Shown here: positions 1 through 36,018 of the stretch, in pieces | Position numbering within the stretch: position 1 is the first letter of the stretch | Layout: every line of letters starts with the position of its first letter | Virus genome (UHGV): UHGV-1420163 | Source: a virus | Length of the DNA stretch: 36,018 bases | Reading direction: 5' to 3' (one strand) | Notes under the pieces: generated by a model | Databases searched by the model: none | What the model was told of the DNA's origin: nothing | Seen by the model: the letters and a program-made list of their open reading frames with translations, nothing else | Translations under genes and position numbers: made by a program

Positions 1-54
1 TAACGAGCCCCTCCTAAGGGCTAATTGCAGGTTCGATTCCTGCAGGGGACACCA
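1..54 (+). tRNA. argW: 3' portion of tRNA-Arg(CCU), truncated by the window edge; prophage attachment site (attL side)
   Basis: Anticodon stem-loop AGCCC/CTCCTAA/GGGCT with anticodon CCT, T-arm GGTTCGATTCC, acceptor 3' strand ending in CCA at 52-54; matches recalled argW sequence. Confidence 0.85.
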
Positions 55-215
55 TTTATCAGTTCGTTCCCATCCGTATCAGTCCGCAAAATCCACTGAA
101 TATCAAGCCTTCCGTAGATTCACAGTTCGTAATGGTTCGCGTCAGATCGTTGACATCCGCACTCCATGACGGGTAAAAAGTGGATAAAATAATTTTACCC
201 ACCGGATTTTTACCC

Positions 216-1373
216 ATGCTCACCGTTAAGCAGATTGAAGCAGCAAAGCCGAAAGAAAAACCATACCGCCTTCTCGATGGTAATGGCCTGTACCTTTATG
301 TCCCTGTGTCAGGGAAAAAGGTATGGCAGCTTCGCTACAAGATTGACGGTAAGGAGAAAATCCTGACTGTCGGAAAATATCCGCTTATGACTTTGCAGGA
401 GGCAAGGGATAAAGCATGGACTGCGAGGAAAGACATCTCGGTTGGCATCGATCCGGTAAAGGCGAAAAAGGCTTCGTCTAACAACAATTCATTTAGTGCG
501 ATTTACAAGGAATGGTACGAGCACAAGAAGCAAGTCTGGTCAGTAGGCTATGCAACTGAACTTGCCAAAATGTTTGATGACGACATTTTACCCATCATCG
601 GCGGTCTTGAGATTCAGGATATTGAGCCGATGCAACTGCTGGAAGTAATCCGCAGATTTGAAGATCGCGGTGCAATGGAGCGAGCCAACAAAGCCCGCAG
701 AAGATGCGGCGAGGTTTTCCGTTACGCTATTGTCACCGGAAGGGCTAAATATAACCCAGCACCTGACCTTGCTGACGCCATGAAGGGATACCGCAAGAAG
801 AACTTCCCGTTTCTTCCTGCAGACCAGATCCCTGCATTCAACAAAGCACTGGCAACATTTTCAGGAAGTATCGTATCTCTCATTGCGACCAAAGTTTTAC
901 GCTACACAGCCCTAAGAACGAAAGAGCTTCGTTCTATGCTATGGAAGAACGTCGATTTTGAAAACAGGATTATCACCATCGACGCCAGTGTGATGAAGGG
1001 ACGCAAAATTCATGTGGTTCCTATGTCAGACCAGGTGGTTGAACTTCTCACTACGCTAAGCTCAATCACTAAACCAGTATCAGAGTTTGTTTTTGCCGGT
1101 CGCAACGATAAGAAGAAGCCAATCTGCGAGAACGCGGTACTGCTTGTGATCAAACAAATCGGCTATGAAGGTCTGGAAAGCGGTCACGGATTCAGGCATG
1201 AATTCAGCACGATTATGAACGAGCACGAATGGCCTGCTGATGCTATTGAAGTGCAACTGGCACATGCCAACGGCGGATCTGTGCGTGGGATTTACAACCA
1301 TGCTCAGTATCTCGATAAGCGCAGAGAAATGATGCAGTGGTGGGCGGACTGGCTGGACGAAAAGACACAGTAA
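216..1373 (+). CDS. intS: Tyrosine integrase, P4/IntS family (385 aa from ATG 216; the ORF track's GTG at 180 adds 12 aa)
   Basis: N-terminus MLTVKQIEAAKPKEKPYRLLDGNGLYLYVPVSGKKVWQLRYKIDGKEK matches recalled IntS-type integrases; lies about 160 bp downstream of argW on the same strand. Confidence 0.9.
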   Translation: MLTVKQIEAAKPKEKPYRLLDGNGLYLYVPVSGKKVWQLRYKIDGKEKILTVGKYPLMTLQEARDKAWTARKDISVGIDPVKAKKASSNNNSFSAIYKEWYEHKKQVWSVGYATELAKMFDDDILPIIGGLEIQDIEPMQLLEVIRRFEDRGAMERANKARRRCGEVFRYAIVTGRAKYNPAPDLADAMKGYRKKNFPFLPADQIPAFNKALATFSGSIVSLIATKVLRYTALRTKELRSMLWKNVDFENRIITIDASVMKGRKIHVVPMSDQVVELLTTLSSITKPVSEFVFAGRNDKKKPICENAVLLVIKQIGYEGLESGHGFRHEFSTIMNEHEWPADAIEVQLAHANGGSVRGIYNHAQYLDKRREMMQWWADWLDEKTQ

Positions 1374-1405
1374 TCAAAAGCGGAAGGCCACATAAAAAGC
1401 CTGCC

Positions 1406-1723
1406 TTATACCGCTACGCTGTCACTTCTCACATCGATGATGGTGTGTGTCACCACGCCGGCGACAGTGATATCATCCAGGGCCTCGCCTTCAATAGCTT
1501 CGCCGTCTTCAGTAATCAGGGCCCTCCCTCTCAACGTGGCAAGCTCAGTCCCGCCGCCGTGCTGGATCAGAACCTGACTACCCTGCTTTGGCTTCAGGGA
1601 GATATCCAGCACAACATAACCGCCATCCCTTTCGAAAACGCGGGTGTTAGGACCAACATTGCATATCGAGTTAACGGACAGTCGCTGCTCGACGTAGTCC
1701 GCTGCGGGTGAAGGAAATCCCAT
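1406..1723 (-). CDS. UmuD'-like (HumD-like) S24-fold protein, apparently non-catalytic
   Basis: Starts MGFPSPAADYVEQR, the motif that follows the Cys-Gly cleavage site in UmuD; C-terminal VAGVVTHTI resembles UmuD FGVVIHVV; no GDSM serine motif or catalytic lysine visible. Confidence 0.6.
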   Translation of the reverse strand: MGFPSPAADYVEQRLSVNSICNVGPNTRVFERDGGYVVLDISLKPKQGSQVLIQHGGGTELATLRGRALITEDGEAIEGEALDDITVAGVVTHTIIDVRSDSVAV

Positions 1724-1962
1724 TACAAAACCCTCCCCATGTTAGCCATCATCCACAAACGGTTTTCGCTATGGTCCGGCGTCTTGTCGACAAAGTACGT
1801 CTGCTCTCTTGATATCCAGTTGTTAGCCTCCTCTTCTGAAAAATGGATACCCCTCCGCTGTAGTTCGGAGATGAAAGAATCCGTGTAAAGGTATTGATAA
1901 CATTTAGTATTTAGAGAAATGGAGGCTCTAAAAGCCTCCGCGATAGTGTTTCGCTTGATCAT
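1723..1962 (-). CDS. Hypothetical 79-aa protein, first gene of the SOS-regulated cassette (start trimmed to ATG 1962; track start 1974 is TTG)
   Basis: ORF with TAATG stop/start overlap onto the UmuD'-like gene; LexA box 16 nt upstream of the ATG. Confidence 0.5.
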   Translation of the reverse strand: MIKRNTIAEAFRASISLNTKCYQYLYTDSFISELQRRGIHFSEEEANNWISREQTYFVDKTPDHSENRLWMMANMGRVL

Positions 1963-1977
1963 ATCTACGCCCAATGA

Positions 1978-2020
1978 TACTGTTTTTATATACAGTAGTT
2001 GTTGTGTATTACATGGTCAA
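1978..2020 (-). promoter_or_regulatory. LexA (SOS) box overlapping a sigma70-like promoter for the minus-strand cassette
   Basis: TACTGTTTTTATATACAGTA at 1978-1997 fits CTGT-N8-ACAG; TTGACC -35 (reverse strand, 2015-2020) sits 17 nt upstream of a -10 that overlaps the box. Confidence 0.7.
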
Positions 2021-2109
2021 TACAGGTTGTATCTATCGATCTGGAACGCCGAGACTTACAATATCTGAGAAATTATTGATCTCTTATAGAGCATATTAGC
2101 TACTGGTGT

Positions 2110-3693
2110 TTAGATATTTGACACAGTATGACCGCACACTTTTGCCTGTAGAGCAAAGTTACACGAAGACATAGGCGAGCCACTGACGTTTGTCACTCTG
2201 ACGTACGCCTGAGTTCTGTCATTGGATATATATGCCTGCACGTGAACAACTGGCATTGAAATCGTGTTGGCGATCGGTACAACGTCAATAGTGTATGTAG
2301 ACCAGTCTGAAATGCTAAGCCCAAAAAGTTCCGTTACTGTCTTTTCAGCCGAGCCATTTACTGCTAGAGAACCCCATCCAACAGGGTTGTTTGTTGCGAA
2401 GAACTTAACTCCGCCGTCCAAATTCACCCTGTTTTTACTTTTTCCACTACCGTTACCCAAATAGAGCTTGTTTGAGTATGTGGCACCGAAATCGTCAACC
2501 CCCCATGGCGTTTCAGATGCCGAAATCTGGTGTATAAATGACCAACCTCCGTCTTGGGTGGTTTTGCGCCTAACAATAGGCGCAGATCCAGAGGCGAAAA
2601 TTGAATAAGTGGTTGCGTCAGTGATGTTTATACCTGTGATTGAGTCGAATATACGCAAGCCATATTGCCACTTGTAAAGGTTGTTTCGCAGGCGCTGAAC
2701 GCGAATACCATCCGCATTTGCGCAAGCTGTTAAATCCCCAATCCCCGCGATATACAGGCCCACATATTGACCGCCACCATCCAGAGTTCCGTCAACGTTC
2801 ATATCTAGTTCATAACCGTATATCTCATCTCCGGTCTTTAATCCATGTGCACTCGTTACCGAATTGAACGCCCACATACGTTGCTTGGCACAGTTAAAGC
2901 TCTCAATTCCAGAATACATAGCAACGAAGTTTTCAGATGAAGGTGCGTTAGCAGCTACATCATGCACCGCCATTTCAGCAATAAGTGATTGATGACTATA
3001 AATTCTTTCATACTCGGAATAATTTGGGTCGCTGGTCTTTCTTTGCCTGAATGCCGTACCGCCAAGAACATGCGCTGGATTAGTTCTAGTTTTTGGCAAA
3101 AATCCTGGTCGAGTCACGGTAATGTCAGGGCGATATAAAATTGTGCACTCTGCGCTCCTGTCGTATGTCACTGGGCCAGATAGAGTCACATCAACATCAA
3201 AAAATATAACGTTAGATGAATCGAAAGCAGCCTGAACCGCACTTTGATCACTAAGCCCACGGTTTTTAAAACTACTGACGGCAACCAAGGGATTATTTCC
3301 TAGCGACCCAACAAGCGAAGTTCCAGTGGGGCTGCTTAAATCAGTGCGAAGCATGTCTGGGTCATATTTCAAAACGTTAGGGTAGTAAAACTGCTGCACA
3401 TTGTATGCGTCGTAAACAGCCATACTGTGCCCCTCAATAGTCACAAACTTAGCGATTTGGCCGTTATAAACAGGATAACCACCTGAATTAATGATGACAG
3501 GCTGCGAGACAGGCACTACACTCCCATCTTCGTTCTGCAGGTATACCTGAATTTGATTTTCAGGAATGGTAGGATCTGTATCTATTTTTCCTATGTAAAT
3601 CTTCCCGTTAGCATTACCTTTGAATGATCGGGACTGTGTAAACAGTTGTGAAGGCATTGAAACAACAACGTTAGGCCTAATGGTATCAGTCAT
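2110..3693 (-). CDS. Tailspike with P22-type N-terminal head-binding domain and a divergent receptor-binding domain (527 aa)
   Basis: N-terminus [41 protein letters not shown]...NVLKYDPD matches recalled P22 gp9 head-binding domain; the rest does not resemble P22 endorhamnosidase. Confidence 0.85.
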
Positions 3694-3761
3694 TTGATGT
3701 GCTCCTGGCGCAATTAGTCCCCACAGCAGAGCTGCGGTATTCTTAGGTTAATCAACAAAAT

Positions 3762-3776
3762 AGACCACGATGGTCT
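3762..3776. promoter_or_regulatory. Mnt-operator-like palindrome between mnt and the tailspike start
   Basis: AGACCA-CGA-TGGTCT perfect inverted repeat, similar in form to the recalled P22 Omnt. Confidence 0.5.
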
Positions 3777-3839
3777 TATTGTGGATGCAAACAGTAGATC
3801 ATATGATGCCGATCCACTTACAAAAGTGAGGCATCAAAA

Positions 3840-4091
3840 ATGGGAAGAGATGACCCGCAATTTAATCTGCGGCTACCTTACGAATTAAAGGAAAAACTAA
3901 AACAGCGAGCCAAATCCAATGGCCGCTCTCTTAATTCAGAATTAGTTCAGATAGTGACTGATGCTGTATCAAAGCCATCCAAAATTTCAGGCTATCGAGA
4001 CGATGCGGAACGCATCGCTGATGAGCAGTCAGAGCTTGTTAAGAAGATGGTGTTTGATACGCTGAAGGATTTGTACAAAAAACCCACCTGA
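3840..4091 (+). CDS. mnt: Mnt repressor (ribbon-helix-helix), immI region
   Basis: 83 aa; PQFNLRLPYELKEKLKQRAKSNGRSLNSELVQIV and C-terminal DDAERIADEQSELVKKMVFDTLKDLYKK match recalled P22 Mnt. Confidence 0.85.
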   Translation: MGRDDPQFNLRLPYELKEKLKQRAKSNGRSLNSELVQIVTDAVSKPSKISGYRDDAERIADEQSELVKKMVFDTLKDLYKKPT

Positions 4092-4098
4092 AGGTGGG
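4083..4098. terminator. Hairpin between convergent mnt and lipoprotein genes
   Basis: CCCACCT-GA-AGGTGGG stem-loop containing the mnt stop codon; flanking A/T runs are weak. Confidence 0.4.
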
Positions 4099-4107
4099 TT
4101 CCATTTA

Positions 4108-4527
4108 TTAGTCTTGCTTTGTGGACGGTATAAGGGATGCATTTGCCTCTTTAGGCTTCAAGGTATACATCCCACCATTAAATGGATCTACAGCAAGCCA
4201 ACCAATTAACCCACCAAACACAAGGTTTCCACCAATATACCAACCATTAGCATTGGCTTTGATTGGCAGGGTAACTGGTTCGTACCCATCCTTTTCCATA
4301 GTGATCTGGTAGCTCTTTTTGCCAAAATAACTACCATCTGACTTGGCAAGAGTTACTCCTTGCGGGGTCTTGCCTTGCGCAACAATCACGCCTGATTCGT
4401 CTTTTACTTTAAAGCTCGCACCGGAAGGATTGCTGTTCACTTGCACGAGCTGTGTTTCGTCACCAACAATAGTTGCGCACCCAGATAACAATATAGCGCC
4501 AGCAACGACGCCGATAATCCTCTTCAT
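4108..4527 (-). CDS. Lipoprotein with PEGA-like domain and C-terminal glycine-zipper hydrophobic segment (139 aa)
   Basis: Signal peptide with lipobox LLSGC; NPSGASFKV...GKTP...GYEP pattern; C-terminal GWYIGGNLVFGGLIGWLAV. Confidence 0.7.
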   Translation of the reverse strand: MKRIIGVVAGAILLSGCATIVGDETQLVQVNSNPSGASFKVKDESGVIVAQGKTPQGVTLAKSDGSYFGKKSYQITMEKDGYEPVTLPIKANANGWYIGGNLVFGGLIGWLAVDPFNGGMYTLKPKEANASLIPSTKQD

Positions 4528-4661
4528 ATTACTTTCCGTTTTGTTAGAATCAGAAAGATCTTAATAATAAAAAGTATTTTCGTGAAGATATTGTCGATTG
4601 AGTTAATAACTCATTTACACCCAACAGTGCCATGATGGCAAAGATAAGGAGAGTTAATCAT

Positions 4662-5147
4662 ATGAAAAAATCACTGTTAATTATCCCGCTTCTGCTGGCA
4701 GGGTGTGCAAAGGTTAGCGACTATCAGGCAAATTGCGAACAACGCTATCCAAAGCTTAGCGATATGGCTAATTGCCTTGATGCTAGCGTGAAGAACGACT
4801 CACGCATGGCATCAGCTCCAACACCTAAGTTATATGTCCTTGCTGCGAAGATGCTCGGGCAAGGTGTAGATGAAGGCAAGATAAGTGACGCACAGGCAAG
4901 GCTTGAGCTTCAGAATCTTTATGTTCAATTACAAAGCCAAGAACAAGCCCAACAAATAGCACAAAGCCAAGCATTCCAGCAGGCTTTATTGAATTATCAG
5001 GCTGTAAACACAATGCAAGCGATCGAGCAAAAAGCGAGACAGCCTGTTATAACTCAACCCTATCCAACACGAGTTGACACTTACACAAACTGCAATTCAG
5101 GGTTTAGAAATACAGTCACATGCAACAGTAGCAGTAACATCAGATAA
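4662..5147 (+). CDS. Lipoprotein, Gln-rich central region, Cys-containing C-terminus (161 aa from ATG 4662)
   Basis: MKKSLLIIPLLLAGC lipobox; RBS TAAGGAGAG 8 nt upstream; track ORF starts 10 codons earlier without RBS. Confidence 0.65.
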   Translation: MKKSLLIIPLLLAGCAKVSDYQANCEQRYPKLSDMANCLDASVKNDSRMASAPTPKLYVLAAKMLGQGVDEGKISDAQARLELQNLYVQLQSQEQAQQIAQSQAFQQALLNYQAVNTMQAIEQKARQPVITQPYPTRVDTYTNCNSGFRNTVTCNSSSNIR

Positions 5148-5237
5148 CAATCAGCAAAGGTATCGCCTATGCAGAGGGATACGATAAACCTCGCGTTCTA
5201 CATATTTGGTTTTTGCACGTTCCTGGTGTTTGAAAAG

Positions 5238-7631
5238 CTATTCTGACAACGCATCAGACTTAGCCCCCTGCGTCATAGCGTTAATTGCCTTTTGTGCCTG
5301 CTGCATGGCTTTCTCAAACGCTGTCGATCCGCGTGGGGTGTTTGCCATTCGGAGCATTGCATTTCTGAATGGCTCACTCTCATAGGCGCGAGCAAGAAGG
5401 CCGTAGCTTACTGCTGCGCCAGTTGTCGCCGGGTTCATTGCCGTCCCATATCCGATAATGAACGGGATGGTTTGCTGCCCTGTTGGTGTTGTTACTGCCG
5501 CTTTTGCAGCCTGCTGCGTGGATTGCAGATAGTTTTTTAATCCTTTCAGATAAGCAGCATCCTGCCCCTTAAATGTGATGCCAGTCTGGTTTTGCAGGAT
5601 GTTAAGCTGCCGAAGGAACTGGTCAGGGGATCCGCCAGATTTCTCCATCGCCTTTCCAATGATGCCATTGCGCATTTGCGCCCTGCCAACACGACCAACT
5701 GAGTTATACAGCGTCTTAATTTCCGATTTGTTCTTGCTGAATAGCATGTTGTTGACAACTTCCGGCGTCAGGTCGCCTTTCATGAGAACATTCTTCAGCC
5801 TGGTATTCTTTAGTTTCGCCGCTTCGTCAGCGTAGACGGCATTGGCCTGCTGATATTTACGGAGAGTATCGTTGCCAAGATTCTGACCAATGGCACCATT
5901 GATATCGTCAGTCATTGCCTTGTAAACGCGCTGAATGGCAGCATCGGAACGGTTTGGTAACACTGGTCGCTCACCCTTCACGTCCATTCTGAACTGGCTG
6001 CGCAGGTCGCTTAATTGCTTCAAATCCAGATTTACCGGACCATCAGGGCCAGCATTGCGAACAAGCTCATCACGATATGACTGAAGTTTTGAAATTGTCT
6101 CGTTATCAGCTACCTTACCAAGCTTCTGCAGATTAGATATCTCAGTATCAATCTGCTGAATTGCTCGCGCAGGCTGAATGTTTACTCCAGCCATAGCATT
6201 CTGAACCTGCTCCAGTCGATTACCGGCGGCACGACGAATTCCTGATGTTTTCGCTTTAAGGCTGTCAATAACAACCGCTGGATCATACTCACCAAATTTA
6301 TCAGCAAATCTCTGCACCAACTGGCTTCTCGCTTCCTGTTGCGTTGCTCTCATTCCGCTTGTGCCAGCCAGAGGGATATTTTCTGCTGTAGTCTGCGCCA
6401 TTTTTCCGACGCGGGAAGTTGGTTGTAACAGGTCTGTGGTGTGCAGAGGAACTCCTTCACGCTCTGCAAATCTGATAGCCTGCTGCGCTTCTGGCGCAAT
6501 AGAACCACGAACGCCACGATAAGCAGCACCTAATCCACGTCCGGCAGCGTTAATAGCACCGCCAGCCAGCACACCAACGCCTAAATCGGTGGCGAGTGCT
6601 TCCGCATCATCTTTCGCACTATTTGCAGCAAGTGATCCAACTGCGTTTTCAGCGAGAAGGCGAGTTGCCCCCTGAGCAATTCGACCAGCAAGTGTTGGTG
6701 CCTGTGTTGCCGCTCTCTCAACGCCGGCAGGAGTGAGGTAAGGCAATGCTTCAGCAAATACCCTGCCCTCTGTCGTTTGTGGAGTCAGCGCACCTTGCTG
6801 AAGGCCAAAGTCCTGCTCTAATCCCTGCGTTGTTACTCGTGGCGCTGGGTGATATGTCCCATCGCCAATTCCGAGTTTACCGCCAGCCCAAGCCGCCGCG
6901 CTTGTTACAGCGTCAGTGAGTTCAGCAGGTATGTTCGCTACGTTGATTCCTGCCCGTAGTAAGCCGCGCCCGGTTTCAGCAAGTCCATTACCAAGGTCAG
7001 ACATTATTCCGCCTTGCTGCTGAACAGGTTTCGGTGCGACAGAACTTACGGGTTGAGGTGGCTGCTGACTGGCTGCCTGCTGCTCAATCTGAGCAAATGG
7101 ATTATTTGGGTCTGACTGCACACCTGATGCCGATACTTGTTCGGATGACTGTACTTCCAGTTGTGCAAACGGGTTGTTAGGGTCTTGCTGAGGATGTACC
7201 TTTGCAGAAGTGGCGCGCTGTTCGACTGTTGAGTCTGTCACCGGGTCACCAGCCCATTGAGCAAAGCGATCATCAACGTAACCGCGGCCTTCAGGTCCTG
7301 GCGTATATTCACCACGCTTTGCCTTCATAACGTTGCCGGGACCGTCGTGATAAGCCTGAAGAGCGTCACGCCAGTTACCAAACTGCTGGTACATCTTTGC
7401 CAGATAGCGCGCGCCAGCGTCAGCCTGATATTCGGGGTTTTGCATTTGCTCATCGGTATAACCCATATCACGCCATGTCCCAGGCATGACCTGAGTCAAT
7501 CCTACAGCCCCGGCGGAGCTTACTGCGGCAGGGTTGTAAGAAGACTCCTTGGCACCCAGTGCAGTCATCAACCCTTCTGGCACACCGTAACGTGCGCCAG
7601 CCTGCTCTAACAAATCACGGTAATTAGCCAT
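5238..7631 (-). CDS. Ejection/internal virion protein (gp16 position) with N-terminal lytic transglycosylase domain (797 aa)
   Basis: Last gene of the ejection-protein trio by synteny; N-terminal SLT-like motifs (AKESSYNP...VGLTQVMPGTW). Confidence 0.75.
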   Translation of the reverse strand: MANYRDLLEQAGARYGVPEGLMTALGAKESSYNPAAVSSAGAVGLTQVMPGTWRDMGYTDEQMQNPEYQADAGARYLAKMYQQFGNWRDALQAYHDGPGNVMKAKRGEYTPGPEGRGYVDDRFAQWAGDPVTDSTVEQRATSAKVHPQQDPNNPFAQLEVQSSEQVSASGVQSDPNNPFAQIEQQAASQQPPQPVSSVAPKPVQQQGGIMSDLGNGLAETGRGLLRAGINVANIPAELTDAVTSAAAWAGGKLGIGDGTYHPAPRVTTQGLEQDFGLQQGALTPQTTEGRVFAEALPYLTPAGVERAATQAPTLAGRIAQGATRLLAENAVGSLAANSAKDDAEALATDLGVGVLAGGAINAAGRGLGAAYRGVRGSIAPEAQQAIRFAEREGVPLHTTDLLQPTSRVGKMAQTTAENIPLAGTSGMRATQQEARSQLVQRFADKFGEYDPAVVIDSLKAKTSGIRRAAGNRLEQVQNAMAGVNIQPARAIQQIDTEISNLQKLGKVADNETISKLQSYRDELVRNAGPDGPVNLDLKQLSDLRSQFRMDVKGERPVLPNRSDAAIQRVYKAMTDDINGAIGQNLGNDTLRKYQQANAVYADEAAKLKNTRLKNVLMKGDLTPEVVNNMLFSKNKSEIKTLYNSVGRVGRAQMRNGIIGKAMEKSGGSPDQFLRQLNILQNQTGITFKGQDAAYLKGLKNYLQSTQQAAKAAVTTPTGQQTIPFIIGYGTAMNPATTGAAVSYGLLARAYESEPFRNAMLRMANTPRGSTAFEKAMQQAQKAINAMTQGAKSDALSE

Positions 7632-8963
7632 TTACTGCCCCAAAGATGGAAGATATCCGTAGCGATTAATGAAGTCGATTGACAGCTCGGGGTGCTGCTT
7701 CAGGTAATCTATAGAAGCCTGAGGCGCTTCCACTCGCTTGATACCGTTTTGCTGAACGTACTTACCAACCGCCTCATTACGCTTCTGGTTGAGCGTGTTC
7801 AGGATGACGCCAGCGTTGCGGCGAAAGGACTCCTCGCTCTGCGAGTTCTGCAGCGAACCAACAGCCTGGTCGAGCTTTTTGCCCTCGGCATCAGAAAGAG
7901 CGCCCATGCCTCGCATGGCCTGAACCGCTGTCAGGTATGCTTGGGATTTAAATGTATCAAGTCGTGCCTGAGTGTCTGCAGCCTGTGAGCCTGGAACGTT
8001 GGGGATTACTCCACGTAAGCCTGTAATGCTCTTAAGTGAAGGAGAACTAACGATATCGTTCAGAGTGAACATGCTGGTTGTGAGGGTGTTGATGCCGTCT
8101 TTGTAGCCATCATTTAGCGCTTGCTGCTTCTGCTGCAACTGCTGTTTGTTGGCTGCTATGCGGCTCTGTATTTCCTGGCGCTTCAGGTCGTTAGTTTCTG
8201 CTGATAGCATCCGGTCAAGGCGCTTATTTTCGTTGTTAATGCGGTTTGTTTCTGCGTCCAGATTAATGCGCTGCTGACCTAAATTCGCCTGGATATCTTG
8301 CCCGCGCATTGTGATTGCCTGATTCCGAGCGGCGGTTTGCGAATCCAGGTCCTGACCGCGCATGGTAACCTGGCGACCCTGCATTTTATCCTGTAGGTCA
8401 AAGTATTTTTCGGGTCCGAGACTGTTCATCCCCAGGTGATCGACAAATTCGCCGAACTGCCGCGGGTTCTGTTGGTACATCTGAGCGACGTCCTGAGGAT
8501 TAACGCCAACACGAGCTAACTCACCGGCGTTGTTTTGCAGCCATGATTGCATTGCTTCTGGAGAAGATGACGCAAGACGTGCGCCAGCCGCTAATGTACC
8601 GATAGAATTACGCTGGTCTTCATCAATGAATCCCATGCCTTTACGAACGGATTCAATCTGGTCTGGATATTGAGTAGCCAACTGACGCAAAGCACCGCGA
8701 TCACCAGACGCATAAGCATTAGCGTACGCCTGCTGAAATTCTTTCTGCCGCTGAGCCTGCTTTTCCTGCTGAAACACCCCCGCAATACCTGAAAGGCCTT
8801 GCAAAGCAGTCAGCCCAACATTGTTAGCGCCTGAACGCTCAATATCATTGTTCTGCCTGATAAGCTGAAGCGTATTGCCGATGTCATGTACGCTCGGAGC
8901 GTTTGAGTTTACGCCGCCGATACCAGCCAACAATCCACCATTTGATCCTTGCCAAGTAGCCAT
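7632..8963 (-). CDS. Ejection protein, gp20-like (443 aa)
   Basis: Position and size in the P22 gp7-gp20-gp16 order; Gln-rich coiled regions. Confidence 0.75.
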   Translation of the reverse strand: MATWQGSNGGLLAGIGGVNSNAPSVHDIGNTLQLIRQNNDIERSGANNVGLTALQGLSGIAGVFQQEKQAQRQKEFQQAYANAYASGDRGALRQLATQYPDQIESVRKGMGFIDEDQRNSIGTLAAGARLASSSPEAMQSWLQNNAGELARVGVNPQDVAQMYQQNPRQFGEFVDHLGMNSLGPEKYFDLQDKMQGRQVTMRGQDLDSQTAARNQAITMRGQDIQANLGQQRINLDAETNRINNENKRLDRMLSAETNDLKRQEIQSRIAANKQQLQQKQQALNDGYKDGINTLTTSMFTLNDIVSSPSLKSITGLRGVIPNVPGSQAADTQARLDTFKSQAYLTAVQAMRGMGALSDAEGKKLDQAVGSLQNSQSEESFRRNAGVILNTLNQKRNEAVGKYVQQNGIKRVEAPQASIDYLKQHPELSIDFINRYGYLPSLGQ

Positions 8964-8972
8964 GATTACCCC

Positions 8973-9665
8973 TTAAAACAACGAGCCAAGCAATCCGATA
9001 CCAGCACCAATGCCAGCGCCCCAAGGTGTTGATGTTCCCAAAAGGCTGGCAAGACCTGCACCGGCAATCGCACCAGACGTGCCACCGCTAATTGCAGTCT
9101 GAAGACTTGATGGTTTATTGGCATTAGCAGCGGCAAGAGCTGCGCTTTGCTGTGCAATGCTGCTCATGTTGTTGGCGTACGTCTGCCCGGCGTTTGCCTG
9201 ACCTTGCAGCGCACCAAGCCCAACGTTTGCCAGATTGTTGTAATTGCTCATCTGGTTTGATAACCAAGACTGACCGAGAGTCGGCGCGATCGTGGCCAGT
9301 TGATTGCTTGTGGCTGTCGAACCAAGTCCTCCCGTAGCCTCCGCAGCAGCAAGACTCTGGTAACGAGCCTGACCTGCAAGGTCTTTATACTGCTGAGAGT
9401 TGTAATACTGATTAAGTGCCTGCCCCTGACCTTCTAAACTGGAAAGGTTCTGAAGCTGGTTAACATACTGCGCCGCAAGAGGCGTGAACGGAGCAAGGTT
9501 TTTCATGATCGTCTGCCACTGCTGATTTTGCAGGTCTGCGGCATACTTCTGAGCTTCTGCGGCATACTTTGCACTTTTATCAGAACTGCCACCTTTCCCG
9601 CCTTTTTCAGGGCAATAAGGTTCCTCGCCGCGCAGTTTTCTGCCCAGCTTAAATGCATATAACAT
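8973..9665 (-). CDS. Ejection protein, gp7-like (230 aa)
   Basis: N-terminus MLYAFKLGRKLRGEEPYCPEKGGKGGSSDKSAKYAAEAQKYAADLQNQQ matches recalled P22 gp7. Confidence 0.85.
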   Translation of the reverse strand: MLYAFKLGRKLRGEEPYCPEKGGKGGSSDKSAKYAAEAQKYAADLQNQQWQTIMKNLAPFTPLAAQYVNQLQNLSSLEGQGQALNQYYNSQQYKDLAGQARYQSLAAAEATGGLGSTATSNQLATIAPTLGQSWLSNQMSNYNNLANVGLGALQGQANAGQTYANNMSSIAQQSAALAAANANKPSSLQTAISGGTSGAIAGAGLASLLGTSTPWGAGIGAGIGLLGSLF

Positions 9666-9667
9666 GG

Positions 9668-10123
9668 CTATCTCCCGTGATTCAGGAAGTCGATTAGTTC
9701 TTCGCGTGTGGCGCTGTAAAACGTCACGTCATCCACGCCTTTGAAGTATTTCTTGATGGTTCCTACACGCTTAAGGCCAATCATTGCGCAGTACATCTGA
9801 CCGTGGCGGAATTTGCGTGCAGCGAACGATGTGACGCACTGAACGGTGGTGTTAGTAAGAATGTATCGCCAGAACGCCATCCCGATTTCCTTGCTGAATC
9901 CACGAACCTCTGGCAGGTACATGGCGTGGCAATCGAATGTAAGCGGCTGAATCTCCTGATAGTAAACAATGCCGCCGAACTGCCCGTGCACGTTCACCTC
10001 GAAGTAACGGCATTCAGGCTTGTAGTCGTATCCATCACCGTTGTTGCTCCCGGTGATAATGTCGGGGTGATTTCCCACGGCTTCTATCAGGTCGATGTTT
10101 CGCGTTGGTTTGAACTGAATCAT
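9668..10123 (-). CDS. Tail accessory protein, gp14-like (151 aa)
   Basis: Synteny between tail needle and gp7-like gene; size similar to P22 gp14. Confidence 0.6.
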   Translation of the reverse strand: MIQFKPTRNIDLIEAVGNHPDIITGSNNGDGYDYKPECRYFEVNVHGQFGGIVYYQEIQPLTFDCHAMYLPEVRGFSKEIGMAFWRYILTNTTVQCVTSFAARKFRHGQMYCAMIGLKRVGTIKKYFKGVDDVTFYSATREELIDFLNHGR

Positions 10124-11076
10124 TACTGCTCCGCGATTATCTTGATGGTTGTGGCAGTAAACGACGCACCATTCGACTGAATGGTTAACGTGCTGCCATT
10201 TGTGGCAAGAAAGCCGTCTTTATCCACGCTGAAGAACGTAGCTAACAGGATGTTATCGGTCGTTGTCGCCGAGTTGCGACTGCTTACCAGTGTGTCAGGA
10301 ACAGAGCCGGAAAAGGTTAGCTGCATTGACCTGTTGGCGGTTCCACTGGGCCACGTCCCGACAATCGACAGCTTGAAGAACAGGGTTTTGTTCTCGTTGA
10401 ACACAACCATCTTGTTGTTAACGGTGTCGAAGAATGGTGCCAACGTGCCGGATGACGGCGTGAGCGTTTTCAGCAGGCTAACAAGGTTGGTAGGCGCTGT
10501 CGGAATTGTTACCGATACCCCTGAGTAAACAACCTCTGATTTCTTGCGCGTGGTGGCATACTCAAGCGCAGATATTCTTGTTGAGTGATCACCAACTGTG
10601 CTTTGTAGCGTCGAAATACTTCCCTCTGCCGCTGTGAGCCTGGTATCAAGTGCGTCGATATCGGTTGTATTCTGAGTTATGCGCGCATCATGGTTTGCTA
10701 ACTCAGATTCATTGGCAGCAATTCGCGTCTCGTGATCAGCCAGCTCTGTTTCAGCAGCCGTAATCCTTGTTTCATGATCTGCAAGAGTGCTTTCCGCTGC
10801 TGCAATTCTATGTTCATGATTGATGAGAGTTGCTTCAGCAGCTTCAATTCTGGATTCATGGTCTGCAAGGGTGACATCCTGCTCATCGTTTCTGACCTGC
10901 GCATGATAAGCGCCCTGTCCGGCCTCGTTGGCCTTGTTAGCCACGTTACCAACATCAGTGCCCTGTGCGATAACGTAAAGCAGATACGACTGCGAGAAGA
11001 TATTGCGTGGAAGAACTGATGTATCGAGCCGCGTAGCCTGGATGATTACCGGCACATTGAGATTCGAATCCGCCAT
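10123..11076 (-). CDS. Tail needle (gp26-like) with extended C-terminal domain (317 aa)
   Basis: N-terminus [27 protein letters not shown] plus heptad-like repeats ([11 protein letters not shown]); longer than P22 gp26, consistent with knob-bearing needles. Confidence 0.8.
10690..10900. repeat. About four imperfect tandem copies of a ~42-bp unit inside the tail-needle gene
   Basis: Repeating units of the form TCAGCAGC...AATTC...TTCATGATCTGCAAG, encoding the repeated coiled-coil motif. Confidence 0.5.
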
Positions 11077-12494
11077 TACTCAATCCTTATCTGAGCGCCA
11101 GACAGAGTTACAGGTGACTTCGTGATAACGCGCAATTTGAAGCCGACATTTTTCCTGATGCGCCCGACTCGCTTCCACAAAACACGTTTGTCGTAAACGA
11201 ACGGTTCATTCTGTTCAATCATCTGCTCACGTCCGTAATTGATTCCGTCAGTGGTTGCAGAGAGGAACAGGCGGTCAGCGTACTGCGCAACGCCAGTTGA
11301 AGATTCAACCTCAAGGTCGAACACTCTTGCGTTATCCGCTTTGAACAACGGAGTAAACAACAGGTGTTCCTGTTGCTTGTCGTACTGGCTGCTGATGTCG
11401 AATTGCAATTTCCCGGTCACGGACTCCAGCTTATCGCCGCACGTTATCTGATTTCCTTCGTAAATGAAGTCAATAGCGCGGTACACATCGTCATATAAGC
11501 CTGTTTTCAGCACACACCATTGTGGACCATTGGCGCTTGAAGATGCGTCGTACACGAGGACGTGGCGCGGAAGGTGGATAATCAGCAACTCATGAGCATC
11601 AAATCGCAGCGATTCCATTACACCATCAGCCAGTTCATTAGCAGTGTAGGAGCGTAGTATTTTCTCAATGCTCGCGCTGGCGATTGGTGACACCTGCCCG
11701 GAGCCGATGATGTATACAGACGGCGCACCTGTTGCCGGATTGCTGATGAACGCATAGGAATCAGCAAACGGCGTTTTGCAGTAAGTTCCGGCGATGCCTT
11801 TTTGCACCATCAGCGATGGCTGCGCGACATACAAAGCAGCACCAACGGTAGTTGCGCCTGTCAGGGAGAAATATTCAATCGTCGATGAACCAAAGCAGAC
11901 GATGAAGTCTCGCCATGTACCTATGCCGATGATGCCGTCCGGCTGCGATTCTGCGCGATATTGTGCGCTGTAACGGTCAGGATGCGATTCGTCTTCAAGG
12001 TCAGTGATAAACCATGAATCAGTTCCGTCTTTTGACCACGCATAACGCCCACGTAAGCGCGTAATGTCGCGAACTGAACCTAACTCGTACCGTGTGAATC
12101 CGCTGTCTGTAGGCCAGTTTGAGACGGTTTTAACCGTGCCATCATAGCGATACTCGACCAGTTGACCATTAACGCCTACCGCCTGTGATGTTCGACCATG
12201 CGCCATTGATACGCGACCACTTCCGGCAACATCACCAACCTCGCTTTCGCCCTTATACAGCTTGCCACCACACACGCGATAAACAGCATTCTGCGCCATG
12301 TTGTACTCGACGCCTCGCGATACGCCGTTCACATCAGAACGTTTGGCAATGCCCGGGAATGAGCGAAGATATCCGCTGCTGTTGAGGATTTCTTTGGGTG
12401 TAGCCAACATATTCACTGGTAGATAGTCGATATAGTCAGCGTTTCTAAAGTCTTTGCCGACACCTTTCATAAGCGGAAGTTGCTGAATCGGCAT
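11076..12494 (-). CDS. Tail hub/head completion protein, gp10-like (472 aa)
   Basis: Same length as P22 gp10 and syntenic between gp4-like and needle genes. Confidence 0.8.
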
Positions 12495-12994
12495 TATTCG
12501 CTCCCATTATCGCAAGGTTCCTTTCGGTGGAAGTAATTCCAACCGTTCCACTTCGCCAACTGGTTTCCACTGCCAACAGGCATACGGTTTGGATAACCGG
12601 ACTTACATTTAGCGGCTTTTGCTCTGTCCATTGCAGACAGTTTGACGAGTCGCTCTTTCCCGTATCTGGCAGTGGTTATAAGTTTTGCTGACGCTTCCAA
12701 CGCATAATCCGGAGCAATGCGGCAGGCAAGGTTGAAAATGACGGCATTGATAGCGTTATTTGATAAACCGTGCTCATCGCCCGGATCCGGAGCGACATCT
12801 GCATCAGCAAAAATGTAGCCAACGTTGATACCAGGTGACGCATCACCGCCAAGCCATTCAGCCATCATCATTTCAAGGTCGTTGACGCCGTCTTCCATGG
12901 ACTGAGGTTCGGCATCGGTTAACGTGGCATTTGATGCCACACCGAGCTTACGTAATGCCGCAAGAACTAAATCACCCTTCGTTGTCAGGTTCAT
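12494..12994 (-). CDS. Head completion/tail adaptor protein, gp4-like (166 aa from internal ATG; track ORF extends to 13060)
   Basis: [43 protein letters not shown] and [14 protein letters not shown] match recalled P22 gp4. Confidence 0.8.
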
Positions 12995-13565
12995 CTGCTG
13001 CCGCCTTAGGTTTTCGACCAGGCTTTTTACGCTGTTTTTCTTCTGGCTCTGGCTCTGCAATGGCCGGACGTAAACTCAGGAGTCGTCCAAGAACATCATT
13101 TGCTTCATGACCATCCCACTCTTTCCCGAACTCAAGCTCAGTACCTTCAGGAAGGAACTCGATTTCTTCAACAGGTAGGTGATAAGTGATTTCTCCTTCT
13201 GGAGTGGTGATACCAGCAATGATCCAGCCATCCCACTCGTCACCGTCACTGTGTTTGCGAGACCACCACGAAAGCTCAGCGTAAGCATGCATCAGCGATG
13301 AGAAGAGGCGCACTCGGTGAGCGTAAAGCTCGTTAAAAGTGTGATAACCGTCGGACACTTCGCCCATATCAACTGGGGAAGTTTCACCTCCGCCAACACT
13401 CCCAATTTGATCACCAACAAGAGGATCATCAGGAACATCGTCAGGGTGCTTATACCAGCCATTTGCTAAGTGCACAGCTACATCATCAGGATCAACGGTT
13501 TTCGTTTTCAGCTTGCGCCCCCAGATTTTGGTATCTCCGCCAGCCTGAAAAATCATTACGCTCAT
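12972..13565 (-). CDS. Hypothetical acidic protein with basic C-terminal tail, between coat and gp4 (197 aa)
   Basis: ATG at 13565 with GGAG RBS 6 nt upstream; the track's longer ORF (to 13745) overlaps the coat gene in another frame. Confidence 0.55.
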
Positions 13566-13608
13566 TGGTATCTCCAATAGAAAAGGGAGCCGAAGCTCCC
13601 TCTGGTTA

Positions 13609-14904
13609 TCACGCATTCTGGTTAGGCAGACCAACACCAATTGCCTCTGGTCGTACAGCACATGCTGAATACCACACAGCAATACGGCACTTACCAGACA
13701 GAGTGTTGATATCACCCTGCGTTGCGAAGATGCCGTTAACACCAATGCCAGGAATGCTGAAGGAAGACGTTTTCATACCAGCAAACAGTTCATGGGTTAC
13801 CGGGATCGGCTGAGACAGCAGACGGATTGAGTCATCAGCCCAGAACACGTTAGCGGTGGTTGTTGCCACGTTCAGAACGTTCACCGGAGTGTTATCAGCA
13901 AGAGAGGTGTTTACATTAGCGTAAGCCTTCTCTTCTTTTGTCAGTGACGCGTCATCCAGTGCAATCGGCTTCGGCGTGATTTCGATGTGAGTACTATCGA
14001 TCACACGGGTGATTGAGAAAGTCGCGTCATCAGTCAGCACATTCTTCGCCATCTGAGACAGGAACTTCACACCAGTGAAGCTGATTTTGTCGCCGCGCTT
14101 AAATCCGGTGGTGGAGGATACGGTCACCGTTGCAACACGGTTGTCGACGTTCTCTTTGTTACCATCGGTATCAAGGGTGTATGCCTGCGGCTTAAACTTC
14201 TGCGCACCAGAAACAGTTACACCAGTAGCGGTTGACTTGGTAACTGCGGGAAGTTTCGGTGAGCGAAGAATTTCATCAAAGCCAGCAATCTGACGCTGAA
14301 TAGTACCGTTGTGATACGCGTCTTCAGTAACGCGCCCGAAGATGTCACCATCTACCAGGTTGCGGCCTGCTTTGCGGTAATCGTCAGGGTTCAGGAAGTA
14401 ACTGATGCCCATATCGCGGTTTAGCTCACGGGAGAACATCAGGCGCTCTGCATCAGACACAAAATCCCAGCCAGACAGGCCAGTAGATGGACCAATTGCG
14501 CGGGTATCGTGAACAACAAGCGAGCCCATTTCAGTTGCCTGTTTGGCAATTGCTGACTCAATGTTATTCGCCAGTTTTTTGGCGGATGCCTGGATGCGAC
14601 GACGGTAAGAACGCTCATCACGCAGGTCATCTGCACGAAGCTCGAAGAAATCGTTATCCGGATCGCCCATGTTGCATTTCACGGAGAGTTCCAGAATCCC
14701 GGTTGCGTTGCCAGTTAAATCCCAGCCAGTCTGAGTTGGCGCTTCCTGCTCAACAGGCATCCACACGGTGTTGCTTGAACGCTGCATGGACTCTGCCGGA
14801 GGGGTGTATTTTGTCACTTTGGACGCCATTGGCGTCAGATTCTGGACGGTTTCGATGATTTCATCCAGAGCATACGTGACCAGTTGACCTTCATTTAATG
14901 CCAT
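13609..14904 (-). CDS. Major capsid (coat) protein, P22 gp5-like
   Basis: 431 codons, [22 protein letters not shown] start, syntenic after scaffold; length matches P22 coat. Confidence 0.9.
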
Positions 14905-15815
14905 TATCGAATTCCTTTATTCAGTTGCGCCTTAAGCTTGCGGTACGTCTCTACATCCCCTTTGTTTGCTGCCGCTTCCATCTGCTTTTCAATCGCAGAG
15001 ATATTTGCAGCAACAGCGTGTCCCTGAATGGGTTCATCAGGTAGCGGGGCTTCTGAAACAGGTTTGGCTCGAGGCTTGAGAGTTAAACGTTCTGACAGTC
15101 GAGTGAGTTCAATCAACGCGGATTGCCCGTCCATCGCCAGCAACTGGCGTGTCTTCTCAGGATTAGCACCAAGGTGATACATGAGAGCAGCGGATTTCTC
15201 CGGGAAGAGGCGCATGATGTCGGCACCGACTGCTGGCGGCACCAGTTGCATGAATGCATCCTCTTTCTCCTGATAGTCAGGGATATTGAGTTTTTCCGCT
15301 GCGTCGTAGTGCTTACGGGCTGCCTCGACGTATTGCGCTGATTGCTGGGTGAACTCCTGAGTTTTGCGACCCTGCTCGGCGACAGCCTGGCTTCGTGCGT
15401 CCATAGCCTTGATCTGCCATTCACTGTTTGCCTGCTGGAAGGCAGCCAGTGCGCGGCTCTGGTCATAGTCGTACTTAGCCAGTGCGTCTTCGGAAAGATA
15501 ATCGTTAGGGTCTGGTTGTTTTGGTAACTCAGGGTTCACCCGCAGGTGCTCCGGCAACTCTCCACGCTTAACCGCTTCCATCTGCTGCTCAAGCTCACGC
15601 TGGCGTTTGCGTTCGATGCGGCGACGGGCAAATTCAGCATTAGTTGCCGGGTCTTGTTTTGGTTTCTCATCGTCTTTCAGGACAATCTCGAAGCCTTCTT
15701 CCTGACCTGCGTTGTCGTTGGCATTATCGACAACTAAGCCATCAGCAGATGCCGCTGCATGATTGCCGGGCAGGGTTAATTCTTCAGAAGCCTGAATGTC
15801 GGTGGTTTGGTCCAT
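14904..15815 (-). CDS. Scaffolding protein, P22 gp8-like (303 aa)
   Basis: Length and position between portal and coat; acidic helical composition. Confidence 0.85.
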
Positions 15816-15828
15816 GATTAACTCTCTC

Positions 15829-17994
15829 TTATTGAGGTGTCTCGGCTACTCCGCCGGAGGGGATTTGAACTTGACGCATAAGATTCGCGAAATCCATGCG
15901 TTGTGAATGAGTCTGGTCTGCATCTTTAAGAAGCAGCTCAGCGTTAGCGCGAGCATCTTTGCTGCGCTGTTGCTGGAATTGACCGACGAGCTTGAGGTAC
16001 TCACGCAGTTCTGCCTGCTTGTCGAGGTCCATATTGTTGAAGATTTCTGCAATCTTCGCGGCGTTGAGTTGGTTTTGGGCTTCAACCTTGGCAGCTTCAA
16101 CCTGAATCTGGGCCTGTTGGTTCTCTGCCTTGAGCAATTCAGCCTGACCTTGCAGAAGGATGCCCTGCGCCTGAATTTGCTCTGCTGATGGCTGCTGCGG
16201 CTGTTGTTGTGCCTGCTGCACCATCTCCATCTCTTCAGGTGTTTCTGGTTTCTTCAGCCCCATCATCACCAGTTGCTTGTTCGCGTACTCTCGCATCATC
16301 TCGACGCCTTTACCGTCAAGCAGCGTGAAGTATTGCAGCATCAGCATCTGGAACTCTGGAGTACCTTGCGGAACCTTGGTGAGTAACTCCTGAATCTCTG
16401 CGCGGTTCTGTTCCTTCATGCTCTGGAAGGATGGTCCAACTCCTATATAGCACTCGTAGCGACCGCGAATGTCGTTGAGTGTGACCACATTACCGGACTG
16501 GTAATCGACAACTTGCGCGTAGAGTTGAACGTCTTTCTCGCTTCCATCTTCAAGTGTCAGCGTTACATGACGAGGGATGTCATAAATATCATTGACCATT
16601 GAGGCATAAATCTCGCCATCACGCCGCATTGCGGTAGCCAGGTTATCCTGAAACACGTATGTCTCAAGGTCTGACCGCATGTTCAGTTGATTGACGGTAT
16701 CGAAAGAGACCTGAGAGTTTGCTGCCTGTGCATCCACGCCAAGACTAGCCACCTCTTTCACTGCGTTGGTGGCAGCCTCAAGCATGTAAGCGTTGGCTTG
16801 CGGCACTTCAGGGTTTTCCATGTAGGAGATTGGACCAATCGGCAGGTCGTTACCGTTTTCATCAGTCCTGTTCTGGAGATAGTACGGATAGTCATCATTT
16901 CCACCGTACATGTATTCGTAGCCTTCGATTTGCTCAGGGAAGAAGGTCGGTTTCTTCTTCGGTGAACGACCAACAATATCGGCGTTGAATGACATGATCA
17001 TGTTACGAAGGCGTTGACCGTCTTTCGTCAGCCTTACCACTCCTTCGTAGCACTCCTTGTCACCAGCGAATGACCATTCGCCATACACTGGAACGATTGG
17101 AATATGCTCTCCTGCTATCTTCTCGCGGTCTTTCAGTATCTGCGTGCAGGTGATGATCGACTTATACACACGCCGACGCTTCACCTTGCGCTCTGCTACC
17201 TTAATGAATCCACGATTAGCCAGGTCGTCGATGACGTCTTTAATATCCTGCTGGTAATAGCTGACCGGCTCACCTGTCAGCGGGTCGCGGTAGATGAAGA
17301 CCTTCTCTTTCTTCTCTTCTATCTCGTAATACTCAGCGACGTAGACGACATCATTCGATACCCACGGAAACAGCCATGTGTCGTTCGGATTCTGGAAAGA
17401 TGGCAAGGTGTCCGGATCAATACCGTAATCCTCTGCGAACTCTTTCCAGCCATTGCGTGACAAGGCGTTAATCACCGTGCAGTGCTTAGCGTCGCTCTTA
17501 TCCATCTGCTTGCTGTTGGCGTCCCATATGACGTGTGAGCAGGCCTCATGGATTGGCAGGCGTCTGATTACCTGATTGTTGCTTGTTGGGTCGTTGTCTT
17601 CGTACTGTGTGACCAGACGCCATGCACCAACGCCGGACTCTATCTGCTCACGAACGCCAACGTTAACGGCAATCTTTGCCGTGTTATGGCGCATATCAGT
17701 ACGATACATCCCCATCAACACATCGGCTGCATCAGGATTAGCGCCGTCTTTGGGTCGGAAGAGAACGTCGATAGGGTTCCGGCGCATCTCTGCGACCAGT
17801 TTCCTGACCACTGGGCGAACAACATCGAATTGTCCGCGATATTGCAGGGTGGTGTAGTTTGATAGCCAGTCATCCCATTGCGACACTCGGCTAAAAAACA
17901 GGTCATTTGTCGCCTCGGTTCTGGCTTCATCGCTCGCCATCCAGTCTGCGTCAAACTTACACAGAATGGAATTGAGTCTGTTTTCGTCGGCCAT
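15829..17994 (-). CDS. Portal protein, P22 gp1-like (721 aa)
   Basis: Extended match to recalled P22 portal ([33 protein letters not shown] ... SGGVAETPQ). Confidence 0.95.
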
Positions 17995-19494
17995 TTAAGT
18001 TCTCCGTGCGATGGGCCTGATTGGGGCTGGTATCTTTTTCTCTTTTGGTTTTTTGATGTCGCGCATCATTTTGGCGAAGCGGCGCATCATGTATGCATAG
18101 CGAACGGCTGAGAGAACGTCGTCGTTAAGCTTGACGATCTTCCCGTTTTCATCACGGTGATAGAGGCGGAACTCCTCAAAGAATGGCTCACAGGTGTTGA
18201 ATACTTTGAAGCGACCATCGAGCATCATGTCGCGCAATTCAGTGATGCCAGGCTCCACAGCATTACCGCCATCAGGCCATGTCGCATGCTCCTGCAACAT
18301 CATAAAACCAGCGTCTGCATACTGCCCTTTGAGCTGCTCACCGCCGCCCTTCTCATGCTGGTTTCCGTCATGAGGCCATGCGGTTGGCACTTTATGCGCC
18401 CATGATTTAACAGCTCCCCATGCCTGAACAGCTGTTTTTTCTTTCGCCTTCCACACGCGTGAAACGTAGATTGTGTCTGCGTCCTTATCCCACCAAAGCT
18501 GAACCTGCGCCTGTGGGTGATCCCATCCGAAATCCATCCCGCCAATTACGTAGAAGTGATCAGGACACTCGAACGGCTGACACTTAATAGTCTCTTCCGG
18601 TATCTGGAAGATTCGACCACTACCCATTGTAGGAATACCGCGAGCACGCGCTTCTCTCTCATGCTCAGGATAGGATGCGATGATTTGCTCTTTCTGCTCG
18701 TCGGTATAGTGCTCAGCGTCATAGATGGTCATGTTGACCACTTTCTGCGACTTGCTGGGATTCTTCAGGAACTTGGTAACAACGTCAGACATCCCCATCA
18801 GCGGGGTAAACGTCAGAATTGAGAATTGCCCGTATTTGTTGGTACGGGTAAGACCTTCGCCATAAATGCTGTATGGTGGCTCTTCGTCAAACCACACGCC
18901 GTGGATTGTGTCACCCTGCCAGCGAGCACGGCCTTGCGAGTATGGTTTGAAGTAGCAGATTGAAATGCCATCTTCAACGCCATCAGCCGTGTGATGCTTA
19001 ACCAGAAGATGATCAACAAGGTTCGGAAAGAAAGGAGACTTCTTCCAGCTAATGATGTCTTCTTTCGGTATGGAACCGTAGCCTGGCTCGTCATTCTCTT
19101 CGATACGACCGCACAGGATGCGTTGAGTCGTTTTGGTTACAGTCTCGTTTGTCTCGCCGCCAATCCAGAAGACAACAGGCTCATAGAAACGCTTACCTTT
19201 CCACTCCCCACCATATTTACCATCAGCCGGATAGCCTTTTGTGCCCGGATAACGCCCGGTAAGGTGAAACGCGACTTCAGCAGCACCAGTAAATGACTTA
19301 CCAAGCTGGTTACCAGCCATAAAACATCGCTCTGGATAGTCATGTCCGGCGTCGATGAACTCACGCTGTTTGCTGTATGGCGTAAATTCATATAGCAGGT
19401 GTGTGTTCCGGTAGTACTCTTCTTCTTCGAGTAGCTCGAGCAACTCGATTTGCTCTTCGTCGCTCAGGTTATCAAGAATCGCGTCCAGTTCCAC
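17995..19494 (-). CDS. Terminase large subunit, P22 gp2-like (499 aa)
   Basis: Same length as P22 gp2; sits between small terminase and portal. Confidence 0.9.
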
Positions 19495-19960
19495 GGTTGA
19501 ATAGCTCCTTGATACGAGAGCGCCGCTTATCGCGATCTCCCTTATCAGGTGTCACGTCTTCAACTTGCGACTGCTCTTTGAGGCCCAAATCACGGGCGAT
19601 GATGTTAGCGTTGAGAAGGTCAGCGGCTGCGCCAGAGAATTTCTGATCGTAGATGATGTCTTCCGCTCGTGATGTGACGTCAGAAAAACCTTCCATTGAC
19701 CGGAAGGTTCCCCATGTTTGCCTGGTGATATCAAGGAAGGTACACAATCCTGAAATAGTCATGGCTCGCATCTTAGGGACATTAGCCTTAATTATTTCTC
19801 CCTGATATGAAAATACCTTACCCTCCCATAGCGGGTTATCATCAGCCCACTCGAAGTATTCACAACAAGCAGCCCACAGCGCCTCAGGCGATTCGAATTT
19901 AGGATTTCGCCCATGACTACTGCGGGCCTCCCAAAATCGGTTGCCCTTTGGTGCTGCCAT
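19472..19960 (-). CDS. Terminase small subunit, P22 gp3-like (162 aa)
   Basis: [40 protein letters not shown] matches recalled P22 gp3. Confidence 0.9.
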
Positions 19961-20054
19961 ATTGATTATTTCCCTTCTGCTTGCTTATCCCGTTCATCGC
20001 GGAATTTGGATGGGTTGTCGAAGCCCTGAGAGCCGGAACAAACTTTGATTACCA

Positions 20055-20249
20055 TTACTTAGCTCCTTCCTGCTTGCCTGTGTTTGATGTCGTTTCAGTA
20101 GCAGCCCAAGAGCAATTAATGCTACCCGCAACACCATATCCATAACCAGTCTTGAAGAAATTGTTGCCAGTAAATTGTTTAACAATCTTCCCGCAGCACG
20201 GGCAGCGTTGGCATTGGCAATAAGGGGATTGATTATTCCAGTGATGCAT
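20055..20249 (-). CDS. Small Cys-rich protein (64 aa, CxCxxCxCC), tentative
   Basis: ATG at 20249 preceded by AGGAG at ideal spacing; overlaps the upstream gene by 17 nt; ends just before terS. Confidence 0.35.
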   Translation of the reverse strand: MHHWNNQSPYCQCQRCPCCGKIVKQFTGNNFFKTGYGYGVAGSINCSWAATETTSNTGKQEGAK

Positions 20250-20622
20250 CTTGTTTCTCCTGAATGAATGGCAGGAAGTGATTAACCATCCTGTCCAGCA
20301 TGTAACAGTACGTCTCGTTGGCATCTTCAGGCCTTGTCGTCACGCCGACATCAGAGCAAACGTAAAAGCAGACGTGGGCGCGCTCATGAACGAGCGTAGC
20401 GATCTGCTGATCGAATACTCCAATCAGATAGCATCGCTCACCCGTATCAGTGTTTTCATAGTTGCTTGCAAGCCCAAGATTGAATGGCTTCTCATCCCCG
20501 CTGCCGCCAAGGAATTTATCAGCGTGCTGAAACTGTTCTCTGGTTGTTGCGAGGTAGACGTGTGCACTTTGAAACAGCGGAATGGTGAACGCCGGGAGTT
20601 TGTGCCATTTGGCCTTAGCCAT
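20233..20622 (-). CDS. Hypothetical protein with HExxH motif (129 aa), possible small metallopeptidase
   Basis: LVHERAHV motif; tightly packed after the 80-aa gene. Confidence 0.55.
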   Translation of the reverse strand: MAKAKWHKLPAFTIPLFQSAHVYLATTREQFQHADKFLGGSGDEKPFNLGLASNYENTDTGERCYLIGVFDQQIATLVHERAHVCFYVCSDVGVTTRPEDANETYCYMLDRMVNHFLPFIQEKQDASLE

Positions 20623-20623
20623 A

Positions 20624-20866
20624 TCACACTCCAGCGGTGAACAGGTCTAACGCTTCCTTCGATTTACGCACCGCTTCGATAGTGCGGGTCGTGATATCTG
20701 AATTAGCGCCGCCTGACTGGAAGTGAATTTTGAATAGCTCAAGCTTCAGCTCGTCAGTACCAATGAACTGAAATGCTTCCTCTGCGGCTGCGTTCTGGTT
20801 CATGACCAGCTTGTAAATCTCTAGCTGGAATTTCTGTTCTTCAGTCATGGGAATAATCTCTGCCAT
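20624..20866 (-). CDS. Hypothetical 80-aa protein
   Basis: ORF with GGAG RBS; one nucleotide upstream of the HExxH gene start. Confidence 0.5.
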   Translation of the reverse strand: MAEIIPMTEEQKFQLEIYKLVMNQNAAAEEAFQFIGTDELKLELFKIHFQSGGANSDITTRTIEAVRKSKEALDLFTAGV

Positions 20867-21218
20867 TGTTGGCTCCGTTTATCCGTTAAAAGGGATATCA
20901 GTTAAGTTATCCCGTGTAGGGTATAAGCCATTGTCGAGACCACTCATTGAATGGCCTCTGCAATAACCGATGTCTTTCCATCAGTCCGCCACCACAAAGA
21001 ATCTTTTTTGCCATAAGGCTGGAGGTTCATCTTTCAGTGGCTGCCAGTGTTATTTCCCCACTTTCTGGCTTGGGTTGTTTCGCTGTACTGCCGCAACTGG
21101 TGGTGCACAGATTTAGTTAAATCTGTTCTCGCCTGAACTATCTTTTACATACCCGGATTGTGGGGATGTAAATCACGGTTTCATTATCAAGCCCACCCGT
21201 AGATGAGCTTTGGAATGG

Positions 21219-21737
21219 TCACTTTGGCAGTCCGGGGATCGATATTTGCGCCTGCTGCTCAAGCCTTTCGATTCTTGCTATGAGTTGCGGTTTTTTGATC
21301 CTGCCCCAGCGGTTCAGCAAGCGTCCTGACATACTGGCAACATCCTTTTCCTTCATGAACTCCAGCATTAACTCGTTGTGCTCTCTTTGGTATGAGTGAG
21401 CCATCTCCATCAGCCTGTCACGCATCCAATTAAATGCTTTGATAAACGCCTCTTTGATGGCGGCAGCTTTTTTGCCGGTAAACGACATGATGATGTACAT
21501 CGCGCCGTCTTTGGAAATTTCATATTCAACATACTGATTACCCTTGTGTTCATAGGTAACCCGCGAAAAGTTGCTGGTTAGAAATTCATCCGAACAGTCT
21601 AGCTTTTCGATTTTCTGAATGATGTGGTGATGCTGCTTGTCGAAGTAAGCTGCTACCTTGCGGGAGGTTGTGATCACGCGATCACCAGAAACAACCACCA
21701 TGTCCCGGAAATCGAGATTAGCCAATTGATGATTCAT
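21219..21737 (-). CDS. rha: Rha-family phage regulatory protein (172 aa from ATG 21737; track GTG start at 21773 has no RBS)
   Basis: Position after the lysis genes as for rha in P22; family call from recalled Rha-domain features. Confidence 0.65.
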   Translation of the reverse strand: MNHQLANLDFRDMVVVSGDRVITTSRKVAAYFDKQHHHIIQKIEKLDCSDEFLTSNFSRVTYEHKGNQYVEYEISKDGAMYIIMSFTGKKAAAIKEAFIKAFNWMRDRLMEMAHSYQREHNELMLEFMKEKDVASMSGRLLNRWGRIKKPQLIARIERLEQQAQISIPGLPK

Positions 21738-22078
21738 AGCGTCTTTACCTTTTAGAAAGTGAGCCTGTCTCACAGAAAAGCCGCCCGAGAGAGGTCGCCA
21801 CCTATAACGGCATTTCTCAGGCTCGCTTACTGAAAGGCTCTCGTTAATATGCGCGTGAGATGCGCTGTGAAATTCAGATATAAAAAGCCCCGCGAATGCG
21901 AGGCTAAATCCTGGTATTTGTAATGACTGGCTCTTATCTCAACGCAGCCCCTTACCGCGCGCCAGATGCTCAATATCAAGCATCAGCAATGAGATGTTTA
22001 ATCTGGATTCACTCCAGAAGTGATCATCACCCTGTCTACAGAGCCAGATGTGAAGGATGATGAGTAAAATTATCGCTA

Positions 22079-22516
22079 TCATCGAAGGCATTGCGTCCTG
22101 ATGTACTCCTGCAGGTAGTTAACCTGCGCGGTTATCCTGTCGATTCCACTTCGGAGACGGTAATAATTGAGTTCAGCATCTGCTGTAAGTCTTGGGCTTT
22201 CTCCATCGCCCATGCTGCTGGCTCCGGTCGTTGACTTTGCACAGGTGGCGGCGACTTGCAGGCGCTTACGACCAGCAGAAACATCAGCACGGAGACTTTC
22301 GATAGTCGCGTTAGCATCAGCAAGCTCCTTTGTGTATCTGGCGTCGAGTTCTGCTACATCACGTTGACGCTTCTGCATGTCAGAGATGATGGATGTGGCT
22401 TTATCGCGCTGTTCTTTATAGGCGATGGCGTTATCACGGTAATGATTAACAGCCCATGACAGACAGACGATGATGCAGATAACCAGAGCGGAGATAATCG
22501 CGGTTACTCTGCTCAT
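22079..22516 (-). CDS. Rz: Rz i-spanin
   Basis: N-terminal transmembrane segment, coiled-coil body, directly downstream of the endolysin. Confidence 0.85.
22132..22323 (-). CDS. Rz1: Rz1 o-spanin lipoprotein embedded in Rz
   Basis: Alternate frame inside Rz; lipobox LLVVSAC followed by a Pro-rich segment. Confidence 0.75.
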
Positions 22517-22989
22517 ACCTCAATCTCTCTGACCGTTCCGCCAGCTTCTTTGAATTTTGCAATCAGGTTGTCAGCCTTATGCTCGAACTGACCATAACCA
22601 GCGCCCGGCAGTGAAGCCCAGATATTGCTGCAACGGTCGATAGCCTGACGAATATCACCGCGGTCAATCATCGGTAAAGCGCCACGCTCCTTAATCTGCT
22701 GCAGCGCAACAGCGTCCTGGCTTTTGGGAGAGAAGTCTTTCAGGCCAAGCTGCTTACGGTAAGCATCCCACCAACGGGAAAGAAGCTGGTAACGTCCGGC
22801 TGCTGTTGATTTGAGTTTGGGGTTTAGCGTGACAAGCTTGCGAGGGTGATCGGAGTAATCAGTGAATAGCTCTCCGCCAACAATGACGTCATAACCATGA
22901 TTTCTGGTTTTCTGTCGTCCGTTATCAGTTCCCTCTGACCACGCCAGCATATCGAGGAACGCCTTACGTTGATTATTGATTTCCACCAT
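22513..22989 (-). CDS. R: Endolysin, lambda R-type lytic transglycosylase (158 aa)
   Basis: [51 protein letters not shown] closely matches recalled lambda R. Confidence 0.95.
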
Positions 22990-23296
22990 CTTCTACTCCG
23001 GATTTTTTAGCAGCGAAGCGTTTGATAAGCGAACCAATCGAGTCAGTACCGATGTAGCCGATGAACACGCTCGTTATATAAGCGAGATTGCTACTTAGTC
23101 CGGCGAAGTCGAGAAGGTCACGAATGAACCAGGCGATAATGGCGCACATCGTTGCGTCGATTACTGTTTTTGTAAACGCACCGCCATTATATCTGCCGCG
23201 AAGGTACGCCATTGCAAACGCAAGGATTGCCCCGATGCCTTGTTCCTTTGCCGCGAGAAGGGCGGCTAACAGGTCATGTTTTTCTGGCATCTTCAT
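22973..23296 (-). CDS. S: Holin, lambda S-type (107 aa)
   Basis: [39 protein letters not shown] matches recalled lambda S107. Confidence 0.9.
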
Positions 23297-23689
23297 GTCT
23301 TAGCCCCAATAAGGGGATTTGCTCTATTTAATTAGGAATAAGGTCGATTACTGATAGAACAAATCCAGGCTACTGTGTTTAGTAATCAGATTTGTTCGTG
23401 ACCGATATGCACGGGCAAAACGGCAGGAGGTTGTTAGCGCAACCTCATGCCGCCCGCTTTCACGAAGATCATGTGTAGAAGGCCGCAGCGTAACTATCAC
23501 TGATGAATTCAGGACAGCCAGTGGCTACGACTCAGTTTGGGTTGTGGCGGCCGGAATCGAACCGGCTTCCATCGGTGCGCTGCCGATTGCAGTACGCGCG
23601 GCGGTCAGCTACATGACTAGTATTTTCACTGTCGCCTATCTGCTAGCTCGCCATTGAGCTTCACCACAACGATAAGAGCACTGCTCGGC

Positions 23690-23805
23690 ACTTTTCACCA
23701 ATTCCGCGAGGTCTGCGGGTTCAATGCTCTTACCTGTTATGCAAACAAAAAAAGCCACCGTTGCAACTTAAGAGTCACTAACGGCAGCTTACCCTCTAAT
23801 TATGG
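23690..23805 (-). promoter_or_regulatory. Expected late promoter/Q-utilisation region between Q and the lysis genes (not resolved)
   Basis: Positional inference only; a T-run follows a weak hairpin about 40 nt after the Q stop. Confidence 0.3.
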
Positions 23806-24324
23806 CTAAATGGCTAATTGCATGTCAAGGTTTTTAACAGCAACATGCTTAACTTTCTCAACACGTTTACGCATTTTGAAAGCATTTTGCATTGGCTGGT
23901 ATAAAACAAATAATGACGCTTTCAGGATGTCGTCAATTTCGTTTCTACAGGTTGCCAGTGAAGGTTTTCTCCATCCCTCACCACCACGTCCACACATCTT
24001 GCGTGGCTTTGCAGTCTCGTGATAGTAGGATGCAATTGCTCGCTTAGATGAACCATGAGCGTAGTAGCTGAGGAGGATGCCAAAGGCTTTCTTGTCAATG
24101 TACATGACGGAATCGACGACCTGAGAAATCAACATTCCATCATCATCATTGCACATTGGTCTTGTCATAACTCTTCCTGGCTCTACGCTCTCCATGAACT
24201 TCGCTATTACGCTGCTCATACGCTTTTCCAGACGACCTGAATAAACCCATGCGCCCCACAGTTCAAGCCAGCCATTCAGCCACTCGTGCTGTTCTTTGGT
24301 GAGGTTTAGTTCTCTTATGCTCAT
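23806..24324 (-). CDS. Late-gene antiterminator, Q-like (172 aa)
   Basis: Position between NinH/RusA and the lysis cassette; Cys/His-containing basic protein; not lambda Q itself. Confidence 0.6.
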   Translation of the reverse strand: MSIRELNLTKEQHEWLNGWLELWGAWVYSGRLEKRMSSVIAKFMESVEPGRVMTRPMCNDDDGMLISQVVDSVMYIDKKAFGILLSYYAHGSSKRAIASYYHETAKPRKMCGRGGEGWRKPSLATCRNEIDDILKASLFVLYQPMQNAFKMRKRVEKVKHVAVKNLDMQLAI

Positions 24325-24509
24325 CGTCTTCCCCTTTTGCCCTGTTTGACCATCAGGACGCCGTTAACTATTACGTGACGCTCGCCTTTGCTGTCTCGGT
24401 TGTACTTGAGCACTGTTCCTCTTGCGCAGGAAAGCATCCTCGCCACTTCGGTCTGATTGCCTCGTGTCTGGATAAGAAGCTCTGGTATCGTTTGAATTGT
24501 GGCGTTCAT
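24321..24509 (-). CDS. ninH: NinH
   Basis: TIPELLIQTRGNQTEVARMLSCARGTVLKY...IVNGVLMV resembles recalled lambda NinH. Confidence 0.8.
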   Translation of the reverse strand: MNATIQTIPELLIQTRGNQTEVARMLSCARGTVLKYNRDSKGERHVIVNGVLMVKQGKRGRR

Positions 24510-24868
24510 ACGTTCTCCAGTTCGGTGATTTTTATTCCAAGCCTTCCGCCTGGTACTTTCACACCACGAATTACGCGAATGTCATCGAATTGCTCGTCGT
24601 CTTCCGCAAATCCGGCGTGGATAAGGGAGTCGAGTAAACCTTTCAGGATGTTATCGAGGTCGCGGCGGCGGGAGTCTGGAACGTCTGCGATGACTTTGAT
24701 GCGGAGTCGTGATTTGGTGAAAATGTCTAACTTGAGTTGGCGGATGATTTGCTGAACGTCTTTTCGGTATTTCTGGCCTTTATCGCTTATGTAATATTGG
24801 CTTCCCAGTCTTCGCCAGTAGGTATTCACCGACGGCGGGTATGGAAGCACAAACTGATATTCGTTCAT
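24506..24868 (-). CDS. rusA: RusA Holliday-junction resolvase
   Basis: PYPPSVNTYWR...DVPDSRRRDLDNILKGLLDSL...GGRLGIKITELE matches RusA motifs. Confidence 0.9.
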   Translation of the reverse strand: MNEYQFVLPYPPSVNTYWRRLGSQYYISDKGQKYRKDVQQIIRQLKLDIFTKSRLRIKVIADVPDSRRRDLDNILKGLLDSLIHAGFAEDDEQFDDIRVIRGVKVPGGRLGIKITELENV

Positions 24869-25155
24869 GGCTTAATCTTCCCCTCCTTCAGCAGTATCGC
24901 CTGCGTCCTGATCACGCCTTCCAGGTGGTAAAGTCTGGCGTCTTTGTTGTCGAGGTTATGGGTGCGTCGGTCGATTTCATCGTGACACGCGCTACAAGCC
25001 CATGCGCCGATCAGGTCGTCAGGCTTCATTCCCGTTCCGCAAATTCCAGCCATCCGGTAATGTGCCAGAACTGTAGTTTCAGGGTTGCCATTGCATACTC
25101 CGTAAATACGTACCTGGCATTCTCTGCCGCGTGCTTCTTTGCGTAGGTTAGCCAT
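24865..25155 (-). CDS. YbcO-like (DUF1364) nin-region protein (96 aa)
   Basis: Cys-rich 96-aa protein immediately upstream of rusA, as in recalled lambdoid nin regions. Confidence 0.65.
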   Translation of the reverse strand: MANLRKEARGRECQVRIYGVCNGNPETTVLAHYRMAGICGTGMKPDDLIGAWACSACHDEIDRRTHNLDNKDARLYHLEGVIRTQAILLKEGKIKP

Positions 25156-25424
25156 TATGGTTCACTCCAGTAATTCTCAATTGCAGCAGCCATTCTCTGC
25201 ATCCACTCAGCCAGCTTTAACGCGGCTTCTCTTTCAGAACCACATTTAGGGAAATCCTTCATTTCCATGCTGGCCTTATATGTTCTGAATGCCAGGTCTC
25301 CGGTAATAACCAACTCCTGATCAAGCACCGAGCGTTTATTCCGGTGTTGAACGTAATAGACAGATTCAGTCCGCATTTCTTCTCTGTCTTTTTTGAAGGA
25401 AATAAGCTCAGAGAAATCACTCAT
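25155..25424 (-). CDS. Hypothetical nin-region protein (89 aa)
   Basis: ORF whose start overlaps the NinF stop. Confidence 0.5.
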   Translation of the reverse strand: MSDFSELISFKKDREEMRTESVYYVQHRNKRSVLDQELVITGDLAFRTYKASMEMKDFPKCGSEREAALKLAEWMQRMAAAIENYWSEP

Positions 25425-25611
25425 CGTCTTCTTCCTCGTACATTGAGCTATTCGGGTCGCTCATCAGCTCTGCGCAGCAGTGCTCACACACGTGAACTTC
25501 CAGCACATGCAGCTTCTGACCGCAGTTAGCGCACGTTAAAGCCCGCTCGACGCTTTCTTGTTCGTAACTTCGATTTGGGTCAATCACCTTGTTTTCCTCA
25601 TGCGGTTCCAT
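25417..25611 (-). CDS. ninF: NinF (64 aa from internal ATG of the track's 153-aa ORF)
   Basis: ESVERALTCANCGQKLHVLEVHVCEHCCAELMSDPNSSM matches recalled lambda NinF. Confidence 0.75.
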   Translation of the reverse strand: MEPHEENKVIDPNRSYEQESVERALTCANCGQKLHVLEVHVCEHCCAELMSDPNSSMYEEEDDE

Positions 25612-25760
25612 TTGGCCTGTAACAGCCCGTAGACATAATCGAATGTCTTTACCTGGCTTTCTGTGGGGATTGGTTTCTTGCGGGATCTGGTGCGTTTGGT
25701 AGGAGTAAAAATCAGGTTGTCTAACGCTATTTGAGTAATGCTTCGTCGCTGTCTCGCCAC
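25584..25760 (-). CDS. ninE: NinE (58 aa, GTG start); below the track's size cut-off
   Basis: Hand translation gives (M)[39 protein letters not shown], matching recalled lambda NinE; AGGAGG 4 nt upstream. Confidence 0.7.
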
Positions 25761-25900
25761 ACGTCCTCCTTTTCCTGCGGTAGTGGTAACACCCCTGTTG
25801 GTGTTCTTTCACACCGGAGACACCATCGATTCCAGTAAGGTTGATTTGGTCGGAAGCGGTTATCTTCTTTGCATTCACCGCACCGATAACATCGCATCAT
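25727..25900 (-). CDS. NinD-like zinc-ribbon protein (57 aa); below the track's size cut-off
   Basis: Hand translation [14 protein letters not shown]...CLRCE; ATGA overlap with the NinC stop; size equals lambda NinD. Confidence 0.5.
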
Positions 25901-26769
25901 GCAGCTTCCCTCCCGAAGTCGAAATCAAGCTGCCCTCCAAATATTTCGCATGATTCAGAACAAGAGCCAGTATCGAATCTTTTAGCTCGTACCATGTCCT
26001 GATACAGGGCTTGATAATCATTTTCTGAATACATTTTCGCGATACCATCCAGCGACATTCTTCCTCGGTACATAATCTCCTTTGGTGTTTCCCGATGTCC
26101 GTCACGCACATGCGATCCCGTGATGACCTCATTAAAAACACGCTGCAATCCCTCCTCATCTTTGCAGGCAAGTCCGATTTTTTGCGTTGATTTTTTAATG
26201 CAGAATATGCAGTTACCGAGATGTTCCGGTATTTGCAAATCGAATGGTTGTTGCTTCCACCATGCGAGGATATCTTCCTTCTCAAAGTCTGACAGTTCAG
26301 CAAGATATCTGATTCCAGACTTTGGCTTTAGCCGCTTCGGTTCATCAGCTCTGATGCCAATCCACGTGGTGTAATTCCCTCGCCCGAAATGGTCATCACA
26401 GTATTTGGTGAAGGGAACGAGTTTTAATCTGTCAGTGCAGAACGCGCCGCCGACGTATGGAGTGCCATATTTCTTTACCATATCGATAAATGGCTTCAGA
26501 ACAGGCATTCGCGTCTGAATATCCTTTGGTTCCCATACCGTATAACTATTTGGCTGCCCAAGCTCTGGGTTGATATCAACCTGCAATACGGTGAGCGGTA
26601 TATCCCAGAACTTCACAACTTCCCTGACAAACCGATATGTCATTGGATGTTCACAACCTGTATCCATGAAAACGTAATGCACGTCTTCACCTGCCCGTCG
26701 CTTTTGCTCCATTAGCCAGAGCAAATATGCTGACGTCCTGCCACCGGAGAAACTAACGACATTTATCAT
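25897..26769 (-). CDS. ninC: NinC, PP-loop/PAPS-reductase-like (290 aa from ATG 26769)
   Basis: [19 protein letters not shown]-loop motif; ATGA overlap with the NinB stop; 290 aa as recalled for lambda NinC. Confidence 0.75.
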
Positions 26770-27206
26770 GCAGCCCTGTCTCCCCATCTCGCTTTCCACT
26801 CCAGAGCCAATCGAGCTTCGTCTGACCACTTAACGCCACGCTCTGTACCGAATGCCTGTATAAGCTCTAATAGCTCCGCAAATTCGCTTACACGCATCCT
26901 GCTGGTTGACTGGCCTATTACCACAAAGCCATTCCCGGCAAGGTTAGGAACAACATCCTGCTGCTTTAATGCTGCGGTAAACACACACTTCCAGCTTTCT
27001 GCATCCAGCCAGCGACCATGCCATTCAACCTGACGAGAGACGTCACCTAAGCAGGCCCATAGCTTCCTGTTTTGGTCTAAGCTGCGGTTGCGTTCCTGAA
27101 TGGTTACTACGATTGGTTTGGTTGGGTCTGGAAGAATTTGCTGTACTGCGTGAATAGCGTTTTGCTGATGTGCTGGAGATCGAATTTCAAAGGTTAGTTT
27201 TTTCAT
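26766..27206 (-). CDS. ninB: NinB (Orf-family recombination mediator, 146 aa)
   Basis: MKKLTFEIRSPAHQQNAIHAVQQILPDPTKPIVVTIQERNRSLDQNRKLWACLGD matches recalled lambda NinB. Confidence 0.9.
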   Translation of the reverse strand: MKKLTFEIRSPAHQQNAIHAVQQILPDPTKPIVVTIQERNRSLDQNRKLWACLGDVSRQVEWHGRWLDAESWKCVFTAALKQQDVVPNLAGNGFVVIGQSTSRMRVSEFAELLELIQAFGTERGVKWSDEARLALEWKARWGDRAA

Positions 27207-27399
27207 GACTTCCCTCTCTAACAGATTTCAGGTTATTCCACTCCGTTACCGCACTGCGATAATTCGCGGCCGCCACAGCAGCGTGGTTAGCGCAGTAGAT
27301 TTGGCACCCGTTCTCCATGTCGAATATTGTCGGTGATTTTCCGCATTTACATTTTTTGGCACGCGGTGCGTCTGAACACATTCCGTTAACGGTGTCCAT
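27187..27399 (-). CDS. Small Cys-rich protein (70 aa), ninA/ren slot
   Basis: GAGGGGG RBS 6-7 nt upstream of ATG 27399; five Cys suggest a Zn ribbon. Confidence 0.5.
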   Translation of the reverse strand: MDTVNGMCSDAPRAKKCKCGKSPTIFDMENGCQIYCANHAAVAAANYRSAVTEWNNLKSVREGSHEKTNL

Positions 27400-27480
27400 C
27401 AGGATCCCCCTCGTTCTTAATCCAATAAAAAAGGGCTACTGTGTAAATAGCCCCTGTTATTAGCTCAGTGATGTAGATGG

Positions 27481-28857
27481 TCATACGTCAGCCCCTTGTG
27501 CATATCGTCTGCCACGCGCAGCAGGTGCATTTGATGTTGTGCAAATCTGTCTGGCTTCATCCTGGTCACATGCAACAAAGTGTCCGTTGCAGAACCGCTG
27601 GTAAACCGTACCAAGCGAGCCAAAACGGTTTTTCGTCACGATGATTTCAGCAAATGGCGCGGCGCTACTGTTCTCGTCATATACCGCCTCCCGATAGAGC
27701 ATGATGATTGAGTCTGCGTCCTGTTCAATGCTTCCTGAATCACGCAAATCTGCGTTTGTCGGGCGTTTGTTTGGTCGCTTTTCAACATCGCGCGAAAGCT
27801 GACTCAGGGAGATAACCGGTGTTTTCAGGTCTTTCGCCATCGCCTTCAGGCTTCCGGAGATGTGGGCAATTGCGAGGTCGTTGCGGTCTGCTTTCGGCTT
27901 CTCAATCAGGCCAAGATAATCCGCCATGATGAGTGAGAGGTTTGGATTTTCCTGTTTGTGCCGTTCTGCGATTGAGCGTATTTCTTCGACCGATAATCGC
28001 GAGGCATCGACTACCCATACATCCAAATCTGCAAGCTGACTCATGCCGTTAGCAACGCGCGCCCAGCCTTCGTCATCCATCGCTGCAGGATTTCGCAGCA
28101 CACTAACCGACATCCTCCCGGCGTTGGCAATGCTTCGCTCTGCAATCTGCAATGCGCTCATTTCCATTGAGAAAATCAATACCCCGCGCCGGACGTCAGA
28201 ACCAGGAATAACGCGGCTTGCAACGCCTTCGGCAATCTTCAGCGCCAGTTCGGTTTTCCCCATACCAGGACGAGCAGCGATTATCACCAGGTCTTCCGCG
28301 TTCATCCCTCCGGTGATGGCATCAAGTTCTTCGATTCCGGTCTTCAGGGTATCTGACTCTTCTCCGTTCCTCAGACGCCTGTCAAGCGTGTCAGTGTAGT
28401 CAGTAATGATTTCCCCTAACCGTACAGGTTTTAACTCGTCACGGGGCTTTCTGATGGCTGAGAGACGCTTTACAAGCTCGTCCATCGCCTGACTCGATGT
28501 ATCGATGGTTCCGCTCTGAATTGGTTCACGCATTTCATCCATGATTTCCAGCACCAGACGGCGGTGATAGTTATCCGCGACCATTCCGGCATACCCCTTC
28601 AGGTTTGCGGCACTCGGGCAGTTTTTGCTGGTCATCAGGATTGACGTGAAATGCTCCTCTCCGCACGCCTCGGCAACCATCAGCGCGTCGATTAGGTTTC
28701 TGTTTCTCGCCTGCTTCCGGATAACCTCGAAGGCTTTCCGGTAGAGCGGAATTGAAAACGCTTCCGGCTCCAGCGTTGCCAGAACGTCACTGGCAGTTGG
28801 TGTTAATCCACCAATCAGCAGGCCACCGATAACGCTCGCTTCGATATCCTGTCTCAT
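27481..28857 (-). CDS. Replicative DNA helicase, DnaB family (458 aa)
   Basis: Walker A GMGKTE, DnaB-like C-terminal motifs, position after the O-like gene. Confidence 0.9.
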
Positions 28858-29675
28858 GCAATCCCCCTGTCTGCAAACTTCCCTTCCCGAACTCCCGTTA
28901 ACGAGTCTTCCCTCAGCAGGTAATCAAAATCTGCCGTCCAGCCCGTGTCGTTGTCTCCGAAGTAAAACGGCTTGGCCTGATGCACAAACGCCCTGACATA
29001 CGCTCTGAAACCGTCCACGTTTGGCGTTTTCAGTTGCGGAATGATTTTCTTCAGGCGACGTTTGCGTTTCTCGTTGACCGCAACAGCGTGTGGCAGTCTG
29101 TCACCGACTTCGGTGTTGTAGGCGTTCAGGAAGGATTCATAGTCGATTCGTTCTGCCTTGCGACGTTCAGGTTTAACCTGCCCATCGCCGCCCCCGTTAG
29201 GGGGTAAGGGGGTATTTGTATTTATTGTCTTTTGTATATTGTCTTTTGTGTTTAGCTGACTTGGCTTATACCCATTAGCCGACTTGGCTAATGTTTTATT
29301 AGCTGTTTTAGCTAATGTTAAGCTGTCCTGGCTAATCCACTGAGAAACCACCTTGTTCACTCCGATTTTCACGCCATCAGCAATGAGGAATTTACGCTCG
29401 ATAAGCTGGCGCTTGGCAGCGCAAACATGAGTGTGATGAATACCTGTCATGGCTGCTATCTGCGTGTTTGTGAGTCGATCCATCGGCTTATTGAATCCGT
29501 ATGTCTTGCGCATGATAGCGAGCATCACCTTCATCTGCCGGACGGTTAAATCAGCCATCAGCAGACTGTCGGTAATCTCGTTAGCAACGCGCATGAAACC
29601 ATCTTCGGTATCTGCCACGCGATGCTCCACGACCTCCAGTTGAGGCCTGTAATCAGCTAACTTAACGACGCCCAT
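28854..29675 (-). CDS. Replication initiation protein, O-like (273 aa)
   Basis: Position upstream of the helicase; ori iterons inside the coding sequence. Confidence 0.8.
29215..29340. repeat. Origin iterons inside the O-like gene
   Basis: TTGTCTTTTGT at 29225-29235 and 29239-29249; AGCTGACTTGGCT / AGCCGACTTGGCT / AGCTGTCCTGGCT repeats. Confidence 0.6.
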
Positions 29676-29823
29676 GTTTCACTCCTGCTTTGGCTAGTCT
29701 GTAAACACCAACAAGGCGTTCTGCGAACGCCCTGTTATTTGCTGCGGCTACCACTAATCCCTCAGGTGAATCAGGGTGTCGAATCTCTTCTTTTTCCTGG
29801 TATTTCTTACGACGTTTTGTCAT
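29662..29823 (-). CDS. Small basic hypothetical protein (53 aa) between cII and O; below the track's size cut-off
   Basis: Hand translation MTKRRKKYQEKEEIRHPD...; AGGAG 7 nt upstream of ATG 29823. Confidence 0.35.
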   Translation of the reverse strand: MTKRRKKYQEKEEIRHPDSPEGLVVAAANNRAFAERLVGVYRLAKAGVKHGRR

Positions 29824-29855
29824 AATTACTCCTGTGGATTGATCCAGTAATTCCC

Positions 29856-30152
29856 TCAGAATTGCATATCAATTTGCTTAAAATCCTCGGTGGCGGCCGG
29901 GGATTTTTTCTTTGTGATTTCATCAAGCGCATACTTAAAAGCCCTGCTAATCGGACTGATGTCTGATGCCATTCCAAAAGCACACAAGACCGAAGCAATA
30001 AATCTCCAGTCCGTTCTGCTTATCTTCGATTCATGACAGCCAATCATCTTTGCCAGACCGCGCTGGGTAAGCGTTGACAGGTTGATGAGTAAATCAGTTT
30101 CAGCGCGATCAATTTCTCGCTGTGTTGGCTTGCTGTAACTTGCTTGTGTCAT
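29856..30152 (-). CDS. cII: CII-like lysogeny activator (98 aa)
   Basis: ESKISRTDWRF and C-terminal KKKSPAATEDFKQIDMQF parallel recalled lambda CII. Confidence 0.8.
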   Translation of the reverse strand: MTQASYSKPTQREIDRAETDLLINLSTLTQRGLAKMIGCHESKISRTDWRFIASVLCAFGMASDISPISRAFKYALDEITKKKSPAATEDFKQIDMQF

Positions 30153-30273
30153 TTCTTACTATCTCCATAGGTAAATAATTTGTGTTTTTATCGTGCACCA
30201 TTGACAGTCATCCTTGACCACGCCGGGCACCCGACCGTATACCGGGCCGTTCGGTACTGAAAGTACATTTTTA

Positions 30274-30504
30274 TTACATGACAAACTGCTGTTTACCGAT
30301 ACGGCGAATCTGTGCTGCTGAGTACTTGCCGCCTGATGCCTTGGCGATCTTATCCGCATATTCGGTTTCACCAGTGAACTCGGTGCGCGGCAGAGAACCA
30401 CGCTCAAGCCACTTATAGATGGCTTTTGGCGTAAGTCCACAAACATCAGCCACAACAGAAACTCGAACGGATTTGATAACTTCTGCAAACGTAACTTCGT
30501 TCAT
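30274..30504 (-). CDS. cro: Cro-like repressor (76 aa)
   Basis: HTH-bearing small protein divergent from cI; AGGAGAG RBS; operator directly upstream. Confidence 0.8.
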   Translation of the reverse strand: MNEVTFAEVIKSVRVSVVADVCGLTPKAIYKWLERGSLPRTEFTGETEYADKIAKASGGKYSAAQIRRIGKQQFVM

Positions 30505-30519
30505 GCTTCTCTCCTGTGG

Positions 30520-30591
30520 TGAACTTATGGTTCATATTATGACGGAACTGATAGTACAGTCAATACCTAATATAGTTGAACTTATGGTTCA
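30520..30591. promoter_or_regulatory. Right operator/promoter region: two identical palindromic operators flanking divergent promoters
   Basis: TGAACTTATGGTTCA at 30520-30534 and 30577-30591; TAATAT -10-like element at 30568-30573 would give a leaderless cI transcript. Confidence 0.7.
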
Positions 30592-31291
30592 ACAGAAAGA
30601 GCGTGAAACTTTCTCGCAGAGGCTTGCGCTGGCCTGTGATAAAGCGGGATTACCTTTGCATGGTAGGCAGGCTGATTTAGCTGTCAGGCTTAAGGTCACA
30701 CCAAAAGCCATTAGTAAATGGTTCAACGGGGAGTCAATACCAAGAAAAGACAAGATGGAATCTTTGGCTTCGGTGCTGGGAACCACTGCGGCATATCTGC
30801 ATGGCTATGCTGATGATGACGGTATCACGGTAAATCATCTATCAAGATCAAATGATTCTTATCGTGTTGATGTATTGGATGTTCAGGCGAGCGCCGGGCC
30901 AGGAACCATGGTTTCCAATGAATTTATAGAAAAGATAAGAGCAATTGAATATACGACCGAGCAGGCAAGAATTTTATTTAATGGAAGGCCACAGGAAAGC
31001 GTAAAAGTCATCACGGTTCGCGGTGACAGCATGGAGGGAACCATCAATCCGGGAGATGAGATCTTTGTTGATGTATCCATAACCTGTTTTGATGGCGATG
31101 GCATTTATGTGTTTGTATACGGGAAAACAATGCACGTTAAGCGCCTGCAAATGCAAAAGAACAGGCTTGCCGTCATCTCTGACAATGCCGCTTATGATCG
31201 ATGGTACATAGAAGAAGGTGAAGAAGAGCAACTTCACATTCTAGCCAAAGTCCTCATTAGGCAGTCAATCGATTACAAGCGATTCGGATAA
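30584..31291 (+). CDS. cI: CI-type prophage repressor, HTH plus S24 peptidase domain (235 aa from ATG 30584)
   Basis: N-terminal HTH (VTPKAISKWFNGES), C-terminal GDSM...K autocleavage motifs; ATG lies within the second operator. Confidence 0.9.
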   Translation: MVQQKERETFSQRLALACDKAGLPLHGRQADLAVRLKVTPKAISKWFNGESIPRKDKMESLASVLGTTAAYLHGYADDDGITVNHLSRSNDSYRVDVLDVQASAGPGTMVSNEFIEKIRAIEYTTEQARILFNGRPQESVKVITVRGDSMEGTINPGDEIFVDVSITCFDGDGIYVFVYGKTMHVKRLQMQKNRLAVISDNAAYDRWYIEEGEEEQLHILAKVLIRQSIDYKRFG

Positions 31292-31299
31292 AAATAAAT

Positions 31300-31400
31300 T
31301 TCCTTAAAGTTCACTAACTTATGATGTAGTGAGCTTTTTATACCCATAAAATGTACTATTGGTACTTTACATTAATGAACTTTAAGTACATCATAAGCCC
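31300..31400. promoter_or_regulatory. Putative left operator/promoter region
   Basis: TGAACTTTAAGTACA at about 31375-31389 resembles the OR operator with one mismatch; boundaries approximate. Confidence 0.4.
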
Positions 31401-31552
31401 ATAGACGAACGGCGCGTCTTTAAACCATGCGTCGGGAGCGCGGCGGGTTCAGGATGAACGGCAATGCTGCTCATTAGCGAGAAGGCTTTTTTGCTTTTAG
31501 TCACAAAAAGCAAAGCAGCTTTTTGATATAGAAAAAGAAAAAGGAGGCTGAT

Positions 31553-31996
31553 TTGAAGAGTGCTACAGTTTACACGGCAATGAGAGTTAAGCAATATGGC
31601 GGCGTACCTTCGGTAGAGGTAAGGTGTGATGATAAAAGAACCAAAGTTGTTACTGATTGCCTTCTGCTTTTTAAAAGCATAGATGAGGTAATTTTTATTG
31701 GCGCTGAAAATCTTCACCCTTTGATAAAAGCAGAGATGAAGCAATGTGCAATCGATGCATTGGGAGTTGGGCAAGGCAAGTCTCAGATCGAAGCAAAGCA
31801 AATGCTTACAGAGCTTGAAAGCAGCAGACGTAGACAAGCAAGCAGGGCAAGACAATTTCACGATGCGATCGCAGGATGGAGCAGAGAGCTTATGTCTTTA
31901 AATGTAGACATACAGAGAGGAATTGATATTCCAACAATAAGGTCAAGAATAGGTACGATCGCAGAGAACATGGAAAAGCTAAATCCAAAGAAATAA
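31553..31996 (+). CDS. Hypothetical protein in the N-gene slot (147 aa, TTG start)
   Basis: AAGGAGG RBS 6 nt upstream; first gene after the left operators; followed by an intrinsic terminator. Confidence 0.55.
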   Translation: MKSATVYTAMRVKQYGGVPSVEVRCDDKRTKVVTDCLLLFKSIDEVIFIGAENLHPLIKAEMKQCAIDALGVGQGKSQIEAKQMLTELESSRRRQASRARQFHDAIAGWSRELMSLNVDIQRGIDIPTIRSRIGTIAENMEKLNPKK

Positions 31997-31998
31997 TA

Positions 31999-32020
31999 AC
32001 CCGCTAAGGCGGGTTTTTTA
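31999..32020 (+). terminator. Intrinsic terminator after the N-slot gene
   Basis: ACCCGC-TAAG-GCGGGT hairpin followed by TTTTTT. Confidence 0.7.
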
Positions 32021-32131
32021 TTACATAAATAACCGTATTTACTACCGCAAGCCACGCAGTGAAATGGGTGTGACTTGTGTTGGTCGCCAGAAAATGAAAT
32101 TAGGCAGCAAACCACTTATTTGAGGTGAGAT

Positions 32132-32320
32132 ATGGAACGTAAATTTGAAATTTGGTTGGATTCCGGCGCAAACATTCATTCTTGCAAAAAGACAGTTGTA
32201 ACACTCGATGATCTTGGCTTATCCGAGAATGAGTGGAATGAAATGGATCAGGACGAAAAAGACGAAAACATGCGTGATGTAGCATTTGAAACGCTTGATT
32301 GGGGATGGAAGGAAATTTAA
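32132..32320 (+). CDS. Hypothetical small acidic protein (62 aa)
   Basis: GAGGTGAG RBS; strongly acidic C-terminal half. Confidence 0.55.
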   Translation: MERKFEIWLDSGANIHSCKKTVVTLDDLGLSENEWNEMDQDEKDENMRDVAFETLDWGWKEI

Positions 32321-32372
32321 GTGATGGCCGCATAGTCGGCCTTTATTTTTGGCATAAACAACAGAGGCTAAC

Positions 32373-32663
32373 ATGGAATTTAAAGGTACTGAAGGTAAGT
32401 GGGAAATAATGATGGATGGCGATGAGATTAAAATCATCCAGGCAGACTCACTTGAAAATGGCGCAGGCTGGCGTTCGTATATTGCAATCTGTGAGGAAGT
32501 TCAATGCATTGAAGATGCCAATCTAATAGCGGCAGCACCAGACCTTTTAAATGCCATGCAAGCGATGCTAAACAAGGCATACAAGCAAAAATGGAATGAC
32601 CATTATCCTGATGAAGTATCGAAAGCACTGTCAGCAATCAGCAAGGCTCTGGGAGGTGAATGA
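32373..32663 (+). CDS. Hypothetical protein (96 aa)
   Basis: GAGG RBS 6 nt upstream; ATGA overlap with the next gene. Confidence 0.55.
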   Translation: MEFKGTEGKWEIMMDGDEIKIIQADSLENGAGWRSYIAICEEVQCIEDANLIAAAPDLLNAMQAMLNKAYKQKWNDHYPDEVSKALSAISKALGGE

Positions 32664-32863
32664 TGTGCGAGTTTTATGAAGCAGATATCAAACGCCCAGA
32701 AATGGCAAGTGATGCGACATTACGTGATTACTTCGCGGCAAAGGCTATGCAAGCAATGATTAGCAATCCATCGATTATCGATAATGATTCTGATGGAGCT
32801 GTTAATTATGCAGCAAGCGCTGCATATAAGTTTGCAGACGCAATGCTCAAAGCTCGCGAATAA
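32660..32863 (+). CDS. Hypothetical protein (67 aa)
   Basis: Start overlaps the preceding stop; followed by a 9-bp-arm hairpin. Confidence 0.5.
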   Translation: MMCEFYEADIKRPEMASDATLRDYFAAKAMQAMISNPSIIDNDSDGAVNYAASAAYKFADAMLKARE

Positions 32864-32958
32864 GCACTGTGTATTCATTCCAACGAGTGAATACACGGAG
32901 CAATGTCGCTCGTAACTAAACAGGAGCCGACTTGTTCTGATTATTGGAAATCTTCTTT

Positions 32959-32982
32959 GCCCTCCAGTGTGAGGGCTTTTTT
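32959..32982 (+). terminator. Intrinsic terminator upstream of cIII
   Basis: GCCCTC-CAGTGT-GAGGGC followed by TTTTTT. Confidence 0.65.
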
Positions 32983-33048
32983 ATATGCATACCAATAACG
33001 CTTCACTCGAGGCGTTTTCGTTATGCAATCAAACAGAAGGAGCATCCT

Positions 33049-33219
33049 ATGCAACAGTTCGCTATTGCAGGGGCGGCATCGGTTCGCCCTTTCAACCCGA
33101 TTTTATCGGTACAGCATTCACGAAAAAATATTTTAACCGGAGCAGACTTTAAACAACCAAGAATGAAAAGCTTGCTCGAAAAGCTTTGGGATATTTTGAA
33201 ACAACAAGGCCGTCCATGA
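33049..33219 (+). CDS. cIII: CIII-like FtsH inhibitor (56 aa from ATG 33049)
   Basis: MQQFAIAG...SLLEKLWDILKQQGRP parallels recalled lambda CIII; AGGAG RBS. Confidence 0.7.
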   Translation: MQQFAIAGAASVRPFNPILSVQHSRKNILTGADFKQPRMKSLLEKLWDILKQQGRP

Positions 33220-33374
33220 GTTTTACAGATAACTGGTCAGACGAAGAATTCATTCGTCAGATGAAAGAATTAATCGGTAACGAAGGAGATATTCATGTCA
33301 CTTGCAACCACAGTGAAGGAGAGCAAGTTACAGAGACGCATGTACACGCAGAAAGCTCTCTGGTATCGCCATAA
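33216..33374 (+). CDS. Hypothetical small protein (52 aa), kil-position
   Basis: ATGA overlap with the cIII stop; no recognisable family. Confidence 0.4.
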   Translation: MSFTDNWSDEEFIRQMKELIGNEGDIHVTCNHSEGEQVTETHVHAESSLVSP

Positions 33375-33473
33375 TGGTGACCGCGAAGGAATGCGGGTAT
33401 GCCTTAATTTGTCACGAGTCGAAGTATTAAATCAGCGTTATTTCCTTGGGCCGTGTCCATTCTGAGGTGAATT

Positions 33474-34181
33474 ATGGATTTGAACAAATTCGATGAGCCA
33501 TTCAGCCCTGAAGATATCGAATGGCGAATACAGCAAAGCGGTAAAACACGCGATGGCAAGGTATGGGCTATGGTGCTGGCTTATGTAACGAACAGGGCAA
33601 TCATGAAACGCCTGGACGATGTTTGTGGCAAAGCAGGATGGCGCAATGAATACCGCGATATTCCCAACAACGGCGGAGTTGAATGCGGCATATCAATAAA
33701 GATTGATTCCGAATGGGTAACCAAATGGGATGCTGCTGAAAACACGCAGGTAGAAGCCGTCAAAGGTGGTCGTTCCGGTGCAATGAAGCGCGCTGCCGTT
33801 CAGTGGGGAATCGGTCGGTATCTGTATAACATTGAGGAAGGTTTCGCACAAACATCTCTCGATAAAAAGCAGGGATGGCACAGGGCAAAACTCAAGGATG
33901 GAACAGGATTTTACTGGCTCCCTCCATCGCTGCCGGGATGGGCAATCCCAGCATCAGATAACAAACCATCACCAGAAAATACCAACCAGAAATCTCCATC
34001 GGTTGACTGCGAGCAAATCCTGAAAGACTTCAGCGATTATGCGTCGACAGAAACTGACAAGAAAAAACTCATCGAACGTTATCAGCATGACTGGCAATTA
34101 ATGGCTGGCAATGAGGATGCGCAGGCTAAATGCGTTCAGGTAATGAACATCAGAGTTAACGAACTAAAACAGGCGGCATAA
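33474..34181 (+). CDS. Single-strand annealing protein: Rad52-like N-domain with Erf-type C-terminal tail (235 aa)
   Basis: C-terminal FSDYASTETDKKKLIERYQHDWQLMAGNEDAQAKCVQVMNIRVNELKQAA matches recalled P22 Erf C-terminus; N-terminal half does not. Confidence 0.8.
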   Translation: MDLNKFDEPFSPEDIEWRIQQSGKTRDGKVWAMVLAYVTNRAIMKRLDDVCGKAGWRNEYRDIPNNGGVECGISIKIDSEWVTKWDAAENTQVEAVKGGRSGAMKRAAVQWGIGRYLYNIEEGFAQTSLDKKQGWHRAKLKDGTGFYWLPPSLPGWAIPASDNKPSPENTNQKSPSVDCEQILKDFSDYASTETDKKKLIERYQHDWQLMAGNEDAQAKCVQVMNIRVNELKQAA

Positions 34182-34655
34182 ATGGCAAGCAGAGGCGTAA
34201 ATAAGGTGATCATTATTGGTCGCCTTGGGCATGATCCAGAAATCAGATATTCACCATCAGGAACGGCATTTGCAAACCTTACAGTTGCTACGTCAGAACA
34301 ATGGCGTGATAAGCAAACTGGAGAGCAAAAGGAGCAGACGGAGTGGCACCGCGTGGTAATGAGCGGAAAACTGGCAGAAATTGCCAGCGAATATCTGCGA
34401 AAAGGCTCTGAGGTTTATCTTGAAGGAAAATTGCGGACAAGAAAATGGCAGGATCAAAGCGGACAGGATCGGTTCACTACCGAAGTCATCGTGGGCGTTG
34501 GTGGAACCATGCAAATGCTTGGTGGCAAGCAAGGAGGCAATGAACAGTCTTCACCTCAGCGAAATAACGGTCAGCAACAAAGACAGCAACCTCATCAGCA
34601 GGGAAATCACAGAGAACCACCTATGAACTTCGACGATTCGGATATTCCGTTCTAG
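34182..34655 (+). CDS. ssb: Single-stranded DNA-binding protein
   Basis: OB-fold N-terminus, Gly/Gln-rich linker, C-terminal DDSDIPF. Confidence 0.95.
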
Positions 34656-34664
34656 GAGCTGAAT

Positions 34665-35144
34665 ATGAAAATCTGCTCAAGATGCCATCAACAGAAGGAA
34701 GAAAGGGACTTTCAAATCAGAAGAGCATCCAGAGATGGATTAACTGCCGCTTGCCGGGCTTGCCTGGCTGAATACGACAAAGAGCGCGCGGGATTGCCAC
34801 ATCGAGTATCAGCAAGGAGAGAATATCAATCATCGGAACGCGGCAGAGAACGGTGTAACGCAGCCAAAAAGCGGTTCATTCAGAGCAACCCATGGAAAAG
34901 AAAAGCCCACATCATCGTGGGTAATTTTTTGCGCGACGGTAAGCTAATCCGACCACCACAATGTGAGTGCTGCGGATCAGAATGCAAACCACAGGCGCAC
35001 CACTGCGACTACAGCAAACCAACCGATGTGATGTGGCTCTGCAAGTCATGTCATGTCGAGTGGCACAAACATAACAAACCTATCTACCCAGACGAGGAGC
35101 CAGTAACTCTCCCCTTCCCTCGTCACGCTATTCACGCAATTTAA
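34665..35144 (+). CDS. Cys-rich HNH-like protein (159 aa)
   Basis: CxxC pairs and HH...N...H arrangement (AHHCDYSKPTDVMWLCKSCHVEWH). Confidence 0.55.
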   Translation: MKICSRCHQQKEERDFQIRRASRDGLTAACRACLAEYDKERAGLPHRVSARREYQSSERGRERCNAAKKRFIQSNPWKRKAHIIVGNFLRDGKLIRPPQCECCGSECKPQAHHCDYSKPTDVMWLCKSCHVEWHKHNKPIYPDEEPVTLPFPRHAIHAI

Positions 35145-35157
35145 TCAGGAGAAAATC

Positions 35158-35454
35158 ATGCCAGCGCCTCTGTATGGTGCGGATGACGCGCGCCGCTGTT
35201 CCGGCAATTCCGTATCGGAGGTGCTGGATAAATTCAGAAAAAACTACGATCGGATAATGTCGCTACCGCAGGAAACGAAAGAGGAAAAGGAATTTCGCCA
35301 CTGTATATGGCTTGCAGAGAAAGAAGAACACGAGCGAATTTACCAGACATCAATCCGACCATTCCGCAAAGCCACATATACCCACTTCCCTGAATATATC
35401 GACCCGCGCCTGCGTAATTACCGCTCACGCTATGGCGCTATCAGTAATGACTGA
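35158..35454 (+). CDS. Hypothetical early protein (98 aa), possibly Abc2-like
   Basis: AGGAG RBS; size and position comparable to P22 abc2, but sequence identity not confirmed. Confidence 0.45.
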
Positions 35455-35463
35455 GGAATTTAC

Positions 35464-35631
35464 CATGAGAGGACTTGCATACAATCCCGGCATTCTTCCG
35501 GCAGAAATGATTATTCGCCAACGCGTAAAGCCAATGCCATCGAGAGAGGAATTGCTTAAGAGAAATTCTTTTCCATCAGTGAATCAAAACAAATATCTGA
35601 ATGCTATGTGGCGCAAAGGAGGCAACCAGTG
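35464..35631 (+). CDS. Small hypothetical protein (55 aa), tentative; below the track's size cut-off
   Basis: ATG 35464 with GAGGAA upstream; stop overlaps the next GTG start. Confidence 0.3.
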
Positions 35632-36018
35632 AGCAAGATTGACTATCAGGCACTGCGTGAAAAAGCAGAAAAAGCAACGTGTGGTGTATGGTCGCTCGAA
35701 TATGGAGAGAGCCGATTTGATAGTGATGATGCGCTAATTCATCGTGAAGTTGCTGGATATATTCCTATTTGCAGAATTGAAGGAGCGCATCCTGAAAGCG
35801 GTTTCGATGAAGATTTCCAAATGGAACAGCAGGCCAATGCTGAATTCATCGCCGCAGCCAATCCGGCTACCGTCTTGGCGCTGCTGGATGAACGGGAAAG
35901 AAACCAGCAATACATAAAACGCCGCGATCAGGAGAACGAGGAAATTGCGCTTACGGTTGGGAGGCTGCGCGTTGAGCTGGAAGGCAAAGACAGCAAAATA
36001 GCCAATCTTACCGCCGAA
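35629..36018 (+). CDS. Ead/Ea22-like protein, 5' partial (runs off the window end)
   Basis: Open frame from GTG 35629 to the window end; N-terminal [17 protein letters not shown] resembles recalled Ead/Ea22-like proteins. Confidence 0.45.

Follow-up and report, generated by a model that had tools for sequence, protein, structure and literature searches.

Pre-cleaved UmuD' proteins that are encoded under LexA control without umuC are already known from the phages P1, N15 and phiKO2. According to the annotation of the P1 record, HumD 'functionally complements E. coli UmuD'' and a LexA site is located 20 nt upstream of humD; complementation of UmuD' by P1 HumD is also stated in the title of the report by McLenigan et al. 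1999 (cited in PMC11541004). The three proteins (P1 HumD, NF051876; N15 gp26; phiKO2 Gp23) start with M-GFPSPA at the post-cleavage Gly, are 126–130 aa long and end in an acidic-Pro-hydrophobic tail. Their genes occur in temperate enterobacterial phages without an adjacent umuC, and a LexA box lies about 35–40 nt 5' of the first gene. UmuD itself has a 24-residue N-terminal propeptide, a Ser-Lys dyad and a downstream umuC gene. Another related arrangement is the impCAB operon of plasmid TP110, in which a small first gene precedes a UmuD-type gene under SOS control. ImpC is DinI-like, ImpA is full-length and cleavable, and impA is followed by the umuC homologue impB.

The lambdoid phages HK140 (gp027-gp028) and mEp390 (gp026) contain a LexA box followed by a 79-aa gene, which overlaps a HumD-type gene, and this unit is located between the tail-fibre genes and attP/int. 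The HumD-type protein of mEp390 is a short form of 106 aa, whereas HK140 carries a full-size HumD of 129 aa behind a similar first gene in an equivalent slot. In both phages, a DinI gene is oriented divergently from the unit across a common operator, and in phiKO2 a true DinI gene is likewise divergent across the LexA box. The 79-aa gene is unannotated in the mEp390 record. LexA-repressed operons of small genes next to tail-fibre genes and outside the immunity region have furthermore been described for the Gifsy-1, -2 and -3 prophages (dinI-gfoA-irsA) and for Tum of phage 186 (PMC3121763).

Location of the cassette

The cassette analysed here is a two-gene unit on the minus strand (positions 1406–2020) of a P22-like E. 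coli prophage, UHGV virus genome UHGV-1420163, and the whole stretch of 36,018 nucleotides that was analysed is referred to as the window. The unit is convergent with the int gene for the prophage integrase IntS (180–1373, plus strand), and the gene for a P22-type tailspike with its head-binding domain (2110–3693, minus strand) lies directly upstream on the same strand. We detected no UmuC-like ORF anywhere in the window with an IMS-family probe, checked as IMS family, and no DinI-like ORF with a DinI probe. The prophage repressor gene (30419–31291, plus strand) codes for an HTH_3 and Peptidase_S24 protein in which the GDSM motif and the Lys motif VKRL are intact, and to judge from its sequence, this repressor is of the RecA*-cleavable type.

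The cassette shares the start at the post-cleavage Gly, the distance of the LexA box from the first gene, the lack of an adjacent umuC and the occurrence in a temperate enterobacterial phage with the P1, N15 and phiKO2 systems. Its layout is that of the HK140 and mEp390 units, except that the window lacks the DinI gene. It further resembles the Gifsy and 186 operons in being a LexA-boxed small-gene operon beside a tail gene and outside the immunity region, but these prophages have non-cleavable repressors, in contrast to the S24 repressor of the prophage in the window. Moreover, the cassette codes for HumD-type and predicted winged-helix proteins, and no sequence relationship to the Gifsy and 186 antirepressors was detected, the comparison covering phage records searched with gene 1.

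Promoter and operator

The sequence CTGT-N8-ACAG occurs only once in the window (1980–1995), but this 16-mer alone is weak evidence, because at least one occurrence was found in 32 of 100 shuffles. The extended 20-mer TACTGTATATAAAAACAGTA (1978–1997) shows two mismatches to the SOS consensus, and none of 100 shuffles contained a match with three or fewer; the operator of a umuDC-type operon in E. coli has exactly this sequence. The cassette promoter consists of the −35 hexamer TTGACC (2015–2020, minus strand) and a 17-nt spacer, followed by TACTGT (1992–1997), which is the left arm of the LexA box and doubles as the −10 element. Because the −10 element is situated inside the box, LexA bound there would cover it. 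A simple promoter scan did not pick up this promoter because TACTGT fits only three of the six positions of TATAAT, and it was therefore established by phylogenetic footprinting. In an alignment of six divergent phages, TTGA(C/T)C is invariant and located at a fixed distance of 17 nt from the SOS box, and two bacterial umuDC operons are preceded by the identical −35 hexamer with the same spacing. Among species-level genomes, 42 of 48 loci with the short form and 14 of 18 with the long form have a perfect CTGT-N8-ACAG at a constant distance, and the same applies to 64 of the 80 viral loci. By these sequence comparisons, the promoter and operator of the cassette (−35 TTGAYC, 17 nt, TACTGTATATAAAAACAGTA) are of the umuDC type, and their architecture equals that of umuDC-type operons.

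A previous sequence-only reading of this DNA had described a two-gene minus-strand unit between the tailspike gene and int, with a perfect LexA box overlapping its promoter and without a UmuC or ImpB partner in the window. The coordinates of the three loci, the unique box with the −10 element inside it and the absence of UmuC-like ORFs agree with this description in every respect.

The first gene of the cassette

The first gene (gene 1; 1723–1962, minus strand) codes for a protein of 79 aa. Its stop codon TAA overlaps the start codon of gene 2 in the sequence TAATG, and the two genes are evidently translationally coupled, as had already been noted from the sequence. The Shine-Dalgarno sequence GGGGAGGG for gene 2 (1731–1738, minus strand) lies within the part of gene 1 that codes for its conserved C-terminal residues NMGRV. 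Because residues 77–79 showed pLDDT values below 50 in the structure prediction, the conservation of NMGRV may partly reflect the ribosome-binding site. A terminator-like hairpin at 1921–1939 inside the gene was judged to be due to chance, as this stretch is coding and its sequence is different in the homologues from Klebsiella.

Gene 1 had been called unrecognised, and our searches against Pfam, NCBIfam, PADLOC and PDB sequences likewise yielded no family, the sole match being PHROG 3893 (function unknown). Structure prediction suggests a winged-helix fold. Neither gene 1 nor 28 of its relatives gave a Pfam match to DinI. The cassette shares with impCAB the order of a small first gene and a UmuD-type gene under SOS control, but the likeness to impC proposed earlier for gene 1 does not hold, since its product is of a different predicted fold and not DinI-like; the umuC homologue of impCAB is also missing from the window.

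Homologues of gene 1 are essentially confined to loci upstream of HumD-type genes, either short or full-size, and almost never occur without HumD, whereas P1, N15 and phiKO2 have no such coupled gene. A tblastn search with gene 1 against 50,697 phage records matched no Salmonella or Gifsy phage, and a literature search retrieved no study of either gene 1 or the short HumD form. The dS values of gene 1 were saturated in many pairs, and dN/dS is therefore quoted for gene 2 only (see below).

The short HumD-type protein

Gene 2 (1406–1723, minus strand) codes for a short HumD-type UmuD' homologue of 105 aa. It opens with Met followed by the equivalent of Gly25, and its residues 2–14 are identical to residues 25–37 of E. 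coli UmuD, while the N-terminal propeptide and the Cys/Ala-Gly cleavage site are missing. In the alignment, the column of the catalytic Ser60 falls into an 11-residue deletion, and the Lys97 column contains no Lys in gene 2 and either Ala or Gly in all aligned members of the short family. Two further short segments are missing in comparison to full-size HumD, adding up to a loss of about 20 core residues. What is retained comprises the arm GFPSPAADYVEQR at the N-terminus, the beta-core of the S24 fold and, at the C-terminus, the strand VAGVVTHTI (VFGVVIHVV in UmuD; PDB 1umu, 8gmt). The structure was predicted with confidence, and fold comparison identified it as an S24 beta-barrel. As read from its sequence, the protein is strongly acidic, including the acidic segment EDGEAIEGEALDD. 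Its C-terminus SDSVAV is degenerate compared to the DDxPV(I/M) tail of HumD and most short forms, whose Pro column shows a conservation of 90% or more across the wider short family and the long HumDs.

Gene 2 matched no Pfam family at E values up to 1, including PF00717 (Peptidase_S24), for which P1 HumD reaches 36.1 bits at a cut-off of 23.3. With Pfam giving no match, the homology of gene 2 rests on PHROGs, NCBIfam, hhalign and the fold comparison. It matched PHROG 3469 with an E value of 1e-45 and P1 humD with 36% identity over residues 1–100, about 95% of its length (tblastn), and hhalign aligned it to HumD over 106 columns (99.5% probability, E value 3.8e-23). The score against the NCBIfam model of HumD, NF051876, was 46.3 bits, which is far below the curated equivalog cut-off of 120 bits. 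By homology, gene 2 is a member of a short subfamily (PHROG 3469) that is sister to P1 HumD, and none of the 48 short-form loci in species-level genomes has a UmuC within 3 kb. Most full-size HumDs have Thr in the Ser60 column, and the Lys is absent in two of seven; the loss of the catalytic dyad is, on this alignment, a trend across HumD proteins.

The start of gene 2 at the motif behind the UmuD cleavage site and the disappearance of the serine region and the catalytic lysine had both been recognised before and are accounted for by the identity to UmuD residues 25–37, the 11-residue deletion and the replaced Lys97. Fold similarity to S24 proteins and UmuD was found as well, and the supposed likeness to P1 humD turned out to be true homology rather than mere similarity of layout.

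Discussion

The likeliest reading, to which we give about an even chance, is that the short HumD supplies UmuD' function to host UmuC at once on SOS induction. Under this interpretation, DNA damage would lead to LexA cleavage, upon which both cassette proteins would be made at once, and the short HumD would serve as a ready-made UmuD' surrogate pairing with host UmuC and RecA*. The N-terminal 24 residues of UmuD carry degradation signals for Lon and ClpXP, and the short HumD would also be free of these. The assembly of Pol V is placed at about 45 min after SOS induction in PMC6375631, and Pol V-type lesion bypass would become available without this wait for RecA*-dependent UmuD cleavage. An SOS-induced prophage must replicate damaged DNA, which would explain the benefit to the phage. 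The product of gene 1 may bind HumD as its partner or adaptor, which is the least certain step of the proposal.

The umuDC-type promoter and operator with a box conserved at a fixed distance, the full-length homology of gene 2 to HumD and UmuD and the lack of a partner polymerase in cis argue for such a role, and the occurrence of full-size HumD in HK140 and short HumD in the closely related mEp390 in an equivalent slot supports the equivalence of both forms. On the other hand, the deletions from gene 2 include the active-site loop, and the UmuD residues D91, F94 and Y52, which contact the RecA groove (PMC9926225), are not conserved in the copy of the window. The low score against the HumD model, the missing Pfam S24 match and the degenerate C-terminal tail of this copy also speak against it. 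Our literature search found no Pol V structure. P1 HumD manages without the partner gene that constantly accompanies the short form, which may point to a changed function of the latter.

A possible but tentative alternative is that the short HumD dampens RecA*-dependent reactions rather than activating UmuC. It may form heterodimers with host UmuD or UmuD' via the conserved C-terminal strand which would be incapable of intermolecular UmuD cleavage, or its N-terminal arm together with the acidic EDGEAIEGEALDD may fill the RecA* groove and slow the cleavage of UmuD, LexA or the S24 repressor of the prophage itself. Either way, mutagenesis or premature induction would be held back by a brake that the SOS response switches on, by analogy with DinI or 434 Hex. 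All that the dead S24 domain would retain is the arm that faces RecA and UmuD and the strand for dimerisation, plus an acidic C-terminal tail resembling the SSB tip in the majority of the family. Together with its winged-helix partner, it might act as an SOS-induced phage decoy that jams RecA*-dependent cleavage of UmuD, LexA or phage repressors or that hijacks SSB-tail-binding proteins, which we likewise regard as conceivable rather than probable. The pattern of loss and retention in gene 2 fits this proposal: the protein has been stripped of its catalytic loop but keeps an arm with invariant F26 and P29, two residues that touch RecA in the structure of RecA with UmuD (PMC9926225). Since UmuD cleavage takes place between molecules (PMC9926225), pairing with a subunit devoid of an active site would prevent it. 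Further points in favour are the strongly acidic character of gene 2, the pairing of the cassette with a DinI gene under one operator in relatives, the RecA*-cleavable type of the prophage repressor and the existence of phage proteins that block RecA-mediated repressor cleavage, namely 434 Hex (PMC3564112). However, full-size HumD from an equivalent genomic slot is reported to promote mutagenesis, conservation does not extend to the other residues by which UmuD contacts RecA, and the heterodimer is purely hypothetical.

It appears improbable that the cassette is a LexA-controlled antirepressor module comparable to Gifsy dinI-gfoA-irsA or 186 tum, in which gene 1 or the dead S24 protein would bind the repressor of a phage, perhaps of a second prophage in the same host, and thereby trigger induction. 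The regulatory logic and the position beside tail-fibre genes, outside the immunity region, would fit, gene 1 is similar in size to GfoA and GftA, described as about half as long as the 146-aa Tum, and cross-talk is documented even from prophages with cleavable repressors (PMC3121763). As S24 domains dimerise, a dead one could also poison a repressor dimer. However, a prophage whose own repressor has an intact HTH and S24 autocleavage domain does not need an antirepressor, and an invariant UmuD-type N-terminal arm would have no obvious role in one. The distribution of gene 1 is equally unfavourable, because it is almost never found apart from HumD, which in turn stands alone in P1, N15 and phiKO2, and gave no match to Salmonella or Gifsy phages among the records searched.

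We consider it very unlikely that the two genes represent an SOS-induced toxin-antitoxin pair or an anti-phage defence or exclusion system. Two small overlapping genes in a prophage accessory slot would be compatible with it, and the winged-helix protein encoded first could be an antitoxin that binds DNA. Regulation by LexA is known for some toxin-antitoxin loci. However, neither protein matched PADLOC at E values up to 1, no toxin-like fold is present, gene 2 being an S24 beta-barrel, HumD stands alone in many phages, and the promoter is of the umuDC-type SOS kind rather than of the autoregulated toxin-antitoxin type.

The lost catalytic residues and deleted segments, the missing Pfam match and a genuine truncated HumD pseudogene elsewhere in the related E. 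coli PK6 genome might suggest that gene 2 is a functionless, decaying remnant of umuD or humD, but this reading is most improbable and effectively refuted by the conservation data: the family comprises 857 protein clusters, nearly all of 105 aa and some with thousands of sequences, length and motifs are kept down to 30–40% identity, comparison with 74 homologues gave a dN/dS of about 0.11, the structure was confidently predicted, and conservation extends to the operator, the Shine-Dalgarno sequence and the overlap of the two genes. The same data exclude a frameshifted remnant of an intact gene, one of the cases in which the sequence-only reading would have failed. The cassette is real and widespread, being common in prophages of Klebsiella pneumoniae and carried by about 2.6% of the complete E. 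coli genomes, with as many as four copies in one genome. It most likely represents an accessory unit ('moron') of temperate enterobacterial phages that is repressed by LexA.

The HumD concept itself is known, and the new elements are the short, non-catalytic HumD subfamily and its uncharacterised 79-aa partner. As a natural 105-residue UmuD' without the catalytic loop, the short form would offer a minimal tool for mapping the surfaces for UmuC, RecA* and dimer contacts, and the strictly linked protein with its predicted winged-helix fold emerges as a new candidate component of the Pol V/SOS pathway. Antibiotic resistance can arise through Pol V-dependent SOS mutagenesis. Should the short form activate host UmuC, lysogens would gain a faster mutagenic response under quinolones or UV that is independent of UmuD cleavage. 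If it inhibits instead, prophages would damp the mutagenesis of their host or buffer their own induction, and if it acts as a decoy, the prophage would set both the induction threshold and the mutagenic response of the host.

Setting and layout of the cassette

The DNA of the window belongs to a P22-like prophage of E. coli that has inserted at the tRNA gene argW. The first 5 kb of the window, which contain intS, a gene for a tailspike with a head-binding domain and an Arc-family gene, match four complete genomes, E. coli PK6 among them, at 99% identity. Read along the minus strand, the stretch between 2040 and 1400 contains a -35 hexamer TTGACC (2020-2015), a 17-nt spacer, the LexA box TACTGTATATAAAAACAGTA (1997-1978), gene 1 with 79 codons (ATG at 1962, TAA at 1725-1723) and gene 2 with 105 codons (ATG at 1723, end at 1406). 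The stop codon of gene 1 overlaps the start codon of gene 2 in the motif TAATG, and gene 2 has a strong Shine-Dalgarno sequence, GGGGAGGG (1738-1731, minus strand), within the final codons of gene 1; this arrangement indicates translational coupling. Only 33 nt separate the end of gene 2 from the stop of the convergent integrase gene (180-1373, plus strand), and the tailspike gene (2110-3693, minus strand) adjoins the cassette on its upstream side. Past the tailspike gene, the prophage carries additional accessory genes at 3840-5147: an Arc-family gene (3840-4091, plus strand) and two ORFs, at 4108-4527 on the minus and 4632-5147 on the plus strand, whose N-terminal sequences resemble those of lipoproteins.

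Neither a UmuC-like nor a DinI-like ORF was found in the window, and the cassette is without a polymerase partner in cis, as the sequence-only reading had stated. The prophage repressor (30419-31291) consists of HTH_3 and Peptidase_S24 domains with the GDSM and Lys motifs and is therefore assigned to the RecA*-cleavable type of P22 C2 and lambda CI. In E. coli PK6, the closest relative among complete genomes, a truncated pseudogene of a 'HumD family translesion DNA polymerase' (L003 1622-1867) adjoins an ISKox3 transposase gene near torI, at the opposite end of this prophage region and beyond the limits of the window; the locus thus carries a decayed full-size HumD together with the intact short cassette. 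Of 5,426 complete genomes of E. coli, 142 contain the cassette, at up to four places per genome. It also occurs in lambdoid, P22-like and other phages of Klebsiella, Enterobacter, Cronobacter, Erwinia and Pantoea, where its typical position is between tail-fibre genes and int/attP.

Gene 2 encodes a short HumD-type protein

Residues 2-14 of the gene 2 product are identical to residues 25-37 of E. coli UmuD, and sequence matches in the PDB, to UmuD and UmuD' only, extend across residues 2-43. A Pfam search returned no match. PHROG 3469 ('UmuD-like') matched from end to end (E 1e-45), and PHROG 811 and the NCBIfam HumD model aligned over the full length (E ~1e-12), the latter with a score far under its curated cut-off of 120 bits; gene 2 stays under the curated membership thresholds of both HumD and S24. 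P1 humD showed 36% identity over residues 1-100 (tblastn), and hhalign, run with an alignment of 26 short-family members against a HumD/UmuD alignment, paired all 106 columns at a probability of 99.5% (E 3.8e-23). In a MAFFT alignment, for which the UmuD sequence was checked against PDB 8gmt, gene 2 starts at the equivalent of Gly25, the Ser60 column falls into an 11-residue deletion common to all short-family members aligned, and the Lys97 column contains Ala or Gly in the short family. Two more small deletions make up the remaining length difference to the 129-aa HumD. The full-length homology, the start at Gly25 and the absence of Ser60 and Lys97 show that the UmuD fold is kept and that catalysis and propeptide are lost. 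Two earlier claims, that gene 2 begins at the motif following the UmuD cleavage site and that it lacks the catalytic serine region and lysine, thereby hold. Full-size HumD proteins are already drifting toward the same catalytic loss, with Thr at the Ser60 column in most and the Lys missing in two of seven.

The gene 2 family comprises 857 protein clusters at 90% identity; among the 120 listed, nearly all are of 105 aa, and three contain 820, 2,058 and 3,207 sequences, mostly from Klebsiella. An exhaustive search of 50%-identity representatives yielded 207 families, of which the full-length ones are mostly of ~100-110 aa and start at residue 1, with identities down to 30-40%. Conserved motifs of the short family are MGFPSPAxDYxE, a central G(D), ITxDGExIEGEALDD and VxGxVT, followed in most members by the C-terminal tail DDxxP(V/I)(I/M). 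Comparison of gene 2 with 74 homologues of the same length gave a median dN of ~0.10 and dS of ~0.85 (dN/dS ~0.11). With this many clusters, the conserved length and such a ratio, the gene is no frameshifted remnant of umuD, and reading the cassette as a pseudogene is unlikely. As judged from these comparisons, gene 2 encodes a folded, selected, non-catalytic HumD/UmuD' homologue which retains the N-terminal arm and the C-terminal strand.

The tails of HumD and most short HumD proteins follow an acidic-Pro-hydrophobic pattern (DDCPVI, DDDIPIM, DDSPF, DDGCPF, FDDTPF) resembling the C-terminal tip of SSB, and may serve as a docking motif. The prophage's own SSB (34182-34655, plus strand) ends in NFDDSDIPF, and the tail of the window's gene 2 is SDSVAV, having lost the Pro.

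An umuDC-type SOS promoter

The pattern CTGT-N8-ACAG occurs once in the window and at least once in 32 of 100 shuffles; taken bare, it is weak evidence for a LexA box. The 20-mer at 1978-1997 has two mismatches to the SOS consensus TACTGTATATATATACAGTA, and none of 100 shuffles matched the consensus with three mismatches or fewer. Conservation is stronger evidence: TTGA-C and ACTACTGTAT...ACAGT do not vary and keep their relative positions in six phages with otherwise unalignable flanking DNA (the window, Klebsiella phages RothC and ST405-OXA48phi1.2, coliphages HK140 and mEp390 and Cronobacter phage phiES15). The element reads as a -35 hexamer separated by 17 nt from a -10-like TACTGT, which is identical with the left arm of the operator, and bound LexA would therefore cover the -10. 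This substantiates the proposed perfect LexA box overlapping the promoter.

Sampling one genome per species (GTDB) and only intact loci for the short form, we found the perfect pattern at 42 of 48 short-form loci and at 14 of the 18 long-form ones. Its distance to the first gene is 33-39 nt, and to the HumD start ~270-284 nt where gene 1 is present. Among 80 viral contigs, 64 have the box upstream of gene 1, with 32-38 nt between box and gene start in nearly all of them. The full-length umuD-umuC operon of E. coli D9 (L170 300-375) has a -35 hexamer TTGATC, a 17-nt spacer and an operator identical to TACTGTATATAAAAACAGTA, and the umuDC operon of Phytobacter (L068 1895-1960), whose downstream gene was verified as a member of the IMS family, shares this -35 and spacing and differs in one base at the end of the 20-mer. 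Because -35, spacing and operator match those of bona fide umuDC operons, the cassette promoter is an SOS promoter of the umuDC type. The match also bears on the origin of the phage cassettes, as it suggests their descent from the 5' end of a umuDC operon. A terminator-like hairpin, GGAGGCTTTTAGAGCCTCC with a T-rich run (1921-1939, minus strand), in the 5' part of gene 1 is not conserved in Klebsiella homologues and probably due to chance.

Gene 1 as an optional accessory of HumD

The gene 1 family (79 aa, 79-80 aa in some records) is restricted to Enterobacterales, annotated as 'hypothetical' apart from some records, and corresponds to PHROG 3893, a family of unassigned function; no sequence match was obtained in Pfam, NCBIfam, PADLOC or PDB. 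By residue count the predicted product is roughly charge-neutral, which makes protein-binding as plausible as DNA-binding. The most informative fact on gene 1 is its linkage to HumD. A HumD-type gene follows it in 77 of 80 viral loci anchored on gene 1, its ATG overlapping the gene 1 stop by one base in 70 of the 77 (the remaining seven apparently start with GTG); gene 1 remains as unrecognised and coupled as first described. Conversely, 10 of the 48 short-form loci and 11 of the 18 long-form ones (GTDB, one genome per species) are without gene 1, and P1 and phiKO2 carry HumD without it. Gene 1 occurs with both forms: HK140 and mEp390 have closely similar copies of it and share the slot and the divergent DinI gene; the HumD behind gene 1 is of 129 aa in HK140 and a short form of 106 aa in mEp390. 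As a HumD-type gene nearly always follows gene 1 and the converse fails, gene 1 is the accessory, and an optional one, of HumD-type proteins rather than the other way round.

The conserved C-terminus of gene 1, NMGRV(L/F), is encoded by AACATGGGGAGGGTT (1731-1740, minus strand), which contains the gene 2 Shine-Dalgarno sequence, and its conservation may therefore partly reflect constraint on the ribosome-binding site; residues 77-79 have a pLDDT <50 in the predicted structure. In the mEp390 record (JQ182729; L005 2262-2501), the 79-aa homologue is unannotated; the record lists instead a 42-aa ORF on the other strand. Homologues of 79-80 aa in Erwinia phages Midgardsormr38 and vB_EhrS_59 and one UniRef entry (L008 2259-2501; P0445) are named 'DNA polymerase V', but show no similarity to UmuC or UmuD, and the name looks carried over from the neighbouring gene. 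Database proteins P0287, P0381 and P0369 join gene-1-like to gene-2-like sequence, as fusions or chimeras that probably arose from frameshifts or assembly errors; they independently confirm the adjacency of both genes in distant relatives.

Proposed function

Pol V consists of UmuD'2 and UmuC. McLenigan and colleagues reportedly described P1 HumD in 1999 as a functional UmuD' homologue, and the P1 record annotates it as pre-cleaved, functional and LexA-controlled. UmuD first needs cleavage on RecA*, and Pol V is present ~45 minutes into the SOS response (PMC6375631). The cassette is homologous to P1 HumD and may well work like it; the sequence-only reading was accurate as a description, but implied more novelty than there is, the HumD-type concept being known from P1. 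What sets the cassette apart is the length of gene 2, its lost catalytic loop and a dedicated partner gene. Our literature searches found no study on the short form or gene 1.

Among close relatives, this cassette carries short HumD in one and full-size HumD in another in its place, which is most simply read as both forms doing the same job. Three features argue against a plain surrogate and for something modified: the RecA-contact residues D91, F94 and Y52 of UmuD are not conserved in gene 2 (MAFFT), the loop around Ser60 is excised, and the predicted winged-helix partner, gene 1, is constant. In the main rival reading, an arm and dimer strand without an active site could instead act as a decoy, blocking UmuD processing or competing in the RecA* groove. 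Intermolecular cleavage of UmuD and the RecA contacts of its arm residues F26 and P29 (PMC9926225) are in line with such a decoy, which we nevertheless consider doubtful. That the cassette acts as an antirepressor or as a toxin-antitoxin or defence system is unlikely. For a job shared with full-size HumD, the chances appear about even: on induction of a damaged lysogen, the short HumD would then serve host UmuC as an instant UmuD'-like partner.

Follow-up and report, generated by a model that had tools for sequence, protein, structure and literature searches.

Two small predicted-lipoprotein genes between gene 16 and mnt of an Escherichia coli P22-like prophage are probably independent lysogenic-conversion cassettes

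The present analysis of a viral DNA of 36,018 nucleotides (UHGV virus genome UHGV-1420163, the whole of which is hereafter called the window) indicates that the region bordered by mnt and by the last ejection-protein gene in this E. coli P22-like prophage probably (at about 60%) consists of two independent lysogenic-conversion (moron) cassettes, each encoding a small lipoprotein. These two genes, A and B, are ordinary lysogenic-conversion morons to which similarity assigns no function. They display the features of morons, i.e. of autonomous extra phage genes in the sense of Juhala and Hendrix: (i) presence or absence between collinear relatives, (ii) their own transcription signals, (iii) expression in lysogens and (iv) an atypical composition (44-45% GC versus 52% for gp16/gp20). 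Exclusion of other phages is a plausible role, mainly for gene B.

Genes A and B occupy the position of sieA in P22, a location that the sequence-only reading had proposed and that is confirmed by the flanking genes and by the gene order of the P22 record. The left border of the slot is mnt (3840..4091, + strand), which encodes a repressor of the Arc/Mnt family (Pfam Arc, 2.8e-22; Repressor_Mnt, 2.2e-18) and next to which the list of ORFs includes neither arc nor ant. The right border, convergent with gene B, is the gene (5238..7631, - strand) of a gp16-type ejection protein of 797 aa, which carries an N-terminal SLT lytic transglycosylase domain (Pfam SLT, 2.9e-25) and matches the DNA transfer protein phrog_770 (5e-239). 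In the P22 record, sieA is placed next to mnt and, on its other side, gene 16, with which it is convergent; gene B has the same position and the same orientation. A terminator scan detected a GC-rich hairpin (4081..4100) between mnt and gene A, which are convergent. This hairpin is likely a bidirectional intrinsic terminator, and the same element carries a Rho-independent terminator annotation in the epsilon34 record. The sole match of an Rfam scan of the whole window is a partial tRNA at 1-51. The gene 16-mnt stretch of P22-like prophages is a hypervariable slot, a general cargo bay. An hkcB-like identity was considered and rejected for a 122-aa protein that often accompanies gene A: the real hkcB homologue, gp14 of epsilon34 (an N-terminal TM helix plus a coiled coil), is a different protein.

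Within this slot, A and B are separate cassettes and not a unit. Among 77 distinct slot sequences, sampled for carrying A or B, both genes are found in 15, B without A in 36 and A without B in 26; epsilon34 carries A only and VSe13 carries B only. In complete E. coli genomes (n = 5426), B is present in 186 (3.4%) and A in 124 (2.3%), and 25 genomes match at least 80% of a 1.6-kb mnt-A-B-gene 16 query. At 96-99% identity, the A+B arrangement is shared by phages Gally and vB_EcoP-720R6 and by 25 of these complete genomes, and both genes occur in many IMG/VR prophages. The intergenic region that separates the two divergent genes (4528..4661; 134 bp, AT-rich, 30.6% GC) holds the promoters of A and B and is specific to the A+B combination, A-only and B-only slots lacking upstream similarity. 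Recombination breakpoints coincide with the RBS of each gene, and neither gene is inherited together with its upstream region. Of the divergent lipoprotein pair described from the letters alone, the divergent transcription stands but the pairing does not. Sigma-70-like sites are located on the + strand (4523-4550 and 4541-4568), and the scan gave no convincing sigma-70 promoter for gene A. A weak sigmaE-like motif (ACTT-N17-TCTGA, 4575-4550, - strand) is found at the right distance upstream of gene A; a sigmaE promoter is nevertheless no more than a tentative idea, such a motif being at chance level (1.5 sites expected per window). No PhoP box was found in 4528-4661 with three mismatches allowed.

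A and B are genuine genes and not chance ORFs, since they have 728 and 91 homologues, full-length PHROG matches (phrog_6823 and phrog_6067, both listed there with function unknown) and dN/dS of 0.038 and 0.049, respectively. By sequence criteria, namely a basic n-region, a hydrophobic h-region and a lipobox ([LVI][ASTVI][GAS]C), both products are predicted to be lipidated. This agrees with the lipoproteins announced by the sequence-only reading, with conserved SPase-II lipoboxes and an Ala at +2. Because Asp at +2, the inner-membrane retention signal, is absent from both, the +2 rule predicts that the Lol system should sort them to the outer membrane, in whose inner leaflet they would face the periplasm. 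A permissive regular expression matched the lipobox of 40/40 aligned homologues of A and 35/35 of B, a few of these matches having atypical residues or being likely off-target (VGAC; LLCC). Compared with the defence models of PADLOC-DB v2 (E<=0.1), A, B and three further proteins of the slot gave no match, and PDB sequence profiles returned nothing meaningful for either family. Neither product is homologous to the Bor, Iss, TraT, SlyB or Gly-zipper families, and no similarity to Ivy, MliC or PliC was seen in structure or sequence. A literature search by accession and locus tag, and on lipoprotein exclusion in P22-like phages, retrieved no paper or phenotype for A or B. For both proteins, AF2 confidence is low exactly in the conserved motifs expected to carry function.

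Gene A (4108..4527, - strand) encodes a 139-aa putative lipoprotein that comprises a signal peptide with its lipobox, a PEGA/transthyretin-like beta-sandwich and a Gly-rich hydrophobic C-terminal motif. The signal peptide and lipobox (4477..4527, - strand; MKRIIGVVAGAILLSGC) extend to Cys17, followed by AT (Ala at +2, Thr at +3). In alignment A1, the putative lipid-attachment Cys is invariant and AT occupies +2/+3 in 37/40 members; the lipobox is of the L/M/C-S/T/A-G-C type in 38/40 (LSGC in 21, LTGC in 9, others), the two remaining ones being LSAC and VGAC. PEGA (PF08308) scores 17.6 bits (E=0.0037), under the Pfam gathering cut-off of 20.8 bits, and matches at E<=0.1 in 10/40 members of the family, always weakly, with a compatible fold. 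NCBIfam LEPBI_I2678 also gives a weak match (residues 68-133), under its curated cut-off, and the PDB matches of the structure are generic beta-sandwich folds. The PEGA-like domain proposed earlier is thus retained as a compatible fold with a weak match but not as a match above the Pfam cut-off, and this fold is without functional information.

Conservation within the family is highest in the Gly-rich motif at residues 94-121 (4165..4248, - strand), NGWYIGGNxVFGGLIGWLxVDPFNGGMY (invariant columns NGWYIGGN..FGGLIGWL.VDPFNGGMY in alignment A1), which does not belong to PEGA. Its mean hydropathy over 19 residues is about 1.3, under the usual TM level, its AF2 pLDDT is only 50-64, and the motif has a single GxxxG (G105-G109), in a weakly hydrophobic stretch. 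In the AF2 model, the 26 residues that follow the hydrophobic stretch return to the beta-sandwich, and the periplasmic domain is mostly beta. The C-terminal glycine zipper of the sequence-only reading is consequently kept as a conserved hydrophobic Gly-rich motif but not as a zipper: Gly-zipper profiles of the SlyB/Pcp/OsmB type (Gly-zipper_Omp/YMGG/OmpA and Rick_17kDa_Anti) gave no match at E<=0.1 for gene A or its 40 homologues. The label "YceK" carried by some homologues in JGI was rejected, YceK/DUF1375 being absent from Pfam scans of 40 members.

The family of gene A is widespread in Proteobacteria. Erwiniaceae and Photorhabdus have homologues on the chromosome, in the nrdHIE/mmuPM neighbourhood and at rimJ-murJ, respectively. 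HK97 gp15 is a known superinfection-exclusion moron located in the inner membrane. In E. coli, HK97-like prophages carry a homologue of A, P0061 (68% identical), flanked by the tail chaperone G/T genes and the tape-measure gene, i.e. in the gp15 moron slot as placed from the HK97 GenBank annotation, and in Proteus prophages a copy of gene A precedes the tape-measure gene in 3/4 places shown. The likeness to gp15 is positional only, since gp15 (62 aa) is unrelated to A in sequence and architecture. Gene A would be a horizontally captured, housekeeping-type envelope lipoprotein of Proteobacteria that hops between moron slots of unrelated phages. Its most likely effect is a change in some property of the outer membrane or envelope; there is about an even chance that it serves stress resistance or fitness, and a role in exclusion is doubtful. 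The sequence-only reading had stated that homology to known housekeeping lipoproteins with no phage phenotype would speak against its exclusion proposal, and the chromosomal family of A partly brings such homology, its members being themselves uncharacterised.

Gene B (4662..5147, + strand) encodes a 161-aa putative lipoprotein, with an RBS, a full-length phrog_6067 match and an AF2 model. The mechanical ORF opens at 4632; the true start is almost certainly the ATG at 4662, since an AAGGAG RBS lies 8 nt upstream, the homologues all begin with MKK and RefSeq annotates 486 nt. The signal peptide and lipobox (4662..4706, + strand; MKKSLLIIPLLLAGC) extend to Cys15, followed by AK (Ala at +2, Lys at +3), and Ala-Lys is found at +2/+3 in 27/35 members of the family; alignments A2 and A3 show no variation at the putative lipid-attachment Cys. 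The protein consists of an N-terminal helical domain with a Cys25/Cys38 pair, a long Gln-rich helix, a Pro-rich linker and a C-terminal Cys144/Cys154 beta-hairpin, and these four Cys are conserved in both alignments. The Gln-rich segment (residues 76-125; 4887..5036, + strand), which has 15 Q in 50 residues and is modelled by AF2 as a single long helix, is a length-variable spacer in the wider family (alignment A3). The hairpin (5091..5123, + strand; TNCNSGFRNTVTC; alignments A2 and A3) is predicted by AF2 with low confidence (strands 140-146 and 150-156), and distant relatives keep T-x-C...G-N-x-V-x-C. The description of B as Gln-rich with C-terminal cysteines, made before any search, was therefore accurate. 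No structural match was found in the PDB or among the viral structures of BFVD (E<=0.001 for the latter). The "GspK" label of one homologue was discarded, as it derives from a 53-residue match in the Gln-rich region (18.7 bits, far under the cut-off of 130).

Besides its 91 close homologues, gene B has 254 distant ones, including relatives in chromosomal contexts. Its homologues in Morganella, Yersinia and Serratia (58-70% identity) adjoin gp16 in P22-like prophages, where B is found without A, next to mnt or to the tailspike gene. All close relatives that were checked (Morganella, Yersinia, Serratia and a Proteus phage record) lie in P22-like prophages, at the sieA position. The very low dN/dS and the existence, in both families, of chromosomal relatives are more reminiscent of conserved envelope housekeeping than of an arms-race factor.

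The expression of A and B can be followed in published RNA-seq tables of E. coli LF82, whose prophage Gally is 97% identical (values in log2(fpkm+5); PMC9928086). GALLYPH_13, the orthologue of gene B, is expressed in lysogens. Gene A reaches 4.8-6.2 in LB, 9.8-10.5 in DMEM and 11.0 in macrophages at 1 h, and gene B 6.0-6.3, 7.9-8.2 and 10.3, respectively, while the neighbouring ejection gene stays at 3.6-4.2 throughout and the C2 repressor at 8.9-12.0 (PMC9928086). A and B are hence the top-expressed Gally prophage genes after the repressor, with an increase of about 10-30-fold in DMEM or macrophages, and their transcription in the lysogen is independent of the late operon. The authors of that study gave no morons for the Gally prophage (PMC9928086); in LB, A and B are just under their 5-fold cut-off (70 and 51 versus 78 normalised counts). 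Transcription in the lysogen is a prerequisite for exclusion, and the induction in DMEM and macrophages fits a role in host fitness equally well.

A rather unlikely alternative is that A and B are host-fitness or virulence morons and not anti-phage genes, and that they strengthen or remodel the outer membrane in response to stresses met in the host (from serum, bile, antimicrobial peptides or the phagosome), with lambda Bor/Iss and the stress lipoproteins SlyB and OsmB as models. Besides the rise of both transcripts from LB to DMEM and macrophages, this alternative is favoured by the DMEM induction, in the same study, of the Bor lipoprotein of the LF82 prophage Perceval (PMC9928086), by the maintenance of the A family in conserved chromosomal neighbourhoods of Erwiniaceae and Photorhabdus, by the B-like proteins in chromosomal contexts, by the strong purifying selection on A and B and by the weak sigmaE-like motif upstream of A. 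Like lambda Bor/Iss, A and B are prophage morons expressed in lysogens, induced in DMEM in LF82 and encoding predicted outer-membrane lipoproteins, but they share no sequence or family match with Bor/Iss and belong to another phage type and another slot. The absence of homology extends to TraT, SlyB and the Gly-zipper families; furthermore, the promoter region is devoid of a PhoP box, the sigmaE-like motif does not exceed chance level, and deletion of mnt, the neighbour of the lipoprotein genes, leaves macrophage survival unchanged. The close relatives of B examined in four other genera all lie in P22-like prophages, at one position. This confinement to one slot argues against a host benefit, since a gene providing one would be expected to spread across phage types, as A does.

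As also expected by the sequence-only reading, neither product resembles SieA: tblastn with P22 SieA returned nothing in the window or in any A or B locus, none of the slot ORFs has more than one TM-like segment, and no sieA-like ORF was found in any A- or B-bearing slot examined. SieA is polytopic in the inner membrane, where it has three TM-like segments, and carries the motif FxRYPxEAxxFNK on its cytoplasmic side; its gene is present in 22/66 P22-like phages, and the family is restricted to P22-like prophages, in many enterobacterial genera (Leavitt et al. 2024, PMC10883804). Gene B is similar to sieA by its location between genes 16 and 9 of a P22-like prophage, its convergence with gene 16 and its expression from the prophage, and its checked close relatives are likewise confined to P22-like prophages at the sieA position. 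In contrast, A and B are predicted lipoproteins devoid of an internal TM helix and of sequence similarity to SieA; moreover, an exclusion phenotype has been shown for SieA, whereas exclusion is a candidate role for A and B.

Cor (phi80/N15/HK022) and Llp of T5 are small phage lipoproteins, predicted in the outer membrane, that act from the periplasmic side and block FhuA, and Llp depends on a disulfide. A and B are likewise small phage-encoded putative lipoproteins, and B may share the disulfide dependence of Llp, but they are about twice as long and not homologous to Cor or Llp. The only PHROG match to Cor (phrog_1119, E=0.0034) is limited to the signal peptide (residues 1-20). P22-like phages use the O-antigen, not FhuA.

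Gene B would be a P22-like-phage-specific occupant of the sieA position, on the strand of mnt and convergent with gene 16. We tentatively consider that its most likely job, at somewhat less than even odds, is to exclude superinfecting P22-like phages by acting at the periplasmic face of the outer membrane. With its putative disulfide-stabilised helical head, its length-variable spacer and its conserved Cys hairpin, B could interfere with the conduit of ejected gp7/gp20/gp16 or with an outer-membrane co-receptor. It is quite unlikely that the two genes go as far as a new class of exclusion factors, in which B would functionally replace SieA and A would be a second envelope blocker of broader range. 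In that case, B, a P22-like-specific periplasmic lipoprotein anchored in the outer membrane, would halt the podovirus while its trans-envelope conduit (gp7/gp20/needle) is being assembled, at the outer-membrane/periplasmic stage, or would neutralise the lytic transglycosylase that the phage ejects, acting via its disulfide-bonded head and its Cys hairpin on a spacer of tunable length, and A would also be deployed in the HK97 gp15 slot.

A narrower explanation, in which B (or A) would act in the periplasm to inhibit the lytic transglycosylase brought by incoming ejection proteins, following an Ivy/MliC-type logic, appears very improbable. The SLT domain at the N-terminus of gp16 here, the SLT-bearing gp16 of the Serratia prophages that also carry B and the predicted periplasmic location of B with conserved disulfides would suit such an inhibitor. 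However, the gp16 proteins beside B in Morganella and Yersinia have no Pfam family on record, hence no SLT match, the inhibitors Ivy, MliC and PliC show no similarity, and the slot alone explains the adjacency of B and gp16. Still less credit can be given to a single two-component system, e.g. a complex co-regulated from a shared divergent promoter. The adjacency and divergence of the genes around a common 134-bp AT-rich region, their co-induction in LF82 and the recurrence of the A+B arrangement (25 complete E. coli genomes, Gally and vB_EcoP-720R6) are in line with it, but an obligate two-gene system is largely refuted by the distribution: only 15 of the 77 distinct slots contain both genes, A exists without B in siphophage prophages and on chromosomes, B exists without A in Morganella, Yersinia and Serratia, and the breakpoints fall at the RBS of each gene. 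Finally, a role in the lytic cycle (A as a unimolecular spanin, cf. T1 gp11, or A and B as virion or assembly accessories) is hardly credible: A does combine a lipobox with a periplasmic domain that is mostly beta and with a hydrophobic stretch in its C-terminal part, but it is expressed in the lysogen, where late genes are silent, its hydrophobic stretch is weak and not a terminal TMD, the 26 residues beyond folding back into the modelled beta-sandwich, its homologues are found on chromosomes outside prophages in several genera, and the lysis cassette (holin, lysin and Rz) is about 16 kb away according to the gene order of Gally.

Overall, A and B, probably two independent moron cassettes, are annotated everywhere as hypothetical, yet they are the top Gally transcripts after the repressor, especially inside macrophages, in LF82, a Crohn's-associated strain whose Gally prophage had been reported without morons. 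For scans of genomes, the lesson is that the position of a known exclusion slot is only suggestive, because the slot is a general cargo bay. If B does exclude P22-like phages, it would be a second and mechanistically distinct answer to the problem solved by SieA, at the outer and not the inner membrane, and it would provide a new handle on how the ejection proteins of podoviruses cross the periplasm. If A and B act instead in envelope fitness, they would be unrecognised lysogenic-conversion factors of pathogenic E. coli and Salmonella.

The window is an E. coli prophage of the P22-like (Lederbergvirus) type. Over the 1.6 kb around genes A and B, identity is 99.9% to the chromosome of strain PK6 and 97% to two phages, Gally, a prophage of LF82, and vB_EcoP-720R6. 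The interval between mnt (3840-4091, + strand, Arc and Mnt domains), left of A, and the gene of a 797-aa gp16-type ejection protein (5238-7631, - strand, N-terminal SLT domain), right of B, contains exactly two genes: gene A (4108-4527, - strand, 139 aa) and gene B (4662-5147, + strand, 161 aa). Homologues of gp20 and gp7 are encoded beyond the gp16-type gene. The mechanical ORF of gene B opens at 4632; an AAGGAG site 8 nt upstream of ATG 4662, the MKK start of all homologues and the RefSeq annotation indicate that this ATG is the true start. A 134-bp spacer (30.6% GC) separates these divergent genes, and a GC-rich hairpin (4081-4100), annotated as a terminator in epsilon34, lies between A and the convergent mnt.

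Several other features of this prophage deserve mention. The region 3694-4091 carries mnt, and arc, ant and sar are all absent from the window; this mnt therefore encodes an "orphan" repressor with no antirepressor to control. In LF82, expression of the same orphan mnt rises 40-fold in macrophages, and deleting it left survival unchanged. In the gp16-type protein, the SLT lytic transglycosylase domain (residues 7-110) is fused to a DNA-transfer-protein body; the homologues reach 665 aa in Gally and 893-901 aa in Serratia prophages (SLT-bearing), and the Morganella and Yersinia versions display no Pfam domain. The tailspike (2110-3693, - strand) is short (527 aa, compared to 799 aa in Gally) and retains the P22 head-binding N-terminus; its receptor-binding part matches no family and is unlike that of Gally, implying another O-antigen specificity. 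The left edge of the window cuts through a tRNA gene, of which positions 1-51 are the 3′ part (Rfam). Directly after it, a tyrosine integrase gene (180-1373) points toward the tailspike end, suggesting an attachment site at the left edge and an integration module arranged differently from those of P22 and Gally.

The sequence-only reading proposed that a divergent pair of lipoprotein genes occupies the slot of sieA, as a candidate for a new exclusion mechanism. The genes, their lipoprotein signals and their location are corroborated here. The N-terminal signals are MKRIIGVVAGAILLSGC followed by AT for A and MKKSLLIIPLLLAGC followed by AK for B; the lipobox pattern is found in all aligned homologues (40/40 for A, 35/35 for B), and the lipid-attachment cysteine is invariant in both families. 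Sorting of enterobacterial lipoproteins is governed by the +2 rule; both proteins have Ala and not Asp at +2, which predicts that they are anchored in the outer membrane on its periplasmic side. Comparison with P22 SieA also confirmed that neither protein resembles it.

Mature A comprises two parts, a PEGA/transthyretin-like beta-sandwich and a Gly-rich hydrophobic motif (NGWYIGGN..FGGLIGWL.VDPFNGGMY), which is invariant and better conserved in the alignment than any other part of the family. The C-terminal glycine zipper initially proposed gives way to this motif, which matches no Gly-zipper profile, has a low-confidence model and lacks the hydrophobicity that would justify calling it a TM helix. 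Mature B comprises four parts: it opens with a helical domain whose Cys25/Cys38 pair is invariant, continues as a long helix rich in Gln (15 of 50 residues) and a Pro-rich linker, and closes with a Cys144/Cys154 hairpin. Fold searches with B returned only generic helical bundles. Against PDB sequence profiles, B gave no match and A only weak ones at chance level (best E = 0.02); no PADLOC model matched either protein. Each is covered over its full length by a PHROG family of unknown function.

That A and B form a pair is contradicted by their distribution. Among 77 distinct gene 16-mnt slots from IMG/VR prophages retrieved with the A or B protein, only 15 carry both genes; 36 have B but lack A, with B on its own, together with a 121-aa HExxH-like protein and a KGG protein of 64 aa, or accompanied by a secreted protein of 105 aa; the remaining 26 have A but lack B, with A on its own or accompanied by a 122-aa protein. 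Likewise, epsilon34 carries A with an hkcB-like membrane protein, and VSe13 only B. Among 5426 complete E. coli genomes, B is present in 186, A in 124, and the whole 1.6-kb region (at least 80% coverage) in 25. Similarity to epsilon34 and VSe13 breaks off close to the start codons (10-17 bp away): the A module stops at 4537, ~10 bp upstream of its ATG, and the B module starts at 4645, ~17 bp upstream of its own, which places the recombination junctions at ribosome-binding sites and means that the genes swap promoters. In A-only and B-only slots the sequence upstream of the gene does not match the window's spacer, so the divergent promoter region belongs to this A+B combination. A and B are therefore not a two-gene system. 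More broadly, this slot (IMG/VR loci L094-L253) works as a cargo bay whose small proteins are for the most part exported; the 122-aa protein (MFLFISFGATAEC...), the 105-aa protein, which has a classical signal peptide, and the paired HExxH-like and KGG-motif proteins match no PADLOC model.

The two genes also have different histories. The close family of B (91 clusters) is restricted to Enterobacterales, and its homologues from Morganella, Yersinia and Serratia (58-70% identity) all belong to P22-like prophages, where they lie immediately downstream of gene 16, convergent with it and on the strand of mnt where mnt is present. This is exactly the position and orientation of sieA in P22. SieA homologues have been reported only in P22-like prophages, from a list of genera very similar to that of B, and 22 of the 66 P22-like phages sequenced carry one (PMC10883804); no sieA-like or polytopic membrane ORF was found in any A- or B-bearing slot examined. 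A profile search placed B, as the phage branch, within a larger family of lipoproteins of 120-160 aa that share a Cys-paired head, a variable spacer and a T-x-C...G-N-x-x-x-C hairpin. Among the chromosomal members, one lies between holE and ycgN/minCDE in Pectobacterium peruviense and another near uvrC on a metagenomic contig. Distant relatives (P0216-P0287) usually end directly after the hairpin with an aromatic residue (…C-x-S/T-Y, …NCW, …NCF), resembling an outer-membrane beta-signal, instead of the …CNSSSNIR of the window; among enterobacterial alleles, two C-terminal variants recombine with one head domain.

The A family (50-80% identity) extends across Gamma-, Beta-, Zeta- and Deltaproteobacteria. 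It occupies a conserved chromosomal neighbourhood in Erwiniaceae (nrdHIE, GNAT acetyltransferase, mmuP/mmuM, DUF883) and lies between rimJ and murJ in Photorhabdus. An E. coli allele of 68% identity (445 contigs) is located between tail chaperone G/T and the tape-measure gene of HK97-like prophages, the position of the exclusion moron gp15 in HK97. It precedes the tape-measure gene in three of the four places listed in Proteus prophages and lies between K and I in other lambda-like prophages. These chromosomal and varied prophage sites point to a captured housekeeping-type lipoprotein hopping between moron slots. The E. coli HK97-like prophages with the A homologue in the gp15 slot (L085-L088) also have a porin gene (Porin_1/Porin_4) inserted between tail genes M and L; four of the five loci harbour an Arc/Bro-N/P22_AR_C antirepressor module inside the tail region, three of them with an additional Clp protease gene.

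A and B are real, expressed genes. Their dN/dS values are 0.038 (49 prophage alleles) and 0.049 (56 prophage alleles), respectively, and their LF82 orthologues GALLYPH_14 (protein 100% identical to A) and GALLYPH_13 (97.5% to B) are covered by RNA-seq (Misson et al. 2023, PMC9928086, tables S1/S4; log2(fpkm+5)). A rises from 4.8-6.2 in LB overnight to 9.8-10.5 in DMEM and 11.0 after 1 h in macrophages, and B from 6.0-6.3 to 7.9-8.2 and 10.3, compared to 3.6-4.2 for the adjacent ejection gene and 8.9-12.0 for the C2 repressor across all conditions. Their transcription thus takes place while the prophage is repressed and does not depend on the late operon; after C2, they are the most expressed Gally genes in every condition, approaching repressor levels in DMEM and macrophages (PMC9928086). 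The authors of that study concluded that Gally carries no morons solely because both genes fall just under their 5-fold LB cut-off (normalised counts of 70 and 51 for a cut-off of 78). This work shows that A and B are autonomous genes, expressed in the lysogen, that have the features of lipoprotein morons. A sigmaE-like motif (ACTT-N17-TCTGA; 4550-4575, - strand) ends 22 nt before the start codon of A; it is attractive given the stress-like induction of A, but such motifs are no more frequent in the window than expected by chance.

What these lipoproteins do can be proposed with graded confidence. The fidelity of B to P22-like phages and its sieA position argue for a function tied to P22-like biology. 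Tethered to the outer membrane in the periplasm, B would be in a good position to disturb the ejected gp7/gp20/gp16 conduit or a co-receptor, and we give a role in superinfection exclusion a probability of about 0.4. We infer that B is a better exclusion candidate than A. For A, modification of a general envelope property has roughly even odds, and exclusion is less likely: its presence in two exclusion slots is suggestive, but these slots hold varied cargo; the HK97-like prophages, for example, have the porin gene among their tail genes. Very strong purifying selection, chromosomal relatives, an induction in host-mimicking conditions like that of Bor and the lack of any phenotype for A or B in the searched literature all weigh against exclusion for both. 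Overall, the initial reading is supported in part: A and B are new, uncharacterised prophage lipoprotein morons, for which exclusion is no more than a candidate role. They are widespread genes that a pathogen expresses strongly within macrophages, and they lend themselves to simple tests.

Follow-up and report, generated by a model that had tools for sequence, protein, structure and literature searches.

Which element makes early transcription resistant to termination in a phage whose N position is filled by a gene unlike N, and what might that gene do instead? The question is raised by a viral genome of 36,018 nucleotides (UHGV-1420163; 'the window' below means this whole stretch at its full length), in which a sequence-only reading had noticed a 147-aa protein in the slot of lambda N or P22 gene 24 and had left the choice between a non-canonical antiterminator and an unrelated immunity-region function. 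Our analysis makes it very likely that put RNAs antiterminate here and that the 147-aa ORF is not an antiterminator, and assigns the window to a P22-like E. coli phage or prophage with the immunity/early-control module of HK022.

The segment 29816-31533 is 99.1-100% identical to phages HK022, O276 and HK75, and spans cII, putR, cro, cI, oL/pL and putL: the whole of it is 99.1% identical to O276, which has HK022 immunity, and 31200-31533 is 100% identical to HK022. Coordinates of its features were transferred from the curated annotations of O276 and HK75 and from the original HK022 record:

29856-30152, minus strand: cII gene (HK022 type) of the early-right operon; an ORF, annotated as cII in O276 and HK75
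about 30188-30260, minus strand: putR antiterminator RNA, between cro and cII; annotated as putR in O276 and HK75
30274-30504, minus strand: cro gene (HK022 type); within the HK022-identical stretch, from the O276/HK022 annotation
30584-31291, plus strand: cI repressor gene (HK022 type, 235 aa); mapped from O276 and HK75, 3' end 100% identical to HK022
31306-31343, plus strand: hairpin and U run after cI, overlapping the oL region; fold of 31292-31365, -14.7 kcal/mol, z -2.76
31366-31401, plus strand: pL promoter, with -35 TTTACA (31366-31371), -10 CATCAT (31389-31394) and start at 31401; from the promoter scan and the HK022 pL mapped from O276
31402-31474, plus strand: putL antiterminator RNA, two stem-loops; 100% identical to HK022 putL, annotated in O276 and HK75
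31475-31533, plus strand: AT-rich leader common to HK022; identity to HK022 stops at 31533, the left mosaic junction

We infer a terminator function for the hairpin at 31306-31343, probably for the repressor transcript. With +1 set at 31401, the window reproduces the residue numbering of the putL cryo-EM study, including A3-G7:C15-U19, the -10-like AACCAU at +23 to +28 and U68 (PMC9378689). By blastn, putR is 100% identical to HK022/O276 over 71 nt (core motif at 30199-30253), and the put core motif occurs at exactly two sites in the window, putL and putR, with 0 expected by chance. The long structured leader described in the sequence-only reading is thereby recognised as HK022 putL, whose minimum-energy fold consists of two stem-loops, but its folding energy alone is not unusual (leader z -0.04 to -0.66); since the folding energies of putL and putR are no different from those of shuffled sequence, the put identification rests on sequence identity and not on thermodynamics. 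An Rfam scan (E ≤ 1, 28500-33500) gave no match at putL or putR.

HK022 has no N-like factor and depends solely on its put RNAs; bound to the zinc-binding domain of β' in RNA polymerase, these suppress both pausing and termination with no protein factor (PMC9378689). The window phage carries a complete put antitermination system of this type, and its identity to that of HK022 suggests that it functions likewise. The nut-like elements that were to be sought in the leader and the cro-cII interval did not turn up there: the positions expected for nut sites, downstream of pL and pR, are taken by putL and putR instead, and boxA-like matches are about as many as chance would give (20 vs 16.5 expected), the only one in the leader lying inside putL stem II. 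As HK022 put RNA antitermination is a known mechanism, most of the surprise of an N slot without N is removed.

Comparison with related phages also bears on the put RNAs themselves. In putL of Wanchaivirus PDP110P2 (L007:3350-3422) and of Erwinia phage phiEt88 (L006:3345-3417), A3:U19 and A5:U17 of HK022 and the window are both changed to U:A. These double changes are natural compensatory pairs supporting the 5' duplex of the cryo-EM structure, which is absent from the older two-stem model. At several loci (L006, L010, L023, L050, L059 and L062), put elements are 93-100% identical while the adjacent 147-aa genes are only 60-66% identical, in hosts that include E. coli, Cronobacter and Erwinia; relative to flanking coding sequence, the conservation of put RNA is extreme. 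These data add P22-like phages of E. coli, as well as phages of Cronobacter and Erwinia, to the known range of put elements. Within the window, the virion half (1-25000) is P22-like: over 68% of these first 25 kb it matches phage IME10 at 97% identity. Its union with the immunity of HK022, whose heads and tails are HK97-like, makes a clear inter-group mosaic.

The 147-aa gene and its immediate surroundings follow directly on the left mosaic junction:

31541-31547, plus strand: strong ribosome-binding site AAGGAGG, 5 nt 5' of the TTG; read from the sequence
31553-31996, plus strand: 147-aa gene, TTG start; phrog_13686; first ORF after oL/pL
31998-32021, plus strand: intrinsic terminator, AACCCGC-TAAG-GCGGGTT followed by TTTTTT; 7-bp stem with 5 G-C pairs, z -4.7
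32031-32123, plus strand: relic of a phage-21-type N gene, its last 30 codons and stop (NRIYYRKPRSEMGVTCVGRQKMKLGSKPLI, then the stop); no start codon, no arginine-rich motif

The main descriptive points of the sequence-only reading are borne out here: a 147-codon ORF with a TTG start is the first gene after the left operators, it is followed by a strong terminator, and its product lacks an N-terminal arginine-rich motif. The TTG is also the start chosen by PGAP, the NCBI annotation pipeline, in E. coli genomes, and it is supported by the presence of TTG, ATG or GTG at the homologous position in other phages and by the conservation of residues 2-9. A search of 5.8 billion protein clusters gave 15 clusters (at 90% identity) that are 63-99% identical to the 147-aa protein, all from Enterobacteriaceae or their phages; ten have a called length of 147 aa and the other lengths reflect alternative start choice or truncation. 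A 177-aa call in Cronobacter, which overlaps putL, was set aside as over-extension by the gene caller, and 138-aa calls as a matter of start-codon choice, since those loci also have a start codon where the homologous 147-aa ORF begins.

Against ten homologues, pN was 0.06-0.25 and pS 0.67-0.86, with synonymous sites largely saturated; in the three comparisons with a computable dS, dN/dS was 0.04-0.13. The length of 147 aa is kept down to 60% identity, and 55 residues are invariant in an alignment of 16 sequences. The ORF is thus a real protein-coding gene under strong purifying selection. One IMG/VR copy (L060:3001-3445), whose protein is 99% identical over the aligned part, measures 445 nt vs 444 and is frameshifted, either as a pseudogene or through a sequencing error. 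The GC content of the gene is 41%, compared to 48.6% for the whole window and 39-45% for neighbouring early genes; of the features of a moron with its own cassette, the family gene has the terminator, and no promoter was detected and its GC content is near that of its neighbours.

The protein (16.5 kDa, pI 9.4) starts with MKSATVYTAMRVKQYGG, a predicted beta strand with no arginine-rich motif, and ends in EKLNPKK; its sole arginine-rich stretch is RRRQASRARQ at R92-Q101. This stretch lies in the best-conserved segment of the family, residues 87-116, with the pattern ESSRxRQASRARQF. AlphaFold2 modelled the protein with pLDDT 84.6 as a four-stranded antiparallel beta sheet (residues 5-49) followed by helices 56-72, 76-121 and 126-143, the 46-residue middle helix bearing the invariant E87-L116 segment with its arginines. 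Database searches returned little else. There was no Pfam match at E ≤ 1 and nothing significant in NCBIfam, PADLOC or PDB sequences; the PHROGs match, phrog_13686, is to a family without assigned function; and a profile search over 1.84 billion cluster representatives gave four matches, with no distant relative among them that would inform function, so that the family is very narrow. With the model as query, nothing was found in BFVD at E ≤ 0.001, and fold searches yielded generic matches only. A literature search by accession numbers of family members found no paper, and the epsilon34 genome paper had no bearing on put.

Neither is the protein a hidden relative of N or Nun: in hhalign, its family aligned to an alignment of eight N proteins with a probability of 0.05% and to Nun with 0.17%, and phmmer gave no Nun match either. 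We also translated the whole 36 kb in six frames and searched the product with an HMM made from eight N sequences and, using phmmer, with every N and Nun sequence; apart from the N relic, no N- or Nun-like ORF came up. The one match paired phage 21 N with the frame that covers 31983-32120 (phmmer, E 2.3e-15). At 28 of its 30 residues the relic agrees with the 3' end of phage 21 N, to which its DNA is 98% identical, and PGAP labels the homologous stretch of E. coli strain 317 as the pseudogene 'antitermination protein N, missing N-terminus'. Because this 3' relic follows the 147-aa gene, the slot is historically that of N, from which the 5' two-thirds of N and its nutL have been displaced. Truncated N relics whose match to the N profile is confined to its C-terminal part lie 3' of the family gene in at least 12 further loci, many of them unrelated. 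These 5'-truncated relics are found just beyond the gene's terminator, 26-390 nt downstream of the gene (L005, L012-L014, L018, L019, L051, L053, L055-L057 and L062), and some are called as ORFs of 81-84 aa. They could persist as recombination linkers, as translation signals for the next gene or for a residual function. In the window, the next gene (32132-32320) encodes a very acidic 62-aa protein and has its ribosome-binding site inside the end of the relic; a second terminator-like hairpin (32326-32349, GGCCGC-ATAGTC-GGCC and a T run) comes after it.

The N relic bears out the assignment to an N slot, but the closer positional analogue is nun of HK022. Beyond 31533, just before the ribosome-binding site of the ORF, where identity ends, HK022 continues into the nun promoter and then nun. 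The terminator at 31998-32021, the first of the early-left operon, recurs behind HK022 nun as AACCCGC-TCAG-GCGGGTT, and a hairpin much like it, GCCCAC-TTCG-GTGGGT, whose stem is compensated, follows nun in mEp235, a phage in which nun is 2 nt behind the N gene and the same phage-21-type N relic comes after the nun terminator. Because the HK022 left flank, the nun terminator element and the mEp235 N relic are common to both genes, nun and the 147-aa gene are alternative occupants of one slot, which is bounded on the left by an antitermination device (putL here, N elsewhere) and on the right by the conserved terminator. A sub-threshold Rfam match to STnc370 (31988-32039, minus strand, 32 bits vs a gathering score of 54, E 0.16) was dismissed as a generic terminator hairpin; read along the minus strand, the hairpin at 31998-32021 likewise scores as terminator-like.

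We compared 54 loci with a family member, drawn from the window, phage records, E. coli genomes, metagenomic contigs and IMG/VR contigs and classified by script, with N counted as full length when the profile was covered end to end and Pfam PF25694 scored above threshold. putL was upstream of the family gene in 25 of the 54, at 72-427 nt (mostly 72-121) and in most cases together with putR, and a full-length N gene was upstream in 29, at 5-94 nt, the shortest gaps to N in other phages being 5-19 nt. No locus had both putL and N upstream, and none had neither. Put-type and N-type settings are interleaved in protein similarity space: the protein of L046 (put) is 99.3% identical to that of L018 (N), and that of L050 (put) 95% identical to that of L057 (N). 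Given near-identical proteins in both settings and the 25/29 split, the gene is neither a replacement of N nor a specific partner of put. It has instead been exchanged repeatedly between put-type and N-type early regions, entering the same position each time. A strong terminator follows the family gene in nearly all loci, and it is the same element in most homologous ones. Among 5,426 complete E. coli genomes, about 21 carry the module of putL and gene.

A metagenomic 98-aa protein, P0018 (L027:1195-1491), has a lambda-N-like N-terminus (MNAQERRRERRK...NPTLVGV, with a Pfam N36 match) fused in frame to about residues 49-107 of a divergent family member, and probably arose by deletion between adjacent N and family genes. 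The related P0017 (L028:3225-3545, 106 aa) is without the C-terminal helices and has a 3' N relic upstream. In Salmonella prophages L008 (2092-3015) and L009 (1879-2898), both with the family gene, defence-type genes are held in the space from repressor to N, one encoding a BstA_C-domain protein and the other an AAA_31/CbiA ATPase; the two show the cI-to-N neighbourhood to be a hotspot of accessory genes.

How the region would work can be pictured from its likeness to HK022. putL, made from pL, and putR, made from pR, would act in cis on RNA polymerase with no need for an N protein: a polymerase starting at pL would transcribe putL, become termination-resistant, pass the 31998 terminator and enter the recombination genes, among them:

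33474-34181: Erf/Rad52-like recombination gene
34182-34655: ssb gene

The 147-aa ORF, as first gene of the pL transcript, would be made at the very start of infection or induction, before the first terminator, as a separate, exchangeable accessory gene that is dispensable for antitermination and sits in the slot that HK022 fills with nun. A promoter scan found no sigma-70-like promoter between pL and the ORF, using a simple consensus that weak or non-sigma-70 promoters would escape. In view of this, of the gaps of only 5-19 nt to N elsewhere and of the terminator-like hairpin after cI, we infer that the gene is expressed from pL only. Readthrough of the cI transcript was set aside as a route to expression in lysogens, given that hairpin. 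Nun-like expression of the 147-aa gene in lysogens may nevertheless come from a promoter of the kind that the scan would miss.

As to function, the choice left by the sequence-only reading falls on the side of an unrelated immunity-region function, which is supported by the lack of homology to N, the coexistence with N and the presence in both settings. It had also named as a refutation an N-like gene elsewhere in the phage, with the ORF assigned to another family; homologues directly behind a true full-length N in 29 related loci come very near to this, but the window itself has no intact N. The idea of a non-canonical antiterminator, or of an essential cofactor of put or N antitermination, we regard as highly improbable. 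It can draw on the finding that the family gene comes right after the antitermination device at each of the 54 loci, on the internal arginine-rich helix and on P0018, in which a lambda-N-like arginine-rich motif is joined to the middle of a family member, but this fusion has the look of neighbouring genes joined by deletion in a decaying prophage. Moreover, HK022 put works with RNA polymerase alone (PMC9378689), HK022 does not have the 147-aa gene, and putL and putR of the window are identical to those of HK022. Homologues coexist with complete N genes at 29 loci, proteins that are 95-99% identical in N and put settings are hard to square with a specific cofactor, and a family so rare (four matches among 1.84 billion representatives) contrasts with how common put-type and N-type phages are. 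Just as improbable is a selfish or neutral passenger, or a decaying recombination remnant of the N region, as might be suspected of an ORF that lies between mosaic junctions, adjoins an N pseudogene and belongs to a narrow family with one frameshifted copy (L060). A passenger or remnant would not be expected to keep its length of 147 aa down to 60% identity, a pN of 0.06-0.25 with saturated synonymous sites, 55 invariant residues among 16 sequences and a conserved ribosome-binding site and terminator, nor to be predicted so confidently in structure (pLDDT 84.6).

An exclusion factor of the Nun kind, whose arginine-rich helix would bind nut or put RNA or the RNA polymerase of rival lambdoid phages and block their early transcription, is quite unlikely, although it has the exact slot of nun in its favour, with the HK022 left flank, the mEp235 nun terminator element and the N relic. 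The best-conserved segment of the 147-aa protein is just this arginine-rich helix, and nun too is found in both put-type and N-type phages. A common slot in mosaic phage genomes is, however, no evidence for a common function, and the protein does not resemble Nun in sequence, is without an N-terminal arginine-rich motif and, ending in LNPKK, has no C-terminal aromatic residue of the Nun type; nor was a promoter for expression in lysogens found, whereas nun has its own, annotated in O276. We lean, tentatively and with rather less than even confidence, towards an early conflict function (anti-defence, host takeover or exclusion) exerted by binding of protein or nucleic acid through the conserved helix, because the slot is common with an exclusion gene, the region is that of early-left accessory genes, the distribution is patchy and the protein is small. 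It may be a small basic binder or inhibitor, probably oligomeric. The strict placement behind an antitermination device could also reflect a functional link to transcription elongation and not only early expression, and the conserved internal arginine-rich helix (87-116) could bind RNA. That the protein is a new immediate-early effector, its position itself under selection, which acts through helix 87-116 on the transcription machinery or nascent RNA, is an unlikely extension of these points. If so, it might shield the early transcription complexes of its own phage against exclusion systems such as Nun, or sabotage those of competitors. Turning back to the early conflict function, the fixed position at 54 of 54 loci despite repeated moves between N-type and put-type regions is unusual for mosaic lambdoid genomes, and this constancy makes the gene a reasonable candidate for anti-defence or exclusion.

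Set against known systems, the window is closest to the HK022 put system. putL and putR are 100% identical and in the same positions (just after pL and in the cro-cII interval), cI, cro, cII and operators are the same, and neither phage has an N gene. The two differ in the gene behind putL, which is nun in HK022 and the 147-aa gene in the window, in the virion genes, which are P22-like (IME10-like) in the window vs HK97-like, and in the phage-21-type N relic of the window. With Nun itself, the 147-aa protein shares small size (112 aa for Nun) and its gene the slot directly behind putL (HK022) or N (mEp235), the same terminator element (AACCCGC-N4-GCGGGTT) and, in mEp235, the N relic; unlike Nun, to which it shows no sequence similarity, it has an internal arginine stretch, no C-terminal tryptophan motif, no separate promoter that could be detected and a predicted fold of a beta sheet and three helices. 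Like the N genes of lambda, phage 21 and P22 (PF25694, PF11438), the 147-aa gene is the first of the pL operon, upstream of the first terminator and at a former N site. It differs from them in lacking homology and the N-terminal arginine motif, in belonging to a phage without nut sites and in having homologues that coexist with true N; the PF25694 profile recognises the N genes beside these homologues yet not the 147-aa protein, and N proteins are largely disordered whereas the 147-aa protein is predicted to be folded.

The early-left accessory region of lambdoid phages is known for anti-restriction and exclusion functions. With its accessory genes or morons (ral, sieB, P22 gene 17 and rexAB), the 147-aa gene has in common that it is small, exchangeable, flanked by mosaic junctions, provided with its own terminator and present in a minority of related phages, and it differs in having no detected promoter of its own and one fixed position in all 54 loci. 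Altogether, the antitermination system of the window is one already known, identical to that of HK022. The ORF, itself uncharacterised, falls into the known class of early-left accessory genes that are exchangeable, and is unusual in the strict constancy of its position; it represents a small, well-conserved family, without detectable relatives, that behaves as an alternative to nun in the same slot.

Follow-up and report, generated by a model that had tools for sequence, protein, structure and literature searches.

Three small pL genes of an HK022-type prophage as probable shuffled cassettes in front of a PreS/LPR1 homologue

In phage HK022, RNA polymerase modified by the put RNA passes through terminators, an established piece of its biology. 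Several neighbours in the corresponding region of related phages, Ral, gp17, Kil and cIII, are known for their interactions with the host and act early in lytic growth; sieB and Nun are exceptions among such neighbours, being expressed from the prophage. The gene order in phage P22 is ral, orf78, orf87, 17.

The other system of reference is the small RNA PreS, or LPR1, of phage lambda, which is located between ral and ea10 and has its 3' end at tL2a (Silverman et al., bioRxiv 10.1101/2024.10.31.621285). Its length is about 88 nt, or 68 nt in a processed form. It depends on Hfq, is made in the lytic cycle only, raises the translation of dnaN and helps phage DNA replication; it is reported as conserved in 2,537 genomes (bioRxiv 10.1101/2024.10.31.621285). 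The Hfq dependence, the lytic expression and the effect on dnaN are data on lambda PreS only.

We analysed a stretch of 36,018 nucleotides, here called the window: an HK022/HK75-type lambdoid prophage, whose + strand is the leftward, or pL, direction. Compared to HK022 and HK75, the window has three extra genes, here called A, B and C, between a 147-aa ORF and the tL2 block. Our main reading, to which we give a probability of about 0.6, is that the three are accessory cassettes of the pL operon, independent of one another and shuffled horizontally, with the 5' flank of PreS/LPR1 behind them. The coordinates of all features are collected in Table 1. The order is pL, putL, the 147-aa ORF, a terminator, a 3' remnant of gene N, A, a terminator, B and C; then come a hairpin, preS ending at tL2a, another terminator and cIII and, beyond cIII, a small phrog_2123 gene, a Rad52-like annealing protein and SSB. 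The same arrangement is also present in a human-gut metagenome contig.

Table 1. Features of the pL operon in the window, with the evidence for each.
Feature	Position	Strand	Evidence
pL promoter, TTTACA-17-CATCAT	31366..31394	+	promoter scan; identical to annotated pL of HK75
putL, HK022-type RNA antiterminator	31410..31472 (approx.)	+	100% identity to annotated HK75 putL
147-aa basic ORF, TTG start, in Nun/N place	31553..31996	+	full-length phrog_13686 match, 5e-92
Intrinsic terminator after 147-aa ORF	31998..32015	+	7-bp GC-rich stem then UUUUUU; dG -13.6, z -4.7
N gene 3' remnant, including TGA stop at 32121-32123	32047..32123	+	aligns with lambda-type N of mEp043, Sf101
Gene A, 62-aa acidic DUF7167 protein, orf28-ral slot	32132..32320	+	Pfam PF23768, phrog_8831
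Intrinsic terminator after A, homologous to post-ral terminator of lambda	32326..32341	+	terminator scan
Gene B, 96 aa, Pfam Phage_P22_Y8K6 (PF27050) / PHROG 1273	32373..32663	+	phrog_1273 8e-30
Gene C, 67 aa, RDYFAAKAM...ADAMLKAR family	32660..32863	+	phrog_2201 4e-18, phrog_37111 1.4e-15
Conserved-structure hairpin, loop CAAC, directly after C stop	32864..32901	+	fold dG -21.7, z -7.4
PreS/LPR1 homologue	32896..32983	+	100% identity to lambda ral-ea10 spacer over 32864-32976; 5' end estimated
tL2a intrinsic terminator, 3' end of PreS/LPR1	32959..32976	+	terminator scan; identical sequence in Sf6
Second terminator-like hairpin upstream of cIII	32997..33016	+	terminator scan
cIII homologue, next conserved pL gene	33049..33219	+	phrog_550 'CIII' 4e-22, residues 36-91 of ORF 32944-33219

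From the end of cI through pL to putL, the window aligns essentially identically with phage HK75, whose own pL and putL features were annotated by similarity to HK022. The likeness to HK022 and HK75 extends to the absence of gene N: the window has no ORF for it, and its sole trace is a 77-nt remnant that matches the last 77 nt of N with a single mismatch to mEp043 and none to Sf101. By this alignment, the remnant came in together with gene A. The two marks of HK022-type put antitermination, a putL site 3' of pL and the absence of an N gene, are both found here. Because putL is present and N is missing, the expression of A, B and C should depend on antitermination by the put RNA, without N. An earlier reading of this DNA, the first-pass annotation, had placed the three genes in the pL operon between terminators and made them dependent on antitermination: this view holds, with an HK022-type putL RNA as the agent instead of N. 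Rfam, in which no put or PreS family exists, covers putL with no family, and its only matches are sub-threshold ones to STnc370 and isrK, on the terminator at 31988-32039.

Where HK75 has Nun, the window has the 147-aa ORF of phrog_13686, which is unrelated to Nun. Its product has a pI of 9.4 and an arginine-rich stretch, SSRRRQASRAR, and has no match in Pfam, NCBIfam or PADLOC.

The terminators announced on both sides of the three genes were found, at 31998, 32959 and 32997. The last of these corresponds to HK75's second annotated terminator upstream of cIII, and the tL2a sequence is annotated in Sf6 as 'terminator; homology to phage lambda; tL2A'. Over 6 kb, the terminator scan gives 12 terminator-like sites, versus 6.1 +/- 2.8 in shuffles. 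An additional terminator, at 32326-32341, separates A from B, a site that the first-pass annotation did not stress.

The promoter scan, which is consensus-based, so that a weak or non-sigma-70 promoter expressing a prophage gene could escape it, finds no site within 32016-32372 and none upstream of A or B; the nearest match on the + strand, at 31923-31950, lies upstream of the terminator at 31998. This bears on the possibility that one or more of the three genes is expressed from the prophage and serves exclusion or defence, protecting the lysogen as sieB, Nun or rexAB do. The lambdoid interval between N and cIII does carry such genes, sieB in lambda and P22 and Nun in HK022 and HK75, and in an Aeromonas phage gene A stands alone on the opposite strand, in the manner of a moron. 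However, A and B each lie directly behind a terminator with no promoter-like site upstream; A, B and C are all on the pL strand, whereas sieB is on the opposite strand in lambda and P22 and has its own promoter annotated in P22; and none of the three genes matches a PADLOC model. Such a role seems very improbable to us.

That the three ORFs are genes is well supported. Their sizes of 62, 96 and 67 aa, and their coordinates, are borne out in the sequence, and each has a good SD sequence, 4-8 nt upstream (GAGGTGA, AGAGG and GGGAGGTGA, respectively). All three proteins are acidic, with a pI of 4.23 for A, 4.52 for B and 4.56 for C. Compared to diverged homologues, dN/dS lies between 0.14 and 0.78 in nine comparisons and is below 1 wherever it can be estimated, four comparisons giving no estimate (in three of them dS is incalculable, and one has no synonymous difference). 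On these values, A, B and C are under purifying selection. The family matches and the dN/dS values also exclude that these are chance ORFs. The conservation on which the first-pass annotation had staked its claim is found, since the families of A, B and C are all kept in many phages.

Gene A matches the DUF7167 profile PF23768 with 34.7 bits, for a cut-off of 24.4, over its residues 3-62 and positions 1-58 of the 60 of the profile; its match to phrog_8831 has an E-value of 2.5e-32, and RefSeq labels an identical gene 'DUF7167 family protein'. The suggestion that this is the slot of ral turns out to be correct: A replaces orf28-ral between flanks that are the same as in lambda and Sf101. The upstream flank shared with lambda orf28-ral is the 3' end of N, with its stop and an embedded SD, and the SD and first codons of A (ATGGAA...AATTTGAA) match those of lambda orf28. 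The shared downstream flank is the GGCC-TTTATTTTTGGCATAAA terminator, also in Sf101: the U tract and 3' flank (GGCCTTTATTTTTGGCATAAA) of the terminator after A are those found downstream of ral in lambda and Sf101, while its stem sequence differs from that of their post-ral terminator.

It would be tempting to conjecture an anti-restriction role for A, which would take over the function of Ral either as a DNA mimic or as a Ral-like modulator of type I restriction-modification. Apart from the common flanks, its composition fits: A is as strongly acidic as the first-pass annotation had it, with a pI of 4.23, 17 D+E versus 7 K+R, and a net charge of about -10 in 62 aa. Its homologues occur in temperate and in large virulent phages, as is the case for many counter-defence genes. 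A has neither sequence nor fold similarity to Ral (PF11058), whose HMM has no match in A, B or C at E <= 1, and the DNA-mimic fold once proposed for A was not found, a fold search giving no match to a solved DNA mimic of the Ocr or ArdA type. One contig, L176, has the order N, A, a 74-aa gene, a true Ral (PF11058), B, C: since it has both, A and Ral are able to coexist in one operon. We consider an anti-restriction role of this kind quite unlikely.

The distribution of A is that of a cassette on its own, as the main reading has it. Close homologues are few, with 18 clusters in a large protein database, and A is present in 31 of the 5426 complete E. coli genomes; distant DUF7167 genes are found in P22-like phages, an Aeromonas phage, 130-140-kb Vibrio phages and a Synechococcus phage. 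IME10, UPF_BP1 and an Aeromonas phage are examples of phages that have A without B and C. In the laboratory phage mEp043, A carries a frameshift, so it is dispensable there at least. In the Aeromonas phage, the A-type gene lies alone, on the opposite strand, inside the tail module.

For gene B, the match to PF27050 is a precomputed hit on an identical 96-aa protein, the Pfam scan of B in the window yielding sub-threshold matches only. Relatives of B bear the PGAP name 'XkdD/Y8K6 family phage-associated protein'. An hhalign comparison of the alignment of B with P22 orf78 has a probability of 95.9% and an E-value of 6e-9, and orf78 also matches phrog_1273, at 1.2e-15. By these alignments B is a homologue of P22 orf78. 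The two proteins share an invariant helix LIAAAPDLLxAL, in the motif form L(I/A)(A/S)AAP(D/E)LLEAL, and a C-terminal AAI(S/G)KALGxE-stop. Both genes lie behind the ral slot in the pL operon, and each has a stop codon that overlaps the start codon of a small gene following it. The idea of a ral-type slot is thereby supported for B too, its P22 homologue adjoining ral. The differences are in the N-terminal, beta-rich half of B, which is unrelated in sequence to that of orf78, and in the partner downstream, which is C here and a DUF551-like protein (orf87) in P22.

The N-terminal half of B is common to lytic phages of the Vequintavirinae. The family as a whole occurs in temperate and lytic phages (Skatevirus, Vequintavirinae), sometimes as tandem paralogues, and B itself is mosaic, with recombination breakpoints at conserved motifs. 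The predicted model of B, with a pLDDT of 72, has three strands and a long helical hairpin; a fold search with it returned generic matches only, none of them informative. Two annotations found among relatives of B were rejected. Some depositors use 'Ead/Ea22', but hhalign of B versus lambda Ea22 gives a probability of 0.7%, and the relatives so labelled have no match to Pfam Ead_Ea22; and in a record of a Klebsiella phage, the apparent fusion of B with a 'nucleotide pyrophosphohydrolase' is an annotation artefact, the CDS containing stop codons.

Genes B and C overlap by ATGA, at 32660-32663, just as first described. From this overlap one could argue for a dedicated two-component module, toxin-antitoxin-like or a heterodimer, whose stoichiometry is set by translational coupling. 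The identical B-C pair recurs in Sf101, in E. coli prophages and in metagenomes, behind genes that vary (ral in Sf101, a gene of the Nmad5 family and others in the E. coli prophages), and neighbours that are B-like and C-like are also seen in some distant viral contigs. But the families do not keep company: a C-like gene is present in only 8 of 75 viral B loci, and a B-like gene in only 9 of 80 C loci, which speaks against the coupled pair of the first-pass annotation. Among complete E. coli genomes, 226 have some part of B-C and 18 the full pair. The partnership is not exclusive on the side of B either: at least six unrelated genes are found coupled to it downstream, those in the same slot being phrog_10407, phrog_6949, a 42-aa ORF, the DUF551-like gene (orf87 in P22) and others. 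A pair conserved across genomes, as is typical of toxin-antitoxin systems, is therefore not what is seen. Nor is there a promoter or operator of the kind typical of such systems: no promoter-like site was found upstream of B-C, where the terminator at 32326-32341 leaves only 31 nt before the start of B. Finally, B and C are both acidic, and neither has a toxin-like domain. We regard a dedicated module as scarcely probable.

What is constant is the joint. B is always joined to the next gene by an overlapping or abutting start. In nearly all of 18 family members, the 3' end of B (...GCAATCAGCAAGGCTCTGGGnGAnGArTGA) gives the next gene a purine-rich, SD-like stretch and a start that is ATGA, TAATG or closely abutting. 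Because this joint serves varied downstream genes, coupling is a property of the B-family joint, and not of B-C. The adjacency of B-like and C-like genes, which concerns about 11% of each other's loci, includes distant phages and is mostly in the order B then C, so that there may be a looser functional link between the two families.

Gene C belongs to a very large, unnamed family. It has more than 1400 close homologues, and the family counts 41,307 representative clusters at E <= 0.001; 5,812 of these reach E <= 1e-10. Its conserved part is a two-helix C-terminal domain, RDYFAAKAMQ...AYxxADAMLKAR, with R22, D23, Y24, A26, A27, M30, Y56 and D60 invariant in the alignment. Typical members have 65-90 aa and an N-terminal GGPAFP motif, whereas C in the window starts MMCEFYEADIKRPEMASDA, without the GG(P/x)AFP motif that most listed members have. 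Since the GGxAFP motif is missing, C represents an N-terminal variant subgroup of the PHROG 2201/37111 family. Searches of Pfam and the PDB with C found no family and no relative.

The hairpin that follows C was correctly seen by the first-pass annotation, except that its arms of 9 bp were an understatement: the stem is a perfect 14 bp, 32867-32880 pairing with 32885-32898, and two outer pairs extend it to 32864 and 32901. Its stability of -21.7 kcal/mol corresponds to z = -7.4 and was equalled by none of 200 shuffles. It is not a terminator of gene C: behind the stem comes AGCAAUGUCGCUCG, where there is no run of U, and the terminator scan made no call there. The hairpin is instead the conserved flank on the 5' side of the gene for the PreS/LPR1 sRNA. 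The whole block 32864-32976 is 100% identical in lambda, where it is the ral-ea10 spacer, and in Sf6, HK75 and Sf101, and so is the hairpin within it. The Sf6 record gives this block the names boundary sequence bsq4 and terminator tL2A. Genes B and C are inserted between the terminator after A and this block. The first letters of the conserved block are GAATAA, so that a variety of upstream genes have their last codon, Glu, and their stop inside it.

In the P22-like phages of Salmonella, six pairs of the stem are changed on both sides, in a compensatory manner. In all, 119 viral contigs with the invariant flanks TAAGCAC and GAGCAAT have between them 17 variants of the hairpin with four unrelated stem sequences, all of them perfect hairpins of 10-14 bp; one variant is set apart from the relative closest to it by a clean double change, A-U to U-A. 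By this covariation, the structure is under selection. The hairpin goes unmentioned in the description of lambda PreS (bioRxiv 10.1101/2024.10.31.621285).

For PreS itself, the test is identity to the ral-ea10 region of lambda that ends at tL2a; the identity is complete over the block, and the stem and U tract of tL2a are present. The block follows ral in lambda and B-C here. A further difference is ea10, present in lambda and absent here: as in HK75, what comes directly after preS is a second terminator, and then cIII. In Table 1, the 5' end of PreS is an estimate, taken from the published gel size of about 88 nt and not mapped: counted from the U tract of tL2a, 88 nt upstream is about 32896, the 3' foot of the hairpin. 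The position of the hairpin, together with its covariation, suggests that it may mark the cut of the pL transcript that gives the 5' end of PreS, and that the same cut would leave the upstream cassette mRNA with a protective 3' stem-loop. Because shorter stem variants occur, RNase III is less likely than RNase E as the cutting enzyme.

We return to the three cassettes of our main reading, and to what they might do. From the established biology of put in HK022, and with no internal promoter predicted, A, B and C would be silent in the lysogen; once the repressor is lost, RNA polymerase modified by putL would read through the terminators, and the three genes would be transcribed as delayed-early genes. 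The conserved 3' end of the B family (...AISKALGEE-stop) encodes the SD and the overlapping ATGA or TAATG start for any gene recombined behind it. The position of the genes suggests that their products may, like Ral, gp17, Kil and cIII, bind host or defence proteins in the first minutes of lytic growth, in the service of host takeover or counter-defence: for small acidic proteins, such binding early in lytic growth is the most likely mode of action.

The searches gave no function for A, B or C. NCBIfam and PADLOC have nothing useful for A, B or C, and Pfam has only DUF7167, for A; PDB searches with single sequences and with family profiles of the three give nothing below E = 0.3; and fold searches for A and B yield no informative match. 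The full-text literature on DUF7167, PF27050, the PHROG numbers, XkdD and the peptide motifs has nothing relevant, and the motifs of A, B and C are absent from the supplements of the Silas-lab screen of accessory genes (PMC12373910). The anti-restriction, anti-defence or exclusion role first proposed for the group is a guess from position. Position and timing make counter-defence specifically a tentative assignment, for which we would offer somewhat less than even odds.

The same position and timing would also suit genes that modulate the physiology of the host, or the lysis-lysogeny or replication programme of the phage, as Kil, cIII and Ea10 do, and that are not directed at defences. A, B and C share their operon and timing with cIII, kil, the Rad52-like recombinase and SSB, and the adjacent PreS sRNA boosts host DnaN, which aids phage replication. 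The sole PHROG function label for C is a match to 'transcriptional regulator', at 3.8e-7; this label is weak, however, and no DNA-binding domain was detected. We consider modulation unlikely, though less so than either an anti-restriction or an exclusion role.

In sum, A, B and C each belong to an existing, uncharacterised family and are mosaic accessory genes of an ordinary kind, in a region well known for its mosaicism; the hairpin and the tL2a terminator belong to the known PreS/LPR1 locus. A bolder picture joins two conjectures: the 3' end of Y8K6 as a plug-and-play coupling adaptor, with A, B and C as new effectors of counter-defence or host takeover; and the hairpin, constant in structure and variable in sequence, as a processing signal for the 5' end of PreS that stabilises the cassette mRNA. 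We consider this picture rather doubtful. If the adaptor is real, lambdoid, P22-like and other phages would be able to swap any small gene behind B and have it coupled at once.

With ral, 17, kil and cIII, proven genes of host interaction, as their neighbours, A, B and C are reasonable genes to include in screens for early phage effectors. Three points are worth following up: the size of the C family, among the larger uncharacterised ones with its 41,307 representative clusters; the coupling joint of Y8K6; and the covarying hairpin upstream of PreS, which offers a testable account of the biogenesis of a recently described sRNA. As to the pL operon itself, the constant 3' joint of Y8K6 and the constant blocks of the slot, namely the 3' end of N, the terminator behind ral, and GAATAA with the hairpin after it, show the exchange of cassettes at the nucleotide level.

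The left operon carries the trace of an exchange just upstream of gene A, the gene of the 62-aa DUF7167 protein. What remains there is the 3'-terminal piece of a lambda-type N gene, in a phage that lacks N and relies on put RNA: this piece is the recombination scar left by the arrival of gene A. In laboratory phage mEp043 (L002, about 1610-1800), gene A seems to be inactivated, because its copy, compared with that of the window, has lost 1 nt and carries a stop codon in place of a Trp codon, and the record annotates a different ORF, of 51 aa, at this site.

Features of the left operon and of the genes downstream of SSB
Feature	Coordinates	Strand	Remarks
147-aa basic ORF	31553-31996	+	TTG start; phrog_13686
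3'-end remnant of lambda-type N gene, 77 nt	32047-32123		carries the N stop codon and the SD of the next gene
PreS/LPR1 homologue, including 5'-edge hairpin	32864-32983		identical to lambda over 32864-32976; ends at tL2a
159-aa Cys/His-rich ORF	34665-35144		CxxC...HH...CxxCH; between SSB and the 98-aa ORF
98-aa ORF	35158-35454		counterpart in matching metagenome contig has Pfam Anti-RecBCD_p2

The 147-aa ORF lies immediately 3' of putL, the position of Nun in HK022 and HK75. It has no Pfam match. Its arginine-rich stretch, SSRRRQASRAR, resembles the motifs with which N and Nun bind RNA, and the protein is a candidate for a further exclusion or transcription factor. Matches to two Rfam families fall at 31978-32039, on the terminator that follows it, but below the gathering scores: STnc370 reaches 32 bits where 54 are required, and isrK 18 bits where 50 are. 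Most likely they reflect terminator similarity only.

At the other end of the gene cluster, lambda and the window are 100% identical over 32864-32976, the region of PreS/LPR1, which in lambda is an Hfq-dependent sRNA (bioRxiv 10.1101/2024.10.31.621285). The paper describing the sRNA does not discuss the hairpin at its 5' edge, whose stem has four unrelated sequences among other phages, with the fold kept throughout. Downstream of SSB, the 159-aa ORF appears HNH-like when its residues are judged by eye, and the metagenomic counterpart of the 98-aa ORF is an Abc2 homologue.

The family of gene C (32660-32863; proteins P0259-P0406) has the signature RDYFAAKAM...ADAMLKAR and, usually, an N-terminal GGPAFP motif. 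With a cut-off of E <= 0.001 it comprises 41,307 representative clusters; it has no model in the local Pfam copy and no known function.

Gene B, just upstream, belongs to the Y8K6 family, whose last ~30 nt (AISKALGEE-stop) are conserved at the DNA level in the window (32630-32665) and in loci L001, L002, L005, L006, L009-L037 and L179. This segment encodes the SD and the overlapping ATGA or TAATG start of at least six unrelated downstream genes: it looks like a joint for both recombination and translational coupling. Several environmental viral contigs (L038, L052, L059, L066, L070, L072, L078, L079, L081, L138 and L149) have 2-4 matches to the family on consecutive ORFs, which we read as tandem paralogues; in some cases a frameshift may instead have split a single gene. 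This arrangement suggests that the variable N-terminal half of the Y8K6 family has diversified.
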